A DNA stretch of 64,000 nt, from assembly GCA_963733055.1 (NCBI GenBank), contig CAVTBR010000001.1, positions 1,312,001 through 1,376,000 on the forward strand. Direction: 5' to 3'. Under the pieces are notes generated by a model. The model did not search any database, was not told the origin of the DNA, and saw only the letters and a list, made by a program, of their open reading frames with translations. This document shows positions 1 to 64,000 of the stretch, in pieces. How positions within the stretch are numbered: position 1 is the first letter of the stretch; every line of letters starts with the position of its first letter. Both the position numbers and the translations under genes were made by a program. Source of the DNA: Candidatus Bathyarchaeota archaeon (lineage in GTDB: Archaea > Thermoproteota > Bathyarchaeia > 40CM-2-53-6).

Positions 1-416
1 GTGTTGCTTCGGTCGACAAACGGCATGCTGAGGAGACTCTTAGTGAACTTGCTCAATTCCTCGCGACTCCGGAATTTTGCGAGGACAACGGCGTCAGTTA
101 AACCAGTTACGTCGTACACGGCGCAAGTGTTCGGTAGTTTTCCGATCGCTTCCTCCATTTCGAGCAACTTACCTTTAGAAACCGTGATCTCTGCTAGAAC
201 AGTCAATTGGTAACCAAGCTTATCGTGATCGAGAACAGCCGAGTAACCTTTGATTACGCCCGACTTCTCGAGCCTACGAATTCGCGTTAAGACGGTTCCT
301 ACCGAAACCCCTGATCTGCGTGCTATGGATCGGTAAGATCGCCTGCAGTCACGAAGAAGTTCATTCAGTATCTTCCTGTCAACCTCATCTATGTCCAAAC
401 GTCCAATTGCTGGCAA
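1..416 (-). CDS. Lrp/AsnC family transcriptional regulator (3' end outside window; absent from ORF track)
   Basis: Manual translation: LDIDEVDRKILNELLRDCRRSYRSIARRSGVSVGTVLTRIRRLEKSGVIKGYSAVLDHDKLGY...; GGAGG before TTG at 416 (alternative TTG at 398); divergent from the glutamate synthase cluster. Confidence 0.9.
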   Translation of the reverse strand, partial: MPAIGRLDIDEVDRKILNELLRDCRRSYRSIARRSGVSVGTVLTRIRRLEKSGVIKGYSAVLDHDKLGYQLTVLAEITVSKGKLLEMEEAIGKLPNTCAVYDVTGLTDAVVLAKFRSREELSKFTKSLLSMPFVDRSN

Positions 417-515
417 GATTGAGCCTCCTTTCTGAACATTCATCCACAAATATAAGGTTAGAAGATACGAACGTCTAGTAAATTCCACAGAATAGTTATA
501 TTCGTTCAGGCGCGT

Positions 516-2048
516 TTGTGCGGTTTCGTTACAGATGGCGGGGATGGAGCGCTCAGTTTGTTAGATGACCCCGAAACAACCCGCCAAAATAGTACCATTG
601 ACCCGGCCCGTAGCACCGCCTATCAACGGTACAAGATCGTCACCAAACCTACTCCGCCCCGAAAAAAACTGCCCCCACCATTCGATCCACGAGTAAACAA
701 GATAGGGCTTGCGAGAATCATCTTGAAGGAAGCATTCACGTATGGATTGAAGCTGCGTGAGAAAGAGTACAGGCAGGCTCTTGTGAGTAGGCCATGCATT
801 TACGGAACATTCAGCGGCCCGCTCGGCGGATTCCATCCCATTAAGGAAAAATGTACTGGGTGCATGCGATGCGTACAAGAGTATCCCAGCGTTTGCACGG
901 TCGGCCGTAACCCCGAATTCTACCGGTTCGCTGACTCTTACTGGGCTTCGGAGGGCGCTGCAACAACCAGCGGTTCACCAGTCGCCACGGTTCTGTATGA
1001 GGCCGAGACTGGGAAGATACCGATCAAGGGGATGGGATACAAGGGGCCATTCTCCGGTCCAGGTTGGGATTCGATCTGGACTGATATGTCTGAAATTGTC
1101 AGGCCAACTAGGGATGGGGTCTATGGTCGAGAATTCATCTCAACACTAGTAGATGTCGGCAGCAAGAGGAAGTCCATCCAATTCAACAATAAAGATAACC
1201 CCTTTTCCAAAACCATTGAAGTATCTTTACCGATAATTTTCGACTATCTACCCCCCAACCTCAACAGTCAGACAATACTGGAATCAATCGCAGGCGCGTC
1301 CGTTCGAACCGGCACGATCTACATAGCAACACCGGCTCAGGCAAACCAACTCCGCGCAACCGATAGCGACCAATTGGCCCCACTAATTTCCTGTGATGAG
1401 GTGGCCGATTCACCGGTGCTCCGTGATGCGCGCCTGATTGAACTCGCAAGTTACGACGTCTCAATCGTTGAGAAGGTTCGGAGCTTTAATCCCAACGCCC
1501 CAATCTCAGTTCGCTTGCCACTAACTGTTAACTCTGCCAAAACGGCAGCCGATCTGGTTCGAAATGGGATCGATATCATACATCTCGTAGCCAACTACCA
1601 CGGACAATCATGGGACAAAGTTGAACCGTCGCATGTTAAGGACATGATTCGGAAAATCCATACCACACTCGTAACTGAATCACTCAGAGACGATGTCACG
1701 CTTATCGCGAGTGGGGGAATCACTAGAGCTGAGCATGTGCCGAAAGCAATAATCTGCGGGGCCGACCTTGTTGCCATCGATACAACAGTTCTCGTAGCGT
1801 TGCAGTCAACATTTCTAGGCGAATGCGTCTCGGCTGAATCAGGGCGCATCTCTCCGGAGAAGTTTGATTTGAAGTGGGGTGAGCAGCGGCTCGTCAACTT
1901 GCTTTCTTCGTGGCACGATCAACTCATCGAAATACTCAGCGCTATGGGAATACGTGATGTGAGAAGGCTCCGTGGGGACGTCGGTAGGGCCATGTTCAAC
2001 GAGGAACTTGAGAAGGAGGCGTTCGGAGATATCACTCGCAGAAACTGA
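516..2048 (+). CDS. Glutamate synthase-related FMN-binding subunit with N-terminal 4Fe-4S ferredoxin-like segment (start uncertain)
   Basis: CTGCMRCVQEYP Fe-S segment; WTDMSEIVRPTRDG; LIASGGITRAEHVPKAIICGADLV FMN-barrel motif; C-terminal LSAMGIRDVRRLRGDVGR. Confidence 0.85.
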   Translation: MCGFVTDGGDGALSLLDDPETTRQNSTIDPARSTAYQRYKIVTKPTPPRKKLPPPFDPRVNKIGLARIILKEAFTYGLKLREKEYRQALVSRPCIYGTFSGPLGGFHPIKEKCTGCMRCVQEYPSVCTVGRNPEFYRFADSYWASEGAATTSGSPVATVLYEAETGKIPIKGMGYKGPFSGPGWDSIWTDMSEIVRPTRDGVYGREFISTLVDVGSKRKSIQFNNKDNPFSKTIEVSLPIIFDYLPPNLNSQTILESIAGASVRTGTIYIATPAQANQLRATDSDQLAPLISCDEVADSPVLRDARLIELASYDVSIVEKVRSFNPNAPISVRLPLTVNSAKTAADLVRNGIDIIHLVANYHGQSWDKVEPSHVKDMIRKIHTTLVTESLRDDVTLIASGGITRAEHVPKAIICGADLVAIDTTVLVALQSTFLGECVSAESGRISPEKFDLKWGEQRLVNLLSSWHDQLIEILSAMGIRDVRRLRGDVGRAMFNEELEKEAFGDITRRN

Positions 2049-3309
2049 ATCCATCGAGAAACACAGGAAACTAATCCACCAAGGCCTGCAACTTCTACCC
2101 ACCCTCAAATATGGCATGCCTGGAGGCTTCGGTAACAAACGTTGGACACCTGAACTACTCTTCGCAACTTACGAACAGGCCACAACGGGGAAACCGCCGC
2201 AATCCATTGAGTATAAAGTAGGGGACTCGGGAGGCGGGTTCGACCGGCTCGACTTCAAGAACATTCATCCCAACACCCGCCTCCCTGATGAGGAAGTCGA
2301 TCTCTCGATTGACTTGAACCGCCGAAGTCACGGCCCAAAGATTTCCATCCCTATCCCGATCTACGGGGCTGGGATGTCTTTCGGTTCCATCAGCCTCAGC
2401 TTCATGCTCTCTCGAGCCCTGGCAGCGAAACGACTTGGAACCTTCACCTCAACCGGTGAGGGGGGCTATCCTCCTCCACTCTTGGAGTACAAAGATAACG
2501 TGATCACGCAGGTCGCGACCGGGATGTTCGGTGTACGTGAGGATACGATTCAGGCCGCGAGGATTGTTGAGTTCAAGTATGCTCAGGGGGCGAAACCTGG
2601 GCTGGGCGGGCACCTGCTCGCTGACAAAGTGACCTCCGAAGTGGCGAATATGAGGGAATCCTTGCCCTTCACCTCACTCTACTCCCCGTTCCCCTTCCAC
2701 AGCGTCTACTCTGTTGAGGACCATAGGAAGCACGTGGATTGGATACGCGCCGTAAACCCAGGCTGCTTAGTCTCAGTCAAAGTCTCGACCCCGGTCGACG
2801 TCGACATGGTTGCAATCGGGAGTTACTACGCAGACGCGAACATTCTACACGTAGACGGTGGATATGGGGGCACCGGGGCGGCGCCCGAGATCGCTAAGAA
2901 GAACATTGCGATGCCAATCGAATATGCAATCCCGAAAGTTCACCGCTACCTGGTCGGCGAAGGGGTTAGGGATGAAATTGTGGTGATGGCGAGCGGAGGA
3001 ATACGAACCGCCTACGATGTTGCAAAGGCCATCGCACTTGGGGCCGATGGCTGCGTCATCGGATCTGCTGAGGCGGTAGCTGTGGGTTGTACTCAATGCG
3101 GAAACTGCGAACACGGCAGAGGTTGCCAAGTTGGAATCACTACCACCGACCCTGAACTCAGCCAACTCATAACCGTCGAATGGGGCGCACAAAGAATCAT
3201 CAACATGTACTCCTCCTGGGCTAAGCAATGGCGGACGATTCTCGCAAACCTCGGACTGCGTTCAATCAAAGAGCTCAGGGGACGAACAGACCTCCTGGTC
3301 TACGGGTGA
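1972..3309 (+). CDS. Glutamate synthase FMN-binding subunit (GltB2-like); start uncertain
   Basis: GMSFGSIS, TGEGG, EFKYAQGAKPGLGGHL, DGGYGGTGAAP, ASGGIRTAYDVAKAIALGAD, CTQCGNCEHGRGC Fe-S motif. Confidence 0.9.
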   Translation: MGTSVGPCSTRNLRRRRSEISLAETESIEKHRKLIHQGLQLLPTLKYGMPGGFGNKRWTPELLFATYEQATTGKPPQSIEYKVGDSGGGFDRLDFKNIHPNTRLPDEEVDLSIDLNRRSHGPKISIPIPIYGAGMSFGSISLSFMLSRALAAKRLGTFTSTGEGGYPPPLLEYKDNVITQVATGMFGVREDTIQAARIVEFKYAQGAKPGLGGHLLADKVTSEVANMRESLPFTSLYSPFPFHSVYSVEDHRKHVDWIRAVNPGCLVSVKVSTPVDVDMVAIGSYYADANILHVDGGYGGTGAAPEIAKKNIAMPIEYAIPKVHRYLVGEGVRDEIVVMASGGIRTAYDVAKAIALGADGCVIGSAEAVAVGCTQCGNCEHGRGCQVGITTTDPELSQLITVEWGAQRIINMYSSWAKQWRTILANLGLRSIKELRGRTDLLVYG

Positions 3310-3314
3310 CACGT

Positions 3315-5840
3315 ATGGACATGGCATCAAGAATCGTAGCTTCCAGAAAACACATGGTAGAAGGCCTAACCCTTGCCCGCAAGTTGGAGGCGGAGGGAGG
3401 TTGCGGCGTCGTCGGCGCTGCCTGCTCCGTTCCAATCGCTGGAAAACATTTCCTCACTTCGCTTCTACAAATGAAGAATCGTGGTAACGGTAAGGGTGGA
3501 GGAATAGCGGTACTCGGGCTTTCCCCCGAACGACTCGGAGTCTCCAAGGAAATTCTGCAACAAGATTACCTAATCCAGATTGCTTACCTAGACGAGTCAG
3601 CGAGCAAAGCAGTAGAAGAGGATTTCATCTACCCGAACCTGAATGTGGACTCAGCCGAGTGGGTTGAAACGGTTGAGGATTATAGGACGATTCCGCGGTT
3701 AGAGGTCAAGCCACCGGAAGTGCGCCGATATTTCTGCAGAGTTAAGGAAGATGTTCTTGGGCGCTTCATGCAGAGTTCCGGAATAACCAACCGAACCGTG
3801 GCCGAAGATGAGTTCATCTATCAAAACAGTTACGCTCTAAACAAAAAGTACTACGCTTCCCTTGGCGAAAAGAAGGCGTTCGTTCTTTCACATGGAAAGG
3901 ACATGATGGTGCTGAAGATCGTCGGTTGGGGGGACCAAGTCATACGCTACTATAAGTTGGAAGATTTCGAAGCCCTCGTCTGGATAGGGCATCACCGTTA
4001 CCCCACGAAGGGAAAGGTGTGGCATCCGGGGGGCGCACACCCATTCGTTGGGTTGCACGAGGCGTTGGTTCACAACGGAGATTTCTCAAACTATCACTCA
4101 ATCACCGAATACCTAGCACAACGAAACATCTACCCCCTCTTCCTAACCGACACGGAAGTAGCCGTCTACCTGTTCGACCTCTGGAGCCGAGTCTACGGGT
4201 ACCCGATGGAATATTTGATCGAGGCTATGGCGCCAACGACCGAGCGAGACTTCTACATGCTGCCCGAAGAGAAGAGGCGAATTTATCGTGAAATACAAAC
4301 AACCCACATTCACGGATCCCCTGACGGGCCGTGGTTTTTCATCGTCGGCAGAAGCGAAAACGGAGGTGAACAGCTTCACCTACTGGGCATAACTGACACG
4401 TCAATGTTGCGGCCTCAAGTATTTGCTCTCCAAGACGGTGAGGTGAAGGTTGGGTTGATAGCTTCTGAGCGTCAAGCAATCGACGCTTGCCTAGGGAGCT
4501 TGGCCGCAGAAGATTCTAGGTTCGCGGGTAAGGCGGATCTCTACTGGAACGCGCGCGGCGGCAGCTACACTGACGGTGGCGCTTTTCGTTTTACCGTAGA
4601 CCGTACTTCGGGGAGCCCGCAGGTCAAGTGTCTCGACAAGTTTGGCCGAGAAGTGTCGATTACAAGAGATTCCGATGGCAACTTTCTGGATCGCGTCAAA
4701 GCGTTGACGCCGCAGATTCTCTCAGAAAAATTCAGTTCAGATGAACTGACCACGGGTTCACTGGAGAGTTTGCTAGAGAACTTGGAAGAGAAGGCGAGCA
4801 GGAGCGATGTTGACAGAGTTCATTCATTTCAGTATTTGACTTGGTTGCTCGACAACTTGCACCGGATTCCAGATGGCCAGCAGGGATGGATCAAGGCGAA
4901 GATTGAGTCGAGTTTGTTTTCCGTTCTTCGCGGCTTCCATCCGCTTTCGGCCGCGAATCGTTCAGGCTGGGTATTAACAGATTACGCGACGAAAGCTGAA
5001 CTTAGAGCGCCCAAGTCTGGAGAGGAGGTTTTGGCGTTGGATGTTTCGGGTTTCGCAGCAGAAGGCGATGACTCGGCGTCCTCCGCTGTTGTTGCGTCCT
5101 ACAAGTTGGGTTGGAAACACGTCGTTTCCTTCGATTGGCGTGGGCAACGGTTTTGCGGAGCGGGGTTGGGTGCGCAGAGCGAAGGTTTCAGATTGGACGT
5201 GCTCGGAAACCCCGGCGACTACTTGGGATCGGGGCTGGATGGAGCGGAAATCTACGTTCACTCAGCCGCCCAGGACCAAGTCGCGCAGATAATGAAGAGC
5301 GGAAAGCTTGTGATATACGGAGACGTGGGACAGACGTTCATGTACGCGGCGAAAGGCGGCGAGGTTTATGTGCTTGGGAATGCCGCGGGTCGGCCGCTCA
5401 TCAACGCCGTAGGTCGACCACGAGTCGTTATCAACGGTACCTGCCTAGACTACCTAGCCGAATCCTTCATGGCTGGTGATCCCTTGAATGGGGGAGGATT
5501 CGTTGTAGTCAACGGAATAGGGTTTGATGGTGGTCGGATCCGCCCTCTTGAGGCGCCATATCCAGGGGGGAACCTCTTCTCCCTAGCATCTGGAGGCGCG
5601 GTCTACATTCGCGATCCAGCGGCTAAGGTGGGGGTTGATCAACTCAACGGAGGGCAGCTGGGGAGATTGAACCAAGAGGATTGGCAACTAATCCTCCCCT
5701 ACCTTCTCGACAATCAAGAACTGTTCGGAGTTAACGTCGACGACCTGCTAAGCATTGATTCAGAGCCTAACGCTCCCGAGCGGGTGTACCGAAAAATCGA
5801 AGCTATTCCCCTGAAAACTCTCTCAACCGCGCATGGCTGA
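3315..5840 (+). CDS. Glutamate synthase class II glutamine amidotransferase domain fused to C-terminal GXGXG domain (GltB1+GltB3-like)
   Basis: EGGCGVVG Ntn cysteine, HHRYPT, AHPF, VHNGDF, TDTE, DGPW; C-terminal GNPGDYLGSGLDG and GNAAGRP beta-helix repeats. Confidence 0.9.
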   Translation: MDMASRIVASRKHMVEGLTLARKLEAEGGCGVVGAACSVPIAGKHFLTSLLQMKNRGNGKGGGIAVLGLSPERLGVSKEILQQDYLIQIAYLDESASKAVEEDFIYPNLNVDSAEWVETVEDYRTIPRLEVKPPEVRRYFCRVKEDVLGRFMQSSGITNRTVAEDEFIYQNSYALNKKYYASLGEKKAFVLSHGKDMMVLKIVGWGDQVIRYYKLEDFEALVWIGHHRYPTKGKVWHPGGAHPFVGLHEALVHNGDFSNYHSITEYLAQRNIYPLFLTDTEVAVYLFDLWSRVYGYPMEYLIEAMAPTTERDFYMLPEEKRRIYREIQTTHIHGSPDGPWFFIVGRSENGGEQLHLLGITDTSMLRPQVFALQDGEVKVGLIASERQAIDACLGSLAAEDSRFAGKADLYWNARGGSYTDGGAFRFTVDRTSGSPQVKCLDKFGREVSITRDSDGNFLDRVKALTPQILSEKFSSDELTTGSLESLLENLEEKASRSDVDRVHSFQYLTWLLDNLHRIPDGQQGWIKAKIESSLFSVLRGFHPLSAANRSGWVLTDYATKAELRAPKSGEEVLALDVSGFAAEGDDSASSAVVASYKLGWKHVVSFDWRGQRFCGAGLGAQSEGFRLDVLGNPGDYLGSGLDGAEIYVHSAAQDQVAQIMKSGKLVIYGDVGQTFMYAAKGGEVYVLGNAAGRPLINAVGRPRVVINGTCLDYLAESFMAGDPLNGGGFVVVNGIGFDGGRIRPLEAPYPGGNLFSLASGGAVYIRDPAAKVGVDQLNGGQLGRLNQEDWQLILPYLLDNQELFGVNVDDLLSIDSEPNAPERVYRKIEAIPLKTLSTAHG

Positions 5841-5934
5841 AGGATCTGCTCCGATGGAGCGGTGATAACGTTGCGAAGAAAGGTTCGGTAAATAGAAGAA
5901 AAAAGGATGATGTGGCGGTGTATTGGTACTTTGG

Positions 5935-6192
5935 TTACTTTGCTACTGCGGGTACTGCGGGTACGGGTGCTATGTCTTTGCCACATTTATCACAGAAGGT
6001 CGCGTAGCCTGGGACTTGTGTCTTGCAGTTTGGACATGCCTTTAGTCGGAGCTGTTTGGATCGGATATACTGGTGCATACTCTTAGTGAGTTCGGTGTAG
6101 CTCAGTAGAGCTCCTTTTGGTTGACCGGTGAGCAACGAGAGCGTGTCGTCTGCCATAATCGACTTCTGTGTAAGCATACTCTCTCTAGCCAT
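5935..6192 (-). CDS. Small SWIB/MDM2-like domain plus zinc-ribbon protein
   Basis: DDTLSLLTG...SYTELTKSMHQYIRSKQL resembles the SWIB pattern; CPNC...FCDKCG ribbon; GGAGGTGA RBS before ATG 6192. Confidence 0.7.
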   Translation of the reverse strand: MARESMLTQKSIMADDTLSLLTGQPKGALLSYTELTKSMHQYIRSKQLRLKACPNCKTQVPGYATFCDKCGKDIAPVPAVPAVAK

Positions 6193-6618
6193 CAAATCAC
6201 CTCCACGCAATCAAGCGACCTTTAATGCGGAGCCAACACGGTCTTCGTGTAACGGCTTCGTTACCCTCACCCGCTCTGGAGCCAATTTTTCGATTGGACA
6301 CTAGCACATGCCCAGCTTGCGGGCAGAGTAACCCTGAATTTCACATGTTTGAGAGCTCATTAGCGGCTTAGAGAAGCGTATTTCGGCTTAAATCGAGCCG
6401 GATACGGGGCGAAACCCTCGGACCATATAAGACGGGGAACGCCTGAGAGAGGGTTTCAACCCTAGTTTTCAGATAGGGCGGCTTATACTTGAGAAGCCTC
6501 AAAATGAGGCGATACGGCTAACGGATCGGTCCTCAAGATTCCAGTCTCATGGAAAGCAGACGATGAGCCCAGAGCATTGCTCAGGCTCTTGATGTTAGCG
6601 TTCAGTCGAATGTTATCG

Positions 6619-7632
6619 TTAGGCTTCGTGTTCTCGTCTGCGTCTGATTACCCCGTACCCGATGAGCATCAGGATTGCGAGTATTGGTAATCCAAGCGGA
6701 TACTCAGGGATTGGAGGAGGAGTTGCGACTGGTATGAGTGGTACAGCAACCAACGACCACGAGCTGGACGAAGGCTCCTGTGTTACGAGGGACCAAGACA
6801 TGGTTACCGATGAGCCGGAAGCGGGCTGGTCGCTACCACCACCTGCAAAGGTCTCGCCGGAGGCGTCATTCAGCGAACCTGCGTTCCAGTGCTGCGTTTG
6901 CCCTGATCCGCTCGCCGTAACCGTAGTAGGTGGTGAAGCGGAACCCGTACAATCACAAAAAGCGACTGTATCCACAACGACATCATTCGGACTAGTGGCC
7001 ACAGATTCCGAGGCCGATAGTCCCGTGAAGAAGGTTTGACCATCGCTGCCGACCGGTGTTCCCGTGCTAGCCACGTTAGAGTAAGATACAGAGCCGGCAA
7101 CGGCAAACAGAAGTACATTTGGATAGGTACCGCCACCGAACGTTACCGTGATCGTCGCAGTTCCGGTTGGAGGGTTTTGAAGCGCCCACAACTCCGCGTG
7201 GACGTCGTTGGTGGGCTGTACATGCGTTGCCCCCGGGATAAGGGTCAATGAAAGACATGACGGGCCGGGACAAGGGGTGCCATATGTGACGCTGGCCACG
7301 CTCGCGGGTCCAACGTAGAAAACGTACGAGATGCCGACGAGGAGAATCCTATTACTCCCGGGCCCAACCGTGTGAAACCATGTAAGCTTCGTGGGAGAAG
7401 ATAGCTCACATGAAGGGTAAGCGCAGCTTGTGCTGGCTGAATGATCAAAGATGATTGGCGAAGTCGCCCTGACGGGTGCGGGCGGAAGCAGATAGAGTAA
7501 AGCTATGCTCATGATGAGTAGAGCGAGAACAACGCCTCGGCGACCCGCAGTTCGCAAAACACCATCAACCAAATTACACCGGTGCCCATCTCTATATAAA
7601 ACAGCAGCTAAACAGCGCATAATGAACGGCAA
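6619..7632 (-). CDS. Secreted Ser/Thr-rich surface protein with PEF-CTERM-like (PEY) sorting tail
   Basis: Signal peptide ending PVRA; C-terminus PIPEYPLGLPILAILMLIGYGVIRRRR (motif, TM helix, basic tail); true start probably downstream of 7632. Confidence 0.8.
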   Translation of the reverse strand: MPFIMRCLAAVLYRDGHRCNLVDGVLRTAGRRGVVLALLIMSIALLYLLPPAPVRATSPIIFDHSASTSCAYPSCELSSPTKLTWFHTVGPGSNRILLVGISYVFYVGPASVASVTYGTPCPGPSCLSLTLIPGATHVQPTNDVHAELWALQNPPTGTATITVTFGGGTYPNVLLFAVAGSVSYSNVASTGTPVGSDGQTFFTGLSASESVATSPNDVVVDTVAFCDCTGSASPPTTVTASGSGQTQHWNAGSLNDASGETFAGGGSDQPASGSSVTMSWSLVTQEPSSSSWSLVAVPLIPVATPPPIPEYPLGLPILAILMLIGYGVIRRRREHEA

Positions 7633-7874
7633 CCATTCCTACAACTAACCTAACCCACTCGCGTCCTCGCAAATCGAACATCGTCCCGTCGCATTGTGCC
7701 ATCCCAGAGTGAACTAATGAGTTCGACCGTTATTGTGCGGGTATCTCTTGGTTCGACCATTTTAGTTCGCGCACAGACACATGAAATGACGAAGCGGAGA
7801 GAAAGCAACACTATCTCAAAAGTACCTTCATGAACTTGAGGATTGTTGAACGAGTCTGGCGCTACCATCTTCAG

Positions 7875-8030
7875 TTAGGCTGTTTGTTGTCCGAGTTGTG
7901 TTGCGAAGTAGGCGATGAGGCATAGGTAGAGGGCGAGTTCGAGGGAGTCGGGGAGTAAGTAACTGAACGGTCTAACGTTCTCAATTAGCCAATCAAATGC
8001 CGCACGGAGAATGTGCTGGAGATTTGGCAT
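7875..8030 (-). CDS. Small hypothetical membrane protein, 51 aa (not in ORF track)
   Basis: Manual translation MPNLQHILRAAFDWLIENVRPFSYLLPDSLELALYLCLIAYFATQLGQQTA; purine-rich GGGAAGGATGG upstream. Confidence 0.4.
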   Translation of the reverse strand: MPNLQHILRAAFDWLIENVRPFSYLLPDSLELALYLCLIAYFATQLGQQTA

Positions 8031-8234
8031 TCAGCTTCGACCATCCTTCCCGTTTCGTATTGTGGAAATAATGGTTTGAGGATGATTCATCCACTTCCAC
8101 CTTTACCACCTCTCTTATCCTTCTATCCATCAAGCCGTCCATGGCGACCGCGTCCGGCAGCTTGCCACTGTAGATTTTGATCCACTCAACTGAAATGATT
8201 CAGTCTCCGAAACTGCTAAAGGGTATATGTTCAA

Positions 8235-10229
8235 GTGGGCGGGTACGTGCAGGTTTGGAAAATGCGACTCACCACCCCCGCATTCATGGTGCTCAGTCTT
8301 CTCCTCGCCATGCTCCTCTTCAGCTCCGCTCATGCGGTTGCTCCGTTTGCGTCGACGACGGATAATCTGAATGGGGTTGCGTTGGTGAGTGGGAGTGAAG
8401 GTTGGGCGGTTGGTGCGGCGGGCACGATTCAACATTTCGACGGTTCCTCCTGGACTTTAATCGCGTCGGGTACAACCTCCGATCTGTTCTCAGTGTCCTT
8501 CGGTCCACCAACAAATCCTAACTCGGCTGCGGGGTTTGCGGTTGGCGGAAGCGGCGGGACCGCGGTGGCACTCTACTGGGGCGGCGTGTCATGGTTTCAA
8601 ATTACTAGCGGCCTTTCCGGGGCTCAGAGACTTTCGTCGGTTTCAGCTACGAGTTCCACGGATGCATGGGCTGTTGATGGTGTTACTGGTGGGTTCTGGC
8701 ATTGGTCGGGTCAGGCGGGGTTGGGCGGGGGTTGGAATATGGTGGGGTCCGCGGCTGCGGGGCTGAACTCTCTCTTCATGACGGGGCCGACGGATGGTTG
8801 GGCGGTCGGTTCGGGTGGCGTAATCTACCATTACACTGGCGGCGCTTGGAGCCTGTATACTAGTGTCGGTCAGACTCTCAACTCCGTCTTCTTCGTTAAC
8901 CAAAATGAGGGATGGGCTGTGGGAACGGGTGGAGTTCTCTACCACTACCTGTCAGGTACGTGGACGGGACCGATAGCACCAGCCCCAACTAACCAGAACC
9001 TAAACTCGGTCTTCATGATCAGCGCCGCGGAAGGGTGGGCGGTTGGCGCCGCTGGCACAATCCTCCACTACTCCGGCGGCGTCTGGACGCTTCTACAAAA
9101 CCTCTCAGGAACAACCCAAGACCTGAATTCCCTCTCCCTCGCCGGATCGAGCGGTTGGGCCGTGGGAAACGCCGGAAACCTAATTTCGTTAACCGGTCAA
9201 ACGCCACAAGGCTTACCGTCCGCAACATTCACGTCAGTATACCTCTCCAGCTCGGGGGATGGTTGGATTGTTGGTTGCTCGTCCGGAGGCTGTGGTTCGG
9301 GGACAGGTGAACCGGTACTCGTTCATTGGAATGGGAATTCGTTCACGTGCGGAACCTCCTCCGCCATAACCTCCGACCTGTTCTCAGTCTACATGCTCAC
9401 CGGGTCCGAGGGTTGGGCTGTGGGCGGAATCGGCACTACACCGGTGATTCTACGCTTCACTGGTGGAAGTTGGGTTCAGGTTCCAGTCCCGTCAATCGGC
9501 GGAGTTCTCAGATCGGTCTTCATGATTGATGCTGGGAACGGTTGGGCGGTGGGAGACCATGGAGCGATCCTTCACTACTCTGGTGGCGGATGGGGCGTGG
9601 TAGCCTCACCGACTATGGACACTCTGCGTAGTATCTTCATGGTTGGGGGTTCGGATGGGTGGGCAGTGGGGGATGCGGGAACGATACTTCGCTATCAGGC
9701 CATTAATGGGCAGTGGATTACTTACCCCAGCCCCACCACCAGCCAACTCAACTCCATCTCCCTCTTCGACACGTCGCATGGTTGGGCGGTTGGTGCGGGT
9801 GGAACGATCCTACATTTCGATGGGTCCATCTGGTTGAGTGTGGCCGACCCGGTGGCATCAAACCTGAACGGGGTCGTTCAGGTTAGCAGCCAGTTGGCTT
9901 GGGCGGTCGGCGACTCCGCCACAATCCTACAATGGACCGGGTTCACCTGGAACCAGTTCACCCCCGCCCCGCCCCTCTCGGGAAACCCGAACCTTAACGC
10001 AATCTACATCACGAACAACGGGTTTGGTTTCGTCGTCGGCGCACCCGCCGCCCCCGGAAGCCAAGGAACAGTTCTCCAGACCCCCAATATGACCCCAATC
10101 CCAGAATTCCCACAAACCCAACTTCTGTTTTGGGTCGGACTCGTCGCCGTCTTTGCATTTGCTACAAGTTTGCGTCGAAAAATTCATTCACCAAAACGAC
10201 CGCACTATTTTCAGACGAATAACGATTAG
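8235..10229 (+). CDS. Secreted beta-propeller repeat protein (YCF48/BNR-like) with PEF-CTERM tail
   Basis: About 13 repeats of LnSV...GWAVG..GTIlH(Y/F)dG..W; signal peptide ending AHA; PIPEFP-TM-RRK tail; likely ATG at 8262. Confidence 0.85.
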   Translation: MGGYVQVWKMRLTTPAFMVLSLLLAMLLFSSAHAVAPFASTTDNLNGVALVSGSEGWAVGAAGTIQHFDGSSWTLIASGTTSDLFSVSFGPPTNPNSAAGFAVGGSGGTAVALYWGGVSWFQITSGLSGAQRLSSVSATSSTDAWAVDGVTGGFWHWSGQAGLGGGWNMVGSAAAGLNSLFMTGPTDGWAVGSGGVIYHYTGGAWSLYTSVGQTLNSVFFVNQNEGWAVGTGGVLYHYLSGTWTGPIAPAPTNQNLNSVFMISAAEGWAVGAAGTILHYSGGVWTLLQNLSGTTQDLNSLSLAGSSGWAVGNAGNLISLTGQTPQGLPSATFTSVYLSSSGDGWIVGCSSGGCGSGTGEPVLVHWNGNSFTCGTSSAITSDLFSVYMLTGSEGWAVGGIGTTPVILRFTGGSWVQVPVPSIGGVLRSVFMIDAGNGWAVGDHGAILHYSGGGWGVVASPTMDTLRSIFMVGGSDGWAVGDAGTILRYQAINGQWITYPSPTTSQLNSISLFDTSHGWAVGAGGTILHFDGSIWLSVADPVASNLNGVVQVSSQLAWAVGDSATILQWTGFTWNQFTPAPPLSGNPNLNAIYITNNGFGFVVGAPAAPGSQGTVLQTPNMTPIPEFPQTQLLFWVGLVAVFAFATSLRRKIHSPKRPHYFQTNND

Positions 10230-10284
10230 CCGCACCCTTTTTCTCGGTCAAAGATTCCATTGCGGTCGCTGCGTGGTTTACTGG

Positions 10285-11025
10285 ATGCAACGGTGGGTTC
10301 GCAACCTCCTGATCCTGTTGGTGGTGGTTTTCCCAATCGTTTTCATCCTAACGAATTACCTTGAAGACCTCACTGAAACCGGGAATCAGCCTCGTGCGTT
10401 GGAAGGTCTCATTCCTCTGCTCACAAACCTCCCAACCCACATAATCCAACTCGCCTCAACCGCAGGCTACCTGGGAATCTTCTCCCTGATGCTGCTTGAA
10501 GCAGCTGCGTTTCCAGTCCCCAGCGAAATCATTCTCCCCCTCGCGGGTTACCTCGTCTCACGTGGACTCTTGCAGTTCTGGCCCGTAATCCTCTATAGCA
10601 CCGTTGCCGCGCTCATAGGCTCATTCATCGACTACTACGTTGGATTGAGGCTTGGAAGCCCGCTAATCACGGGGCAGGTGAAGATCCCCTACCTCCGACC
10701 TCTACACCTTCAGAGGGTACAGAAGTGGTTTGACCTTTATGGGCCCCTAGCGGTGGCGGGACTTCGGGTCGTTCCAGGGGCCCGGGTCTTGATCTCCTTT
10801 CCTGCGGGAGCCTACCGCATGAATAAATGGAAATTCCTACTCTGCACCCTCATCGGATGCTTGCCTTGGAACATTACCCTAGTCTACTTGGGTTGGTTGC
10901 TGGGGTCGTCTTGGGAGGCGATCGTTGCAACCTTCACCTACATCAACATAGCCGTCTTCGGCGCGATCATACTGCTAGCCGCGTGGCTCTTATGGCGAGC
11001 TAGCCAAAAGAAACATGTGAGCTAG
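10285..11025 (+). CDS. DedA family membrane protein
   Basis: LMLLEAAAFPVPSEIILPLAG, R.VPG.R.LISFPAG motifs. Confidence 0.9.
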   Translation: MQRWVRNLLILLVVVFPIVFILTNYLEDLTETGNQPRALEGLIPLLTNLPTHIIQLASTAGYLGIFSLMLLEAAAFPVPSEIILPLAGYLVSRGLLQFWPVILYSTVAALIGSFIDYYVGLRLGSPLITGQVKIPYLRPLHLQRVQKWFDLYGPLAVAGLRVVPGARVLISFPAGAYRMNKWKFLLCTLIGCLPWNITLVYLGWLLGSSWEAIVATFTYINIAVFGAIILLAAWLLWRASQKKHVS

Positions 11026-11396
11026 GTCTTCCTGAACGCTCTGTGAAGTTCCTCGACGTGTCGCCTGGTGACCCAGTCTTTATGGTGCCTAAAGCCGCCG
11101 CCAAAACTCTTCGGTATGTGTAAGAGTTCATGGATCAAGGTTTTCTCCTTCTCATCGTATGGGAGGCGATCGTACTGCTCAGCCAAGACTTCAACCGCAT
11201 AATACGCTGGCTCGCTCAGCGCCTGCTGCCAAATCTTTGGCAGGGAGTGGACGCGGGCTATGGTGTTGGTCGCCTTCGACCCATAACTTCGGTAACAATA
11301 AACCCGATTCCTCGGAACATGCGTGAACTCCAACTTGTCAACAATCTTCAGCAGGAGTTCGGAAACGTCCGGAGCACGCTCGTAATGAAATCCCAT
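11022..11396 (-). CDS. Putative metallopeptidase (HExxH)
   Basis: KTLIHELLHIPKSFGGGFRHH. Confidence 0.8.
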   Translation of the reverse strand: MGFHYERAPDVSELLLKIVDKLEFTHVPRNRVYCYRSYGSKATNTIARVHSLPKIWQQALSEPAYYAVEVLAEQYDRLPYDEKEKTLIHELLHIPKSFGGGFRHHKDWVTRRHVEELHRAFRKT

Positions 11397-11513
11397 AGAA
11401 CCAGCAGTGGACTCGGGGTCTAAAATAGGATTCCCCAACAACGAATGAATTCTCTTAACAAGCGTGCGATGGCGTTACAATCATGGAGAAGTAAACGGGT
11501 TTACAAGAATTGC

Positions 11514-12116
11514 CTAGCCGGTTACGGGTCCGTTCGCCTCAAGCCGATTACGGATCTCCGCCACCAACGCCTTGACGCTCGATAGCTGGATCTGGTCGAG
11601 TTTCTGGAGAATATCCTCAACAATCAATGCCTGCCGCACATTCACGTTTCCTAAGAGGTACTCCTCGTATGCCCAGAGGAGTGCTTCAATCTTATCCGAC
11701 GCCTTCAAAATAATCGCCTCCATGGAACCCGTATCCCTGACCGCCTTCCGCAATTTCACATACTCTCCAACCACACCCTGCGGTAACCCCCCAAGCAACT
11801 TACCAAACCACTCCAATCCTCGCGAGTCCAATATTTCCGCGAAGGCGCTATCCTCATGTTTGAACCGGTGATGAATATCACCTGTCCTCGCCTCCTCCGC
11901 ATCGTGCAGTAACGCCATCCTCAACAACCGCTCACAATCAACATCCACACCCTGCCCCCGTTCCAAATCGGCGAGGACCATGGCGTACAGGGCGGTGTAG
12001 TAGGAGTGCTGCGCAACATCCTCGCGAAAATGACATTTGTACACGCTAAACCGACCAACAGTCATAAGCGATCTGATACTCAACAGAAAATCCAAGACGC
12101 CTGTTTCTTTCAACAA
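11514..12116 (-). CDS. HD-domain 5'-deoxynucleotidase (YfbR-like)
   Basis: EDVAQHSY, ALLHDAEEARTGDI, ASDKIE. Confidence 0.85.
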   Translation of the reverse strand: MLKETGVLDFLLSIRSLMTVGRFSVYKCHFREDVAQHSYYTALYAMVLADLERGQGVDVDCERLLRMALLHDAEEARTGDIHHRFKHEDSAFAEILDSRGLEWFGKLLGGLPQGVVGEYVKLRKAVRDTGSMEAIILKASDKIEALLWAYEEYLLGNVNVRQALIVEDILQKLDQIQLSSVKALVAEIRNRLEANGPVTG

Positions 12117-12219
12117 TCCTCAGCTCATGAAGACACGCTTGAGATAATGTAGCTTTCTGAAGTCACCCCGAATTTTGGTACCATGGAGATTCTTGAAGAA
12201 TCTGTACATGTTCATTGCG

Positions 12220-13623
12220 TCATTTTGTTCGGATTAGGAGGTAAAGATCTCCGACGTTGGTTCCGGTTGGTCCCGTGCGGATACTGTCGTTTAGTTTTCT
12301 GAAGAAATTGTAGGAATCGTTTCTTTCCGCGAAGTCGTGCACACGGAGATGTCGTAGGTTCGCGCGTACAATGGTTTGGGGGTCTGCGATTGCGCCTGCT
12401 GCTGGGCTGCTTCCGTCAACTCCATCCGTTCCGAGGGCGGCTACCGCGACTCCATTCAAACCTTCGATCCCTTCTACCGATGAGAGGACCAGTTCCTGAT
12501 TTCTTCCTCCTTTGCCGTTTCCTTTCACCTCAACTGTCGTCTCGCCGCCTACGACGAGTGCATTGAGGGCCTTGAGTGGTTGGTGGAATTGTTCGCTATC
12601 CCTGGCGACCGACGCTAGTAAACTTCCTAGGCTTCTCGCTTCCATGTCGGCTAAAGATGTCAGGATCGTGGCTGGAACGTGCTTTGTTCGGAGAGCCATT
12701 CTCGCGGCTTCGCACGCGGTCCGGTTGTCCGCTACAACGAAGTTGTGTACTTTCCTGAAAATGGGATTACCTGCCTTCGGAGTTTCAGGGATTCCTCCCG
12801 TTAACCCTCGGCGCAAGTGGTTCCTTACCCTTTGTGGGGCTGAGTTCCACAGATTGAACTCTTCCAACACGCGGACGGCGTCTTGGAAGGTCGTTGGGTC
12901 GGTTGCGGTCATTCCAGATGCGATGTCTGAGAGGACATTGCCTGAGACGTCGGAGATGATTAGTGAGATTATCGTTCCTGCTTTGCAATGCTCTGCGAGT
13001 CTTCCGCCTTTGAGTTCTGACAAATGCCTTCGCACGGTGTTGATCTGATGAATGGACGCTCGGCTGTGAATCAATTGCCGTGTAATCGTTCGTTTGTCCT
13101 CGAGGGTGATATCCGCCGGCGGTGCAGGCAGCATGGCCGAAGCGCCGCCGGAGATCAAACACAGCAACACTTCATTTGCTCGCATCGCGGTGATCGTTGC
13201 TAAGACGCGCCTCGAAGCTCTAACTCCTTCTTGGTTCGGTGTGGGATGGTTTGGGTGGAATGTTGCGATTCGCTTGTCGTTGATCTTCAAGTCTGAATTT
13301 CTAGGTGAGGCGAGAATTCCGGAGACGACATGTCCACCTAGAATCCGCAACGAAGTCTTCAACATTGGCGCGCTTGCTTTGCCAACCGCGATTACTCGAA
13401 TCTTAGAATTAACCGGCGTTTGAACGTTGCCAATGTGAACCCTCCCGCTCTCTATGCGAAGCCACTTTTCCACGGCCCTCGCCGGATCGGTAGCCCGCAG
13501 CGCCGCCTCAAACGCTTCTAGGCAGAGTCTCCTCGCCCGCTGGTTTGCAGGCGAACCTCCATTTCGAATCAACACTCCTCTACGAGCAATTCGAGGCATG
13601 TGCAACGGCATTCTACCTATCAA
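12220..13623 (-). CDS. Glycerate 2-kinase (MOFRL family)
   Basis: AVGKAS, LISGGASA, NTVRRHLSELKGG, GGETTV, GGRNQE, GTDGVDG, TGPTGTNVGD. Confidence 0.92.
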   Translation of the reverse strand: MIGRMPLHMPRIARRGVLIRNGGSPANQRARRLCLEAFEAALRATDPARAVEKWLRIESGRVHIGNVQTPVNSKIRVIAVGKASAPMLKTSLRILGGHVVSGILASPRNSDLKINDKRIATFHPNHPTPNQEGVRASRRVLATITAMRANEVLLCLISGGASAMLPAPPADITLEDKRTITRQLIHSRASIHQINTVRRHLSELKGGRLAEHCKAGTIISLIISDVSGNVLSDIASGMTATDPTTFQDAVRVLEEFNLWNSAPQRVRNHLRRGLTGGIPETPKAGNPIFRKVHNFVVADNRTACEAARMALRTKHVPATILTSLADMEARSLGSLLASVARDSEQFHQPLKALNALVVGGETTVEVKGNGKGGRNQELVLSSVEGIEGLNGVAVAALGTDGVDGSSPAAGAIADPQTIVRANLRHLRVHDFAERNDSYNFFRKLNDSIRTGPTGTNVGDLYLLIRTK

Positions 13624-13811
13624 GTGGAAACATTTGATCCACTATACTAAAACTTCTAATTATCTCAACGATGATTGACATTTTCGTTTGGCTTAATCGC
13701 GAAATCCACATCGACGTAGACCTATCGAGTTCCGACTATGCCTTTTATACGTGTACATGCGAGCCAAACAGCCATTCAGGTTTCTGTTACCAAATTGCGG
13801 GGCAATGATAA

Positions 13812-16800
13812 TTGAGCAAGAAATTAGCTGCAACCCTAACGATCGCAATCTTTCTAATCAGTACATTCGTGATCATAATCCCGACCCAAGCGCACTTCAC
13901 CTTGGGCAACCTGTCCGGAACGAACCCGTACGACATTAACAATTTCGATGCACATGTTGCTGGGCCTATTGGTTATGTTTGGCCTGGTAGCGGTCAATGT
14001 GCGTATCAGGGTATGCCGAACACGGTGAGCGCAAGTTGCTCACCAGGTTATCAGTCACCTTACCCGCAGGGTAATCCGCCGGGTGCACCGAGCAACTCTT
14101 GGTACCAGCTCCAAGGCGACACTTACGCGCCGTTCGGTGCGGTGCTGACGAATTCGACGGGCGATTTAATCTTTGGACTGAACGCCACATGCGCCTCTCG
14201 CTCTCTCCACCCCAATCAACATCCGGCCGTAGTATCTCTTTGGGATAATCCATCCGCTTGTGCGACGCAGGACGGTACCCGCCCGAGCGACGGAGTGACG
14301 AAGTCGGAAATCCAGACACCGCTCCTTGGCGTGGGTTGGATTACGTGGATGATCCTGATCCCGCCTGAATTCACTGTGCCGGGCGCGGCAACCTTCGATA
14401 GTTCACAAATCGTTTCGACGCTAACGAACAGTTATGACCATGTCTACGTTGCTAAGCTCAGTCCGTACGACAGGTACGCGCCAAACTGGACCCTGGTCGC
14501 GATAACCGCAGACGATAACGCTCAATTCACGCACTCTGGGGGGGTCTACAACCATCAGCTCGTCCAGTTCACAAGGGCGGGCGAATGGTATTACGTCAGA
14601 ATCAACGGCGTAACCGCGCCATCCGTCGCGGGACGGTACTTCTTCAAAATGGCCCTTTCCGGCCAAATTTTCATCCGCTACGCTTCCCTCTTTGGCCAGA
14701 ATATTTTCGGCGTCGGCCCAACCCTTGCTGGCCCCCAACCCTCTACGATATTGAATCCATTCGTTTGGGTTCCACCACAAAACTGGCCAGTCATGTTGGT
14801 GAAGGGTGAGACCGATCCGGCTATCATTACCGGGACTCTCCGGTATGCGGGCTACAACTCAACCTTATACCAAACACCGATCGCTGAGGCTGGTAAGGTT
14901 TGGGCGCACATGACTATGCGCATCGACCCCTACACGGGTCAGAACAGACCGGACCTAGGCACGATCGACAGCCAAGCATTCGTGAACGCAACCGCGAACG
15001 GCCACTATGAATTAGAAGGCCTCGCGCCAGGCGTTTACGACATCTACGCTGAAGCTGCTGGTTATCCTCAGGTGTTGTGCAATAGTGGAGTAACCGTCCT
15101 GAAGGGTCAATCCCTTCACTTCGATTGCTTCCTACAACCAGGGCCCGTGGTTCACGGTAACGTGTTCACGAAGCACCAGTTCGGTGACGAACCCTGGCCA
15201 GGAAATTCCACCTCAGGCCAATACATGAAGATCGAGTTGTACAGCAACGCAACACTCAGCAACCAAGTCGATCCAAGCGCTGGTCCACCAGTCTCATGGT
15301 CTCCGTTGCCCTGTACCGCGGGAGGCCAGGAAGATTACTACGGCGAAGGCGCTGCTGGGTTGTGCGGTGACCCACGCGATGGGAGCGCGATTGCGTTTCC
15401 ATGGCATGAGTACAGCACAGTCAACGGCGCAGCCTACGGTGACGTGCCGAACCCCTTCACGGGTGCAACGAATGGTTACACGCGTGATGTATCCCAGAGC
15501 AGTTTCTTCGGAAACACGGTTCTGACCTCCGATCCTGAAGGTGTTGGTCCGCCACAACAATGGTTTGTGAGTGGTGGTACTACGACTCCGTTCCATTTTG
15601 AGATGGGTTTGAAGGGTGAGTACGGTGCTCCAAGAGACCTGAGCGGCGAGGTGCCGCAGGTTTACGCTACTTGGATCAACGGGCTTACCGCGGGCCGCTA
15701 TTACGTGCGTGCCTGGACCTTCCGTTACGTTCAAACCGCTCTGGACGGTTCCACCTTCCAGGAATACTACTTTGACGTAACACCTAACGAGTGGGCAGGA
15801 GACGTTACCCTACCAATCGACATACGCTTGAGCAGCTGGGTGAACAAGACCGTCTACTTCCACGACACACCCAACACAATCGTAACAAGCCCAATCCACA
15901 CCGTCTCAGGCTACCTATGGGGTAATCTGGTGGGTGCTGACGGGCACATATACGCGTCCAACGTTACAGGGCTCGGCTACAACAGCAACTACTACTACAG
16001 TCAAGGCTTCGGTCCTGGATCGTCCAACGGATGCGATTCGTACGACCAGTTTGCTTTCTCAGCGGTTGCATCCAACACAGGTACATTCTCGAGCTATGGG
16101 CCTTTCTTAGGGTCCGGTGAGGACGGCGCCCCAAGCCAATCCTGCGTTCCAACCGGCCCTGGAGGATTCTTCAGTGCCTTGGACAAAGCTGGTTTGAATA
16201 GGGATTCTATTGCTTCGGGTCGTGCGGCGATTCAGTTCTGGGGTATTAACGATACTTGGGGTGGGGAGAATTACGGTATCCCCTCGGGTACGTACACTCC
16301 GAACGTCGCTGCGAACGGCTACTACAGCCCACCCCCGCTAGAACAGGTATCAGTCACCCTTAGCGGTAATCCAACTGCCATCAGTGACCACCTATTCCTC
16401 GGCCCAGGCTTCAACGTATCAGTGTACAGCATCGACTGGGAACGACCACGCGTCAGCCGTAACTGGGTATGGTCCGGATGCCAAACCGCGCCAGATGCCA
16501 TTTTCGCTGACACTTGCGTTGGTTCCGAGATTGACGTCGGGTTCTACCCCGTAACCAACAGCACAGGAGGTGCCTTAGCCGATTACTTCGGCTTCGAACC
16601 ATCCGAACTACCCGTCAGCATTCCAGTACACCATCCCGACTATGGCGGTCTCTTCCAGGGGCCGGGAGGAGTCGACTGCCTCACGGGCACGTCACCCTCC
16701 TTCAACTGCGCTGAGATGGATGGCGGGGGACGTGACGTCCTTCAAGGGTTCTCTAATTCGCATGATGTTTACTACGGACAATCAGCAGAGTACGCTTTCG

Positions 16801-18275
16801 TGGGCGGCTACACACTCGGAGCAGGCTACTTCGGCTTCCTTATTGCACCAAAGCTCCTGACTGATTACATGTTCACAACCCCATACCTCACGTGGCCGCT
16901 TCACTTCAAGGAAGGCCAGTACAACTTGGCAGCCTACACGTACGGCTACATCCAGGACAAAGAGTTCACAGTCTTTGTTCAGAACGGGCAGGTTGCGGAC
17001 ATGAAGATCAACCTGATTATCGGTGTGAACGTGACGCTAGATATTCTCTTCAAGAAAGAGAGCATCATCACACCGACAACGATGAACATGTCTGCACGTG
17101 TCCGCCTATTCAACGATCAAGGGCAGCTCGTGGCTGAATGGATGTCGAGCGAAGGCACGTTCGTGGACCGGACGGGCCATGCGATCGCAGCAAACGGCGT
17201 ACTACCTGCAACCGGTGGAATAGACGCGGTTGGCACGGGCGTCAATCCGCTCTACCCATTTGCTGACAACACTGATCCATTTGCCGGTTTCTTCCAGACG
17301 CCAGCATCTGGCCTGATCAGCTACAACTTTTTGCCGGGTGGAACGACACTTCTTCATGTTCTGATGGCTGGCCTCCCACAACATCCACCGCTTGGCAACA
17401 GCGTTGTTTTCGGATCGTATTTCGCCGACCCATTAATGAGCGGATGGCCAGAACGAGTGAAACCCTCCCCATTGAAGAACTTGCTTGGGGCTTGCGACTT
17501 CGACCTTAGCTGCTATCCCGCCCCGTACGGGCAGTACCCGTTCCCCTACAGTGGTATTGCGGGTGGACCCGACTATACCGGTGGTTGGACAGCTGAAGCC
17601 GACTTCGTTCCATGGTACGCCAACAACACTAGCACGATGGAGGCTGCGAGCGGCGGCGGACAAGCACCAACGCAGGACAGCACCTTCGCACAATACTATC
17701 CACCCGTCAACGGACTACTAATGGGTGAATCTTACCACATAATCCCGGGAACCACGGCCACATCAGGCATCAGCCTAACCGAAGACACAGCCTTGAACAG
17801 CAACTTCGTCGGCCACACGATGGCCCCGAACCACCTAGGCCCATATTCACAGGAAGGTGTCTGGCAGATTGCCGGCGCACACAACACCGGTGAGGCAAGT
17901 GCAATCTTTGAAGTTGACCTCAACGGTTTCGTTAGTGGGAACGTTCTTGCGTTCACGTGGAGTAATGAGTTCCGCACTCTCAGCTGGGGCACGGTCAGCG
18001 TGACTGGGGCTTCGGGTGCGTCGTGGAACTTCTACACGTATGATGGGGTTTACCAGGCGTTCCTGCCCACGGGCAACTACAAGTTCAGCATAAGCCAACC
18101 AGGATATGCGCCTCAAACTTGGTCCGTCGCGGTCTCACCAGGCCAATCCGGATCGGGTCAGAACGTGTACCTGGAGCAGAGTAACATCCCTGTACCTGAA
18201 TTCAGCGCGGTTGCGGTTGTCGCGTTCTCGGCGTTAGCAGCATCACTATACCTGCTCAAACGAAAACGCAGTTAA
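13812..18275 (+). CDS. Large (1487 aa) secreted surface protein with carboxypeptidase-regulatory-like domains and PEF-CTERM tail
   Basis: Signal peptide ending TQA; GHYELEGLAPGVYDIYAEAAGY and LPTGNYKFSISQPGY segments; many N-x-S/T sequons; IPVPEFS-TM-KRKRS. Confidence 0.85.
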   Translation: MSKKLAATLTIAIFLISTFVIIIPTQAHFTLGNLSGTNPYDINNFDAHVAGPIGYVWPGSGQCAYQGMPNTVSASCSPGYQSPYPQGNPPGAPSNSWYQLQGDTYAPFGAVLTNSTGDLIFGLNATCASRSLHPNQHPAVVSLWDNPSACATQDGTRPSDGVTKSEIQTPLLGVGWITWMILIPPEFTVPGAATFDSSQIVSTLTNSYDHVYVAKLSPYDRYAPNWTLVAITADDNAQFTHSGGVYNHQLVQFTRAGEWYYVRINGVTAPSVAGRYFFKMALSGQIFIRYASLFGQNIFGVGPTLAGPQPSTILNPFVWVPPQNWPVMLVKGETDPAIITGTLRYAGYNSTLYQTPIAEAGKVWAHMTMRIDPYTGQNRPDLGTIDSQAFVNATANGHYELEGLAPGVYDIYAEAAGYPQVLCNSGVTVLKGQSLHFDCFLQPGPVVHGNVFTKHQFGDEPWPGNSTSGQYMKIELYSNATLSNQVDPSAGPPVSWSPLPCTAGGQEDYYGEGAAGLCGDPRDGSAIAFPWHEYSTVNGAAYGDVPNPFTGATNGYTRDVSQSSFFGNTVLTSDPEGVGPPQQWFVSGGTTTPFHFEMGLKGEYGAPRDLSGEVPQVYATWINGLTAGRYYVRAWTFRYVQTALDGSTFQEYYFDVTPNEWAGDVTLPIDIRLSSWVNKTVYFHDTPNTIVTSPIHTVSGYLWGNLVGADGHIYASNVTGLGYNSNYYYSQGFGPGSSNGCDSYDQFAFSAVASNTGTFSSYGPFLGSGEDGAPSQSCVPTGPGGFFSALDKAGLNRDSIASGRAAIQFWGINDTWGGENYGIPSGTYTPNVAANGYYSPPPLEQVSVTLSGNPTAISDHLFLGPGFNVSVYSIDWERPRVSRNWVWSGCQTAPDAIFADTCVGSEIDVGFYPVTNSTGGALADYFGFEPSELPVSIPVHHPDYGGLFQGPGGVDCLTGTSPSFNCAEMDGGGRDVLQGFSNSHDVYYGQSAEYAFVGGYTLGAGYFGFLIAPKLLTDYMFTTPYLTWPLHFKEGQYNLAAYTYGYIQDKEFTVFVQNGQVADMKINLIIGVNVTLDILFKKESIITPTTMNMSARVRLFNDQGQLVAEWMSSEGTFVDRTGHAIAANGVLPATGGIDAVGTGVNPLYPFADNTDPFAGFFQTPASGLISYNFLPGGTTLLHVLMAGLPQHPPLGNSVVFGSYFADPLMSGWPERVKPSPLKNLLGACDFDLSCYPAPYGQYPFPYSGIAGGPDYTGGWTAEADFVPWYANNTSTMEAASGGGQAPTQDSTFAQYYPPVNGLLMGESYHIIPGTTATSGISLTEDTALNSNFVGHTMAPNHLGPYSQEGVWQIAGAHNTGEASAIFEVDLNGFVSGNVLAFTWSNEFRTLSWGTVSVTGASGASWNFYTYDGVYQAFLPTGNYKFSISQPGYAPQTWSVAVSPGQSGSGQNVYLEQSNIPVPEFSAVAVVAFSALAASLYLLKRKRS

Positions 18276-18280
18276 ACGAA

Positions 18281-18301
18281 CGAGCGCCGAAAGGGCGCTC
18301 G
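18281..18301 (+). terminator. GC-rich hairpin after large surface protein gene
   Basis: CGAGCGCC-GAAAG-GGCGCTCG 8-bp stem, 5 nt after the stop; no clear U-tract. Confidence 0.5.
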
Positions 18302-18331
18302 CCCAACACTTCGCGTCTTCGATATTACTGT

Positions 18332-18359
18332 ATGGTGCGGGGAAGGGGATTCTGACCCC
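18332..18359 (-). repeat. att-like direct repeat of tRNA-Leu(TAA) 3' end
   Basis: 18332-18352 ATGGTGCGGGGAAGGGGATTC is identical to 20585-20605; 26/28 identity when extended to 18359. Confidence 0.9.
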
Positions 18360-18380
18360 AATTTACTGGTACGGATAACC

Positions 18381-18422
18381 CGGTTCAAATTTGATTGCCC
18401 GCACCACTAGACCCACACACAC
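18381..18422 (+). repeat. Inverted repeat (left copy) resembling a tRNA T-loop and CCA end
   Basis: CGGTTCAAATTTGATTGCCCGCACCACTAGACCCACACACAC matches the reverse complement of 20494-20535 at 34/42. Confidence 0.8.
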
Positions 18423-18463
18423 GAAAAATCTAGTTACATAGTCACACTAGCATTCTCTGTCTG

Positions 18464-19375
18464 TCACGAATTTATTATGCGATTTATGACCTTTCTCTTG
18501 AATTCCCCACGTCTTGTGTTGTCCGGTAAGGCTTGCTCAATTATGGAGCTGTAAAATCGCATGAACTTGTAACCGAAGCACTTCTTGATGCCTATAAGTT
18601 CACTTTTGGTGCCCATAAGTTCAGTCCTAAGCGCATCTCTCTCCTTCTCCAACTCGAAGTAAAGGTCCGTGAGCGCCGCGCTTCCACCACAAAGCCTTCG
18701 TCTCACCAGACGCGCATCTTCCAAAACCTCAGCATAACGCTCAACAGTAATCTGATGCCTGTGAATTCTACGCCAATAGGTTACCTTAGGAATATGGAGA
18801 ATATCGCAACCGGTCTTTCCAATAAGTAATGCAAGCTGCATGTCTTCCGCGTATTTTATTGACGTATCCAATCCTTCAGACTGCAAATAGAATTCTTTCC
18901 TGAAAAATAGCTGCGCTGAACCTGGCCACCATCCTGAAATTATAGCCTCAACTAATGTCTTCCCGTAAGGAAGAAACTCATTCGGCCCCTTATCACCAGT
19001 TGAATCAACCCAGTTCGTCCAAACGTAACCGAGACGAGGATTCTCTTCAAATGCCGTCATCACAACAGAAAGCGAATCAGGCATAAGCTTATCGTCACTG
19101 CCTAAACATGTTATTACAGGTCCGCGTGAATGCTCAATGCCCATTGCAGTAGCCGCGGCGCAACCTTCATGCTTCATCTGAACTAACGCGATTCGGTCAT
19201 CTGACATCCTCGACTTGACGACTTCTACTGTTCGATCAATTGAGCCATCGTCAACAACCAAAACATCCCAATCACCATAATCCTGCGCAATCACCGAATC
19301 AATTGCGTCTCCAATGAAACGTTCACGATCGTAAACAGGAATCAGAACGGTAACATGCAAAATGTAACCACCCAC
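18464..19375 (-). CDS. Glycosyltransferase family 2
   Basis: VTVLIPVYDRE..., VVDDGS.D, SDD, EDMQL; C-terminal coiled coil; paralog of the adjacent gene. Confidence 0.92.
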   Translation of the reverse strand: MGGYILHVTVLIPVYDRERFIGDAIDSVIAQDYGDWDVLVVDDGSIDRTVEVVKSRMSDDRIALVQMKHEGCAAATAMGIEHSRGPVITCLGSDDKLMPDSLSVVMTAFEENPRLGYVWTNWVDSTGDKGPNEFLPYGKTLVEAIISGWWPGSAQLFFRKEFYLQSEGLDTSIKYAEDMQLALLIGKTGCDILHIPKVTYWRRIHRHQITVERYAEVLEDARLVRRRLCGGSAALTDLYFELEKERDALRTELMGTKSELIGIKKCFGYKFMRFYSSIIEQALPDNTRRGEFKRKVINRIINS

Positions 19376-19410
19376 GCACGAAAGAATTCTGCCACGTAGT
19401 TACGGTGGTG

Positions 19411-20346
19411 CTACTCTGCTCGGTACGAGTCTCTTATGCAATCCTTGACATTTCTCTTGAGCTTTCCTCGTCTCGTGCCGTCCGGCAGTGCTGCGTCGAT
19501 TATGGGGCCATACAGTTGCATGAGTTTGTAGCCGAAAGATCGCTTGATGCCCACAAGTTCGTTTCTGAGTACATCTCTCTGATTCTTGACACTCATAAGT
19601 TCACTCCTAAGCGCATTTCTCTCCTTCTCCAATTCGACAAAGTAGAGGTCTGTTAGTGCGGCACTCCCCTCGATGAACCTTCGCCTTACCAGATGCAATG
19701 CTTTTACCTGCTCATCATATGAAAGTTCATTTTGAATTCTGTGAGGATGAATTCTACGCCAGTAAGTTATCTTAGGAATATGGAGTGTGTCGCAGCCGGT
19801 CTTGGCGATCAACAAAGCTAGTTGCAAATCCTCACCATATTGGATCGATTTGTCTAATCTTTCGGATTGCATGTAGAAATCTTTTCTGTAGAATCGCTGT
19901 GCTGAACCTTTCCACCATCCTGAGATTAAAGCCTCAACTAATGTCTTCCCGTAAGGAGGAAAATCACTTGTACCCTTATCGCCAGTTGAATCAATCCAGT
20001 TCGTCCAAACGTAACCGAGACGAGGATTATCTTCAAATGATGGCAATACGGCGGAAAGTGAGCCAGGCATTAGCTTATCGTCGCTATCTAAATTTGTCAC
20101 TATAGGTCCGCGTGCATGCTCTATACCCATCGCAGTAGCTGCCGTAATGCCCGAATGCTTCATTTGAAATAGTTGAATCCGATCATCTGACATTCTAGAC
20201 TTGACGACTTCTACTGTTCGATCAGTTGAACCGTCATCGACAACCAACAGGTCCCAATCATAATAATCCTGGCCAATCACCGAGTCAATGGCGTCCCCGA
20301 TGAAATTTTCACGATTGTAAACAGGTATTAGAACAGTAACATGCAA
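19411..20346 (-). CDS. Glycosyltransferase family 2
   Basis: VTVLIPVYNRE, VVDDGSTD, LDSDD, EDLQL; C-terminal coiled coil. Confidence 0.92.
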   Translation of the reverse strand: MHVTVLIPVYNRENFIGDAIDSVIGQDYYDWDLLVVDDGSTDRTVEVVKSRMSDDRIQLFQMKHSGITAATAMGIEHARGPIVTNLDSDDKLMPGSLSAVLPSFEDNPRLGYVWTNWIDSTGDKGTSDFPPYGKTLVEALISGWWKGSAQRFYRKDFYMQSERLDKSIQYGEDLQLALLIAKTGCDTLHIPKITYWRRIHPHRIQNELSYDEQVKALHLVRRRFIEGSAALTDLYFVELEKERNALRSELMSVKNQRDVLRNELVGIKRSFGYKLMQLYGPIIDAALPDGTRRGKLKRNVKDCIRDSYRAE

Positions 20347-20493
20347 AGTGTAACCTCAAACATTGATCTAAACTACATTTATGCCCTTCGGCAACATTAC
20401 GTAAATATCTTCTGGGGGGCCTGGTGGTGCACACACTCAACCACCCCTGCCCACTGTGCGCGTGTCATAAGTTGAAGCGTCGTCATTCTAAAA

Positions 20494-20535
20494 GTGAGTG
20501 TGGGGCTGCTGGTGCGAGGACCCAAATTTGAACCG
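20494..20535 (-). repeat. Inverted repeat (right copy) resembling a tRNA T-loop and CCA end
   Basis: Minus strand CGGTTCAAATTTGGGTCCTCGCACCAGCAGCCCCACACTCAC; partner of 18381-18422. Confidence 0.8.
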
Positions 20536-20585
20536 TCATCGTTCGTCGTAAAAAGCGTGTGTGCGCACCACGGGTACCGGTAAAA

Positions 20586-20740
20586 TGGTGCGGGGAAGGG
20601 GATTCGAACCCCTGAAAGCTTACGTGCCCTGTGCGGGCTCTACGCTACAGGATCCCTTATCCAAGTCAACTCTTCGATCTTAAGTTTAACACCGCGATTT
20701 TCGCGGTCCTGCCCCTTTGACCTGGCTCGGGTATCCCCGC
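20586..20740 (-). tRNA. tRNA-Leu(TAA) with three introns (30/31, 37/38, variable arm)
   Basis: Removing 20686-20707 (22 nt), 20654-20678 (25 nt) and 20620-20639 (20 nt) gives an 88-nt cloverleaf with encoded CCA; each junction forms a BHB-type motif. Confidence 0.9.
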
Positions 20741-20832
20741 ACAAGGACGAGACAAAGATGGTTCAATTGATTAAGCTTCTTCCAGAAGTCGGCCCTTAAT
20801 CCTTTTAGTTTGGCCGCAGCCACGTTTCTATC

Positions 20833-20966
20833 GGGCCCGTAGCTCAGGTTGGATAGAGCGGCAGAACGGTTGCCGAACCCCCTAAGGAACACCGGAAAAA
20901 GCTGTAGAACCCAGTGAGTGGAACTGGGTGCAGAGGTCCGGGGTTCAAATCCCCGCGGGCCCGCCA
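20833..20966 (+). tRNA. tRNA-Arg(CCT) with three introns (30/31, 37/38, 45/46); C at position 33
   Basis: Introns 20865-20877 (13 nt), 20885-20899 (15 nt), 20908-20935 (28 nt); mature 78 nt with A20 Arg determinant and CCA. Confidence 0.85.
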
Positions 20967-20982
20967 AAAATTCTGGGTAAAT

Positions 20983-21759
20983 CTAGTAATGAATTCTGAT
21001 TGGTTTCTCGAGTACGAAGGGTTGTGGGCGCCCGAACTTTGAGGATCTGTTTGGGGGAAGATGAGATTTGCTTTCTAACCTGGTAATTGGGTTTCCGGCG
21101 TTGTCTACGTACGCGTACTGGTTTTGTAAATGGTCTAGGACGCGGGCTTCGAGTCTGTGGCCGGCCATGTCTTCTGTTGCGCTGTATTCGATGATGACGT
21201 CGGCGAACCGTTTGAGTACGGCTGTTTTCTTTGAGTCATGCATGTCTTCTGTGGCCAGGAGGAAGGCGGTTTGTTCGTTTGTCCTAATTCTGGTGAAGAG
21301 GCGGCATAAGAATGAATAGAGGCCTGCTGGGGCTGTGGAGACCGATAGCACGTTATCGAGAAAGTCACCTATTATCAATGGGACGCGGCCGTTTCGAGTC
21401 TTGGAAAGCCGTTCGAGGTTTAGGCTGAGGTCTGTTAGGTGGTTTGGTTGGACGATCGTAACGCGTTGGCCGTTTGCAGGGTTGAAGTTGTCGGTGAATG
21501 TAGCCCACAGAATTCTTGACGCTGGTGGGAGTTGGAGGGAAAGTGGGGTCGTTGGTCCGAGGGCCAGGAGTGGATTGTTAAGTTTGAGATCGCTTGAGAC
21601 GCATAATGCGTCTTTGAGTATGTTTACCGCGCCGACGTCTCCTTTGACGACGGCGATGATGATTCGGTAGTCGAGCAATGGTCGGGGGAGCTGCATGAGA
21701 ATTGGTGTTGCCGACGAGGTTTCGATATCTTCGCTGTTTGGTGGTGCTTTGAAGGACAT
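20983..21759 (-). CDS. Hypothetical protein with degenerate RecA/KaiC-like (DUF835-like) fold
   Basis: IIGDFLDNVL...FLLATEDMHD...LKRFADVIIEY resembles the C-terminal RAD55/KaiC core; no Walker A. Confidence 0.5.
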   Translation of the reverse strand: MSFKAPPNSEDIETSSATPILMQLPRPLLDYRIIIAVVKGDVGAVNILKDALCVSSDLKLNNPLLALGPTTPLSLQLPPASRILWATFTDNFNPANGQRVTIVQPNHLTDLSLNLERLSKTRNGRVPLIIGDFLDNVLSVSTAPAGLYSFLCRLFTRIRTNEQTAFLLATEDMHDSKKTAVLKRFADVIIEYSATEDMAGHRLEARVLDHLQNQYAYVDNAGNPITRLESKSHLPPNRSSKFGRPQPFVLEKPIRIHY

Positions 21760-22284
21760 GTCGGGCGCCGAAACGCCAGTGTACCATAATCAGTATATTA
21801 ATGTTTCAAGACGTTTTGACCGACAACCTAACTCAGATGGACGCGCATAGTTCATGGATGATTATCTTGGCAACGATACGCAAACGCATCAAGTACTTTG
21901 CCGGTTTAGTCTGCACTTTCGGAGGAGTATATCTCGGGAAAGCCTACTGTGCATCATACTGGCCCACTAAACCTAGCATGTGACACGATCGTTCGAGGAG
22001 GCCTCCTCGTTGTCATCGGGCTGCTACTAATTCATTTCAGCAAATGACCACTCGCACATGAACTCTTCAATCGCTCGCGCCGTTGCATTAACGGGTCTGC
22101 ATCAAAAAATGGTCAGAGGTTGAGTAAGGGTCCATACATATTGTAGTGTACTGCGTCCATGGGCACGTGGTATTCTTACTTTAATTTTTGAGAAATTATT
22201 CCTTTAGTTTTCACTCGCGCTTGTCACTGCGGTAGGATATTCTTTATTTCCTAGACTCCTTAGCGGCCTCGAAGGTTTGAAAAT

Positions 22285-23055
22285 TTGCGAAAGATCTTTG
22301 CCGCACTCCTCATGGTCCTGGTAACTATACCGATAGCAAGCAGCCCAGTGTTCGCGTCGAATCCCCCGATGGTTGCGCCGCCTCTACACGCATCGTCACA
22401 AAAGTCCGCAGTAATTCTCTCGTCCTTAGACGCGGTCGCCCCATTGGGACAATATGACCACATGATAACCTACTACCTACAGCACGCCGGGTACCAAGTT
22501 ACGACCCTAAGAAACACGCAAGTCACAGTAGATTTCTTGCTGACTCAACTCAACAACTACAACATCGTGATCTGGAGAACGAACACCTACACCTGGAAAC
22601 ACATCGAATACTGGTACGTCGGAGAGCTGGCTAGTTCAGGAGTCGAAACGAAATACCAAAACGACTTCGCTCTAGGATATATGAACGGCAACGCGGGCAT
22701 AGTTGGGATAAGCCTCAACTTCTTCGCCAACCACTTCACCACCTCAGGCATGCTCTCCAACGTGAAGCTGATGATGGTGATCTCATCTGACTCGGAGTCG
22801 TTCGCTGGCTACCTCATGACTGCAGGCGCTTCAACCGTCGTCTTCTGCAACGGACCGATCTCTCTCGTATTCGGCCAGATGGACGACCTGACGAACCAAG
22901 TCATGGCCAGCTTGTCAATGGGAAAGACGATATACACCGCTGTCTACGGAGTCGTATCACCTTTCATTCAGAACACGAACAACGAAGACCCACTCGACGC
23001 AAGCTATACGCCGCCTTTCTGGTATCAGGGCGACGGCACACTAACAATAACATAA
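22285..23055 (+). CDS. Secreted hypothetical protein
   Basis: Signal peptide MRKIFAALLMVLVTIPIASSPVFA; followed by hairpin and T-tract. Confidence 0.7.
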   Translation: MRKIFAALLMVLVTIPIASSPVFASNPPMVAPPLHASSQKSAVILSSLDAVAPLGQYDHMITYYLQHAGYQVTTLRNTQVTVDFLLTQLNNYNIVIWRTNTYTWKHIEYWYVGELASSGVETKYQNDFALGYMNGNAGIVGISLNFFANHFTTSGMLSNVKLMMVISSDSESFAGYLMTAGASTVVFCNGPISLVFGQMDDLTNQVMASLSMGKTIYTAVYGVVSPFIQNTNNEDPLDASYTPPFWYQGDGTLTIT

Positions 23056-23067
23056 ACACCCCCTCAC

Positions 23068-23099
23068 CCGGGGACAGTTCCGGGATCACACCTTTTTTT
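23068..23099 (+). terminator. Hairpin plus oligo-T terminator
   Basis: CCCGG...CCGGG stem followed by a T7 tract just after the stop. Confidence 0.55.
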
Positions 23100-23156
23100 G
23101 TATTAGGCAATTGGTAAATAGCTTATCAAACAAATTAAGCGCTAATTGAATTTAAT

Positions 23157-24333
23157 TTGTGCGCCTTCAAAGAATCCGTCGTCATCCATAAGGGACTGGA
23201 CAACGTCTACGTGAAAGAGAGTAGAATCTGTTTCATTGACGGCGAGATGAGTAAACTATTCTACAGAGGCTACAGCATAGAAGACCTCGCAGACCATTCC
23301 ACATTCGAAGAAACCGCATATCTTCTAATCTTTGGCTGGCTACCCACGAGTACCCAACTTCAGAAATTCAAAGATCAGCTCGAATCCTACCGACCCCTCG
23401 ATCCAGACGCCTTGCAACTCCTCCGCAGTTTTCCCGCCCACAGCGACCCAATGGACGTACTACGCACCGCAGGTCTCCGCGTTAGGACTCTATGATCCAC
23501 AACCAATGTCCGATGACATTGAAGTTAGACGAGACAAAGGACTAAAGATCCTAGCCAAAGTTCCAACAATTATCACCGCATTCGACCGCCTCCGGAACGA
23601 TAAGGAACCAGTCCCCCCGAAACCAGGGTTAGGCCACGCGGCTGATTTTCTCTACATGCTAACCGGGAAAGAACCCGATTTGTCTGATGCTCACGCAATG
23701 GACGTCGCCCTGATCTTACATGCCGAACACGAGATGAATGCCTCCACTTTCGCCTGCACCGTAACCGCATCCACCCTAGCCGACATGTATTCCATCCTAA
23801 CCTCTGGAATCGGAACATTACGAGGCCCGTTGCACGGCGGCGCGAATGAGGTTGCATTACGGGCTGTTCTGGAAGTTGGAGACGCAAGCCGGGCTGAGAG
23901 TTACGTGGTTGAAGCGTTGGCGCAGAAGAAGAAGATTATGGGGTTCGGTCATAGAGTATACAAGAGCTGGGATCCCCGATACTTGATCATTAAGAAACTC
24001 GGCGGAGAGCTTGCCGTCAAGAAGGGGCAATCCAAGCTATTCGACACGGCGGTCGCGATTGAGATGAGCGCGCGAAAGCATTTGGAGGGAACTACGATTT
24101 TTCCGAATGTCGACTCCTACTCAGGCGTCCTATTCCATATTCTCGGCATTCAGACAGATCTATTCACTCCGATCTTCGCAATGAGTAGAATTGCAGGATG
24201 GATAGCCCATTCAATCGAATACCTGCAGGCAAACCGCTTGATTAGGCCAAAAGCCCTGTACGTCGGAAAGATCGGGGTCCCGTACCTACCATTAGGGTCG
24301 AGAAGCGGCAGGGCAGAGGAGGAGAAGGAGTAG
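23157..24333 (+). pseudogene. gltA: Citrate synthase, frameshifted (one extra G near 23472) or assembly error
   Basis: Frame 1: KGLDNV...LFYRGYSIEDLA...PMDVLRTA; frame 2 continues VSALGLYDP...HAEHEMNAST, GPLHGGAN, GFGHRVYK, PNVD. Confidence 0.9.
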
Positions 24334-24339
24334 GCAAGA

Positions 24340-24759
24340 ATGAGAGTGAGCCACATAGTAACCCGACCGTTGATCACGATCACCACAGGCAGCACAGTAT
24401 TGGACGCGGCAAAACTAATGGTTGAAAAAAACATTGGCCTATTAGTAATAGTTGAGGGCACGAAGCTAGTCGGCGTAATCTCTGAGAGGGACATCATCAG
24501 GACGATCTCTTCGGGTCAACCCCTCAGCGTACCAGTCGACGGGGTGTGCACGAAGCAAGTCGTCACGGTGCAAGGGAACTCCGATGTTGCGGAAGCCGCG
24601 AAGGCCATGAACAAGAACCGGATCAGACATGTTGTCGTGGTCGACGATAAAGGACAACTCATGGGAGTTGTTTCGATGAGAGATCTTGTGGGAGAACGTG
24701 GTACCCTCACCGCGATCCTCCAATCCGATGAGAAAGAGGTTTTTCACGGGGGAGACTAA
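24340..24759 (+). CDS. CBS domain pair protein
   Basis: GVISERDI and GVVSMRDL CBS motifs. Confidence 0.9.
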   Translation: MRVSHIVTRPLITITTGSTVLDAAKLMVEKNIGLLVIVEGTKLVGVISERDIIRTISSGQPLSVPVDGVCTKQVVTVQGNSDVAEAAKAMNKNRIRHVVVVDDKGQLMGVVSMRDLVGERGTLTAILQSDEKEVFHGGD

Positions 24760-26069
24760 TTCATTTCCCGAAGTTTCTGAACAAGCCCGTCGAGACGCAC
24801 TTCGGTTTCTGTCCTCGTCGCCATCTCTTTCACCTTGACCACTCTGGACTGAATCTCTTGTGGCCCCAAGACTATCAGGTATGGAATCTTAGCCGCGTTC
24901 GCGTATTCCAGCTGCTTACTCAGAGATCTTCCCATTAGATCAAATTCCGCTGCGATTCCGCCATCGCGAAGACTCTCCGCAACCCGAACTGATTCCAGCC
25001 GTGATTCTTCCTTTACCGTTGCTACAAACACCTTTGAACCGAGCGGCATCTTGGGATAAAGGTTAGCCCGCTCGAGGGATATCATTAGGCGTTCGATTCC
25101 TCCTGCGATGCCGGTGGCGGGTATGTCGCGTTTGCCGTAGATCCTGCAAAGCTTGTCATACCTTCCTCCTCCGAAGATTGATCCCACATCTTCGCCCCCC
25201 TTGTCAAAGCCTTCGAACACGATCCCATCATAGTACCCGATGCCACGTACGATGCTCATGTCATACACGCAACGATCCAATCGTCCGTATGCAGCGAGTC
25301 CGTCTGAAAGTGTTTCCAACTCTTCTAACCCCTTCTTCGCCTCGGGTTCTGTGAATTTGAAACCGGAAAGCTTGGTGAGGGCGGCCTTGGGGGATCCGTT
25401 GATTGAGATGTAATCGAAAATCTTCCCTACAATGTTTTCCTCAATCTCGAGGGCCATGAAATCTTTGATCAATCGTTCGCGGTTTTCCTTCCGCATTTTG
25501 TCTATGATCCTCAAACATTGTTCAAGTTTCTCGCCGGAACGGATTCCAAGTTGCTTCAGATATGCTTCGGCGAGTTTTCGGTTGCTTATTCGGATGAGGA
25601 AGTCTTTCAATCCGGCGTTAACTAGAATGTCGGCACCGACACAGATCACTTCGGCATCCGCGAGTGGGCTCTCGGAGCCGAAAATTTCTACGTCCCATTG
25701 AGTGAAGTATCGGTATCTTGCAAATTGTGGTTCGTCGTAGCGCCAGTTTCCTCCGATTGTGGCGAATTTAATCGGCGCAGGCAGGTCGGAACGGTTCGCG
25801 ATCATACGGGCGAGGCCAACCGTCAGATCGAACCTTAAGCCGAGGCTTCGATCGGCCTTGTCCTTGAACCAGTAGATTTCGTCACGTATTCCCGTGCCGC
25901 TCTTGGCTTCAAGTGTCTTTAAGTTCTCAATCGTTGTGGGCTCTACCATCCGGAACCCGTACCGAGAGACGACCTCACGAATCCTATCGTACAACCATAA
26001 TCTGCGAGCCATCTCTTCAGCTTCTATGTCCCGCATTCCTCGAGGCAAAGTGAAGGCGTCTGAGGACAA
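24756..26069 (-). CDS. hisS: Histidine--tRNA ligase
   Basis: PRGMRD, LRFDLTVGLAR, WRYDEPQFARYRYFTQ, RGIGYYDGIVFE, GGGRYD, GIERL. Confidence 0.95.
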   Translation of the reverse strand: MSSDAFTLPRGMRDIEAEEMARRLWLYDRIREVVSRYGFRMVEPTTIENLKTLEAKSGTGIRDEIYWFKDKADRSLGLRFDLTVGLARMIANRSDLPAPIKFATIGGNWRYDEPQFARYRYFTQWDVEIFGSESPLADAEVICVGADILVNAGLKDFLIRISNRKLAEAYLKQLGIRSGEKLEQCLRIIDKMRKENRERLIKDFMALEIEENIVGKIFDYISINGSPKAALTKLSGFKFTEPEAKKGLEELETLSDGLAAYGRLDRCVYDMSIVRGIGYYDGIVFEGFDKGGEDVGSIFGGGRYDKLCRIYGKRDIPATGIAGGIERLMISLERANLYPKMPLGSKVFVATVKEESRLESVRVAESLRDGGIAAEFDLMGRSLSKQLEYANAAKIPYLIVLGPQEIQSRVVKVKEMATRTETEVRLDGLVQKLREMN

Positions 26070-26186
26070 CTCGTTTCACATCTGCGTGACTTCTGTGGAA
26101 CCCATCCTATAACGTAGTAAGTCGAAGCGCATCCGAGATTGTGCAAGGCTTATAGTGAAGTATAGGTTATCCAACCTCGAATCTTC

Positions 26187-26708
26187 ATGCCCGTCAAAAG
26201 CCGAGATCTTTGGACCGCAGTACTGGCAGGCACCGTTGTTACCGGCGTACTCACCGCCATTCTGGAAGCAGCGACCCTAACACCGCCCTATTCAGACGCG
26301 GTCGGGGCTTTCGTCGGGGGTGCAGTAGCAGCATTGGTACTGTACGGAAAGGTTGGGCAAGCTACGGCGGCTGGCGCGCTGTCGGGCGCTCTCGGAACGC
26401 CATTCTACCTTGGAGTTTCAGAAATCCTATTCATCTTCGGCGTAATCCCGACACCCTCAGGTCCGTCGCCACCTATGTCGGAATTGCAGGTGGCTGTCGT
26501 CATAATACTGGGAATAAACGTGGTTACAGGAACGATTGGTGGAAGTCTGTTGGGAGCAATTCGCCATCCACCCGCTGAAGCGGTCATGCCACCTGCGCAG
26601 GTGACCCCAGGGACCGTGTCTCAGGTTAGGTACTGTGTTCAGTGCGGTGCCGCACTACCAACCGGCGCGGTCGTTTGCCCGCAATGTAACGCACGGCAGC
26701 CTCAGTAG
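26187..26708 (+). CDS. Membrane protein with C-terminal zinc ribbon
   Basis: About 4 TM helices; YCVQCG...CPQC. Confidence 0.75.
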   Translation: MPVKSRDLWTAVLAGTVVTGVLTAILEAATLTPPYSDAVGAFVGGAVAALVLYGKVGQATAAGALSGALGTPFYLGVSEILFIFGVIPTPSGPSPPMSELQVAVVIILGINVVTGTIGGSLLGAIRHPPAEAVMPPAQVTPGTVSQVRYCVQCGAALPTGAVVCPQCNARQPQ

Positions 26709-26728
26709 TCGGCAGAGTCTGGGGCTCT

Positions 26729-27295
26729 CTAAACTTTGAGTGAACTTAGCGTATAGTATACGATATCTGTTCGCCGGTCCACAACGGCAAGTATCAGTTC
26801 TTTCTTTTCCTTATCTGAGTACTTGAGAAGTTTTCCCAGTTTCTTCAAGCTAGCTTCTCCTCCTTCGTAGACGATGGAGATTAGTCGCCTCAAGGGGCCC
26901 TTTCCGTAAATGTCGAAGTCGAAGGCCTTCGTTGATTCGCGCACAATGTATCCTCTATCCCGAAGGTCCCTGTAAACCAGATACTTTATCCAAATTTCCG
27001 GTTTCCCAACTGAGAACTTGCGGACCAAGTCTCGCAGTTCTAGTTCGTGCTCGCTGCGTTTGTCGAAGATGCGTATCTTCTGCTTCTCTAGGAGGTAGAA
27101 GGACTCGTACGCGGTAAACAGGAGTTTGTCTCCTCTAAGATCTCCGAATCCTCGATCCCTGAGCTCCATTAGTTCAGGTTTGTATGGTATGTAGACGCGC
27201 TTTGCGTCCGCCATTGTGTTCCATGGAGTGAACTGAGGTTTTTCTTCGGCCTGCGCTGGGGGGGTGATTGCGGGTTGGTTGGCGGTGTTCTCCAA
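26729..27295 (-). CDS. endA: tRNA-intron endonuclease subunit, probably structural (non-catalytic) type
   Basis: YESFYLLEK, KYLVYRDLRDRGYIV, LILAVVDRRTDIVYY; no His after DFDIY..GP. Confidence 0.85.
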   Translation of the reverse strand: MENTANQPAITPPAQAEEKPQFTPWNTMADAKRVYIPYKPELMELRDRGFGDLRGDKLLFTAYESFYLLEKQKIRIFDKRSEHELELRDLVRKFSVGKPEIWIKYLVYRDLRDRGYIVRESTKAFDFDIYGKGPLRRLISIVYEGGEASLKKLGKLLKYSDKEKKELILAVVDRRTDIVYYTLSSLKV

Positions 27296-27427
27296 GTTTT
27301 TGCACTTGGTGACCCGCAGGCGTGTCGTTCAATTAATGCTTTTGCGCCGAGTTGACATGCCGCGAGCTTGTGAGGAAAGCTAATTCTAGATGCGTGGCGG
27401 TGTTGTGACTGATTCGCTTTGCGCCCT

Positions 27428-28462
27428 ATGTCGGAAGTTAGGACGGTTGAGTGGGTTAGTGGCCACGTTAGAATGATTGATCAAACTAAGTTACCCTACA
27501 AATTCGTCTATGTTCACCTGAAGAACTACCGCGAGGTAGCCAAGGCCATCCGAGACATGACCGTTCGTGGAGCACCCGCTATTGGTGTAGCCGCCGGCAT
27601 GGGGATGGCACTGGCGGCAAACGCAAACCGGACCAAGACCAGGGAACGACTCATGGCAGAACTTGGCACGGCCGCCGAGACGCTCAAGCAGAGTCGCCCG
27701 ACCGCTCGAAATCTCTTCTGGGCCGTTGAACGGGTTCTTCGGTGCGCTGAAACAACTGTGGGCGACGCTAGCAAAGTGGCAGCAGATGTCGTGAAGGAAG
27801 CCCGGGAAATGGCTGACGAAGATGTTCAATCGAGTCTGAAGATGGGCGAATACGGATCACGTTTGATAGACGGTGGTGATCAGATTCTCACACATTGCAA
27901 TACCGGTACACTCGCCACGGTGAACTACGGGACGGCCTTAGCGCCGATTCGATCCGCCTTTCGGCAAGGAAAGAAGGTGAAGGTGATCGCGACTGAAACC
28001 CGGCCTCGCTTGCAGGGAGCGAAACTAACAACTTACGAGCTACTAAGCGACAAAATTCCAGTGACACTCATTGTGGACGGAGCAGTTGGTTATGTTATGA
28101 GGCAAGGCATGGTCCAGAAGGCGATAGTTGGAGCTGACCGGATTACAAGAAAATTCGTAGCCAACAAGGTGGGAACCTACCTAATCGCGCTAGCCGCTCA
28201 AGCGAATCACGTTCCATTCTACGTCGCTGCCCCGAGCTCCACGTTTGACCTAAAGGGCGAAGGGTCAGAGGTGAAGATCGAAGAGCGAAGTGCGGAGGAG
28301 ATTACGCATATTCTGGGAAAACGAATTGCGCCAGTCGGTGTGCCGGTCTACAACCCTGCGTTCGATCTAACACCCGTGGAATTAGTACGGGGGTTCATAA
28401 CGGAGAAAGGAGTGATAGCCCCAGATAGGCTTGGGGCTGACGCTTCTTTGCTACAGGCCTAA
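27428..28462 (+). CDS. mtnA: S-methyl-5-thioribose-1-phosphate isomerase
   Basis: VRGAPAIG, RPTARNL, LTHCNTG.LAT, ETRPRLQGAKLT, GADRI, NKVGTY, NPAFDLTP. Confidence 0.92.
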   Translation: MSEVRTVEWVSGHVRMIDQTKLPYKFVYVHLKNYREVAKAIRDMTVRGAPAIGVAAGMGMALAANANRTKTRERLMAELGTAAETLKQSRPTARNLFWAVERVLRCAETTVGDASKVAADVVKEAREMADEDVQSSLKMGEYGSRLIDGGDQILTHCNTGTLATVNYGTALAPIRSAFRQGKKVKVIATETRPRLQGAKLTTYELLSDKIPVTLIVDGAVGYVMRQGMVQKAIVGADRITRKFVANKVGTYLIALAAQANHVPFYVAAPSSTFDLKGEGSEVKIEERSAEEITHILGKRIAPVGVPVYNPAFDLTPVELVRGFITEKGVIAPDRLGADASLLQA

Positions 28463-28470
28463 GAAGTCGC

Positions 28471-29220
28471 TTAGGCTTCTTGCAGAGGTTTCTTGCCTAC
28501 TTGCAATACGATTTCTACTGGGCAGTGGGTGACCGATTCGATTCGGCTCTTCCACTCCGATCCCATGCTTATCAAGGCGTACATACCCGTAACTTCGCCC
28601 TTCGCTTTCTGAACAATTCTGGTCAAGGCGATTTGTGTCTCGCCGCTGTCGATGACGTCGTCAACGATGAGCACGCAATCTCCTTTCCTCAATGCATCCC
28701 TTGGCACATAGAGGCTAACCATCATGGCAGTTTTGGCTGGGATGTAGATTTCCTCAATAAACTCTCGCACTCCGACCTCTCTGCTCTTCTTTGCGATGAT
28801 TAGGCCAACGCCTAGTCTGTGCGCGAGCAGAGCGGCAAGTGGAATGCCATCGACTGCTGCGGCTAGGATTTTCGTGATGCGCATGCCGGCGAACGCGTTT
28901 ACTGCATGTTGAACGGCGCGTTCGAGAAGAAGCGTATCGGAGATCAGTTTGGTGTTGTCGAAGTATCCCGCTTCGTCAAAGCGTATCCGCTGCTGAATCT
29001 CGCCCTCAAGGCGCATTATTTTCTGGAGGGTTCGGTTGATGTTCTGTGCTCGGTCGATAGTTGGTAGAACGTGACCTTTGACGTACCTGCTGAGCACTGT
29101 CTCAGGGAGGCCGATGATCTGGGCCAATTCCCTATAAGTGTAATAATTCTTGGCTAGGTTTAGGAGCTCTATCGTCATCAGTTTGTACTTTAGGTCGGAT
29201 ATACGGGAACCTGCTCTCAA
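28471..29220 (-). CDS. HTH plus phosphoribosyltransferase domain protein (PurR-like / archaeal APRT-like)
   Basis: N-terminal HTH YRELAQIIGLPETVLSRYVKG; PRPP motif VLIVDDVIDSGET. Confidence 0.85.
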   Translation of the reverse strand: MRAGSRISDLKYKLMTIELLNLAKNYYTYRELAQIIGLPETVLSRYVKGHVLPTIDRAQNINRTLQKIMRLEGEIQQRIRFDEAGYFDNTKLISDTLLLERAVQHAVNAFAGMRITKILAAAVDGIPLAALLAHRLGVGLIIAKKSREVGVREFIEEIYIPAKTAMMVSLYVPRDALRKGDCVLIVDDVIDSGETQIALTRIVQKAKGEVTGMYALISMGSEWKSRIESVTHCPVEIVLQVGKKPLQEA

Positions 29221-29323
29221 GACATTGCCTTCTCTAATTGGTTTGACACGTTAGGATATGCACATGCCCATGGGTCAGCGGTAATAACAGTTTCGACACG
29301 AATTGACAGAAAGAGTAGAGTGG

Positions 29324-29758
29324 CTATTGACCGGTATTTACAACTCCTTGGCTATCTTGGTACTTGCCCGCGTAGGGACGTTGCGTCTTGGTGCCAAGGT
29401 GGTGCAAGACGAGCTGCAAGAACCTATCATTCTTCGCCATTCTGAATTGTGTCGCGGATGCGTTGAAGAGGGAAACCGTTAGTTGACCGCGAAATCCCGG
29501 ATCCACTAACGCCAAACTGGCGAAGATCCCCGACCGGGCAAGTGTTGATCGAATATGCAACGTCCCTGCCAGGCTCTCCCCCATCTCGATTTTTTCCAGC
29601 GTAGCCACGAGGCGGTGTTCGCGTGGCTGAATTGCCAATTCTCTATCTAAACGGAGATCATACCCCGCGCCGTTTAGGCAAGACTGTTCGAACGGTTCGA
29701 TAACGAGCGAGCCGTCCTGGAGGCATTTCTCAATCTCTACGTCGGACAACACCGTCAA
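29324..29758 (-). CDS. dcd: dCTP deaminase / trimeric dUTPase family protein
   Basis: GYDLRL, RSTLARSG, VDPGFRGQLT, YAGKYQ. Confidence 0.8.
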   Translation of the reverse strand: MTVLSDVEIEKCLQDGSLVIEPFEQSCLNGAGYDLRLDRELAIQPREHRLVATLEKIEMGESLAGTLHIRSTLARSGIFASLALVDPGFRGQLTVSLFNASATQFRMAKNDRFLQLVLHHLGTKTQRPYAGKYQDSQGVVNTGQ

Positions 29759-30121
29759 AGGGTTACACGGAGACTTGCAGAACTCTTCCCTAGTTAAGAC
29801 CTCTTGAACCGATGCCTAGAGAAAGGGGTCTTGCCTAGATTGTCCAAGGCATTGGCCGAGCTTACCAGCTCTGCTGTGCTGCCAGCCCCCCGCAGAATAT
29901 GTACCTATTCCAGTCGGATCATGGCCATATCCCGAGCGCCCGAACTCGAAAAAGCCCAAGCCGTCTCAAAATACAACGAGCATTGTCACGTCAGAAGGGA
30001 GTCGAACAATTGAGTTTCCTTCAGGTTCGCACATATCCAAACCCCGCGGCGCCATATCGACTTATCACCCTGGTTCCGGTAATTGCGAAGACGCGTGCTC
30101 ACGCTTCAGAAGGCTTCCATT

Positions 30122-30544
30122 ATGTTGAAAGTTGTTCGATTCAAGAAGACTGTTGCGGATAGCATTCTTAGCTATTCCATACACGCGTACCCGAAAGAGG
30201 GGATTCTGCTCTTGCGCGGGAAAGTTATGAAGGATGAAGTTCTGATAACGGAAGTGTTGATCCCTCCCCTCGCCACGCATGGTCACGGTTTTTCCGGCTT
30301 CTCGGGCTTCATGCTTCCGATGGACCTGAGTGTGATTGGCGTCTCGCACTCTCATCCCTCGGGAATTCTGAGGCCTTCAATTCGCGACTTGAACCACTTT
30401 TACGGGAAGATCATGGTGATCGTAGCTCATCCGTTTCAATCTTACAATGACATCGGTGTCTTCAACAGCAACGGCGACAGGCTTCCACATGAGGTTCTCC
30501 CCGATTCTCAGGATTCTGGAACAGAAGTGGCTAATCGATGGTAG
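30122..30544 (+). CDS. JAMM/MPN+ metalloprotease
   Basis: YPKE...HSHPSG..RPS..DL JAMM motif. Confidence 0.9.
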   Translation: MLKVVRFKKTVADSILSYSIHAYPKEGILLLRGKVMKDEVLITEVLIPPLATHGHGFSGFSGFMLPMDLSVIGVSHSHPSGILRPSIRDLNHFYGKIMVIVAHPFQSYNDIGVFNSNGDRLPHEVLPDSQDSGTEVANRW

Positions 30545-30654
30545 CTCGTAACCCTCAGAATTTTCTTTTCTTTGTACAACCCAGTTCAGCCGTAAGCTTG
30601 CCCTTTCTCGAGGCGAGGGGTACATTTTAGAAGGTAGCCCTCTAAGGAAAAGAT

Positions 30655-30769
30655 GGGCCCGTAGTCGAGCTAGGATTAAGACACAGAGACACAGCGAAGT
30701 CGTGCAAGCCTTCGGAGTTTCGACAGAGAAAGCCTGGGATCCGGGGTTCGAATCCCCGCGGGCCCGCCA
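30655..30769 (+). tRNA. tRNA-Arg(TCG) with two introns (29/30, 37/38)
   Basis: Introns 30687-30707 (21 nt) and 30716-30730 (15 nt); mature 79 nt with CAGGC-CT-TCG-GA-GCCTG anticodon arm, A20 and CCA. Confidence 0.88.
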
Positions 30770-30989
30770 ATTTGCTTAGTCCTATTTGCGAATTCGATGT
30801 TCGCGGCTTTTTCCTCCGTGAGGATTTTCTTTGGATACGTTCCTGATAGCTTGGCTTAGGGCCGGCATTCAGATCGAGAGCAGAATCAATACTTTACTTC
30901 GTCACTGACTCCCGCCAATATTTCTCTATATACCGTTCCCTAAAATTCAGCACAATTGGGCTCTGTGTCAGTGTTTCAGTAGTCGAGGT

Positions 30990-32561
30990 TTGAGTGTCGT
31001 GGTCGCAACTTCACTGTTGCTCCCAATAAGTGCTCTAGGGATTTTCATTCACGCGTTCTTCCTCACGATTTCCTTGGGCTTTCCGTGGGTGATAGGAGGA
31101 TTACTTTTCCAGTGGTGGAGAACTAGAGATCAGGATTACTACGAAGCTGCACGCAACGTTACCGCTGTTCTCGGCCTGAACTTTGCGCTTGGCGCAATAA
31201 CGGGAACTTTGGTTGAATTTGGGCTTGTTCAAGCATGGCCTGGTACAATCTTCGTGATCGCAACCTTCGGCCTCATGCCCCTGACGTTTGAGCTTGTGGC
31301 GTTTATTGGGGAAATCGTAATGCTTGTCTTGTTTGTTGTTACGCTGGGCAAGGTTCGGCCCCTTGCAAGTCTAGGTGTCATGGTGTTCTATGGTGCCTTG
31401 GCCATTCTATCCGGCGCCCTGATAGTGACGGTGAACAGCTGGCTGGGCGTCCCATGGGGGACTGGCAACCTAGCATCAAATCTCTATCCGTTTCTGCCGC
31501 AGTACGGTCCGAGTGCAGCCGACCCGTCGGCCCTGGTCAAGCTGAAACTGGAGCTCATTAAGAATCTGCTCACTACTGGGACCGCATCCCAGGTTTTAGA
31601 AAACCCTAACCTGGTAAAGGCCGTTGGATTAACGCTGAACGACCCATTCGTTGCATTTTCCTCTCCCTACGCATTCGCAAGCGCCCTCCACGCTGTGAAC
31701 GCGGGCATAATCGTTGGCATGTCGTTCGCCCTAATCGGCTACGCTTACAAGATTTTGAAAACTGGGCAAGCTAAGTATGTGAAAATTGTGAAGGCTTTCC
31801 TTCCCATACTGCTCATCCTACTCATACTTCAACCGACGGTGTTCGGCGACGTGATGGGTAAGGCCGTTGCCGCTCAGCAACCTACTAAATTCGCCCTGAT
31901 GGAAGGTGCCTTCAACACGACTCAAAATCCTCTGATTGCTTTCCTAGCTTACGGTGATCCGCATCACTCGATAGTTGGTTTCGATTCGCTGAGCAGGCAA
32001 TGTGATTCGCTGGGGCGGACGACTCTCGGAAACCTAGCTGCCTCTACGGCTTCGAACATCACTTTGGGTTCCGCTTCGGCGGTGAGCCTAAAGTCCGTTT
32101 GTCTATCTGACTTATCCAAGTCCGAGTCACAGCTGTTGATGATTTATTCGCTGTACTACGTGAAAATAGTATTCGGGATCTTGGACTTGGTGGCCGTTGT
32201 AGGGTTGGTTGCCTTCAACTTCAACCTCGGTCCCCTGTCAAGGTTGACGAGGCGTATTCTCAATCGTTTCGGCGAACAGAAGGCTGTGTTCATGCTCTCA
32301 ACAGTCGTCGTCTTGGCATCGATATTTGCGAGTGGCCTGGGTTGGTTCGTGCGCGAGGTTGGGCGAAAGCCTTGGACTGTGTATGGGTTGATTTACCCGG
32401 AGGAAGTCATAACATCGGTTACCATCAGCCCGCTTGTTTTCGTGGCCTTCGCTCTTTTCTTTGTGGTGGTGGCTGCGGTAGGGATCTACGGTATCTACAT
32501 TGTCTCGACAAGGCGTTTGAAGTTCCTCGAACTCTTGAAGAAGGGAGCAGGGGTGAACTAG
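30990..32561 (+). CDS. cydA: Cytochrome bd-type quinol oxidase subunit I
   Basis: IHAFF, NFALGAITGTLVEF, QPTKFALMEG, GWFVREVGRKPW. Confidence 0.9.
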   Translation: MSVVVATSLLLPISALGIFIHAFFLTISLGFPWVIGGLLFQWWRTRDQDYYEAARNVTAVLGLNFALGAITGTLVEFGLVQAWPGTIFVIATFGLMPLTFELVAFIGEIVMLVLFVVTLGKVRPLASLGVMVFYGALAILSGALIVTVNSWLGVPWGTGNLASNLYPFLPQYGPSAADPSALVKLKLELIKNLLTTGTASQVLENPNLVKAVGLTLNDPFVAFSSPYAFASALHAVNAGIIVGMSFALIGYAYKILKTGQAKYVKIVKAFLPILLILLILQPTVFGDVMGKAVAAQQPTKFALMEGAFNTTQNPLIAFLAYGDPHHSIVGFDSLSRQCDSLGRTTLGNLAASTASNITLGSASAVSLKSVCLSDLSKSESQLLMIYSLYYVKIVFGILDLVAVVGLVAFNFNLGPLSRLTRRILNRFGEQKAVFMLSTVVVLASIFASGLGWFVREVGRKPWTVYGLIYPEEVITSVTISPLVFVAFALFFVVVAAVGIYGIYIVSTRRLKFLELLKKGAGVN

Positions 32562-32562
32562 A

Positions 32563-33702
32563 TTGGCGAGCGCTGAGGTACTCGGTTTCGCTATCCTCGG
32601 AGTCGCCATCATAGTTCACATCATACTAGTCAACATCACCCTTGGAACGGGCTGGATCTCCGCCATGGCAAGATTTCTCGCATGGCGCGAGCACAAGCCA
32701 GACCTCGAGGTCATGTCAAGGAAAGTCTTCAAGATTCTGATAATTCACGAGCTTTTCAGCGGAGTCTGGGGCACGATCATAACGGTGGTGTTGGCGGGTT
32801 TCTTTCCTACGCTCATGGCTACGGCGACGGACATAATCTTCCTGCCCATTCTCATCGCCCTATCATCCATACTGATTCGAATTCCAACAATTGCCCTATT
32901 CTGGTATACTTGGGGAAAGATTCGGCCGGGACTGCACACTCTTGTTGGCTTGGTGATGGCTGTGTCAGGGTTTGGAGTACCGTTCGGGTTCAGGTACATT
33001 TTCGCTGAGCTAACCTACCCGTACGCGTTGGCAATGGCCATGCAAGGATTGAAAGATGTTGCACGGATGGCGGTTTTCTTCAACCCACTCTATCCTTGGT
33101 TGTTACTACATACGTGGTTTGGTGCCCTTTCGATAGGCGGTTTCCTTGTCGCATCATTCTTCGCGATTAAGGGTAACGTGAACGTGAGATTCGCTTGGGT
33201 GGGACTCTGGCACGGCGTGATCTTCCTTGTGCTGCAGGGAGTCTTGGGGCCATCCTACCTGATCAACCTAAGCAGTAGAGCTCCTCTCCTCTATTCCAAC
33301 ATCCTTGGTCAGGCTGGATCGACATTTGATCTGGTACCACTATTCGCATTGAAACTATCGTTGATCGCATTCCTGGTCGTAGCATCCGTCAAGGTGTGGA
33401 GCAAGATTAAACGGGGATACGGAGTTGTGCCGAGGTACACACTTCTTCTCGGCCCGGTTGCTATCGTGGTGGCGATGATCGGGGAATTCATGAACGATGG
33501 CGGCAGATATCCCTACTTGGTTCTGCTGGGGAACTCAGGTGTTGAGCCATCTACCTTCATGAACGCCTATGTTCAAATTCCATGGACTACCGTCTTCGCG
33601 GTCGTCGGTGTGTTGCTCGCTTTCGTCGGAATCTTCATGGTCACAGCCTACTACGCTTTGAATAAGCGCTTCCTCGCCGACATGCCCTTCCACGCCCAGT
33701 GA
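32563..33702 (+). CDS. Cytochrome bd second subunit, CydA-paralogous (CydA'-like)
   Basis: VHIILVNITLG, LLHTWFG and GEFMNDGGRYPY mirror CydA motifs rather than typical CydB. Confidence 0.75.
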   Translation: MASAEVLGFAILGVAIIVHIILVNITLGTGWISAMARFLAWREHKPDLEVMSRKVFKILIIHELFSGVWGTIITVVLAGFFPTLMATATDIIFLPILIALSSILIRIPTIALFWYTWGKIRPGLHTLVGLVMAVSGFGVPFGFRYIFAELTYPYALAMAMQGLKDVARMAVFFNPLYPWLLLHTWFGALSIGGFLVASFFAIKGNVNVRFAWVGLWHGVIFLVLQGVLGPSYLINLSSRAPLLYSNILGQAGSTFDLVPLFALKLSLIAFLVVASVKVWSKIKRGYGVVPRYTLLLGPVAIVVAMIGEFMNDGGRYPYLVLLGNSGVEPSTFMNAYVQIPWTTVFAVVGVLLAFVGIFMVTAYYALNKRFLADMPFHAQ

Positions 33703-33783
33703 TCTTTCGAAGAACCGTTCATCAGAATCCTGTAGAAACGTAAGTCTACTGAAGGTTTATCCGCGAACGCATCCTGCTAGAAG

Positions 33784-34449
33784 ATGATTGGCATGCGAAG
33801 GAAGACCTTGACCGTTGGCATATTTCTCATCCTAGTTGGGGTTTTGTTGTTCGAGCAAGGCACGCAGCTGTTGACACCACTTGCAGACATCGCGGGGCAA
33901 ACTTCGCGCTATACTCAGGAGACCGTTATCCTGTCTCCCACGCTGTATAGCGTGCCCGCGTCGAATTACACCTTCGTCTCCGAGGATTTGACTGGCGGAA
34001 GTCAGGTAGTCGGCTCGATTCAAGTTGAAGAGAACCTTCAGGTGGCTTTCTATGTGATGAATGAAGGAAACTTTTCACTATACAGCACGAGACAACCGAG
34101 CAAACCGGTCCTTGCCGAGCCTACAGCCATTTTATACAACTTCACCTTCTCGCCGAGCGTCTCAGGCACCTACTACTTCGTTTTCCACAACCAGGACAAT
34201 AGCCCGCGTACGATAATCTTCAGTTTGAGTTCAGTCCAAAGCGTTACGGCGCTCAATCCCTTACTTCAATACGCCGACTTTGAACTAATCTTCCTCGGTG
34301 TGATCCTCTCGTTTCTGGGACTGAGGGGAGGTAAGAAGAAACCAAAACCGAGCCCCGTCACAGAATCGGGTTGGAAATGTAAGTTCTGCGGGACGATGAA
34401 TGGGGAGGAGCGAGCGTTTTGTGTCAAGTGTGATCGATCACGGAGCTAG
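33784..34449 (+). CDS. Membrane-anchored protein with GOLD-like ectodomain and C-terminal RanBP2-type zinc finger
   Basis: N- and C-terminal TM; SGTYYFVFHN; WKCKFCGTMN...FCVKC. Confidence 0.7.
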   Translation: MIGMRRKTLTVGIFLILVGVLLFEQGTQLLTPLADIAGQTSRYTQETVILSPTLYSVPASNYTFVSEDLTGGSQVVGSIQVEENLQVAFYVMNEGNFSLYSTRQPSKPVLAEPTAILYNFTFSPSVSGTYYFVFHNQDNSPRTIIFSLSSVQSVTALNPLLQYADFELIFLGVILSFLGLRGGKKKPKPSPVTESGWKCKFCGTMNGEERAFCVKCDRSRS

Positions 34450-35638
34450 GTGACGCTCCACTGCTCTGAACTGTTCGCTCAGCTCTTCTGAATATAGTAT
34501 AGAATGCGACGATAGATGAAACGTACAGGCCTCCACACAAGTAGAACGGGAGGCTCAAGTTTCCGCCACTTAGCATCGAACCGCCAACAACTGTACTTGC
34601 TGCATTGGGTAGGTTCCATAGAACAACGTTGAACGAAGACGCGATTGCGCGTTCGTCTTCAGCAATCATATTCATGAGGAACGTGTCTGAGAGCGGGCTT
34701 GCCATATTCATGAGAACTGCGCGAATTACGTAGAATACCCCAGCAATGAGCGCCGTTGGGCAGAAGGGAATGAGGAGCAGAAAAACGGTTGACATTGATT
34801 GGGTCATCACAATTCCCTTGACCAAACCGATAGTCCTCGCAACGCGGGGAGCGGCTACCGCAGTTAATCCCATTATGATGTTTGACGATGCGATGAGAGG
34901 TCCTGAGAAAACATCGGTCTCGTTGAAGCGCAGGTAGAACCATGTTGGTATGAGCGGGATGATTAGGCCCGCTCCGAGACCTATGAGCATGTTCGCGGCG
35001 GAGAATTTCATGATGACCCCAAGAGATTTTCGGGGCAGTATTCCCTCGCGCGATACGCTAGGCCTAGTGTTTACCGCCCATTTTTGAACCGTGAAGGCGG
35101 TTATCAAAGCGAAAAGACCCAGCGCCACGAAAGAAATTTTGTGCGCCGTGAGCAGGTCGACCCTAAAGAGCGGGAAAAATCCGGGGAGAAAGGTGCCTAT
35201 TCCCGAAGCGATCGTGAATGTCATGAATGATAAGCTGAAGGTTTCCGCGCGAACGCTCACCGTGGTCGTGTCTGCGAGGTAGGCGTTCCTTGTTGAAAGG
35301 TACATCGCGGTACCTGCACCTCCGAATACAGCTGAGATCTCCAGAAGGAGAAAGTTCGAAGTAAGACCCGGAACGACGATCACAATTCCACCGAGAAAAG
35401 ACCCCGCCAGCATTATCTCCTTTCGCCCATAGCGATCTGAGAGGACGGCGAAAGGAATACTGAGAACCACGGCAGTTAGGGCGAGTGTACTGAAGAGAAT
35501 TCCGAGGTTCGTAACCGAGATGCCTTCTAAGGGTAGGAAGACCGCCATGGCGACTTCGTAGAACCCAAGCCCCGCGGCTAACGGTGCAGCACCGATGACT
35601 ACGTTTCTAGTGTCTCTTGGAATGTCTCCGAAACTCAT
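34424..35638 (-). CDS. MFS transporter
   Basis: About 12 TM helices; LSDRYGRK motif A. Confidence 0.9.
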   Translation of the reverse strand: MSFGDIPRDTRNVVIGAAPLAAGLGFYEVAMAVFLPLEGISVTNLGILFSTLALTAVVLSIPFAVLSDRYGRKEIMLAGSFLGGIVIVVPGLTSNFLLLEISAVFGGAGTAMYLSTRNAYLADTTTVSVRAETFSLSFMTFTIASGIGTFLPGFFPLFRVDLLTAHKISFVALGLFALITAFTVQKWAVNTRPSVSREGILPRKSLGVIMKFSAANMLIGLGAGLIIPLIPTWFYLRFNETDVFSGPLIASSNIIMGLTAVAAPRVARTIGLVKGIVMTQSMSTVFLLLIPFCPTALIAGVFYVIRAVLMNMASPLSDTFLMNMIAEDERAIASSFNVVLWNLPNAASTVVGGSMLSGGNLSLPFYLCGGLYVSSIVAFYTIFRRAERTVQSSGASPSSVIDHT

Positions 35639-35670
35639 TCTGCACCATCACACGAGAGGCTGGATTTCGA

Positions 35671-36078
35671 TTAGCTTCCGTTTTTGCGAACAGCCTCAGC
35701 TACTTCTGCCGGTAGTTCTACTGCTTTCCATTCGGAGTTTACCGCGATACATTTGACGTATCCTTCAGCAGCCACCTTACCGTCGTGTTGCCGGATGGCT
35801 TGAAAGTCATAGGTGATTGTTTTCTCGGCAACATCCTTGACCCGCATTACAACATCAAAGATGTCGTCGAAGTGACAAGCCGCCTTATACTGACAATGGG
35901 CTTCGACTCTTGGGAATGTGATTCCATATTTTGCGCGAATATCGTTGAATGGTAGGGATATTGATCTATAGAATTCTTCTTCGCAGGCTTCGAAGTATCG
36001 GAGGTAATTCGTGAAGTGCATCACGCCGGCTACGTCGGTGTCAACCCAATGGACGCGAAACGTGCTCTTGAATGGCAT
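35671..36078 (-). CDS. Acyl-CoA thioesterase (YbgC/4HBT family)
   Basis: DTDVAGVMHFTNYLRYFE. Confidence 0.9.
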   Translation of the reverse strand: MPFKSTFRVHWVDTDVAGVMHFTNYLRYFEACEEEFYRSISLPFNDIRAKYGITFPRVEAHCQYKAACHFDDIFDVVMRVKDVAEKTITYDFQAIRQHDGKVAAEGYVKCIAVNSEWKAVELPAEVAEAVRKNGS

Positions 36079-36211
36079 CCGAACCAACTTTGCCTCAAGG
36101 AACTGCTTCATGAATTTAACCCGCCCGCTTAACTGAGAGGGATACCCTTCAGGAAACGCGGAAAATCTCAGTGAATGCTTATAGGATACGGACCTGAGCC
36201 TTTGATTCGGT

Positions 36212-36416
36212 CCCGCGGTAGCTCAGCCTGGTAGAGCTTCCGAGTCCCTCTTCACAAGGAGTGACGGAGACGCTGTAGGTGTGCGCCCAAGGCGCATCCA
36301 CGTCAGCCTGCTAGGCTAACAACGGATACCGGAGTGTCGCTGGAGAACCTCGCTGCAAGGTTCGGCGAATTCAAAATAGAGTTCAGAACTCTATGAAACT
36401 CCGGCCCGCGGGACCA
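36212..36416 (+). tRNA. tRNA-Tyr(GTA) with four introns (30/31, 37/38, 53/54, 59/60)
   Basis: Introns 36243-36271 (29 nt), 36279-36327 (49 nt), 36344-36369 (26 nt), 36376-36399 (24 nt); mature 77 nt with C1-G72 and A73; BHB-type motif at every junction. Confidence 0.9.
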
Positions 36417-36419
36417 ATA

Positions 36420-37581
36420 TCACACTCGTTTGCGTATGGTTGCTACCCGAGCTAGCTTTGATAACTCGGATAGGTTTTGTTTCAGATCGAAGCTCCAACC
36501 CTGGTCTTGGTCGAAGAGCTCGTAGGAGATCGTTTGACTTGCTCTCTCGATAAAGTCCTGCCTAACAGCCGAATACGATTCCAACGACCCTTCTTGAGCC
36601 ATTTGAGAGAGGAAAGCGAATAGGGAGGGGACCTGTGTCTGGAGAGTGTACGTTCTGACAAGCAACGAGTTCTGGTGAAGAATCTTTGAGATGCCAAGAA
36701 CGAAGAAGAATTCGTTCATGGATGAATAGAATCTATTCATGTCTCGAGAGTTTCTGAATTTGAGCAATATTTCATGGTAGGCTGAGACTGTTTCAGGGTA
36801 CGGCAACACGTCGAAACCGAAGTAATTCACAATCCCAGTAGGAACGAGTTTCTTATCGTAATGGTACTTTACCCCTTGCAATGAAATGCCTAGCAGGGGC
36901 GCGAGTTCAGCGAAGCTCTTGCGACCGTTCTTCTCAAGCTCTTTCACAATCAACATGTCTTTCTTGTCCGAGAATAGGGTAGTTGGCTGGGTCTTCGATC
37001 GTTTGAGACGGTTTCTTCTTGAACGAGGCTAGCCAGCGTCCCCATTGAAACGTCCATTCATTGGTTGCCGGGTTGTAGTAGTCGAAGTTTGGGAAGTTTG
37101 GAATGTATTCGCCTGTGAGCATTATGTTAGACTGCGAGATGAGGCCCAATTCGACAATTCGTTTCATGTAGCTTCTGAACTGCTTCAGAAATTTGAATGG
37201 AATTAGGTGGACTGAAAAGTGTGTGAAGGTCCCTTCGCAACGGTTCACAGACCTCCAGTAATTTGGCACCTTAAGCGCCATAGTCACCCTGTCTTCAGAG
37301 CCAAGGTTAGCGGTGGCTAGGACAACAACACGCATTAAGCCAAGTTTTGAAACCTGGGGAACAAGGGAAACGAGCCGCTTTGATTTCGCTTCAAGTCTAG
37401 CTACTCTGTGGTAGACTGATGTGAAAGGTATGCCCGTTCTCCTAGAAACTTCGAGTAAGTTACGTGGGCCGTATTTCCACATGGCGGATAGTATCTTTAT
37501 GTTGGTTCGGTCGAGCTGCTTGATTATTTCTCTGATTCCTTTGTGCCAGTCTGCTAACCGCACTTTTTCGGTCTTCAGCAT
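36420..37581 (-). CDS. Tandem Lrp/AsnC-type winged-helix regulator, apparently frameshifted near 36968
   Basis: Half 1: LDRTNIKILSAMWKYGPRNLLEVSRRTGIPFTSVYHRVARL; half 2: DKKDMLIVKELEKNGRKSFAELAPLLGISLQGVKYH; halves joined by a one-base shift. Confidence 0.8.
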
Positions 37582-37680
37582 TGTTTGCGTGCCTGGAAAC
37601 AGCCCACGGTGGCTAAGATATAACCTGTTAGTTTTCGTACAAAAAACATGGGAAATTTGTAAGGGGTGCACCGCAGGAGT

Positions 37681-37812
37681 TTAGAATAGTGCTGTTATGA
37701 TGCCGTGTGGGCCGCCGGTCGGATCTCCGGCGCTGACATTGCGCGTCATCAGGACTACGGCAACGAGGGCCAGAACTACAACCGCGGCGAGCAGGAGCCT
37801 AAACTTTGACAT
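37681..37812 (-). CDS. 43-aa secreted micro-peptide precursor (not in ORF track)
   Basis: MSKFRLLLAAVVVLALVAVVLMTRNVSA-GDPTGGPHGIITALF; strong RBS GGAGGTGA; AT-rich TATA-like element upstream. Confidence 0.75.
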   Translation of the reverse strand: MSKFRLLLAAVVVLALVAVVLMTRNVSAGDPTGGPHGIITALF

Positions 37813-38128
37813 TGACTCACCTCCGCCGCGGTAAGGTTGCGCGGTGTGACTTTATTTATTTACAAAATATGACGCGGAAATCGGCAACTTATATATGCGG
37901 CTTTCAGGTTGGCTCGCTAACCCGGGATATGATTTGTGCGACCACTGCGACGCCTTAGCGAGTATTCTCTCGGACCTTGTAGGGCCTAAAGCGTCGGAAG
38001 TGGTTATGAAAAGAGTAAGGGCAAGAATGCACGGGACCAGCGAACTGAGTCCCCAAAGGGATTCACTAAAGCCAGCTAGTCAGCCACATTGACGGTCTTC
38101 GCATTAATCGAGCGCTAGGATCCGACTC

Positions 38129-38593
38129 TTACGTTATCTTGTACAGGTACAGTCTACGTGTAATTCCGCTCGTGTTAACCTCTAGCTCCCGATCTGCCAC
38201 CCATCCGGGGAGCTTGTAGTCTAATGAGACGACCCGCGCCCCCGCTTTCAGTTTCGTCTTCAATTTTGGCGCGAGCTTGACGTTCGCCGAATCTGAGAGA
38301 TAAATGGCGATTACGTCGGCGGATGACAGGTCGACTTGGAAGAGGTCTCCTTCAATCAAATCAGCCTCCGTCCCTGTAGCTGCTAATCGTTCCCTAGTTC
38401 GACTGATCCGTTCTGGGTCGATCTCAACGCCTACCGCTTTAGCCCCAAACCGCCGCACCGCCTCAATCATTATCCGCCCGTCCCCGGCGCCCAGATCGAA
38501 CAGAGTTTCCCCACGCCGTAAGGATGCTAGTTGAAGCATCTGGCGAACTATGTCCTTGGGGGTAGGAACGTAGGCGACATCGAGGTCAACCAC
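38129..38593 (-). CDS. Class I SAM methyltransferase (protein-lysine methyltransferase-like)
   Basis: YVPTP, DLGAGDGRI, GVEIDP. Confidence 0.85.
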   Translation of the reverse strand: MVDLDVAYVPTPKDIVRQMLQLASLRRGETLFDLGAGDGRIMIEAVRRFGAKAVGVEIDPERISRTRERLAATGTEADLIEGDLFQVDLSSADVIAIYLSDSANVKLAPKLKTKLKAGARVVSLDYKLPGWVADRELEVNTSGITRRLYLYKIT

Positions 38594-38735
38594 AATCTAC
38601 TACCTCAGTCAATATCGGCAGATTGCCAAGAAACGAACGAGAATCTCCTCATGAGAATCAATCTTGACGAGAGTTGGCGATTTTCTGGTGGTCAGCAAGG
38701 CTTTAAACTGGCTTCGAGGGGTGTGAGTTGCAAAC

Positions 38736-38840
38736 GCCCTGGTCGTTCAGTGGTCTAGGATGACGGCCTGTCACGTCGTCGACGCGGGTTCGAATCCCGC
38801 CCAAAGGAGCAGCCTGAAACTCTCCTGGCGAGGGGCGCCA
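38736..38840 (+). tRNA. tRNA-Asp(GTC) with a 29-nt intron in the 3' acceptor strand (68/69)
   Basis: Removing 38804-38832 restores CCAGGGC-G-CCA, which pairs with 5' GCCCTGG; strict BHB. Confidence 0.9.
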
Positions 38841-38854
38841 ACCCGCGGTTCAGA

Positions 38855-38995
38855 TCACTCATCGAAACCGACAAGCTTCTTGACATCCTTCTTCTCCATT
38901 TTATCGCCCTTGCAACGCGGGCAGGTTGGCGTATTGGAGGCGGAAAGAAACTCGTAACCGCACCCTGCGCATTTCCAGTAAATAACATCCTGCAA
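38855..38995 (-). CDS. 46-aa zinc-ribbon protein (not in ORF track)
   Basis: TTG start: MQDVIYWKCAGCGYEFLSASNTPTCPRCKGDKMEKKDVKKLVGFDE; GGAG upstream. Confidence 0.75.
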   Translation of the reverse strand: MQDVIYWKCAGCGYEFLSASNTPTCPRCKGDKMEKKDVKKLVGFDE

Positions 38996-39063
38996 AGCAA
39001 TCTCCGACCTACATTTCGTTACTTAGTCAATAAGTAACGCCCTACTTCTTATTTTGAGAGGAC

Positions 39064-40023
39064 GTGTTAAATTTGATTCCAGGCACTGAAACAGATGTAG
39101 TTGCAGCAATTGAGAAAGTAAGCCCCGCAGTTGTCTCAGTCGCTACGTTGCGGGTTATTCAAGAAAGCATGTTCGACGCCATCCCAGTTTGCGGAATGGG
39201 GTCGGGAATAATTTTCGATTCAAACGGTGGAATCCTCACCAACCACCATATCGTTGAAGATGCGGAAAGGGTCGAGGTTCTTACGCCGGATGGTAAGAAG
39301 TTCCGCGGAGAGGTGTTGGGATCCGATTCGATGTCTGACGTGGCTGTGGTGCGAGTTGATGGAGAAAACTTACCCGCGGTTAAGCTTGGTGACTCTGACA
39401 AGTTGAAGGTGGGGCAGGTCTCAATCGCCATCGGAAACCCCTACGGGTTCATGTTGCCGGGGCCGGCGGCGACGGTTGGAGTGATCAGTGCGTTGAAGCG
39501 GCATATTCACGTTGAGGAGCGCATGTACGAGGACCTGATTCAGACGGACGCTTCCATCAACCCTGGTAACAGTGGTGGCCCGCTCGTAGACAGTTCGGGG
39601 ATGGTGGTTGGAGTTAACACCGCCAACATTCCGTTCGCGCAAGGCATCGGATTCGCCATACCCATCAACGCCGCGAAGAGGATAGCGAAAGAAATCATTG
39701 AGCATGGTCGTGTGATTCGACCGTACGTTGGCATAGCCGGTTTGACCCTGACACGAGAGATTGCGGAATCATACAATCTCCCCTACGAACAGGGAGCTCT
39801 TGTTGTGAGGGTAGGGAGAGGAAGCCCAGCGAAGAGGGCCGGGGTGGCGGCGGGAGATGTGATCCTGGAAGCCGACGGTAAGGCTCTCAAGGGTTGGGAA
39901 GACCTACAACACATACTCCAAGATAAGAAGGTGGACGACACCCTCGAGTTACTCATCGGCCGCGACCGAGAACAGGGAAAAGTACACGTAAGGCTGGAAG
40001 AAGCCAGCAAGGTCATCGCTTAA
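39064..40023 (+). CDS. HtrA/DegP-like trypsin serine protease with PDZ domain (no signal or TM)
   Basis: GSG, LTNHHIV, DVAV, IQTDASINPGNSGGPL, PDZ. Confidence 0.92.
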   Translation: MLNLIPGTETDVVAAIEKVSPAVVSVATLRVIQESMFDAIPVCGMGSGIIFDSNGGILTNHHIVEDAERVEVLTPDGKKFRGEVLGSDSMSDVAVVRVDGENLPAVKLGDSDKLKVGQVSIAIGNPYGFMLPGPAATVGVISALKRHIHVEERMYEDLIQTDASINPGNSGGPLVDSSGMVVGVNTANIPFAQGIGFAIPINAAKRIAKEIIEHGRVIRPYVGIAGLTLTREIAESYNLPYEQGALVVRVGRGSPAKRAGVAAGDVILEADGKALKGWEDLQHILQDKKVDDTLELLIGRDREQGKVHVRLEEASKVIA

Positions 40024-40120
40024 CCGGCCAATCGCACGCACGCGCCCCTAAGAGGGTGGGGGGGATGTGTAGTTTTCTGGGGCCAACATGTTACTTCGGC
40101 AGGAACGGTCCAAGCCTAGG

Positions 40121-40654
40121 CTAATACCAGTGACTTCGACTTCGGGTGTGGCCATTCCGTTTAGGGTTAACATTACGTTTGAAGAAATGTTCGATTGCTA
40201 TCGAAGTACACATGGCCGCGCCGACCCCGAAAAGGACGCCGAACGGTCCGCCGAGAATGAAGCCTAAGAAAACGAAGAGAATTCCAAGAAGGGTGAATCT
40301 TGCAATTCTTGACAACGTGTACTTAGTTTCACCAATTTTGGGTTCCTTTCCGGTGATTAGCGTGTGCGTTACGAAGGCTAGCGATTGGATTGCTAACGCC
40401 AGAATCCAAAACGCCGGATCCCTAGTTTCTGCAGTGACGATTCCTTGAGGAATGAGCCACAGATATTCGATGATTAATGCAATCGCACCACTAAGAAGCA
40501 GCTCACTAAAGAAACCAAGACCAACGAAGGTGGCCAGATTCCCTCCTCCCATACTCACGCTTTGTTCCGAATTGAGCGAGGCTAGGCAATTTGGGCAGAA
40601 GCTATACGCTTCACTTACTTTCATTCGGCACTTCTTACATTGGATTAGCCGCAT
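40121..40654 (-). CDS. Zinc-ribbon membrane protein
   Basis: CKKC...FCPNC followed by about 4 TM helices. Confidence 0.65.
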   Translation of the reverse strand: MRLIQCKKCRMKVSEAYSFCPNCLASLNSEQSVSMGGGNLATFVGLGFFSELLLSGAIALIIEYLWLIPQGIVTAETRDPAFWILALAIQSLAFVTHTLITGKEPKIGETKYTLSRIARFTLLGILFVFLGFILGGPFGVLFGVGAAMCTSIAIEHFFKRNVNPKRNGHTRSRSHWY

Positions 40655-40825
40655 CCGGTGACCTTCCCTTCAAGTTTCTTCTGAGACGTTCTGAATTAAG
40701 GCTAGCCGCACGTTCAGATCCTCAACCTCACGACGCCTGAAAACAGTTAGGGAAACTGCAGATATTTTCCAAGCAAAGAGAACTTGCAAAATGCTTTTGA
40801 TAGCGTCCGGGAGTCTCAGGAGCTA

Positions 40826-40985
40826 GGGCCCGTAGCTCAGTCAGGTAGAGCATCGGTGACGCCGTGTGGCGTTGGTGAGGCTTTTACCTCTGGGCGATTC
40901 GAACCCATGGGAAGCCACCCGAAAAGCTCGGCTTAGAAGCCTTCTTGGGGAAGGGTCCCGGGTTCAAATCCCGGCGGGCCCGCCA
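40826..40985 (+). tRNA. tRNA-Lys(TTT) with three introns (30/31, 37/38, about 43/44)
   Basis: Introns 40857-40879 (23 nt), 40887-40916 (30 nt), 40923-40952 (30 nt); mature 77 nt with TCGGG-CT-TTT-AA-CCCGA arm; third boundary uncertain by 1-2 nt. Confidence 0.87.
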
Positions 40986-41132
40986 CGACCGTGTCGCTGA
41001 ACCGGACCCACGGCGTGAAGCTGAAACTAAAGTTAGCCTCTCTACTCCGCTCTGAGCAACAGGCGACAGTAGGTGTCGGACCATTGTTACAAAGTGTAAG
41101 GCTAAGATTCGTTGAAACGAGAAGCGGATAGT

Positions 41133-41297
41133 CTAGAGGTCTTCAGGCCTCAGGGTCTTCCTGCCATTTGCTTTCGCTCTGGCTACTGCTTTTGCCAATT
41201 CATCGGCAAGATGTTTGTCCAATGCTTTGAAGAAATCTCCAGAAGCCCTCATACCTTTCAATCGACTTCGTACTGCTGATTTTACGACTAATGCCAT
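41133..41297 (-). CDS. Short histone-fold protein (DUF1931 / face-to-face histone-like), 54 aa (not in ORF track)
   Basis: MALVVKSAVRSRLKGMRASGDFFKALDKHLADELAKAVARAKANGRKTLRPEDL with RKTxxxxD clamp; AAGGAG RBS. Confidence 0.9.
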   Translation of the reverse strand: MALVVKSAVRSRLKGMRASGDFFKALDKHLADELAKAVARAKANGRKTLRPEDL

Positions 41298-41436
41298 TTC
41301 ATCTTACTCCTTATCTTATGAAAATGAGGAGAAAGACGCTGTATAAAGGCGATTTGGACAGTTCCACATTACAACTGGCCCTGGCGTAAGAGATTGCTTT
41401 ATTCTAAGTAATTAGTGGTGTAAAGAGGGACAGGGC

Positions 41437-41820
41437 ATGATCTTCAACGAGGAAGCAGTCGAAATAATTGAAGGAAAGAATTTTGCATACCTGGCTACGT
41501 CGATGCCTGATGGCTCTCCGCACGTATCCCCAGTATGGATTGATCGCGATGGAGACACGCTTTTGGTAAACACTGTTCCTGGAAGGATTAAACAGAAGAA
41601 TATTTCAAGAGACCCAAGAGTGGCAATCAGCATGACCCAAGAAAAAAACCCCTACAGACATCTGTTCATAAGAGGAAAAGTCATCGAACAAACGAAGCAA
41701 GGAGCCTTAGACCACATTAATCGCTTGGCCAGAAAATACCTCGGCAAAGACTACCCGTGGAACGATAGAAACAGAATCATACTCAAAATCGAGTCAAAAT
41801 CCGTAACCATCGTTTCATGA
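41437..41820 (+). CDS. PPOX-class F420-dependent oxidoreductase
   Basis: LATSMPDGSPHVSPVW, KQKNISRDPRVAI. Confidence 0.88.
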   Translation: MIFNEEAVEIIEGKNFAYLATSMPDGSPHVSPVWIDRDGDTLLVNTVPGRIKQKNISRDPRVAISMTQEKNPYRHLFIRGKVIEQTKQGALDHINRLARKYLGKDYPWNDRNRIILKIESKSVTIVS

Positions 41821-41892
41821 CCAACCCCGCCTCCATCTCTGGCCGTAAATCAAAACGAACCCTTATCCTCACCCCTAAGGAAGGATGCCTAA

Positions 41893-42864
41893 ATGAAAGC
41901 TGTCGTGTACACAAGCTACGGGTCTCCGGATGTTCTTCAGCTCAAGGAGATAGAGAAACCGACATCCAAGGACGATGAAGTACTGGTCAAAGTTCACGCG
42001 GCGTCCGTGAACGCAGCTGACCTGCATTTCCTGAGAGGTAAGCCGTTCTTGATACGGCTAATGGGCTTTGGGCTTCTAAGACCAAAAGGCAAGATACTCG
42101 GATCTGACATTGCGGGGCGAGTTGAAGCGGTTGGCAGAAACGTAAAACAGTTTCAGCCGGGTGATGAGGTGTTCGGGGACTTGTTCGAGTGTGGTAGGGG
42201 AGGCTTCGCCGAGTACGTATGTGCCCGTGAAAATGCGTTGGCATTGAAACCGACGAACATATCGTTCGAGGAAGCGGCGGCTGTACCTATGGCGGCAGTC
42301 ACCGCCCTGCATGGTCTTCGCGATAAAGGGCAGATTCAGCAGGGGCAGAAGGTTTTGATTAATGGCGCTTCTGGCGGTGTTGGTACGTTTGCGGTGCAGA
42401 TCGCCAAATCGTTCGGGGCTGAAGTGACTGGTGTGTGCAGCACGAGGAATTTGGACATGGTGCGTTCGTTCGGCGCGGACCAGGTGATTGATTACAGCAG
42501 GGAAGATTTCACAAAGAATGGGCAGCGTTATGACCTGATTCTTGCTGCTAACGGGTATCATTTGATTTTCGATTACCAGCGTGCGTTAAGTCCCAAGGGA
42601 ACTTATGTCGCGACCGGAGGTTCGATGCCTCAACTGTTCCAAGCAATGCTCCTGGGACCGTGTATTTCAATGACCGGGAGTAAGAAAATGGGCAACCTGA
42701 TTTCGAAACCAAACCAGAAAGATTTGATTTTCATGAAAGGGCTTCTTGAAACCGGCAAAGTAAAACCCGTTATAGAAAGACGTTACAAGTTAAGTGAGGC
42801 TGCTGAAGCTCTCCGGTATCTCGAAGAAGGACACGCCCAAGGAAAAGTCGTCATCACTATGTGA
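41893..42864 (+). CDS. NAD(P)-dependent alcohol dehydrogenase / quinone oxidoreductase (MDR family)
   Basis: GSDIAGRVEAVG, GASGGVGTFAVQIAK. Confidence 0.9.
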   Translation: MKAVVYTSYGSPDVLQLKEIEKPTSKDDEVLVKVHAASVNAADLHFLRGKPFLIRLMGFGLLRPKGKILGSDIAGRVEAVGRNVKQFQPGDEVFGDLFECGRGGFAEYVCARENALALKPTNISFEEAAAVPMAAVTALHGLRDKGQIQQGQKVLINGASGGVGTFAVQIAKSFGAEVTGVCSTRNLDMVRSFGADQVIDYSREDFTKNGQRYDLILAANGYHLIFDYQRALSPKGTYVATGGSMPQLFQAMLLGPCISMTGSKKMGNLISKPNQKDLIFMKGLLETGKVKPVIERRYKLSEAAEALRYLEEGHAQGKVVITM

Positions 42865-42983
42865 GTCGTTTCCGGGTATGTCCTGCTAGATAATTTATTA
42901 TGAAAAGCGGCACACGTGCGGTACTTCGGCAAAACGTGGCAAGGTATCTGTTCGAATCTCTAGGTTTATCGTAACCGGCTTCC

Positions 42984-43739
42984 ATGCAACCGCGACCAAC
43001 ATTGCTCAAGCCAGCCGTCATTGTCGCAGTTCTCCTCATAGCCAGCCTCGTGGTCGGCTGGACCTTAGTAGAACCCATTTTCGACCATCGTTCGAACCAA
43101 ATAACGGTGGCAGGGAGCCTGTTGCCAGGAGTTGAGGCTGGTTGCGTACTCCTTCAAACCGACGATGGGACACAGTACCTACTAACTGGTTCAACCAACT
43201 ACCCTCTCTTCGGCACGAGAGTTTCTGTGACGGGTTACTTTGAGAACGATGTAGCGAGTTACTGTATGCAGGGTAAAGAAACGATCCACGTTCTCTCGAT
43301 TTCCACACTATCGCCAACCACGATGCCTTCCATCAGTTATGGCACGGGAACGCAGTCAAGCGTAACCGTAATCAGCGTTTCCACGCAACAGTCAACAACG
43401 ATTAGCGGCGTACCAACCACGGTCGCTGGGTACATTTACACCGTCGTGGAAAATCCGCAGTGCTACCCGCAATGTGGCGCCCCTTCATTCCTTCTCACCT
43501 ATCTTTACGTTCCACCCGGAACCGGGTGCACGGGCGGTATGGGGTGTTACCCTGCTCCAGAATACTATAAGCTCCTAAACAGTGACGGCAGGCCATTCGT
43601 GCCAATCGCCCCGAACGGGACCCGCGTCAGCCGACTAACGGGCCTCCTGGTCACGCCGTCATCTTGGACCTGCGGAGCGTTCTACGTTCCCAAAATCTGT
43701 ATGCTCGGCGACATATACGTCCAAAGCCTACAGTACTAG
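42984..43739 (+). CDS. Membrane-anchored secreted Cys-rich hypothetical protein
   Basis: N-terminal TM; GVEAGC...YCMQG domain; Thr/Ser linker; Cys-rich second domain. Confidence 0.6.
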   Translation: MQPRPTLLKPAVIVAVLLIASLVVGWTLVEPIFDHRSNQITVAGSLLPGVEAGCVLLQTDDGTQYLLTGSTNYPLFGTRVSVTGYFENDVASYCMQGKETIHVLSISTLSPTTMPSISYGTGTQSSVTVISVSTQQSTTISGVPTTVAGYIYTVVENPQCYPQCGAPSFLLTYLYVPPGTGCTGGMGCYPAPEYYKLLNSDGRPFVPIAPNGTRVSRLTGLLVTPSSWTCGAFYVPKICMLGDIYVQSLQY

Positions 43740-43874
43740 TGATTCATAGGGACACTCTCGTCTGTAGCTCTCACTCTATTTGCGGGTCTTTCCACTCCGA
43801 GTATGTTCTATAGAATATGGGCGGTAAATGCCGCAGGCTTAAGAGAACTCGCAACCTCATCCTCGCGTTTAACA

Positions 43875-44222
43875 TTGCACTATCTCGTGGTTGACTACAG
43901 CAAATGCGACGGGGACGGAGCATGCATCAACAGTTGCCCCGGTTCAGTCTTTGAGCACTCAAAGAACGGGGGGTGGTGCAAGCCAATGGACGGTTTTGTG
44001 AAGAACACCCCAGCGCTCGAAAGCTTCCATGAACGTGTTATGTCGTCTCCCAAGCCAGTCAACCTCACGATCAGGTACCACGTACCCGAATGCTTCCTTT
44101 GCTGGCAGTGCATCGGCGCCTGCCCAAGGCAAGCTATCGATGTGGAATACGACGACCTCGACGTTCGAGAATACATCCTGCCAGTAACGACCAAGGATCC
44201 ATGTCTGGTGGTGTCACCTTGA
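43875..44222 (+). CDS. 4Fe-4S ferredoxin
   Basis: CDGDGACINSCP and CFLCWQCIGACP. Confidence 0.85.
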   Translation: MHYLVVDYSKCDGDGACINSCPGSVFEHSKNGGWCKPMDGFVKNTPALESFHERVMSSPKPVNLTIRYHVPECFLCWQCIGACPRQAIDVEYDDLDVREYILPVTTKDPCLVVSP

Positions 44223-45823
44223 CGGATACTAGGATCTCACAACACCCAGTACTCAAGTTCGACCGCGGAAACAAAGTTACATTCTCCTTTGAAGGCAAAC
44301 CAATAGAAGCGTATGCCAATGAAACTGTGGCCGCTGCACTTTACGCAAAAGGATTGCGAATCTTCAGCCGCAGCATGAAATACCATCGCCCAAGAGGATT
44401 CTTCTGCGCCATCGGACGCTGCTCAGCGTGCATGATGACGATCGACGGCGTCCCGAACGTTCGTACGTGCATGGTCAACGTGAAGGAGGGCATGAAAATC
44501 TCGCGCCAGAACGGTTTCCCAAACGCCGACCACGACCTCCTATCCTTGATGGACAAGATGGGTTTCTACTTCTCATTGGCGTCGGGGTTCTACCACCGAA
44601 AAATGATCCACCCCTCCTTCCTAAGAGAAACCTACCTCAGAATCCTAACGAGGTTCGTTGGACTAGGCCACCTACCATCCAAAGGCTCGGTCGGGAAACC
44701 TGAGAACTCAAAGGTTTCAGTGAACGCGGATGTTGTCGTAATCGGAGGAGGCCCCGCCGGCCTAACGGCCACACTTGAGGCGGCTAAGAGGTGCGGAAAA
44801 GTCGTCCTTATTGACGATAAGAGAATGCTCGGCGGACAACTGGTCAAGCAGACTCATCGGTTCTTCGGAGACGCACGACACTACGCAGGCGTCAGAGGGA
44901 TACGGATAGCCGGGAAGTTGACGGAACGGATCCGCGGAGACCAGAAGATCACAACCTACCTCGGCTGCGACGTATTCGGCATTTACACTGGCCACGTTGT
45001 GGCGGCTGCGCAGGAAAACCGATTACTGAAGATTCACGCCAAGAAGATCATCATAGCTACTGGCGCGTATGAGAGAACACTGCTCTTCGAGAACAACGAT
45101 TTGCCGGGAGTATACGGAGCCGGCGGGGTTCAAACCCTGATGAATACTTACTCCGTCAAACCAGGCGAGAAAGCGCTTGTTGTCGGTGCGGGAAACGTCG
45201 GTCTCATCCTATCCTATCAACTGCTACAAGCGGGAGTAAACGTCGTTGCGATCGTAGAGGCCCTTCCCAAAATCGGCGGGTACCTAGTTCACGCATCCAA
45301 AGTCCGACGTCAAGGAGTTGAGATCCTCACCTCGCACACAGTCGTGAAAGCGATTGGACGGAAAAAAGTTCAGGGAGCAATGATCGCCCGGATTGACAAA
45401 TCATTCAACCCAATTCCTGGAACCGAACGGAAGATCGATTGCGACATCATCTGCATAGCAGTCGGCCTCACGCCCACCTACGAGCTCGCCTCCCACGCAG
45501 GCGCGCAGCTACAACTTGTTCCGGAACTTGGAGGGTTCGTGGCGCGCAGGACGAAGTACATGGAAGTGTCTGATGGAGTCTACGTGGCGGGTGACGTTTC
45601 GGGGATCGAGGAAGCCACCACCGCTATGCTCGAAGGACAGATCGTCGGGGTACACGCATCTCTCACAGCCGGACTCGGACTTCCGGGAGATGAGGAACAG
45701 TTGGAGGCCTGGATCAAGAGGTTGGATGATGATCGGTCGGGCCCATTCGGCGAGAAGATTCGCAAAGGATTAGAGAACATCAAGCTACCAGAGGTTATGA
45801 AAATTGGAGAAGCAGTACCTTAA
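44219..45823 (+). CDS. Dye-linked L-proline dehydrogenase / sarcosine oxidase alpha-like subunit
   Basis: RSMKYHRPRGFFCAIGRCSAC...C 2Fe-2S; IGGGPAG; ATGAYER; VVGAGNVG. Confidence 0.88.
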   Translation: MTDTRISQHPVLKFDRGNKVTFSFEGKPIEAYANETVAAALYAKGLRIFSRSMKYHRPRGFFCAIGRCSACMMTIDGVPNVRTCMVNVKEGMKISRQNGFPNADHDLLSLMDKMGFYFSLASGFYHRKMIHPSFLRETYLRILTRFVGLGHLPSKGSVGKPENSKVSVNADVVVIGGGPAGLTATLEAAKRCGKVVLIDDKRMLGGQLVKQTHRFFGDARHYAGVRGIRIAGKLTERIRGDQKITTYLGCDVFGIYTGHVVAAAQENRLLKIHAKKIIIATGAYERTLLFENNDLPGVYGAGGVQTLMNTYSVKPGEKALVVGAGNVGLILSYQLLQAGVNVVAIVEALPKIGGYLVHASKVRRQGVEILTSHTVVKAIGRKKVQGAMIARIDKSFNPIPGTERKIDCDIICIAVGLTPTYELASHAGAQLQLVPELGGFVARRTKYMEVSDGVYVAGDVSGIEEATTAMLEGQIVGVHASLTAGLGLPGDEEQLEAWIKRLDDDRSGPFGEKIRKGLENIKLPEVMKIGEAVP

Positions 45824-46301
45824 CGACGGCATCGTTGGGCTAGACGATCTAGCCACTTTCAACTTAGTACCTCCCACTGAACGGCTGAGGGAGAAGAGGC
45901 CAGTAGCAATGATCGAGTGCATTCAGGAAATTCCATGCAATTCCTGTGTCATGGCATGCAAGCTTGGCGCTATACAAATGGCGAAGATCAACGACATTCC
46001 ACGAGTCGATTACAACAAATGCACAGGATGCATGGCCTGCGCGATGGTATGCCCCGGCCTCGCCGCATTTCTCCTGAGGGAGGGGGATGGCGTTGGGCAG
46101 GTTACCTTGCCCTACGAATTTCTACCGGTCCCGAAAACCGGAGACCAAGTCACGGCTCTGAACAGAAAAGGGACAGTTCTCGGGCCGAGTAAGGTGGCAC
46201 GAGTACTTCCACCCGAACGCAACGACGGGACGGCGTTGGTCACGATTGAGGTTCCAAATGAATGGGTCCTTGAGGCTAGGGCGATTAGGGCAGGTGTGTA
46301 A
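45804..46301 (+). CDS. 4Fe-4S ferredoxin subunit of the proline/sarcosine dehydrogenase complex
   Basis: ECIQEIPCNSCVMAC; CTGCMACAMVCPG. Confidence 0.88.
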   Translation: MEKQYLNDGIVGLDDLATFNLVPPTERLREKRPVAMIECIQEIPCNSCVMACKLGAIQMAKINDIPRVDYNKCTGCMACAMVCPGLAAFLLREGDGVGQVTLPYEFLPVPKTGDQVTALNRKGTVLGPSKVARVLPPERNDGTALVTIEVPNEWVLEARAIRAGV

Positions 46302-46304
46302 GCG

Positions 46305-46574
46305 ATGGGAAAGAAGTTCGTTTGTTTCTGTGAAGACCTGACGGAGGAAGACGTGCTGGAAGCCATACACCTGGGCTACGATGACATTGAGAGCCTGAAG
46401 AGATACGCCGGATTCTCCACAGGCCCATGCCAAGGCAAAACATGCATGCTCCAAGTCCTTAGACTACTCGCTTCCCAGAAGCACTTGAAACCCTCCGACC
46501 AACACCTGACAACTCAAAGACCATTGCTCGACCCGATTCGGCTCGGTGTCTTAGCGGGGAGTGGTGGAAAGTGA
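46305..46574 (+). CDS. BFD-like (2Fe-2S) small subunit
   Basis: CFCEDL...LKR...GPCQGKTC...RPLLDP. Confidence 0.88.
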   Translation: MGKKFVCFCEDLTEEDVLEAIHLGYDDIESLKRYAGFSTGPCQGKTCMLQVLRLLASQKHLKPSDQHLTTQRPLLDPIRLGVLAGSGGK

Positions 46575-47665
46575 AGGTCGTAGTCGTTGGCGCGGGAATA
46601 CTGGGCCTGAGTATTGCCTACAACCTCGCCAAACGCGGCGCCGACGCAACCGTCATCGAAAAGCAGTATCCAGGAAGTGGGCTGAGCGTAAGGGCGATTG
46701 GCGCGGTCCACTCACAATGGAAGAACGAGCCCGACATCAGACTTGCCAAGAAAAACCGGGAATTACTGAATCATCTCTCGGCCGAACTCAACTTCAACAT
46801 TCCATTCCGCCGTGACGGACACCTCATGGTTGCAACCGACAAAGAACAGCTTGGGGAACTTGAGTACGGCGCGAAGCTTCAACGCTCACTAGGCGTTGAC
46901 ACACGTGTTCTGACGGCTGAGGAGATTGGAAGTCATTACCCATTTCTGGACGTATCCTCTATCATTGGAGGTACTTTCTCGAAGGGGGACGGCCCCGTGC
47001 ACCCCTTCTCGATTGTGGACGGATTCTGGAACGGCCTTGAAAGGCACAAAGGCAGATTGACCAAGCCCACAACCGTAACTGCACTCCACGCCAAAGATCA
47101 CCGAATCTCTTCGGCTGAAACCAGCAATGGCCCGGTCGAGGCGGATGCCTATGTGGTTGCGGCTGGTACAGGGTCTCGGGAAATACTTCGAACCGTCGGA
47201 CTTGACGTTCCTACGGAACTCATGAAGCAAGAGATGCTTGCAACCGAACCCCTAAGATTCTTCCTAGGCCCCATGATCCAAGAATACCCTGACGGGATCT
47301 GTTTCACGCAAAGCCTTCGCGGAGAAATAGTCTGCGAACTCCCCACGACCTGGGAGGGCGTACGCAAGGACAATTCAACCACCCTCGAATTCCTAGAAAA
47401 GGTCGCGGCCGAACTCATCCGCTTCATGCCCGCCTTGCGGGACGTGAAAGTGCTTAGGCCTTGGGCGGGACTAGTCGAGACAACCCGCGACTCCGAACCT
47501 GTCGTGGGGAGACATGGCTATGATAATCTCTGGGTTGCCTTTGCAGATTCAGGCAAGGCTGTAATGTTCGCGCCTGTGATCGGGGAATTGATGGCTGAAC
47601 AGATCATGTCCGGGCGTACAAATGCTGATCTGGAAACCTATTCGCCAGACAGATTGCTTCACTAG
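46571..47665 (+). CDS. FAD-dependent oxidoreductase (proline dehydrogenase / sarcosine oxidase beta-like, DAO family)
   Basis: VVVVGAGILG; RPWAGL; last gene of the four-gene operon. Confidence 0.88.
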   Translation: MKVVVVGAGILGLSIAYNLAKRGADATVIEKQYPGSGLSVRAIGAVHSQWKNEPDIRLAKKNRELLNHLSAELNFNIPFRRDGHLMVATDKEQLGELEYGAKLQRSLGVDTRVLTAEEIGSHYPFLDVSSIIGGTFSKGDGPVHPFSIVDGFWNGLERHKGRLTKPTTVTALHAKDHRISSAETSNGPVEADAYVVAAGTGSREILRTVGLDVPTELMKQEMLATEPLRFFLGPMIQEYPDGICFTQSLRGEIVCELPTTWEGVRKDNSTTLEFLEKVAAELIRFMPALRDVKVLRPWAGLVETTRDSEPVVGRHGYDNLWVAFADSGKAVMFAPVIGELMAEQIMSGRTNADLETYSPDRLLH

Positions 47666-47735
47666 CTCCGTGTACTCCACCAACAAAACTTAGCTAACGA
47701 CCCTGAAGATGCACTCAACGGGCGAACCGAGGACT

Positions 47736-48248
47736 TTAGGCCCTCAGCCGCGTTTTCAATTTAGGCAACTTCCCTAATTGCTTGGTTCTCCACAGCTGGC
47801 ATACAAAGAGCAAGACATACAGGATCACTGACACTATCATCAGATCAAATACCGGTTTTGAGAGAAATATCGCAGCGCTGATTGAAGTGAGTGCAAAATA
47901 TGGAAAGGGCAGGACATAGTCAAAAACGACTGGTGCCCCAAATCTAAGATTGACATACGCCATGAACAATGAACCGAACACCCCCAAACCTAACCCAGCG
48001 TATACGCCTGAAAGATCTCCTCTGAGTTCAAGAAGAAGGGCGACTATTGTCATGAGGGTTAAGATCACAACCCATTTCCTTTCAGAATTTGGAAACCCCG
48101 TCGTGAGTTTCAACTCTGCCCAGAAAAAGTACCAAGCGATGAGACTGAGTGACGTGAACAAAACCAATAGTGAGAGAGGAGTTGGTAGGAAATATCCGAT
48201 GGCAAGGCCCAACAGGATGCTGACCGCCATGAAGGTCGGAGGCAACAT
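47736..48248 (-). CDS. Hypothetical multi-pass membrane protein
   Basis: About 6 hydrophobic helices. Confidence 0.55.
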   Translation of the reverse strand: MLPPTFMAVSILLGLAIGYFLPTPLSLLVLFTSLSLIAWYFFWAELKLTTGFPNSERKWVVILTLMTIVALLLELRGDLSGVYAGLGLGVFGSLFMAYVNLRFGAPVVFDYVLPFPYFALTSISAAIFLSKPVFDLMIVSVILYVLLFVCQLWRTKQLGKLPKLKTRLRA

Positions 48249-48348
48249 GCAGTTACGAACCAATCAGTAACGCCTCGCTGGATAGCAATTATGGTTGTCA
48301 AGAATTCACCTTTAATCCATTCTCACTTAACTTCAAAAATGACCTCTA

Positions 48349-48876
48349 ATGGAGTTCGTTGAAGTTCTAACTCAGAGACGTTCCATCCGCGCCTACAAGT
48401 CTCAGACTGTTGAAGAAAGCAAGCTGAAACGTATCTTTGATGCGGTGAATCTTGCTCCTTCCGCAGGAAACCTGCAAGCATTTCAAGTTAAGGTGGTTCG
48501 AGATCAAGCTAAGATAACCGCTCTGGCCAAGGCGGCCTATGATCAAGGGTTCATAGTGCAGGCGCCCATCTGCTTGGTCTTCTGTGCGGACCCGGAACGC
48601 TCCGCAGAGCGATATGGTGAGAGAGGTTCGGAGCTTTACAGTGTGCAGGATGCGACGATTGCTGGGACATTCGCCATGCTGGCAGCGGTAGACCTCGGCT
48701 TGGCGACTGTCTGGGTTGGGGACTTTGACGAGGAGAGAGTGCAACAGATTTTGGGTCTTAAGTCGCTACGCCCCGTGGCTATGTTCTCGCTAGGGTACGC
48801 GGCTGAGCAGCCGCCGGCCGCGCCGAGAAGAGCTCTTGAGGAAATTTTTTCGGGAGACTTTCCACAAACCGACTAG
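48349..48876 (+). CDS. Nitroreductase family protein
   Basis: RRSIRAY, APSAGNLQ, GLATVWVG. Confidence 0.9.
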   Translation: MEFVEVLTQRRSIRAYKSQTVEESKLKRIFDAVNLAPSAGNLQAFQVKVVRDQAKITALAKAAYDQGFIVQAPICLVFCADPERSAERYGERGSELYSVQDATIAGTFAMLAAVDLGLATVWVGDFDEERVQQILGLKSLRPVAMFSLGYAAEQPPAAPRRALEEIFSGDFPQTD

Positions 48877-48999
48877 CGATCCTGCGACTTGAGGAATGTT
48901 GTGGCTGGGCGGAGAGGGTTCTAACATGTTGGGATAGCTTATTCGCGGCTGCCTCGTTCTGAATATACTCAGGTCGTTGATGTTCGTGGTGTTCTACCA

Positions 49000-49593
49000 A
49001 TGGATGAGATGCGTAATCCCCTGAGTGGCAAGATCAGAGAGAGTGGCATGCCCTCAGAGAAGATTTGGGGCGCCTTCTTCGATGTTGAAGAAATCTTGAA
49101 TCAAATGCAGATGAACTCTCAGGTGGTTGATGCGGCCGACTTCGCCTGTGGCTATGGTACATTCTCGATTCCAACCGCTCAACGAATAGCGGGAATACTC
49201 TACGCGGTAGACATCGACCCTGCGGAGACACATGCGGTTGAGGATAAATCACGTAGTTTGAAGTTGAGTAACGTGCGTACTATAGTCAGAGACCTATTGC
49301 GTGACGGTTCAGGCTTGGAGGACGTGAGTGTGGATTATGTGATGCTATTCAACATACTCCACTTCGAAGAACCTCTTGTTCTACTACGGGAAGCGTTTCG
49401 GGTTCTCAGGCAGAACGGACGAGTCGGCATTATCCACTGGATACGTAATGCTAACACACCTCGGGGTCCTCCGTTAGAAATGCGCCCCACAGCGAAACAA
49501 TGCAAAGACTGGTGCCGTCAGGTAGGCTTCGTGGGTTCAGCCGTGTCTATCGAACTACCCCCATATCACTTCGGGTTCATAATGAGCAAGTGA
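49000..49593 (+). CDS. Class I SAM-dependent methyltransferase
   Basis: DFACGYGTF, LFNILH, PRGPP. Confidence 0.88.
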   Translation: MDEMRNPLSGKIRESGMPSEKIWGAFFDVEEILNQMQMNSQVVDAADFACGYGTFSIPTAQRIAGILYAVDIDPAETHAVEDKSRSLKLSNVRTIVRDLLRDGSGLEDVSVDYVMLFNILHFEEPLVLLREAFRVLRQNGRVGIIHWIRNANTPRGPPLEMRPTAKQCKDWCRQVGFVGSAVSIELPPYHFGFIMSK

Positions 49594-49640
49594 GGCCTAG
49601 TCTCACGGAATTTTCTGATCTGCAAAAGAGGTTGGTATGG

Positions 49641-50120
49641 TCATCGCCAACGGCCGTAGGCCGGATGGCCTTCTTTAACGGCCACGAAGGTTCCCTTGAA
49701 CCTCGCTGTAATCTTCCCCGCGGCCTCAAGCGTAGTTTCGACAATGGCCTTGTTGTCTGACAATTCAACTACCTTAGACACAAAATGTAAGGTACTAGCA
49801 CTCGGGGTTGGGCTAAGGTGGCTAACACAGTACTCCGCGGTAACCGTTCCCGGCGCAGTTGCAAGACCTTTCCTCTTCATGAGGCTGTAGGCTGCCGCCC
49901 AATTGCTGTGGCAATCGAACAATACGCCGATGATTCCACCATTCACGTATCCTTCGAACGCCTCGTAGTACGCTTCAGGTTTCCAATCCGCAACTATTAC
50001 GCCATCCGCTACGTAGCTGCGAATATGCAGCCCACGGGGGTTCGCGGGACCGCATCCAAAGCACCGTCCATTGGGTGCATAGATCTCCTGAAGACTTCGC
50101 TCACTCCCTGACCTATTCAC
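49641..50120 (-). CDS. PaaI-family hot-dog thioesterase
   Basis: CFGCGPANPRGL, NGGIIGVLFDCH. Confidence 0.88.
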   Translation of the reverse strand: MNRSGSERSLQEIYAPNGRCFGCGPANPRGLHIRSYVADGVIVADWKPEAYYEAFEGYVNGGIIGVLFDCHSNWAAAYSLMKRKGLATAPGTVTAEYCVSHLSPTPSASTLHFVSKVVELSDNKAIVETTLEAAGKITARFKGTFVAVKEGHPAYGRWR

Positions 50121-50148
50121 GATCGGAGACTTCCGTAGCTGCAAACGG

Positions 50149-50613
50149 CTAGGTGATCGCTTTCTTGTAAAAGAGAAGGTAACTGATGATAATGAAATCT
50201 GCAACAATGGCAACGTGCATCATGGTGCAGTAAATGCAAATGGCCCTTACAAGAAACAGTTCGACGAAGATCAAGTACGGAACTATTGCAATGCCTATGA
50301 ATCTCCATCCGAACAGGGTTTTCAGTGAGGCCTTGAATACGAGGTCGCTCCCAAAAGCAATCAAGTAGACCAGTATGAGATTTACTATGAAGTACCCGAC
50401 CGCGAGCAGTTCGAGAGGGATGCCGAAAACCTGGCTGTACCTACTGCTCAATACAGCGTAGCAGTTGAGCGCTATCCCGGGGCCTCCCTGGTATGGACAG
50501 AAGGGGAGTTCCTGATTCAATGTGTAGTAGACGATTACTACCATAGAAGAGGCCCAAAGCCCGAATACGGACATGGCCATAAGCAGGACGAGCTTAAGCC
50601 AACTAATTCTCAT
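50149..50613 (-). CDS. Vitamin K epoxide reductase (VKOR) family protein
   Basis: Loop Cys pair, VLSSRYSQVFGIP, active-site CIYC. Confidence 0.9.
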   Translation of the reverse strand: MRISWLKLVLLMAMSVFGLWASSMVVIVYYTLNQELPFCPYQGGPGIALNCYAVLSSRYSQVFGIPLELLAVGYFIVNLILVYLIAFGSDLVFKASLKTLFGWRFIGIAIVPYLIFVELFLVRAICIYCTMMHVAIVADFIIISYLLFYKKAIT

Positions 50614-50717
50614 CTCTAGTATGTCTCCTTCCAACTCATTTCTCGTGAAATGCCGTGATGTTTCCTGATCAATTCCCATATACCCGCTGGAGCTGACATT
50701 CCAACCTGTGAATGAAC

Positions 50718-50913
50718 CATTATCCTAATCTTGGATATCCAGCCTCACAGCGTCTTCGTCCGGTGAGTTTGGTGTCATCAAAGAGGCCCATGGAAAAGAA
50801 AAGAAATCTGAGTAGATGGGAAAAGGCGGGTATTCCATTCATAATCTTGATTGTTGTTTGGGGTGTCTACTCGGTTACGCAACCATCTACGAGTATTCAG
50901 CCACATACCACGA
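50718..50913 (+). repeat. Duplicated promoter plus N-terminal anchor module, copy 1
   Basis: Similar to 51598-51795, including a 38-bp identical core (50817-50854 = 51699-51736). Confidence 0.9.
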
Positions 50914-51368
50914 GTTCGATAGCAGTATCCAGCGGTTCTTACGCACCGGATTTCACGTTGCCTATGGTCGGACCTAGCGGCCCGACGGGTGGATCTGTTT
51001 CATTATCTTCGCTTCGGGGAAGGGTTGTGTTCTTGGAGTTCATGGAACCTTGGTGCCCACACTGCCAATCGATGGCTCCAGTTCTTGAGCAACTGCACCA
51101 GAGGTATGGAGGTAATGTCTCATTCATCAGTGTCGCAGGCCCGTGGAACGGCGCAAACCAGAATGACGTGGCTAGTTTCGAAAGACAGTACGGATCGAGT
51201 TGGTCATATCTATACGATTCAAGCGGTTCGATTATGAATATGTATGGCGTTAGTGGGACGCCGACATTCTTTATTATCAACAGAAACGGATCGATCGCAG
51301 CATCACTCCAGGGAGACCAAAACTATGCTTCGCTTGAGAATCTAATCCTTCAGTCCTTGCGAAGCTAA
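50763..51368 (+). CDS. Membrane-anchored TlpA/ResA-like thioredoxin
   Basis: APDFTL, WCPHC, GTPTFFIIN. Confidence 0.9.
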   Translation: MSLVSSKRPMEKKRNLSRWEKAGIPFIILIVVWGVYSVTQPSTSIQPHTTSSIAVSSGSYAPDFTLPMVGPSGPTGGSVSLSSLRGRVVFLEFMEPWCPHCQSMAPVLEQLHQRYGGNVSFISVAGPWNGANQNDVASFERQYGSSWSYLYDSSGSIMNMYGVSGTPTFFIINRNGSIAASLQGDQNYASLENLILQSLRS

Positions 51369-51376
51369 CTTAGGGG

Positions 51377-51520
51377 TTGACTCGACATCAGGTTCATGAC
51401 ATTCTCCGACTGTTATCCGCGCGACCAATGCATGGATTTGAAATCATGGAAGAAATTTTCGAAAGAACTGGCAGGGTGTGGAGACAAGGACTCGGTGCTA
51501 TCGATCCGACTCTCTCGGTT
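51377..51520 (+). pseudogene. PadR-family regulator fragment
   Basis: ILRLLSARPMHGFEIMEEIFERTGRVWRQGLGAIDPTL; similarity is lost afterwards. Confidence 0.7.
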
Positions 51521-51597
51521 GCTGTGATCTGTCCCGTGGATCTCTCCGCCTCATCATCGCATACTCAGAGGACTGACTTCCCAACTTGCGAATGGAT

Positions 51598-51795
51598 CAT
51601 TATCCTAATCTTGCATATCCTAGGCGACTAGACGTTTTCGTGCGGTGAGTTCGGTGTCATCAAAGAAGTCGGTAGACAGGAGAAGAGGTCTGAGTAAGTG
51701 GGAAAAGGCGGGTATTCCATTCATAATCTTGATTGTGGCTTGGGTGGTCTATTCAGTTGCGCAACCTTCAGTTAGTATTCAGCCACAGACCACGA
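51598..51795 (+). repeat. Duplicated promoter plus N-terminal anchor module, copy 2
   Basis: See 50718-50913. Confidence 0.9.
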
Positions 51796-52193
51796 CTTCC
51801 TCCAGTGCAATATCAGGCGGACAGCAACTCGGCTATACGACTATTTCCGTATCGGATGCAAGTGCCATGATACACTCAACTTCCAACTTACTGGTTGTCG
51901 ATGTGAGAACCCCTCAGGAGTATGCGCTAGGACATCTGAAAGGCGCGATCAATATTCCATTGTCTGATCTGCCACTTCAAATTGGTGGACTTGACCGGAA
52001 TAGGCCAATACTTGTATACTGTCAGACGGGACACAGAAGCGCCCAGGCCAGCGTCATTCTGGTGAAAGCAGGCTTCACGCAGGTGTACAATATGGATGGA
52101 GGTATGACTGCATGGGTCGGCTCGGGTTACGCAACTGTAACCTCACGAGACACAACTCTTGTTTGTTCCGCGCAATGGCCTAATAGTTGCTAG
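51645..52193 (+). CDS. Membrane-anchored rhodanese domain protein
   Basis: VVDVRTPQEY..GHL.GAINIP; active loop CQTGHRS. Confidence 0.9.
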   Translation: MSSVSSKKSVDRRRGLSKWEKAGIPFIILIVAWVVYSVAQPSVSIQPQTTTSSSAISGGQQLGYTTISVSDASAMIHSTSNLLVVDVRTPQEYALGHLKGAINIPLSDLPLQIGGLDRNRPILVYCQTGHRSAQASVILVKAGFTQVYNMDGGMTAWVGSGYATVTSRDTTLVCSAQWPNSC

Positions 52194-52215
52194 TCATTTT
52201 TCGGTTCATCGTTCC

Positions 52216-52869
52216 TCACTGCATTGCCTCGATCAAGTACCAGTAACGTCGAATGCGGCTTCTCGTAAGATAACCTAATCGTTTGAGTTGTGCGTTGACG
52301 AACCTCGGCGATGGAATATCGCTCCGCGCGTGGAGCATCAAAGGTCTTCCTGCTGCAGGTGTCCAGTCAGCGATAATGAGTTTTCCTGTTTGTGATAGGG
52401 TGCGTCTCATTTCAAATAATCCGCGCTTAGGGTTTGAGAGATGATGAAGTGAGAACAATGAAACAACCAGGTCGAAGTGGTTGCTCTTGAAAGGTAACCG
52501 CTCCGCATTAGCTTCTTTGACCAAGACATGCCGCGAATATTGATGCTTTCTCATTATCGTCTTAATATGATGGACTACTGCTGGCGAAGCATCGACCGAC
52601 CAAATGCGAGACTCTTTTCCGAAGCGGCGTGTTAGGAATTTAAGATTCATACCGTACCCTGTCCCAACATCCAGAATCCTCCTTGGCTGAAGTCCCTTCA
52701 CTGAAACTGCTACGCTCTTCAGGACATGCTCATGCACTCGGTCTCTCCGACGTGCGATCCTCGACGAGATCGCCCCAGAGCTTTCTTTCATACTCTTGCC
52801 CTTGTGGAGAAAATGTTTCCGCAAATCACGAATAGTGCTCGTCTTTCTCAAACTAACCTTTCCGTCCAT
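52216..52869 (-). CDS. Class I SAM-dependent methyltransferase
   Basis: ILDVGTGYG, AERLPF, SLHH; start uncertain. Confidence 0.85.
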   Translation of the reverse strand: MDGKVSLRKTSTIRDLRKHFLHKGKSMKESSGAISSRIARRRDRVHEHVLKSVAVSVKGLQPRRILDVGTGYGMNLKFLTRRFGKESRIWSVDASPAVVHHIKTIMRKHQYSRHVLVKEANAERLPFKSNHFDLVVSLFSLHHLSNPKRGLFEMRRTLSQTGKLIIADWTPAAGRPLMLHARSDIPSPRFVNAQLKRLGYLTRSRIRRYWYLIEAMQ

Positions 52870-52940
52870 TCTTGACTCTACCGGCTAAGAGACATAAGAA
52901 TAGTGAAATACAAAATGGGAAGAGAGAGCGATCCGCGCTC

Positions 52941-53040
52941 TCAGTTTCTTAGATGTCTTTGATTGCCGCGGTGATCTTGGTCATGATGTCCTTCGAGATT
53001 TCACTCAGATGCCCATAACTTGACCATTCGCCTTCACATT
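52941..53040 (-). pseudogene. Possible DUF1059-like C-terminal remnant
   Basis: HLSEISKDIMTKITAAIKR resembles the DUF1059 tail; no start codon or N-terminus. Confidence 0.35.
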
Positions 53041-53090
53041 TGAATGAGGATTAAGGAAGGGATATCAGTTCAAGAGAGGTAGAGTGCGGT

Positions 53091-53945
53091 ATGGAAGAAC
53101 GTCGTTTCGGTCGCACTGGCCACATGAGCTCCGTAGCCATCTTCGGAGCGGCGGCTCTTGCGAAAGCAACGCAAGATCAAGCCGACGAGACGATGAAGAA
53201 AGTCATCGCTGCCGGCGTCAACCACATTGATGTGGCTCCCTCGTACGGGGACGCGGAGGAACGCGTACGACCGTGTCTTGCCAAAGAACGAAAACGTTTC
53301 TTCCTAGGATGCAAAACCCTGGAACGTACTTCGTCGAAGGCGGAGGCTGAACTGCATCGTTCCCTAGAGCGTTTGGGCGTGAATTCTTTCGACTTGTACC
53401 AGGTTCATGCCGTAACTACTATGGAGGAGCTTGACCAGGTGACGGGCCCGGGTGGTGCCTTGGAGGCGATTAAGAACGCTCGGGAAGAGAGGTTAACACG
53501 ATACATCGGCATCACCGGCCATGGGGTAAGCGCGCCAAGAATTTTTCTAGAAGCGTTACGCCGATTCGATTTCGATTCCGTGCTCTTCCCAATTAACTTC
53601 ATACAATACGCAAACAAAGAGTATCGGCGCTACGCACAGGAGTTGTTGCGCGAATGTCGGACTCGCGACGTCGGCACGATGATCATCAAATCAATTGCGC
53701 GAGGGCCGTGGGAGTATCAAGCAAGAGCATACGACCCTTGGTACGAGCCATTCTCTGATGCTACAATGATTCAGCAGTGTGTCAATTTCGTACTATCACA
53801 GGACGTAACCGGACTTTGCACAGTCAGCGATATGAAGCTCCTACCCCTAGTCCTGAACGCATGCGAGCACTATGCGCAAATCAGTCCGCTTGAACAAGAG
53901 CGATTGATTGAGACCGCAGCCCAATACAAGCCCCTATTTGCCTAA
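53091..53945 (+). CDS. Aldo/keto reductase
   Basis: RRFGRTG, NHIDVAPSYG, SLERL...DLYQVH, IGITGH. Confidence 0.9.
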   Translation: MEERRFGRTGHMSSVAIFGAAALAKATQDQADETMKKVIAAGVNHIDVAPSYGDAEERVRPCLAKERKRFFLGCKTLERTSSKAEAELHRSLERLGVNSFDLYQVHAVTTMEELDQVTGPGGALEAIKNAREERLTRYIGITGHGVSAPRIFLEALRRFDFDSVLFPINFIQYANKEYRRYAQELLRECRTRDVGTMIIKSIARGPWEYQARAYDPWYEPFSDATMIQQCVNFVLSQDVTGLCTVSDMKLLPLVLNACEHYAQISPLEQERLIETAAQYKPLFA

Positions 53946-53954
53946 GAAAAATGG

Positions 53955-54123
53955 GGAGGATGTGAATATCTCAGCACTCCTAACTCCGCTCACTTCTTAA
54001 TTTCAAGAGCCACACTGGGGCAAATCAGTATACGCGATTTAGAGGAAAGTTGAGGCAGAGCAGTCTTAACTTGTTTACCTTGGCAAATGTGGAGAGGATG
54101 TCTGTGTCCACGACAATGTGCAT
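53955..54123 (-). pseudogene. PIN-domain (DUF3368/VapC-like) toxin relic
   Basis: MHIVVDTDILSTFAKVNKLRLL, then a frameshift to ILICPSVALEIKK*AELG, then truncation. Confidence 0.75.
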
Positions 54124-54127
54124 TATC

Positions 54128-54499
54128 TCATCTTTTCATGAGTGCGTCAGCCCTTTTGACGCCGGTCCTACTCACAGAGATTACTCTCTTATGGCCAAGA
54201 CTTGCTAGTACTTCCTTGAACTCGACTATCCCTACATCCGCAATCTCTGCGGCCTTACCCAAGGTGACTTCGCCGTCTTTGTACAACTCTGCTGCTGCCG
54301 CCAACCTCAGGCTTCGCTTAGAGTAGAGGAAAGTCCTGAGCGCGTCCTTTACAACGTCGGACTTACTTGAGTAGTATCCGGCCTTGACTAACGCATCTAT
54401 TTCCTTCTTGACCAATTCTGGCAGATTGTAACCTGAGGGCATGATTCCGCCAATTAATTGTTGATGACTGTTATCATAAATACTCATCATCTCTCGCAA
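54128..54499 (-). CDS. UPF0175-family antitoxin with N-terminal RHH-like domain
   Basis: LVKAGYYSSKSDVVKDALR; ELYKDGEVTLGKAAEIA; likely ATG near 54442. Confidence 0.85.
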   Translation of the reverse strand: MREMMSIYDNSHQQLIGGIMPSGYNLPELVKKEIDALVKAGYYSSKSDVVKDALRTFLYSKRSLRLAAAAELYKDGEVTLGKAAEIADVGIVEFKEVLASLGHKRVISVSRTGVKRADALMKR

Positions 54500-54549
54500 A
54501 TCTCGGAGAAGGGTGACGGCCTACACGGACTGAAACCAGGGGTTTTGTC

Positions 54550-54906
54550 TTAGTCTAGACCAAAGCTTGTCTTGCGTTTGGGGGCTATGCGAATATAGGT
54601 TGCTTCTCCGAGGTAGCCATTCCGAGTCACAAGATCAGCGGCCCCGAAGATCTTCAACATCCTCGGACGCCAAGGTTCGACGCTAATCAAATCGTCGACT
54701 ACTAGTGAAACTTGCGGGTTCTGAAGAGCATTCTTGTACTTGTGGGTCGCGGTTAGGTGCATTCCGCCGACGTAGAAGTACTTCCCGTCGAAATCGAACC
54801 CAACTGGAGCCACATCGGGGACCCCGTCCTTGGAGGCTGTTCCTATTCGGGCTAGATGTTGCGATTTTAGATATTCAACCTCTTTCTCAGAGAACATTTC
54901 AGTCAT
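54550..54906 (-). CDS. PPOX-class F420-dependent oxidoreductase
   Basis: LARIGTASKDGVPDVAPVGF, KYKN...NPQVSLVVDD. Confidence 0.88.
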   Translation of the reverse strand: MTEMFSEKEVEYLKSQHLARIGTASKDGVPDVAPVGFDFDGKYFYVGGMHLTATHKYKNALQNPQVSLVVDDLISVEPWRPRMLKIFGAADLVTRNGYLGEATYIRIAPKRKTSFGLD

Positions 54907-54933
54907 CTAGAATCCACCTCTCTTGAACCTAAC

Positions 54934-55305
54934 TTAAGTCTGCACCGCTGGCTTGCTAGCTTCTCGTCGAGCCAGATGGCCTTCGATGATTCTCTTCGCC
55001 CTGGTATAAGCCAGCTGAATGACCTCTCTCGCATTATCCAAGTCTCTTTTCGATCGAATCCTCATTGTTACCCAACCGGCGTCAGGGGCAAACTGATGGC
55101 GCTCCGCATTGCCCGCCTCGAGAACCTTTGCCTGGTCCTCTTTCGAAAGGCGAATGTCTAGGTAGGTGTCGCTGTGAGAATGCATGAATTCCAATCCATC
55201 AACCTGAAACTCGACCCCGCCAAACCTATGCGGAGCCTTCCCTACCCCCGGGAGATTCTCAACCCAATCTCGAAGCGCTTGCAGCTCGGAGCGGAGGTCG
55301 GACAA
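54934..55305 (-). CDS. DUF5519 (luciferase-like) family protein
   Basis: PHRFGGVEF...HSH...H..PDAGWVT. Confidence 0.75.
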   Translation of the reverse strand: MSDLRSELQALRDWVENLPGVGKAPHRFGGVEFQVDGLEFMHSHSDTYLDIRLSKEDQAKVLEAGNAERHQFAPDAGWVTMRIRSKRDLDNAREVIQLAYTRAKRIIEGHLARREASKPAVQT

Positions 55306-55509
55306 ATGGGAATCGCCAATCTAGGGTGAAATCCGCAATATATTGACTACCGACAAAATCAGACAGACGGCTTCTCTAAACTAACCTATGAAAAGATCAT
55401 CTCTGAAAGTCGATGGAAGCGAGTTAACAAGTTAAGGCCCCATGAGCCAACAAGTTAACAGAACCATAACATATATGGGAGCTGCGGGTAGGATTTGTTT
55501 TGATAATTC

Positions 55510-55911
55510 ATGTTATCCAAAGCATCTCTCGCGACCTTGGTTCCAATAAAGAACATGGACCGAGCCATCAGGTTCTACACTAAAGCCCTCGGAGGTTCCC
55601 TGAATATGCGAGCACCAGGGGATATGAAGAATTTCTGGGCCTCCGTAGACGTCGGCAAGACGGAGTTCTGGATGATCCACCCTTCCAAGCGTGAGAAAAG
55701 AGACCTCGCTTACTCCACATTTGTCGTCAAGGACATCAAGAAGACCGTAGCCGGACTGAAAAAGAAAGGAGTAAGGTTCCTTCACGGTGAGAAAATGGGC
55801 CCTGACTCAAGGGTGAAGGGACCGATAACTTATGACTCATACGGGGCGGGTGCATTATTCAAAGACTCCGAAGGCAACCTGCTGATGTTATGGGAAAATG
55901 CACGAATGTAG
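55510..55911 (+). CDS. VOC/glyoxalase family protein
   Basis: MDRAIRFYTKALG; FKDSEGNLL. Confidence 0.88.
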   Translation: MLSKASLATLVPIKNMDRAIRFYTKALGGSLNMRAPGDMKNFWASVDVGKTEFWMIHPSKREKRDLAYSTFVVKDIKKTVAGLKKKGVRFLHGEKMGPDSRVKGPITYDSYGAGALFKDSEGNLLMLWENARM

Positions 55912-55953
55912 GATGCCCCTGATAGATAGCAAAAATCTTCCCTGAAAGTCATA

Positions 55954-56418
55954 TTAGCGGGGCCCGGGGTCGAATCCCGGCGTGCTTGCCAAATTCATCT
56001 TTTTCGAGATGGTCTCGAAGTCCTCTCTTGGTACCTCGACAAACCCGAAACGGAAAACAATTCCCCAGCTTTTCTTATTTCTAATGAAGGCCAATTTTGG
56101 AATGAGCGTGAGGATGTCTGCCTCTCCGCAGGAGATGAACTCAACGTCTCTGCGGTATGGGACAAAACCGCCACCCATATCGCCCTGATAGATTTCGCCT
56201 TCCTTGACGCGCGCAATGGCCGTGAATTTCTTCAACTGTTCTTTACCTTGAAAGTGAAGTTTCGGAGAATAGAAAACAATCATATCTCCGGCTTTCATCC
56301 GCTTCAGCGGGGCGGCTTTGCCGTGGTTCGCTTGAACAACGCCCAATTTCTTACCTATTTCCACATGGTCCTTTGAAGCGACAACGACCCAGTATTTTGT
56401 AGGCCGCTCATCTATCAT
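55954..56418 (-). CDS. EVE domain protein
   Basis: KYWVVVASKDHV...QANHGK..PLKRMKAGD..VFYSP; ATG 56418. Confidence 0.88.
   Translation of the reverse strand: MIDERPTKYWVVVASKDHVEIGKKLGVVQANHGKAAPLKRMKAGDMIVFYSPKLHFQGKEQLKKFTAIARVKEGEIYQGDMGGGFVPYRRDVEFISCGEADILTLIPKLAFIRNKKSWGIVFRFGFVEVPREDFETISKKMNLASTPGFDPGPR
55959..55991 (+). repeat. Degenerate copy of tRNA 3' end (att-like)
   Basis: GGGGCCCGGGGTCGAATCCCGGCGTGCTTGCCA vs tRNA-Lys 40953-40985 GGGTCCCGGGTTCAAATCCCGGCGGGCCCGCCA: 27/33. Confidence 0.75.
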
Positions 56419-57251
56419 GGGTGGACCTTGTTCCATTGTTTCTGGAAGAGTTCTCAAGAGTGGACTGCGTCGTTGCGTGAGGTGAACACTTCGAATGTAA
56501 CTGTTCTATCGTAGTTGATTTCTTTTAGGAGTTTGATGACTTTTCGAAAGTCAATATTCCCCCTGCCGAGAGGTAGGTGCTCGTCCCATTTTCCGTGATT
56601 ATCATGTATGTGTACGTGAGCCAACCTGTCGCCAAACGCATCCATGTAATCTCCCACTCCCTTCATACGATTTTCAATGAAAGCGTGAGCGATGTCGAAG
56701 TGAAATTTCAAGGCGGGGACAGCGTTCATTACCTGTGAAAAGCAATCGATGGATTCTAGTACAGACCCATTTGCAGGAGGGACGTTCTCCAGCATTAAAT
56801 CAACTTTCTTCGTTGCCGCGAATTCTGTCAACTCCTTCATAGCGTCGATGAAATTTCGAAGGAAAGCATTTCTCGATTCCTCCGTGGTGCCGACCCTACC
56901 CAGCCTGCCGTAAAAGTGAAAGTTCAGTAGCTCAAGGTTCAGCTGTGATGCGACGAGTATCATGTCCTTCCCCTCCTCTACCCATCCCAGCCTGGCCTTC
57001 TCATGAGATGAGCCAAAGCCCACCCAGTACGCAGTGTGACCCAGCGCGGGCATTTCTTTCGCAGACAGTAATCTCAATATTTCGTCCGTCTGGCGCATCA
57101 AGATGCGTGGGGTCGCGTTGGGCTCTTCGATCCCAATCTCCACGTAATCAAACCCGAGCTTGTGAAACCTAGTGATCTCATCGGGTACAAACTCGATAGG
57201 GTCTGTTAGAAGCCCAAACTTTGGAAACGCATGGTTTTGTGCGCGTGCCAT
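56415..57251 (-). CDS. Sugar phosphate isomerase/epimerase (AP endonuclease 2 TIM barrel) with premature TGA at 56454-56456
   Basis: LENV, FDIAHA, HVHIHDN...DEHLPLG.G.IDF, TFEV; frame continues past the TGA to a stop overlapping the EVE ATG. Confidence 0.85.
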
Positions 57252-57389
57252 GACTGGTTTGGTGAGAAATGCCCATTTAACAATTCAATTTTCGGCTTTA
57301 AATCCGCGAAATCATTGACTCACGCGATCATTAGTCCCACGAATTGTGGAATCAGGTTCACGGTGTGGAATTCGCACCCCAAAACCTAA

Positions 57390-59600
<2,211 letters not shown>

Positions 59601-59642
59601 CTGTAAACATTCGTCCCAATTTGGCCTCAGCCGACTGACAGT

Positions 59643-60857
59643 CTATGGCATGGGTACTGTAATCGCGCCATCAAGCACTACCAGAACACGGGACTTGTTT
59701 CCCTTAATCCTGGTTGCATCTGCAAACGCTTTTTGCAAATCTTGGTGCGGTGTTAGACCGATCGCCTTCGGAACCGACTCGGGCAGGCTTGTGACGGCGA
59801 AGATGCTTGTTCTTTTGAGCAGGTTTTGCAGCTTCACAACCTTATGATAACCAAATTTACGTGAGTTTTCTTTGCCGGCTCCTCCGTCCTTGGAGGTTAG
59901 GAGTTTGTAGAAGTTGCTATCCCCTATACCCTCAGGACAACTAGAGACCAGGATGATTATTCCACCTTCCTTAACGGAGAGTTCGACGTTTTGGAGTGCT
60001 TTTTGGGATTGGTAGAGGTCGATGTCTAAGGGTGGTTTGTTTACTGAGATTACGATGTCGGCTTTCTCCTGAATCTTCGGTACGTAAATTTGATTTGCAA
60101 ACTCAACGGCCCGTTTGAAGGATTGGACAATGTGTCCCGAGCAAGAGTAGCTTGTTTGCGATTTGACGTTGAGAACGAGTTGTATGGAGAACATGTCTTC
60201 GAATCTTCCAAACCTCTCCAAAGCTTCCATAAAATCGTCATGAACCGGGTTTCCCTCCAACCTCAGAACCTTCGAATCATCCTCGGCAGCCAAACAATGG
60301 TTATTGGTAATGGAATCAATATCTGCGAGTGCGGGTAGGAGGAATTTTCTGCCCCCGGTGTAACCTGCGAAATAGTGCGGCTCCACCGAGGCAACCGGAA
60401 TGATGGCGTCCGCGTCAAAGAGTAGGGAGTTGAAGGATAGTTCGGTTCCTCTGCTGGTCTTTCCTATTGGCGTCAGAGAGGTCGGATCCTTGCTATCATG
60501 AACGACGACTCTGCCTCCATAGGGAGGTGTCTTGCTTCCAAGAATTCCCTCAAGCTCCCTCTGATCTGGGGACCTGTGCGATCCTGTCGCGATAACTGTT
60601 GTAACCTCTTTACCCCGCAAATCAAGCGAGTTCAAAACTTCCGCAGTGGGTGTCGATCGCGTATGGTCGTTTACAACGACGAGAATCTTCTTCTTATCCG
60701 AAATGAACGTCGCGAAATCCTTGGAATCAATAGGATTTGCAATAGAGCGTCGGATCGACTCAGGGTCAGGAGGAGTATCGGCGGGTGAAACTATCTCGAC
60801 CGGCCTGCCCTCTTCGAACTTCAGCCTCATCGAGCCATGTCCGAAGGGTACCTGCAT
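59643..60857 (-). CDS. larA: Nickel-pincer-dependent lactate racemase family protein
   Basis: NDHTRSTP, ATGSHR, EPHYFAGYTGGRK, DLYQSQK; substrate uncertain. Confidence 0.85.
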   Translation of the reverse strand: MQVPFGHGSMRLKFEEGRPVEIVSPADTPPDPESIRRSIANPIDSKDFATFISDKKKILVVVNDHTRSTPTAEVLNSLDLRGKEVTTVIATGSHRSPDQRELEGILGSKTPPYGGRVVVHDSKDPTSLTPIGKTSRGTELSFNSLLFDADAIIPVASVEPHYFAGYTGGRKFLLPALADIDSITNNHCLAAEDDSKVLRLEGNPVHDDFMEALERFGRFEDMFSIQLVLNVKSQTSYSCSGHIVQSFKRAVEFANQIYVPKIQEKADIVISVNKPPLDIDLYQSQKALQNVELSVKEGGIIILVSSCPEGIGDSNFYKLLTSKDGGAGKENSRKFGYHKVVKLQNLLKRTSIFAVTSLPESVPKAIGLTPHQDLQKAFADATRIKGNKSRVLVVLDGAITVPMP

Positions 60858-60992
60858 GCTTCTCGCTGCAGGTCAAAACGTTGCCTGACCCAAATAGGTT
60901 ATTTTGCGGAATTACTATACTCCGAAGTCTGATGGAATTTGTGTTCGTAAGATTGCTTTGGGTACTGATTGTCTGTCTCATAATAAGGCCCA

Positions 60993-61820
60993 TTACTCGG
61001 ACCAGAAGTTCGTTCCTGCGAGAGTTGAACGCCTGATTTTTGCAAGCTTTTCCAGTCGTTCGAGTTCTGTGAGAGCATCCTTTGGCGAAAGGTCGAAGAC
61101 GCGTTCGATCTCCAGGAGGGGTGTCGGTCCTTGGGTTTTGATGTATTCGAGCACGTCGGTGGGCTTTGCCTTTCTTAGCTGTCCTGCTGACAAGTAGTCG
61201 ATCGCTCCTTCAACGGCTGATGGTTGGAAGGTTTGATCCAAAGTGACGATCCGACCACGCCGGTCGCTTACAGCAACATTGTAGAATCCAACGTGAACTT
61301 GCGGCGCGTCCTCACCTTGATTTTCCAGAGCTTGCTTGAGCCCGGTTTGGTCCGCCCAGTCGCGTTTGAATCTTGCCTCGTCTAGCCCAGCCTCTGTTAC
61401 TCCTTCAAGGATCGTCGTTTCACTGGTTACGTCTTGGTTTTCGACGATGTTGCGTCTCAGGAGTGAACGGTAAAATCGGTGGCCCTTTTCGTGGCCTTGG
61501 CGTTCTGCCGCCATAACGGCGAGTGAGGCGGGGAGGAGGTTCTTGGGCATTAGGTCAAACCGGTAGTTGAGGTGCATCGGTACGCCCATGATTTCTTGTG
61601 ATTCCTTCGCCCATTTGGCCAGGCCTGCGTCGTCGAGTTCGTAATTCTTCTTGTACTCCTCAATATCCTCGTACACGGTTCCATAAAGGGTAACAATGTT
61701 GATTTGTTCTCCGTACACGAGCTTCAAACGATTGAAGACGGGCTCGTATCCCCACGACCACCAGCAGGTGGGTGCCGTGAAGTGGACAACGGCGATACGT
61801 TGGTCATGTTCATGACTCAT
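60993..61820 (-). CDS. DsbA/YjbH-like thioredoxin-fold protein with C-terminal wHTH-like segment
   Basis: FTAPTCWWSWGYEP (CxxS). Confidence 0.75.
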   Translation of the reverse strand: MSHEHDQRIAVVHFTAPTCWWSWGYEPVFNRLKLVYGEQINIVTLYGTVYEDIEEYKKNYELDDAGLAKWAKESQEIMGVPMHLNYRFDLMPKNLLPASLAVMAAERQGHEKGHRFYRSLLRRNIVENQDVTSETTILEGVTEAGLDEARFKRDWADQTGLKQALENQGEDAPQVHVGFYNVAVSDRRGRIVTLDQTFQPSAVEGAIDYLSAGQLRKAKPTDVLEYIKTQGPTPLLEIERVFDLSPKDALTELERLEKLAKIRRSTLAGTNFWSE

Positions 61821-61900
61821 TCCAGATCCGCTCAAAGTAAACTGATTTTGATTCAACCACTATAACGGATTCTGCTAGGGTCCTCCCTCTTCGGTCTCAT

Positions 61901-62959
61901 TCACGGGCGGGCTTCGAAGATTCTGTTGAAGGGTGTCTGAGTTGCTCTCCTAAACCGTTTGAATCCTCCAAGCGAAGCTATCTCTTGCATTTTCGAATCG
62001 CTTCCTTGGGCACCTACTGCAAGCCCGACTTCCTGCGCTAGGGACGAGGGGACGCAGACTAACGACGACGCGTTGTAGAATATGCGGCCAACAGGGTTGA
62101 GATTCTCCTCTACGCGCTCATTTGCATAGGGCTCAACGATCATCCACGTCCCATCCGGCTTAAGCGAGTCATGAACATGCTTTGCCGCGCCTACAGGGTC
62201 GCCCATATCGTGAAGGCAATCGAAGAAGGTGACGAGGTCGAAGTCCTTCCCTGGATATTGCTTAGCAAGCGCTACTTCGAAAGTTGTGTTGCCTGATACG
62301 CCTTCGGTGACTGCCACGTTCTTAGCCCACTCGATCGATTCCAAATGGTAATCGTACCCTATGAACCGCGATTTGGGAAACGCCTTTGCCATTATGGCCG
62401 TAGATGAGCCGTATCCGCATCCGACGTCTGCGACACGAGCCCCAACCTTCAGTTTCTCAACAACGCCGTCAAGGCTTGGGAGCCACGAACTAACCAGGTT
62501 GGCAAGGTAGCCGGGACGGAAGAATTTCTGGGTGCCAAGGAACAGGTCATTATGATGTTCATGCCAACCAAACCCTTTCCCTGTACGGAACACGTCGGCG
62601 AGTTTCCCGCGATCCTTGTAGACTGAGGAGACTATGTAGAAGGCTCCTGGGATGTAGACTGGGCTGTCCTCATTGGCGAGGGTAAATGTCTGCTCGGGAG
62701 TCATCACGTACTTTCCAGTTGCCGAATCATAGTTAACGTAGCCCCCTGCAGCTTGACCGGCTAGCCATTCGCGCACGTAACGCTCAGATGTGCCTGTCTT
62801 CTTCGCAAGTTCCTCGGGTGTCAACGGGCCGTTGGCTGATAGCGCTTTGTAGAGGCCCAGCTGTTCTCCGATTAGTATTGCGGGTCCCTGCATTGACGCG
62901 CCTAATTCCGTCACGAACTTTCCTATAATTTCATTCAACTTATCCTGATTGACACTCAA
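61901..62959 (-). CDS. SAM methyltransferase with N-terminal winged helix (Rv2258c-like)
   Basis: ERYVREWL, VADVGCGYG, FDCLHDMGDP. Confidence 0.9.
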   Translation of the reverse strand: MSVNQDKLNEIIGKFVTELGASMQGPAILIGEQLGLYKALSANGPLTPEELAKKTGTSERYVREWLAGQAAGGYVNYDSATGKYVMTPEQTFTLANEDSPVYIPGAFYIVSSVYKDRGKLADVFRTGKGFGWHEHHNDLFLGTQKFFRPGYLANLVSSWLPSLDGVVEKLKVGARVADVGCGYGSSTAIMAKAFPKSRFIGYDYHLESIEWAKNVAVTEGVSGNTTFEVALAKQYPGKDFDLVTFFDCLHDMGDPVGAAKHVHDSLKPDGTWMIVEPYANERVEENLNPVGRIFYNASSLVCVPSSLAQEVGLAVGAQGSDSKMQEIASLGGFKRFRRATQTPFNRIFEARP

Positions 62960-63070
62960 AAGCTCCACATAACGTCGAATTGTGCGAAGAAAAATTAAGG
63001 TTTTCTTATCCTTTGGGCGTATTCTCCATGTGTCACACACCTGTCAGACACCCTGTTTTCTAGCGTCCGT

Positions 63071-63121
63071 GTACTCGCTGGTGAGTACGTTTTCCGGAAG
63101 GTACTCGCCCGTGAGTACGTT
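63071..63121. promoter_or_regulatory. Tandem palindromic operator pair GTACTC-N6-GAGTAC
   Basis: 63071-63088 GTACTCGCTGGTGAGTAC and 63101-63118 GTACTCGCCCGTGAGTAC, 30 bp apart. Confidence 0.75.
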
Positions 63122-63208
63122 AGCTGGCGTGCGCTTGCAATCGTGTTTCTCCGACGTAGGGAAACCGCGAGACTCAAGGAGAGCGGTAGGTCGCAAGGTC
63201 TTTCGTGT

Positions 63209-63613
63209 CTACATGCCAAAGAGTAAGTAGTTGAGGGAGAAGGCGCCGGCTCCAAGAGCCGCTAAGGCTAGGGATGCGACTAGGAGGATGACGTCTACTT
63301 CGTAGCCGCCAACGAACTTCTTCTTCATCTTGACCTTTGAAAGCCAAGTTGTGGAGAGCATCCAGAGCGCGAATAGGACGGCGATGATTTGCGTAAATAT
63401 TCCTAGCACTAGGGCTATGCCGCCGAAGAACTCAACCACCCCACCGAACAGTATGAAGCCGGCTGGCAAACCCAGACTCTTCATCCACTCCCCGCCCTGC
63501 TTCCTTTGCGTGGCACTGAATTTCGGATATCCATGAATTATGAATACGGCGCCGATTATCAGCCTCAGGAGTAGCGCTGCGACGCTTACGTGAACCCCGA
63601 ACAAACTCATCAT
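63209..63613 (-). CDS. DoxX family membrane protein
   Basis: LLLRL..G..FIIHG.PK, EFFGG..L.LG, GYE, GAGAFSL. Confidence 0.9.
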   Translation of the reverse strand: MMSLFGVHVSVAALLLRLIIGAVFIIHGYPKFSATQRKQGGEWMKSLGLPAGFILFGGVVEFFGGIALVLGIFTQIIAVLFALWMLSTTWLSKVKMKKKFVGGYEVDVILLVASLALAALGAGAFSLNYLLFGM

Positions 63614-63630
63614 TTCTTATCCTCACCGAG

Positions 63631-63984
63631 CTAATTGGGTCCTTCCAGAAAGACGGAATCGCCCTTGATCCCTACCTTGTACGTTTTCAATGGTTCTACT
63701 TGAATCTCGGAAATTATATCCGCGGTATTCTTCATCATCGCGAGCATTTCCTGGGGCAGTTTTTGCATCACTTCCGGTGGCATGGTCATTTGGGGGCCCG
63801 AGAGATTCTTTCCGGTTGTAACATCGAATTTTGCGTGGTGGAGGGGACAGGTGACCTCCTTTCCTTGAAGTGTACCTCTGGCTAGGCTTGCGCTCGAATG
63901 GCCGCATCTATTCGACGTAGCGTAGACCTTTCCGTCAACGTTCGAAAGCAGAATGTCCTGATCATACGCTCTGACTCGTTTCAT
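63631..63984 (-). CDS. Rieske (2Fe-2S) ferredoxin (start may lie upstream)
   Basis: CGH...CPLH motif; FDVTTG. Confidence 0.9.
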   Translation of the reverse strand: MKRVRAYDQDILLSNVDGKVYATSNRCGHSSASLARGTLQGKEVTCPLHHAKFDVTTGKNLSGPQMTMPPEVMQKLPQEMLAMMKNTADIISEIQVEPLKTYKVGIKGDSVFLEGPN

Positions 63985-64000
63985 ACTGCCCGGCGGTATT

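Follow-up and report, generated by a model that had tools for sequence, protein, structure and literature searches.

A tRNA-Tyr(GUA) gene with four bulge-helix-bulge introns in a Bathyarchaeia archaeon

The locus at positions 36212-36416 (+) of a 64,000-nt stretch of contig CAVTBR010000001.1 from a Candidatus Bathyarchaeota archaeon (the whole stretch that was analysed, here called the window) is, as judged from its sequence and that of its relatives, very probably a functional tRNA-Tyr(GUA) gene and apparently the only one of this Bathyarchaeia archaeon. It is divided into five exons (31, 7, 16, 6 and 17 nt) by four introns (29, 49, 26 and 24 nt), which make up 128 of its 205 nt and interrupt the tRNA at 30/31, 37/38, 53/54 and 59/60 (tRNA numbering; Table 1). 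The first-pass annotation of this DNA had proposed the same division into five exons and four introns of the bulge-helix-bulge (BHB) type. Re-reading of the sequence agreed with it in every junction, and splicing in silico, an independent parse, covariation among orthologs and the splicing enzymes encoded in the genome all support this assignment.

Anatomy of the tRNA-Tyr gene

When the exons were joined by script from their coordinates, the resulting 77-nt sequence was called by ARAGORN as a full-length tRNA-Tyr(gta). Removal of the introns restores a canonical cloverleaf with zero finder penalties, which comprises a 7-bp acceptor stem opening with C1-G72, A73, a 5-nt variable loop, the T-loop TTCAAAT and an encoded CCA. 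The C1-G72 pair and A73 are identity elements of archaeal tRNA-Tyr, and the spliced product carries both, together with the anticodon GUA and a class I variable loop, as in an archaeal-type tRNA-Tyr. CCA is genomically encoded in 13 of the 14 tRNA genes inspected in the same genome.

Table 1. Features of the tRNA-Tyr gene and of the window (window positions; H, central helix; h, outer helix and h', inner helix, in the primary transcript)
Feature	Position	Strand	Description
TATA-like box CTTATAGG	36178-36185	+	likely promoter element; ends 27 nt before the gene start
Exon 1, 31 nt	36212-36242	+	acceptor 5' strand, D arm, anticodon stem 5' strand to nt 30
Intron 1, 29 nt	36243-36271	+	at 30/31; H 4/4, h' 3 bp (second stem extends h'), h 2 bp
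Exon 2, 7 nt	36272-36278	+	GCTGTAG, nt 31-37; anticodon GTA at 36275-36277
Intron 2, 49 nt	36279-36327	+	at canonical 37/38; H 4/4, h' 3 bp, h 1 bp
Intron 2 element	36308-36317	+	complementary to D-loop/D-stem 36225-36234; 10 bp including 2 G-U
Exon 3, 16 nt	36328-36343	+	nt 38-53: anticodon stem 3' strand, 5-nt variable loop, T stem 5' strand
Intron 3, 26 nt	36344-36369	+	at 53/54; H 4/4, h' 6 bp, h absent in every splicing context; relaxed HBh'/BHL
Exon 4, 6 nt	36370-36375	+	TTCAAA, T-loop nt 54-59
Intron 4, 24 nt	36376-36399	+	at 59/60; H 4/4, h' 7 bp, h 0 bp
Exon 5, 17 nt	36400-36416	+	nt 60, T stem 3' strand, acceptor 3' strand, A73, CCA
Divergent EndA paralog, 188 aa	26729-27295	-	PF01974 + PF02778; without the catalytic His stretch

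The unspliced gene was called neither by ARAGORN, with or without its intron option, nor by Rfam at gathering score, so that an annotation made with standard finders would lack tRNA-Tyr. We also parsed the locus with a query-free finder, a script of our own without knowledge of tRNA-Tyr, which reads backward from N-CCA through a generic cloverleaf grammar and jumps only over candidates for a BHB core. The four-intron parse was its sole solution at the locus and carried zero penalty. A strict genome-wide run covered 9,057 CCA-anchored ends for which a complementary 5' strand was present, and 50 of them gave some solution. Only at the tRNA-Tyr locus did a single, zero-penalty parse with at least four introns also have ARAGORN support. 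The other many-intron solutions of this run were discarded as penalised, ambiguous or not tRNA-like.

All four introns show a 3-4-3 BHB core with the central helix fully paired in the correct register. The helices and bulges named in the first-pass annotation are present at each junction: CTTC/GGAG with bulges CG|A and AC|G at 30/31, CTGT/ACGG with AG|G and AT|A at 37/38, CGCT/GGCG with GG|A and AA|T at 53/54, where the motif had been called relaxed, and TTCA/TGAA with AA|A and AC|T at 59/60. The introns depart from the strict hBHBh' form (h and h' lengths in Table 1), and three of the four motifs are relaxed (HBh'/BHL-like) in the primary transcript. Such relaxed HBh'/BHL motifs are counted within the BHB-type intron family in the available text of two papers (PMC4090602, PMC3241643).

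Upstream of the gene, the octamer CTTATAGG occurs at an identical offset in nine of ten distinct four-intron genes of the same genus and in one three-intron gene (L027). It fits an archaeal TATA element and is a likely promoter. We infer that transcription from this conserved box would give a precursor of ∼205 nt, in which four tandem hairpin modules (central 4-bp plus inner helix) would each place the 5' splice site in a 3-nt bulge. An alpha/beta splicing endonuclease would cut all eight sites, and RtcB would ligate the exons to give a tRNA of 77 nt with its CCA already in place. Among the sequencing-run records with this DNA, there was one of DNA and none of RNA type.

Splicing enzymes and the order of intron removal

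Two paralogs of the splicing endonuclease EndA are encoded in the genome, each with PF01974 and PF02778. The catalytic one lies on another contig (G000:C3:228623-228877 (-), 185 aa, G000 being this genome); it keeps the Tyr...His stretch, and among PDB entries it is matched best by chains of crenarchaeal EndA (3p1z_B, E 3.6e-39). Aligned with it, the divergent paralog of the window has a 4-residue deletion at the position of the His, and we take it for the probable structural (beta) subunit of the enzyme. The gene for this His-less protein lies 9 kb upstream of tRNA-Tyr, and the window contains six or more interrupted tRNA genes. The ligase RtcB is encoded as well (PF01139, 576.8 bits, 507-aa open frame). 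By its sequence the endonuclease is of the broad-specificity two-subunit type, and a heterotetramer is predicted. The available text of PMC4090602 and PMC3241643 links two-subunit EndA to relaxed motifs and describes alpha2beta2 enzymes that cut BHL and HBh' motifs besides BHB.

The first-pass annotation had gone on to suppose that the introns are removed sequentially. Its structural premise is correct: the outer helix of the 37/38 motif is complete only without intron 1 (1 bp before its removal, 6 possible afterwards), and that of the 59/60 motif only without intron 3 (0 bp, then 5 bp). These outer helices are the anticodon stem for intron 2 and the T stem for intron 4, each broken by the upstream neighbour, and the motifs of introns 1 and 3 are unchanged by removal of any other intron. 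The step from this premise to a strict order, in which introns 1 and 3 precede introns 2 and 4 and the latter become substrates only after their neighbour is gone, was not borne out, and we regard such an order as unlikely. The gain in outer helix does speak for it, as do the ordered removal of introns shown by RT-PCR for a three-intron tRNA of Cyanidioschyzon merolae (PMC3728597) and the slower cleavage of BHL than of BHB motifs by a crenarchaeal enzyme, as stated in the available text of PMC3241643. However, intron 3 is without an outer helix in any context, and because of this a relaxed, helix-less motif must be cleavable anyway; the alpha/beta type of EndA accepts relaxed motifs; and the H + h' modules do not overlap (gene coordinates 26-58, 62-114, 127-156 and 159-186), such that all four could form together.

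Folding gave no sign of a fixed order either. We computed partition functions (37 C, nearest-neighbour model) for the primary transcript and 14 partly spliced intermediates, and the ensembles displayed neither all motifs nor any clear splicing order. The central-helix probability of introns 1 and 2 was 0.00-0.07 in every context, and that of intron 4 fell from 0.46 to 0.08 once intron 3 was removed; in neither intron 2 nor intron 4 did removal of the neighbour raise it. Introns 3 and 4 share a base, T54 (36370): it opens the exon after the 3' splice site of intron 3, within the 3' bulge, and is also where the central helix of intron 4 begins, and the two motifs compete for it. Overall, the splicing order is probably a kinetic preference and not a requirement.

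Conservation among relatives and the intron 2 element

BLAST searches with the gene covered 41 relatives and then 105 genomes of the order, 84 of which had matches; the locus was parsed in 50 of these 84 genomes (30 from the first search and 20 added after the second). The first-pass annotation had taken the four-intron state to be a rarity that four-intron genes in relatives would undo, and such genes proved common: tRNA-Tyr has four introns in 21 of the 50 parsed genomes and five in 15 more, with three in seven, two in six and one in a single genome. The five-intron genes (L034, L037, L038 and L130-L141, from genomes G025, G034, G037, G059, G091, G093-G096, G098-G100 and G102-G104) carry their additional intron at 9/10 in 14 cases (23-29 nt, mostly in one other family) and at 44/45 in one, and in none of the 50 parsed genomes are all six used positions combined in one gene. 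By the query-free finder, ten of them had a unique zero-penalty solution and the gene of G059 had six zero-penalty solutions, each with five introns; the remaining four were parsed by homology. For the distinct four-intron orthologs, the strict finder returned a unique zero-penalty solution in 10 of 12, and in permissive mode it gave the four-intron parse for the other two, uniquely in one and beside a weaker five-intron alternative in the other. Across families, this essential gene has retained an architecture of four to five introns.

The 37/38 intron was present in every parsed ortholog. Within the genus of this archaeon, four introns were found in 11 genomes, three in four and two in five, and because these counts vary, introns 1, 3 and 4 are polymorphic. 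Beyond the order, an exact match to the exon 1 31-mer was found in 84 stretches of a species-representative collection (Bathyarchaeia, Nitrososphaeria, Brockarchaeota, Caldarchaeales and Conexivisphaerales), and the genes outside the order mostly have one or two introns.

Two genus-mates differ in the surroundings of the gene. In one of them (L027 of G004; 1676-2488 (-) and 2634-2750 (+)), a 270-aa LAGLIDADG_3 ORF adjoins the CCA end of the three-intron tRNA-Tyr in antisense orientation, and a 5'-truncated second copy of tRNA-Tyr, from exon 2 onward and with introns 3 and 4, follows ∼1 kb downstream. BLAST indicates the same arrangement in G011. From the layout, the back half of the gene seems to have given way to a homing-endonuclease cassette. 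By the tRNA-Tyr of the window a LAGLIDADG ORF is absent, the neighbours being weak HTH/AsnC-like ORFs, a thioesterase and a methyltransferase. Genus-mates that differ in intron number (2, 3 or 4), together with the cassette, offer a tractable system for the study of intron gain and loss.

To ask how the introns are constrained, we scored the pairs of the four BHB modules in an alignment of 15 orthologs (A1; 47 pairs, 704 pair cells). Pairing was found in 94.2% of the cells, compared with 36-41% when partners were slid, and 22 of the 47 pairs showed changes on both sides; 0 of 500 shuffles reached the observed values. The central helices were 98-100% paired. Compensatory change was seen in all seven pairs of the intron 1 inner helix and in five of six pairs of h' in both intron 3 and intron 4. 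Across ten distinct sequences of the genus, all 77 exon columns and 70 of the 128 intron columns are invariant, and exons 2 and 4 show no variation in any of the 15 aligned orthologs.

These data bear on two other readings of the locus. A different parse, with fewer or other introns, or as a trans-spliced or permuted gene, is very unlikely: the sequence by itself leaves splice sites in A-runs (AA|A) formally ambiguous, and a homology-guided aligner misplaced exon 4 in two distinct orthologs (four loci; intron 4 loop TTCAAA), but the BHB register fixes each junction, the query-free search left a single solution and the exon 4 mis-parses were resolved once BHB cores were required, and since the five exons are collinear within 205 nt, neither trans-splicing nor permutation is needed. 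Least probable of all is that the locus is a pseudogene in decay, or tRNA-like pieces brought together by chance, with Tyr decoding supplied elsewhere, for although the standard finders make no call, the genome is ∼96% complete such that a second gene could be unassembled, and a 5'-truncated copy stands beside the Tyr gene in two genus-mates, the introns have changed in compensatory fashion around invariant exons, conservation extends to the promoter box, the same architecture recurs in 21 of the 50 parsed genomes of the order, and no second tRNA-Tyr was found in this genome (one full-length BLAST match and one credible C1-G72 seed among 68).

Within the four-intron gene, intron 2 is the best-conserved intron, with 36 of its 49 columns invariant in the genus. 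It contains an element complementary to the D-loop and D-stem of exon 1 (Table 1), and this helix is present in the MFE fold of the primary transcript. The core of the element, roughly CAGCCTAYCAGGC, is conserved in Bathyarchaeia, Nitrososphaeria, Brockarchaeota and Caldarchaeales. Among 73 distinct 37/38 introns of tRNA-Tyr, 62 match the D-loop nonamer at 9/9 positions (Watson-Crick or G-U) and seven more at 8/9, in a set that includes three rows mis-targeted through an exon 1 shifted by the 9/10 intron; in controls a 9/9 complement arose at ∼1% (21 of 1,460 with a permuted target, 13 of 1,460 with a shuffled intron). Substitutions in the element are almost all transitions and keep the pairing with G19, G20, U18, U21 and G23, and a change of C17 to U in the D-loop has its counterpart in a G-to-A change of the intron in four sequences of the 73-intron set and in one of a second alignment (A2). 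There, 95.5% of the D-loop:element cells are paired, with one compensatory change. The shuffle control on A2 was not significant (57 of 500), because the D-loop side is nearly invariant.

A rival local hairpin within intron 2 (AGCC/GGCT) is 90% paired; it showed zero covariation and was set aside. In box C/D guide introns, as in archaeal pre-tRNA-Trp, a C box (RUGAUGA) and a D box (CUGA) flank the antisense element. Intron 2 has neither TGATGA nor CTGA, and TAAC, GCAC or TCAC follows its antisense element, and a box C/D guide was likewise rejected. Together, the sequence comparisons make pairing between the D-loop and intron 2 suggestive. A model that we put forward tentatively, and to which we would give somewhat less than an even chance, is that the 37/38 intron carries a selected D-loop antisense element of 9-10 nt that would keep the precursor in a fold other than the cloverleaf, with the 30/31 module, where present, inside it, and may thereby stage splicing or an intron-dependent modification. 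If so, the universally retained intron of tRNA-Tyr would be a functional RNA element and no mere baggage.

Interrupted tRNA genes in other lineages and in the rest of the genome

Heavy interruption of tRNA genes is already known as a phenomenon. The first-pass annotation had placed four introns at or beyond the described range. This holds true against the reviews, three introns per tRNA gene being the most that is stated in the available text of PMC4033280, and falls against a 2026 Asgard preprint (Goswami et al. 2026; 10.64898/2026.10.13.758758), whose available text reports up to five in one gene. The intron number of this tRNA-Tyr is thus above the maximum of the reviews, within the current record and the norm in its order.

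The closest parallel is with the Asgard archaea. The available text of PMC11291895 gives introns in 92-95% of Asgard tRNA genes, with several in over half of them, and that of the preprint gives 2.2 intervening sequences per gene, compared with 1.54 in Pyrobaculum calidifontis (10.64898/2026.10.13.758758). As far as these texts go, Asgard tRNA genes share with those described here introns of BHB type, many at non-canonical positions, a mean of ∼2.2 per gene and frequent omission by standard finders. In contrast to the Asgard genes, those studied here belong to another phylum, and one gene keeps its introns at the same four or five positions across families within an order. The available text of the preprint makes no mention of the word Bathyarchaeia, and our literature search found no description of tRNA introns in Bathyarchaeia.

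Multi-intron tRNAs of Thermoproteales resemble the present gene in their non-canonical BHB/BHL introns, in an alpha2beta2 EndA and in motifs completed by removal of a neighbour (available text of PMC4033280, PMC4090602 and PMC8450103). Three introns is their stated maximum, whereas the present gene has four (five occur in relatives) and includes exons of only 6 and 7 nt; the tRNAscan-SE 2.0 paper mentions two or three introns and 0.84 introns per gene in Thermoproteales (available text of PMC8450103). Split and tri-split tRNAs (Nanoarchaeum, Caldivirga) are likewise assembled from pieces at BHB-like junctions, some at identical break positions, according to the available text of PMC4033280, but their pieces are separate transcripts or loci, whereas the exons here are collinear in one gene. 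Nuclear tRNA genes of C. merolae also hold multiple introns, located in the D arm, at 37/38 and in the T loop, and RT-PCR experiments showed that their processing order follows BHB stability (PMC3728597). They differ in belonging to a eukaryotic nucleus, in having three introns at most and in that RT-PCR evidence. Stepwise processing of nested or adjacent introns and cleavage of BHL motifs by a heterotetrameric enzyme were reportedly described by Tocchini-Valentini et al. in 2009, with two- and three-intron pre-tRNAs as substrates.

The interruption of tRNA genes in this archaeon extends well beyond tRNA-Tyr. Rfam gave 13 tRNA hits in the whole genome, and roughly two in three of its tRNAs escape detection or are mis-called, as tRNA-Tyr is. 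Our census started from 68 CCA-anchored seeds, of which 40 were examined, 35 solved and five unsolved, and one spurious and one unreadable solution were dropped. This left 33 genes with 73 introns between them, ∼2.2 per gene, a rough seed-based estimate from home-made predictions, many of which came from permissive modes and have alternatives. Two genes had no intron, seven had one, 12 had two, seven had three, four had four (Tyr, Glu-TTC, Gln-CTG and Pro-GGG) and one, ambiguous, had five. Besides tRNA-Tyr, the many-intron loci are predicted at C1:1437744-1437903, C3:209273-209429, C3:546744-546926 and C2:238942-239164 (Glu-TTC, Gln-CTG, Pro-GGG and a 223-nt gene), the 223-nt gene with at least four or five introns.

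On this estimate, the Bathyarchaeia of soil and peat would be a second archaeal lineage besides Asgard with about two introns per tRNA gene. This bears on whether heavy tRNA interruption had independent origins in different lineages and on the role of relaxed-specificity endonucleases in permitting it.

Several interrupted tRNA genes lie near tRNA-Tyr. Three are located at 20586-20740 (-), 20833-20966 (+) and 30655-30769 (+) of the window, and one of the three is a tRNA-Leu(TAA) with three predicted introns. The 134- and 115-nt genes have good T arms and an encoded CCA, and the finder was unable to solve them. A reading of the 134-nt locus at 20833-20966 (+) (C1:1332833-1332966) as a second tRNA-Tyr was rejected as spurious, with G1-C72 and a D arm deleted by the parse. 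The 160-nt locus at 40826-40985 (+), with an Rfam score of 44 bits, was read by eye as a tRNA-Lys(TTT) with three introns (∼23, 30 and 30 nt, at 30/31, 37/38 and near 44); the finder solution for it had an unreadable anticodon. The tRNA-Asp called by ARAGORN and Rfam at 38736-38808 has an unpaired 3' acceptor strand. By eye, the gene extends over 38736-38840 (+) and holds a candidate 29-nt intron at 38804-38832 in the 3' strand of the acceptor stem, removal of which restores CCAGGGC-G-CCA.

Follow-up and report, generated by a model that had tools for sequence, protein, structure and literature searches.

A conserved micro-gene for a putative exported peptide, linked to a tandem Lrp/AsnC regulator in soil and peat Bathyarchaeia

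Is a 43-codon open reading frame (ORF) beside a regulator gene in an archaeon a genuine gene for an exported peptide and, if so, is that peptide a signal read by the regulator or a product placed under its control? The question is posed by a locus in the window (the whole 64,000-nt stretch of bathyarchaeal DNA analyzed here), for which a first-pass annotation had proposed a peptide-signaling pair, with the peptide exported, re-imported and sensed by a tandem Lrp/AsnC-type regulator. To our knowledge, the small peptides that archaea export have hardly been explored.

Table 1. Features of the micro-ORF locus, in window coordinates
Feature	Position	Strand	Remarks
tRNA-like gene with long insertions	36212..36416	plus	acceptor, D-arm and T-arm/CCA assigned by eye; ends 3 nt from the regulator stop
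Regulator, second Lrp/AsnC module	36420..36956	minus	read here from an internal ATG; fused to the first module in relatives
Regulator, first Lrp/AsnC module (wHTH, RAM and Trp-rich linker)	36934..37581	minus	Pfam HTH_24 and HTH_AsnC; frame ends early
Site of the 2-nt deletion splitting the regulator	36968..36969		from alignment with G019 and G013; 2 extra bases here in public contigs
TTATAT, TATA-like element of the regulator's putative own promoter	37618..37623	minus	37 nt before the regulator ATG
T6 tract, likely archaeal terminator	37641..37646	minus	35 nt past the micro-ORF stop; putative terminator role
Micro-ORF, 43 aa	37681..37812	minus	ATG to TAA; predicted signal peptide, residues 1-28 (ends V-S-A), and 15-residue core GDPTGGPHGIITALF
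Shine-Dalgarno site GGAGGTGA	37817..37824	minus	4 nt ahead of the micro-ORF ATG
TATA-like motif TTGTAAATAAATAAAG, putative promoter of the micro-ORF	37850..37865	minus	~40-55 nt before the ATG
TATA-like motif GGCAACTTATATA	37883..37895	plus	~40 nt ahead of the mini-protein start codon; adjoins the putative micro-ORF promoter in back-to-back orientation
Mini-protein gene, 52 aa	37934..38092	plus	TTG start; divergent; N-terminus M-C-D-H-C; predicted helical hairpin
Class I SAM methyltransferase	38129..38593	minus	Pfam; resembles archaeal protein-lysine N-methyltransferase; marks the syntenic site

The micro-gene and its predicted product

By size alone the micro-ORF is unremarkable, since 45 ORFs of at least 30 aa were listed in 4.5 kb. 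It is regarded as more than a chance ORF because it is conserved: a micro-ORF profile search gave matches at E ≤ 5e-9 in 11 of the 23 genomes of the genus, with one copy per genome, and 63 relatives are present in public protein sets, where gene callers of several sources have predicted them under the name 'hypothetical protein'. The frame is the only one open across all 10 orthologues, and in their alignment it survives indels and one whole duplicated core. Four pairs gave dN/dS ratios of 0.37, 0.28, 0.22 and 0.30, and within the core a comparison of G000 or G019 with G013 counted 7 synonymous against 2–4 non-synonymous changes. These comparisons show that the 43-codon ORF is a real, conserved protein-coding gene.

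The ORF had been placed by the first-pass annotation at 37681–37812 of the minus strand behind a strong ribosome-binding site; the position was confirmed exactly, and GGAGGTGA or a close variant recurs ahead of the gene in the alignment of 17 loci and in 11/11 metagenome loci. The best-conserved block in the upstream alignment of the 17 loci is TTGTAAATAAATAAAG, which occurs a single time in the 64-kb window and, with up to two mismatches, lies upstream of the regulator at 8/11 micro-ORF loci, in the G012 remnant and, as one reverse-strand match, in G000b. Most intergenic regions in the 17-locus alignment have a T-run at the place equivalent to the T6 tract, and the TATA-like element of the regulator is kept as 'TTATAT' or 'TTATAC', so that most of the 17 loci have a T-tract and then TTATAT between micro-ORF and regulator. 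Judged by these putative promoter and terminator elements, the two genes would be separate transcription units.

The peptide had been described as a basic n-region, a hydrophobic h-region and a V-S-A cleavage-like site leaving about 15 residues, a description that stands: MSKFR is followed by an h-region of ~17 residues, V-S-A and GDPTGGPHGIITALF. Family members range from 37 to 82 aa and share a core of 14–17 residues, GD-xx-GGG-x-H-x-II-x-AL[FL], behind a predicted Sec-type signal peptide that usually ends in V-x-A. All 63 relatives have 0–3 K/R followed by a hydrophobic run of 17–24 residues (one over-extended ORF call has 9 K/R); directly ahead of G-D, V occupies position −3 in 47/63 and A position −1 in 46/63. 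From such features we infer that signal peptidase would cut after V-S-A. In the long forms, which contain a spacer or two cores, Y or F stands at the aligned −1 position (N-A-S-Y, N-V-S-Y), making cleavage at that site doubtful, and an alternative S-N-A site lies two residues earlier. The precursor ends exactly 7 residues past the His in 44/63 relatives, and 9/63 carry two cores, as exact or near-identical tandem 16-residue repeats behind one signal peptide. The first 10 orthologues all keep D and H, and every one of the 63 first-round relatives has a core containing His; among 17 more distant short family representatives, the His is absent in 7 and shifted in others.

By these searches the micro-ORF appears to found a small new peptide family limited to one genus of Bathyarchaeia, uncultured and known from soil and peat. 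The family has no match in Pfam or NCBIfam and no usable match in the protein atlas, and for this reason no effector function can be named for the peptide. Weak matches outside the genus, in other members of its family (G068 and G073; E about 0.5), were spurious, falling in the wrong frame within a 161-aa ORF, and the 970-aa and 1411-aa matches of an exhaustive search were motif coincidences. A type IV pilin-like signal and a lipobox were rejected by eye, because no G or A precedes the hydrophobic stretch and no Cys is conserved.

A regulator of two Lrp/AsnC modules

The regulator had been reported about 100 bp downstream of the micro-ORF, with two wHTH plus effector-domain halves. The distance (99 nt to the regulator ATG at 37581, on the same strand) and the two Lrp/AsnC modules were borne out, but in the window its reading frame is broken into two overlapping ORFs, 36934–37581 and 36420–36956, by a 2-nt deletion near 36968 as judged against two relatives. 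A near-identical public contig (X1; 299 nt, 1 other letter) has 'CG' inserted behind 36968, and another (X2) has AG as two extra bases at 36968. Without the deletion the window regulator would have 387 aa; a single frame of 373–414 aa, with two modules per chain, is found in 27 of 28 aligned relatives, and one paralogue has 345 aa.

The intact G013 orthologue matches HTH_24 (49 bits) and HTH_AsnC-type (48 bits) in two stretches each, with weaker matches in each window half. The Pfam RAM model (AsnC_trans_reg) gave no match to the regulator; in a PDB profile search, the family profile aligned over whole Lrp chains, such as residues 6–124 of 2dbb and 1–146 of 2pmh. The AF2 model (pLDDT 83.5, pTM 0.81) has the beta-alpha-beta-beta-alpha-beta order in RAM, and in Foldseek each half matched Lrp/AsnC regulators with TMt 0.6–0.73. 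In the predicted structure each half is a complete Lrp/AsnC module of wHTH and RAM, and the profile matches agree. HTH1 is the best-conserved part of the regulator (mean top-residue frequency 0.80), which suggests that the protein binds DNA. The linker is Trp/Tyr-rich, with invariant Y169, W176, W180 and W183, and there is an N-terminal extension of ~20 residues.

Many Lrp/AsnC members control a neighboring gene and bind amino acids. The regulator resembles archaeal LrpA, FL11/PH1519, PH0140 and PH0061 and E. coli Lrp in having an AsnC-type wHTH and a RAM domain per half, yet it differs from them in joining two modules in a ~387-aa chain, where theirs is a single ~150-aa module that forms a dimer or octamer, in its conserved linker, N-terminal extension and want of a Pfam RAM match, and in having as its neighbor a micro-peptide gene rather than one of amino-acid metabolism. 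Among solved structures, only NirDL, a siroheme decarboxylase and kin of AhbA–AhbB, combines two such modules in a single chain; as 4ch7 it was the top Foldseek match (E 1.2e-8, TMq 0.49, TMt 0.57, 326 columns, with 11% identity and an rmsd of 12.9 Å). In contrast to these enzymes, the regulator has well-conserved HTHs and 2–4 paralogues per genome with small upstream genes, and no haem-synthesis genes were seen as its neighbors. A siroheme decarboxylase reading was rejected because PF17805 (AsnC_trans_reg2) had 0 matches across the whole genome at E ≤ 0.001, with a control that matched in 3 archaea, and because the regulator matches HTH families only in Pfam.

Linkage of the two genes and the surrounding cassette

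Searches for the micro-ORF that took no account of the regulator yielded 11 genomic and 11 metagenomic copies. In 21/21 copies with enough downstream DNA to be testable (11/11 genomic and 10/10 metagenomic), a tandem regulator lies 65–115 nt downstream on the same strand. The pairing thereby survived the check for recurrent flanking that had been suggested for it, and the peptide gene and the regulator form a real and functionally linked pair. The micro-ORF is absent from at least three regulator orthologues at the same syntenic site (G016, G022 and G007); since these regulators persist without it, the regulator would have other targets besides the peptide gene.

The neighbors of the pair vary by locus, being a methyltransferase and a tRNA in the window, a metallo-beta-lactamase-fold protein and a PLP enzyme in G002, and a molybdopterin dehydrogenase in G011, and the peptide gene and regulator are therefore regarded as a self-contained cassette. 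Among the flanking genes of the compared loci, no immunity, maturation, dedicated export or processing protease gene belongs to the cassette, and neither a metal transporter nor a metallochaperone gene is retained as its neighbor. In the window, the methyltransferase scores 110 bits against NCBIfam NF041081, under the cut-off of 200, and its gene lies upstream in 18/34 regulator loci. The tRNA-like gene, which also follows the regulator in G019 and G013, received no ARAGORN or Rfam call at 36212..36416; over 35900–39100 Rfam gave nothing but tRNA-Asp.

Each genome holds 2–4 paralogues of the tandem regulator, each with its own small upstream gene, and in the paralogous cassettes a gene for a Cys2His2 mini-protein occupies the micro-ORF slot. 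The tandem Lrp/AsnC regulator with a dedicated small upstream gene is thus an expanding module in the genus. The mini-protein, found by profile search in 14/59 genomes, all within the genus, has invariant C2, H4, C5 and H33 and is predicted by AF2 to form helices at residues 3–16 and 18–32 (pLDDT above 90 for residues 1–30); it has no Pfam or NCBIfam match and no usable protein-atlas match. The GGCAACTTATATA motif tracks the orientation of its gene, lying upstream also in 6 loci where the gene is reversed. No operator motif common to both cassette types was found, the two conserved motifs belonging to the small genes' own putative promoters.

Possible roles of the peptide

The reading that we favor, at a confidence a little short of even, is that the peptide is exported under the local control of the tandem regulator and, as a regulated output, works extracellularly or at the cell surface. 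The micro-ORF would be transcribed alone, from its TATA-like promoter to the T-tract terminator, and translated from the strong Shine-Dalgarno site; the product would enter the Sec pathway, and cleavage after V-S-A would release outside the cell ~15 residues, of which one half (GD-xx-GGG-x-H) is flexible, acidic and rich in glycine and the rest (II-x-AL[FL]) forms a hydrophobic tail. The ~387-aa cytoplasmic regulator, a putative covalent pseudo-dimer of two whole Lrp/AsnC modules, would bind the intergenic DNA of the cassette, as Lrp-family regulators usually do near neighboring genes, and with a small ligand in its RAM domains would set transcription of the small gene or genes, which in the window cassette would include that of the divergent Cys2His2 helical-hairpin mini-protein. 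In this mechanism we infer that the regulator controls the peptide gene, that the peptide has a role outside the cell, and what kind of ligand the regulator binds. Only 2/387 regulator columns, neither of them in a RAM domain, separate micro-ORF-linked from mini-protein-linked regulators; with different small genes in the slot beside near-identical regulators, a regulated neighbor fits better than a specific ligand. A self-contained cassette of regulator and exported peptide also has the look of a signaling module, an observation that counts against the peptide as output.

The signaling alternative is an autoinducer loop in which the exported 15-mer, after building up outside the cell and being re-imported by an oligopeptide ABC importer, binds the RAM domains of a non-TPR receptor and switches its DNA binding; we consider it unlikely. 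The RRNPP signature, in the excerpted text of PMC10075063, consists of a propeptide of 10–100 aa, a Sec-like signal, a receptor of 250–500 aa, TPRs and direct adjacency. Here the 43-aa propeptide, the 387-aa receptor (without the deletion) and the 99-nt gap fit, and with the Sec-like signal counted by sequence features only, four of the five features are present, but the receptor has no TPRs: Pfam gives HTH families only, and the AF2 model matches Lrp/AsnC folds. The likeness claimed to the Phr/Rap, PapR/PlcR and arbitrium layouts holds for the arrangement, with a receptor of a non-RRNPP kind, as had been proposed. As in PapR–PlcR, Phr–Rap and AimP–AimR, a small Sec-type propeptide gene lies beside one for a cytoplasmic DNA-binding protein of 250–500 aa, the conserved part of the precursor is its C-terminal end, and the module is lineage-specific and self-contained across differing genomic contexts. 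The system departs from them in its tandem Lrp/AsnC neighbor, in its archaeal host (rather than Bacillota or their phages), in that signal-peptidase cleavage alone would yield the 15-mer, and in a core that does not diversify into pherotypes. Uptake is feasible, with 12 SBP_bac_5 (OppA-type) matches in the genome, and the double-core precursors (9/63) also favor the loop, as multi-core precursors are typical of processed signal peptides. Yeast alpha-factor and some Phr and RiPP precursors are multi-copy in the same manner; unlike these, the cassette has no processing protease or maturation enzyme, and release of single cores is hypothetical here.

Several results weigh against such a loop. Known Lrp RAM pockets bind amino acids and other small molecules, and the two columns that distinguish the regulator groups lie outside RAM. 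The co-variation of peptide and receptor that the first-pass annotation had called for gave no special signal: divergence of the regulator correlated with that of the core at a Mantel r of 0.32 and with that of the signal peptide at 0.70 (n = 14; the sequences are related, and phylogeny confounds the comparison). The whole family retains the core motif with no split into pherotypes, orthologous regulators exist without the peptide, and paralogous regulators have in the same slot a gene for a mini-protein that would be cytoplasmic. A co-fold of two G015 regulator copies with the 45-residue mature double-core peptide (score 0.12, mark 0.32) weighs neither way. Of the proposed signaling pair, the pairing and linkage are real, and co-variation and group-specific residues lend the signaling no support; export followed by re-import is a hypothesis to which we assign a low probability.

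Many bacterial small proteins of such size are membrane-bound modulators, and the peptide might likewise be an uncleaved N-in/C-out anchor whose 15-residue surface tail modulates a membrane protein or the envelope, with the regulator setting its level only. The N-terminal positive charges and the Y or F that replaces the −1 Ala in spacer and double-core forms agree with this, but V-x-A before G-D, kept in 46–47/63, would be needless for a mere anchor, the long forms offer their earlier S-N-A site, and a doubled core makes more sense in a product that is released; an anchor is improbable on this balance. Gly-Gly-His-type motifs bind metal, and in a metal-handling cassette the peptide would bind Cu(II) or Ni(II) through its His and the preceding Gly amides, the mini-protein would bind metal inside the cell, and the regulator would govern the metal response. 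Such a cassette would account for the invariant D and H of the first 10 orthologues, the His of all 63 first-round cores and the invariant C2, H4, C5 and H33 on a confidently predicted helical hairpin. It is weakened by the 7/17 distant short representatives that lack the His, by the shifted His in others and by the lack of a metal transporter or metallochaperone gene kept beside the cassette; furthermore, we know of no Lrp/AsnC regulator that acts as a metal sensor, and we hold metal handling to be very unlikely. Very unlikely indeed is an archaeocin-like antimicrobial or competition peptide whose production the regulator switches. The product is small, predicted to be Sec-exported, amphiphilic, Gly-rich in a style similar to that of Gly-rich bacteriocins, restricted to one lineage and putatively under local control, yet the cassette has no immunity, maturation or dedicated export gene, the core is conserved under purifying rather than diversifying selection, and at 15 residues, with a single short hydrophobic tail, the peptide would be small for pore formation. 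That the segment is instead non-coding, a leader, upstream ORF or small RNA regulating the regulator gene, is suggested by its position directly upstream and is almost certainly wrong in view of dN/dS ratios of 0.22–0.37 with synonymous changes concentrated in the core, a frame kept through indels and a whole duplicated core, the T-tract and separate promoter before the regulator, and the calls made by gene callers of several sources.

Searches of open-access PMC and bioRxiv listed no account of these peptides, of a micro-peptide gene partnered with a tandem Lrp or of an archaeal ribosomal peptide autoinducer, and the archaeal cell–cell signals named in the excerpted text of the review PMC4609331 are diketopiperazines and carboxylated AHLs, not ribosomal peptides. 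There is a small chance, though one of consequence, that the locus encodes the first ribosomal-peptide autoinducer circuit in Archaea, with a Sec-exported 15-mer, cut in some species from a two-core precursor, re-imported and read by a tandem Lrp/AsnC protein; if true, peptide quorum sensing would have arisen independently of the RRNPP receptors with their TPRs, and peptides would be among the ligands that RAM domains can sense. The locus brings to light a previously uncharacterized micro-gene family that is real, under selection and tied to one regulator family in soil and peat Bathyarchaeia, and the system could either uncover an Lrp-type protein that senses a peptide or establish a new exoproduct under regulation.

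A small gene for a predicted exported peptide

The first-pass annotation had placed an unannotated ORF with a ribosome-binding site directly upstream of a regulator with two Lrp/AsnC-type modules. The ORF (micro-ORF) lies exactly where it put it, preceded by the site GGAGGTGA, and the product (MSKFR, about 17 hydrophobic residues, T-R-N-V-S-A and GDPTGGPHGIITALF) has the basic n-region, h-region, V-S-A and remainder of about 15 residues (the core) that it described.

Features of the regulator locus in window coordinates
Feature	Position	Strand	Description
Micro-ORF	37681-37812	-	43 codons, ATG to TAA
Shine-Dalgarno site GGAGGTGA	4 nt 5' of micro-ORF ATG	-	
Regulator, first ORF	36934-37581	-	AsnC-type winged HTH at start
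Regulator, second ORF	36420-36956	-	AsnC-type winged HTH at start; overlaps first ORF
Mini-protein gene	37934-38092	+	52 aa, starts M-C-D-H-C; between methyltransferase and micro-ORF
tRNA-like gene	36212-36416	+	Acceptor stem, D-arm, T-arm and encoded CCA clear
tRNA-Asp	38736-38808	+	
Zinc-ribbon ORF	38855-38995	-	46 aa, two CxxC pairs; adjoins tRNA-Asp

A search with the single sequence matched nine further genomes of the genus, each copy lying directly 5' of a regulator homologue, and a profile from the alignment of the 10 orthologues (A1) detected the gene at E <= 5e-9 in 11 of 23 genus genomes, one copy per genome. The best score in the remaining 48 genomes of the family was no better than E = 0.02; those weak matches outside the genus that were inspected proved spurious. 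The annotated frame is the sole frame open across 10/10 orthologues, pairwise dN/dS values for four pairs were 0.37, 0.28, 0.22 and 0.30, and pairwise comparison of the core gave 7 synonymous versus 2-4 non-synonymous changes. Conservation and dN/dS back its coding status, and on this comparative evidence the micro-ORF is a real gene.

Relatives in a large protein collection (n=63, 37-82 aa) are all unnamed or "hypothetical", and 1.84 billion representatives, searched exhaustively, yielded 27 short clusters and two long coincidental matches. A basic n-region followed by 17-24 hydrophobic residues in a row is common to all 63 first-round relatives; directly before G-D, V occupies -3 in 47/63 and A occupies -1 in 46/63, and the C-terminus falls exactly 7 residues past the His in 44/63. 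The core consensus is GD-x(1-3)-G-G-G-x-H-x-[IL]-[IL]-x-A-L-[FL]; the His is absent in 7 of 17 distant relatives, with G-D, the G-G-G run and an I-I-x-x-L-L tail retained. Three forms exist: a single core (42-45 aa), a spacer plus core (58-62 aa) and two tandem 16-residue cores (69-82 aa; 9/63). In P0064, a metagenome protein of 970 aa, P-A-G-D-P-T-G-G-G-A-H, the same string as in the peptide core, precedes each ~160-residue repeat; this was judged a coincidence.

A conserved TTGTAAATAAATAA motif and the Shine-Dalgarno sequence precede the micro-ORF, which is followed by a T-tract and then by a TTATAT element 5' of the regulator. We infer that TTGTAAATAAATAA and TTATAT are promoters and the T-tract a terminator. 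Since each gene has its own promoter-like motif and the T-tract lies between them, the two look like separate transcription units.

The tandem Lrp/AsnC regulator

The regulator starts 99 nt 3' of the micro-ORF on the same strand. Of the first-pass description, two wHTH plus effector-domain halves about 100 bp downstream, the modules and the distance hold, but in the window the gene reads as two ORFs, split by a 2-nt deletion near 36968 when aligned with its two closest relatives. At that point two public metagenome contigs have two additional bases, and one of these contigs (299 nt) differs from the window at a single other letter, so an intact fused frame exists in near-identical DNA; the frameshift in the window reflects either an assembly error or strain variation. 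The copy in the closest relative, G019 (L021), has a ~101-nt deletion in the C-terminal RAM (effector domain) region, frameshifting the last ~35 residues. This gene thus bears a different lesion in each of the two closest genomes, through either assembly artefact or real decay. Relatives form a single chain of 373-414 aa in 27 of 28 aligned sequences, the other being a paralogue of 345 aa; the relatives come from Candidatus Bathyarchaeia MAGs, mostly of peat and soil projects.

In the intact orthologue from G013 the domain calls are limited to two HTH_24/HTH_AsnC stretches, with no TPR, and in a profile of 28 homologues each half aligns with whole Lrp/AsnC chains (HTH and RAM). An AF2 model of the G019 copy (pLDDT 83.5, pTM 0.81) consists of two HTH plus beta-alpha-beta-beta-alpha-beta modules, its disordered tail belonging to that deletion-bearing query. 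The top Foldseek match across both modules was the siroheme decarboxylase NirDL (E 1.2e-8, TMt 0.57, 11% identity); the halves singly matched Lrp/AsnC regulators (TMt 0.6-0.73). A decarboxylase was rejected: PF17805, its signature, has no match in the whole genome and HTH1 is the most conserved region, which led us to read the regulator as a predicted DNA-binding tandem Lrp/AsnC protein, a fused variant within that family. The Tyr/Trp-rich linker between the modules is also conserved. ORFs of 695-761 aa that weakly resemble module 1 (20-26% identity), at G000:C3:109981-110496 in the window's genome and at similar places in 10 others, may be larger multi-module Lrp-like proteins.

Linkage of the regulator to small genes

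The regulator lies 65-115 nt 3' of the micro-ORF on the same strand in 11/11 genomic copies and on 10/10 testable metagenome contigs, which were picked by micro-ORF patterns alone and are not all independent, since three contig pairs share identical peptides; an 11th, ending 20 nt past the ORF, was excluded. The pairing thus withstood the refuting condition set by the first-pass annotation and holds at every micro-ORF copy with enough downstream DNA. Small gene and regulator are the sole constant pair across loci with differing flanks: methyltransferase, tRNAs, thioesterase and MFS transporter in the window, a metallo-beta-lactamase-fold protein and PLP enzyme in G002, a molybdopterin dehydrogenase in G011. 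In G016, G022 and G007 the regulator directly follows the methyltransferase, without any small gene. At the G012 locus (L031), an 18-codon micro-ORF remnant, MSSICLAAGDGGGGGSGN, lacking signal peptide and hydrophobic tail, lies ~150-200 nt 5' of an intact regulator, and a degenerate micro-ORF promoter motif remains in place.

The Cys2His2 mini-protein has relatives in 14 of 59 family genomes, every one in the same genus, with an N-terminal M-C-[DE]-H-C, invariant C2, H4, C5 and H33, and a structure model that is a confident helical hairpin. It is a new family, restricted to the genus and almost always beside a tandem Lrp regulator. Among 34 regulator loci surveyed for small upstream genes, 11 have the micro-ORF (five of them also an inverted mini-protein gene), 12 have the mini-protein gene directly 5' on the same strand (one match weak) and 11 have neither (one with just 99 nt of upstream DNA). 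The window gene is inverted relative to most loci, and across loci the promoter-like motif turns with the gene. In a tree of module 1 whose backbone is unresolved, micro-ORF and mini-protein loci group in separate supported subclades; both cassette kinds occur together in, for example, G002, G003 and G015. A further copy of the mini-protein gene in the window's genome (G000:C2:74832) lies on a contig without a match in the regulator search, and at that genome's second cassette (L056, G000:C1:1150633-1151209) a 25-codon truncated mini-protein ORF overlaps the start of a shorter, 345-aa regulator paralogue.

Two other small features lie nearby. The tRNA-like gene, missed by ARAGORN and by Rfam, contains ~130 nt of insertions, probably introns; a further ~56-nt insertion in the T-loop region of the window copy is absent in G019 and G013. 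Pfam zinc-ribbon matches to the 46-aa ORF are weak.

Peptide sensing or local control

The first-pass annotation proposed that the regulator senses the exported peptide in an autoinducer loop. In its favour, the layout has four of the five signature features of RRNPP systems in PMC10075063, counting a predicted Sec-like signal, some precursors are double-core, the cassette is self-contained and the genome holds 12 OppA-type genes. The regulator, however, has no TPR, and the system is not an RRNPP member. Between micro-ORF-linked and mini-protein-linked regulators just 2/387 columns differ, both outside the RAM domains. Co-variation of peptide and receptor, a suggested check, gave no support: regulator divergence is tracked less by the core (r 0.32) than by the signal peptide (r 0.70; n = 14). 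The core shows no division into pherotypes, and regulator orthologues survive without the peptide. We consider such a loop unlikely.

The archaeal signals named in passages of the review PMC4609331 are diketopiperazines and carboxy-AHLs alone, and in the open-access literature searched we found neither a description of this peptide family nor any archaeal ribosomal-peptide autoinducer. The original observation was confirmed and strengthened. The best-supported mechanism, put forward tentatively, is one in which a dedicated tandem Lrp/AsnC regulator would locally control the gene for an exported Gly-rich peptide.

Follow-up and report, generated by a model that had tools for sequence, protein, structure and literature searches.

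A predicted BHB intron in the 3′ acceptor strand of tRNA-Asp in Bathyarchaeia and a conserved trailer complementary to the T-arm

The tRNA-Asp gene and the insert in its acceptor strand

Analysis of a 64,000-nt stretch of DNA (the window; G000:C1:1312001-1376000) revealed a tRNA-Asp(GUC) gene at positions 38736 to 38840 (Table 1). The host genome (G000) is a MAG of 2.88 Mb in three contigs, with a contamination estimate of 5.28%. The first exon closes with the 3′ T-stem strand CCCGC followed by CCA, which represents tRNA positions 66 to 68. A CTTTAA[A/G] element is positioned at an equal distance upstream of the gene in 23/23 genomes of the genus, amid diverged flanks. Judged from general knowledge of archaeal promoters, the CTTTAAA sequence of the window (38701 to 38707) may act as the promoter. 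Downstream, a 46-aa zinc-ribbon ORF with two CxxC pairs (38855 to 38995, minus strand) is convergent on tRNA-Asp. Its stop codon lies about 14 nt past the CCA, its Pfam matches are weak and below the cutoff, and its 3′ end is conserved in close relatives.

TABLE 1 Features of the tRNA-Asp locus and of associated genes in the host genome (window positions unless a contig is named)
Feature	Position	Strand	Basis or remark
TATA-box-like element CTTTAAA	38701..38707	+	about 29 nt upstream of tRNA 5′ end
Exon 1 (tRNA positions 1-68)	38736..38803	+	ARAGORN and Rfam tRNA match, 43.4 bits; ends ...CCCGC-CCA
Exon 1, acceptor 5′ strand	38736-38742		
Exon 1, anticodon GTC	38770-38772		
Exon 1, T-stem	38784-38788 + 38796-38800		
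Trailer partner CGCGGGT	38783..38789	+	position 48 (C48), T-stem 49-53, T54
Splice motif 5′ half, h + H	38796..38801	+	pairs with 38827-38830 and 38834-38835; 100% of cells paired in 36 sequences
Predicted intron, 29 nt, between 68 and 69	38804..38832	+	exact hBHBh′ geometry, conserved site, co-variation
Exon 2: GGGC (69-72), G73, encoded CCA	38833..38840	+	same in 23/23 congeners; completes acceptor stem
Trailer element ACCCGCG	38841..38847	+	7 nt directly after CCA; complements 38783-38789
EndA-family paralogue, 188 aa	26729..27295	-	Pfam tRNA_int_endo and its N-terminal domain
Alpha-like EndA paralogue, 185 aa	G000:C3, outside window		matches A. pernix 3p1z_B, E 3.6e-39
Tyrosine-integrase match	G000:C3:545976-546404		near tRNA gene
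Tyrosine-integrase match	G000:C3:150837-151274		near tRNA gene
Tyrosine-integrase match	G000:C1:1427721-1428194		near tRNA gene
Tyrosine-integrase match	G000:C2:334882-335358		near tRNA gene

Analysis of the unedited gene with ARAGORN and Rfam placed tRNA-Asp(GUC) at 38736 to 38808 and gave three nonstandard acceptor pairs. The initial annotation had anticipated that standard annotation would call the gene truncated; instead, both tools return a tRNA of full length whose 3′ end is wrong and mismatched. A single tRNA-Asp candidate was detected in G000, by ARAGORN with introns allowed, by BLAST, and by a scan that detected one GUC anticodon arm near a T-arm and that a second tRNA-Asp with a canonical intron would escape. 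The window contains further tRNAs at 20833 to 20966, 30655 to 30769, and 40826 to 40985 (plus strand) and a T-arm near 20613 (minus strand). They have intact T-arms, paired acceptor strands, and an encoded CCA, and default ARAGORN missed all of them; with introns allowed, the program found three, with doubtful identities. A census of introns in all G000 tRNAs, based on BHB combinations and ARAGORN, was abandoned, as the assignments were too few and partly spurious.

Inspection of the 29-nt insert revealed the complete set of elements of an hBHBh′ motif. Helix h is formed by CC at 38796 and 38797 (T-stem positions 61 and 62) and GG at 38834 and 38835. The central helix H of 4 bp is formed by CGCC at 38798 to 38801 (T-stem positions 63 to 65 plus C66) and GGCG at 38827 to 38830. 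On opposite strands of H lie two bulges of 3 nt each, CA|A (38802 to 38804) and AG|G (38831 to 38833). Helix h′ comprises 5 bp in the window, with AGGAG at 38805 to 38809 paired to CTCCT at 38822 to 38826. The claim of a strict hBHBh′ intron at 68/69 was borne out by this exact geometry and by 36/36 distinct intron-bearing variants, which share the site. In all 36, H is paired at 4/4 positions, h at 2/2 (an invariant CC/GG of 2 bp), and the bulges measure 3 and 3 nt. The uninterrupted run of h′ is 5 to 10 bp in 32/36 variants and 2 bp in four family-E genes (L029, L034, L060, and L061). H and h use T-stem bases 61 to 65, and therefore the T-arm must open for splicing. This had been proposed from the sequence, and it agrees with the finding that T-arm and motif are mutually exclusive.

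In silico excision was performed with cuts after the second base of each bulge, a rule that reproduces the canonical 37/38 splice in tRNA-Val(CAC) of the same genome. As predicted, removal of the 29 nt restored CCAGGGC-G-CCA, and ARAGORN recognized the spliced sequence as a 76-nt tRNA-Asp with seven Watson-Crick acceptor pairs, G73, and CCA. The frequency of such inserts by chance was determined in G000 by scanning 62 T-arm candidates for inserts at sites 65/66 to 72/73 that show a strict BHB and restore the acceptor stem. Only tRNA-Asp carried one; a comparable BHB insert was found in 0/61 other T-arm candidates, and 30 other T-arm sites have uninterrupted 3′ acceptor strands.

Conservation, distribution, and co-variation of the intron

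All 22 other genomes of the genus match the window across tRNA, insert, and trailer, with the reservation that genomes of one clade are nonindependent samples. Exon 1 is identical in 19/23 congeners and exon 2 in 23/23. The intron occurs in 20 distinct sequences of 24 to 32 nt among the 23 genomes, and identity to the window in the 20-nt flanks is only 36% on the 5′ side and 27% on the 3′ side. When 185,579 species genomes were scanned for the pattern, 35 loci were recovered, nearly all in Bathyarchaeia, and 33 of these show the same succession of T-arm, intron, and exon 2. One of the remaining loci is cut by a contig end; the other is without a T-loop and is probably a chance match. Three pattern loci are found in MAGs labeled bacterial and are identical to genus sequences. 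These records (L042, L044, and L053; Acidiferrales, Acidoferrum, and Methylomirabilota) are contigs with a genus-identical tRNA-Asp and probably represent misbinned archaeal contigs.

The intron at 68/69 is present in 23/23 genomes of the genus and in six families of one Bathyarchaeia order (f1, f2, f5, f7, f9, and f10). The same counts, together with the 35 pattern loci in the species-representative collection, do not support the description of the intron as very rare within the clade. The same order also has intronless tRNA-Asp genes; these are found in f3 and f8, in part of f2, and in g2, the sister genus within the family of the window. At the junction, intronless relatives (e.g., L030 and L076) read ...CCCGCCCAGGGCGCCA without a break, which is the predicted ligation product. 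The natural intronless gene L030 was used in a BLAST search of 401 Bathyarchaeia genomes. Among the 150 matches listed (a further 518 were not), most extend through to CCA, and nine end at the intron site, all in the window's order (f5, f7, and f10). The second BLAST matches in G006, G010, and G017 were rejected; they represent a different tRNA that shares the T-arm and has no 68/69 intron.

To describe the co-variation of the intron helices, the 36 distinct intron-bearing sequences were aligned (alignment A1). In this alignment, 93.1% of the cells are paired versus 40 to 50% with the partner columns slid, and the co-variation score was reached by 0/500 shuffles. Both-side changes were observed at 5/5 pairs of h′. 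Helix H is 100% paired with one compensatory change, a single event in a single lineage (L101, family f10), where CGCC/GGCG is replaced by CGGC/GCCG. Position 68, upstream of the intron, co-varies with position 5 (A68/T5, and T68/A5 in L025), and therefore the placement of the junction is fixed. The insert is neither chance nor artefact because it is present in 23/23 genomes of the genus and in six families, its helices co-vary, and intronless relatives match the spliced product.

An assembly or binning artefact or a chance match, for which the MAG status of the genome and its estimated contamination might speak, is accordingly a practically negligible explanation. The gene is carried by a contig of 1.57 Mb, and none of the 61 other T-arm candidates is comparable. 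Genomes from six families, assembled independently, share the architecture, as do contigs of four sequencing runs from four studies. These four RNA-library runs gave one contig each, with the unspliced gene of a relative and no joints; contigs of this kind cannot show the absence of splicing. Only 5 to 6% of the sampled words were present in the six runs listed. Another reading holds that the 29 nt are retained, either as an extra hairpin of the acceptor stem or in a decaying copy, with another, undetected tRNA-Asp serving the cell. It draws on the minimum-energy fold without trailer, in which the T-arm and an acceptor-like helix persist and the insert forms a hairpin, and on the many G000 tRNAs missed by ARAGORN, among which a second, heavily interrupted tRNA-Asp is conceivable. 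A plain hairpin, however, gives no reason for two exact 3-nt bulges, nor does it explain the complementarity of GGCG to the T-stem and its joint flip with base 65. Across the 23 genomes, purifying selection on the exons is strong, and the intronless orthologues have the sequence predicted for the spliced product. With an arm in its acceptor helix, the tRNA would also collide with AspRS, the elongation factor, and the ribosome. We consider retention very improbable. From the sequence comparisons, the 29-nt insert is very probably a real, spliced BHB intron, and cleavage would take place at its predicted boundaries.

The 3′ trailer and its predicted effect on folding

The heptamer ACCCGCG that follows the encoded CCA is identical in 21/23 congeners, a degree of conservation equal to that of the exons, and the next 20 nt are only 27% identical. 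Trailers were compared by counting the longest Watson-Crick run between the first 22 trailer bases and positions 43 to 55. A run of at least 6 was found in 33/36 intron-bearing variants and in 0/25 intronless genes. The intronless genes compared include 8/8 from g2, the sister genus in this family. The complement extends past the stem to positions 45 to 48 and 54 to 55 and reaches up to 11 bp in L025 and L064; therefore, the trailer does not duplicate the 3′ T-stem strand. In L101 (f10), T-stem pair 49:65 is changed from G:C to C:G, the H strand from GGCG to GCCG, and the trailer from ACCCGCG to AACCCGGG; this three-way co-variation was seen in one lineage only. The complement is weak (5 to 6 Watson-Crick pairs) in f5, L034, L060, and L008, all of which bear the intron, and therefore the trailer is either dispensable or has a different mode of action there. 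The complement of L025 extends into the 3′ end of the neighboring 48/49 intron, which complicates the simple model. Congener L008/L048 (G004) has A for G at position 49, which leaves one A:C mismatch in the T-stem and another in the proposed trailer helix.

Trailer complements of 7 to 9 nt were also detected in 3/26 other tRNAs of G000, where they are unconserved in congeners. Such matches arise without a 68/69 intron; among shuffled trailers, 152/10,000 reached 7 pairs. No intron-related reason was found for the other trailer-complement tRNAs, their motifs are unconserved, and they were rejected as intron related and are probably relics of mobile elements. Two of them are located near integrase genes, at about 350 nt and 4.4 kb. 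Each of these two trailers includes a stretch of the T-arm of its tRNA in inverted orientation, unconserved in congeners, and both are probably integration relics. The 3′ ends of tRNA genes are used by many integrases. In G000, six Phage_integrase matches were found, all outside the window and none near tRNA-Asp. Of the six genes, three are separated by no more than about 350 nt from the 3′ end of a different tRNA gene, and a fourth is 4.4 kb away from one. With up to 3 mismatches allowed, no second copy of the 20-mer from the T-arm to position 68, as an att duplication would leave, was found in the window. These locations are at most anecdotally compatible with the idea that the intron destroys an att target.

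Folding energies were predicted with ViennaRNA at 37°C with no protein, magnesium, or modifications. For the window gene without trailer, the cloverleaf-like fold was predicted at -39.7 kcal/mol versus -30.1 kcal/mol with the BHB enforced. With 9 nt of trailer added, the free minimum-energy fold was -48.9 kcal/mol, with the trailer paired to the 5′ T-stem strand, and the BHB-enforced fold (-43.8 kcal/mol) was favored over the T-arm-enforced fold (-41.8 kcal/mol). The mean difference between BHB-enforced and T-arm-enforced folds of the 20 distinct genus genes was +9.3 kcal/mol without trailer, -2.8 kcal/mol with the native 10-nt trailer, and +5.9 kcal/mol with shuffled trailers. In these predictions, the trailer moves the balance by about 12 kcal/mol toward the splice-competent fold. 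After in silico splicing, cloverleaf (-36.3 kcal/mol) and trailer helix (-35.8 kcal/mol) are about equal, and the cloverleaf is no longer disfavored.

The intron may also be real and spliced by the same BHB route with the trailer unrelated to it, ACCCGCG being a signal for 3′-end processing or termination or simply a co-inherited sequence. The BHB motif itself uses no trailer base, some intron-bearing lineages have only 5 to 6 complementary bases, and similar complements have come about by other routes in three other tRNAs of G000. According to PMC3241643, the crenarchaeal enzyme also needs no whole pre-tRNA fold. Against this stand the strict association of runs of at least 6 pairs with the intron (33/36 versus 0/25) and the trailer of L101, which tracks the flip of T-stem pair 49:65. 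A complement that passes the stem on both sides, no copy of the 3′ T-stem strand, argues in the same direction, as does the prediction that the BHB fold without trailer is about 9 kcal/mol worse than the T-arm fold. We therefore regard an unrelated trailer as unlikely and favor, with some reserve, refolding of the precursor assisted by the trailer, as the folding model suggests.

Splicing enzymes, proposed pathway, and related systems

Searching G000 for the splicing machinery revealed two EndA paralogues and RtcB. The alpha-like paralogue keeps the residues aligned to Y125, H133, and K164 of A. pernix, which PMC3241643 places among the residues of the predicted catalytic pocket. The paralogue in the window (26729 to 27295) is diverged and has only weak matches to solved EndA chains. 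Read by eye, it appears to have lost the catalytic His, and it is probably the noncatalytic beta subunit of a two-subunit splicing endonuclease. The two proteins would form an EndA heterotetramer in the host. Noncanonical introns are cut only by two-subunit and epsilon-type enzymes, as stated in PMC5829648.

We propose the following pathway. It builds on the motif with its conservation and co-variation, on the association of trailer and intron, and on the predicted energetics; the cleavage itself, the succession of the steps, and the part played by the trailer are inferred. The gene would be transcribed from its own TATA-like promoter, together with the 3′ trailer. In the precursor, the trailer ACCCGCG would pair with C48 and the 5′ T-stem strand. 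The freed CCCGC and C66 could then pair with GGCG at the 3′ end of the intron and with G70 and G71, forming the strict hBHBh′ with its sites in the 3-nt bulges. The two-subunit endonuclease of the crenarchaeal type would cut after A68 and before G69, and RtcB would join the exons. With a 7-bp acceptor stem now possible and the trailer trimmed, the cloverleaf would form. The pathway implies that splicing takes place before 3′-end trimming. On balance, we favor the interpretation of the gene as a functional tRNA-Asp(GUC) with an EndA-type BHB intron at 68/69 and this trailer-assisted pathway.

The tRNA-Asp genes of the order also carry strict BHB introns at 4/5, in the D-arm, and at 48/49. L026, L027, L069, L070, and L025 have a strict BHB intron between positions 4 and 5, with H and h using bases of the 5′ leader; splicing must therefore precede RNase P cleavage. 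Up to three introns per archaeal tRNA gene are given in PMC8450103. L025 (G025:C23), about 215 nt long to the CCA, has four predicted strict BHB introns of 21, 20, 23, and 32 nt at 4/5, in the D-arm, at 48/49, and at 68/69, and removal of all four yields a tRNA-Asp recognized by ARAGORN. The trailer 7-mer may be a built-in conformational switch that exposes the acceptor-stem intron to EndA and enforces splicing first and 3′ trimming afterwards. Taken together with the leader-dependent 4/5 introns of relatives and with L025, both acceptor strands would host BHB introns when flanks are recruited. To us the case for this extended reading is evenly balanced.

The tRNA-Asp intron has the defining features, so far as examined in the sequence, of the noncanonical BHB introns of Crenarchaeota and would work like them. 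Those introns (in Thermoproteales and others) include the "extreme" position 3/4 in the 5′ acceptor strand (Sugahara 2008, as cited in PMC4090602). Both are EndA-type BHB introns at a site other than 37/38, with a two-subunit EndA predicted in the host here; in both, several introns per gene are possible, and gain or loss takes place between close lineages. The passages of PMC4090602 consulted give the known archaeal positions as 3/4 and 20/21 to 59/60 "etc.", and 68/69 in the 3′ acceptor strand, unlike the crenarchaeal sites, is absent from the positions named there. The bathyarchaeal host and the conserved complement in the 3′ trailer are further differences.

The motif shares with the T-arm introns at 53/54, 56/57, and 59/60 (listed in PMC4090602) the need for an unfolded mature T-arm, so that the precursor would first adopt a noncloverleaf fold. 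Unlike in those genes, the T-arm sequence is unbroken here; its 3′ strand is borrowed as H and h, the splice sites lie in the acceptor stem, and the 5′ T-stem strand has a dedicated partner in the trailer. In split and permuted tRNAs (Nanoarchaeum, Caldivirga, Thermofilum, and Cyanidioschyzon), leader and trailer build the BHB, according to PMC4090602, PMC3218864, and PMC3728597. There, as proposed here, sequences outside the tRNA present the substrate to EndA, and splicing would precede end maturation. Those flanks form the BHB themselves, whereas the role proposed for the trailer of tRNA-Asp is indirect: it would tie up the competing strand of the T-stem. The 4/5 introns of L026, L027, and L069 use the 5′ leader directly in H and h, as the flanks of split and permuted tRNAs do.

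Our literature search found no description of an intron in the 3′ acceptor strand, and such positions may be listed in Figure 2 of PMC4090602 or in the supplementary tables of PMC8450103. It likewise found no description of tRNA introns of Bathyarchaeia, no trailer described as freeing a strand for a BHB motif, and no statement that both acceptor strands host BHB introns when flanks are recruited. tRNAscan-SE 2.0 includes a routine for introns near the 5′ or 3′ end, as described in PMC8450103.

The intron at 68/69 would extend archaeal tRNA introns to the 3′ acceptor strand, a region that the synthetase reads and many integrases use. Both ARAGORN and the Rfam tRNA model settle on a wrong 3′ end at this gene and miss other tRNAs of the genome, and the tRNA sets of Bathyarchaeia are likely under- or miscalled. 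The combinations of tRNA-Asp introns in the order (4/5, D-arm, 48/49, and 68/69) represent a natural experiment on intron gain and loss. The comparative data lead to a testable model of a precursor that would be held off its native fold until it is spliced.
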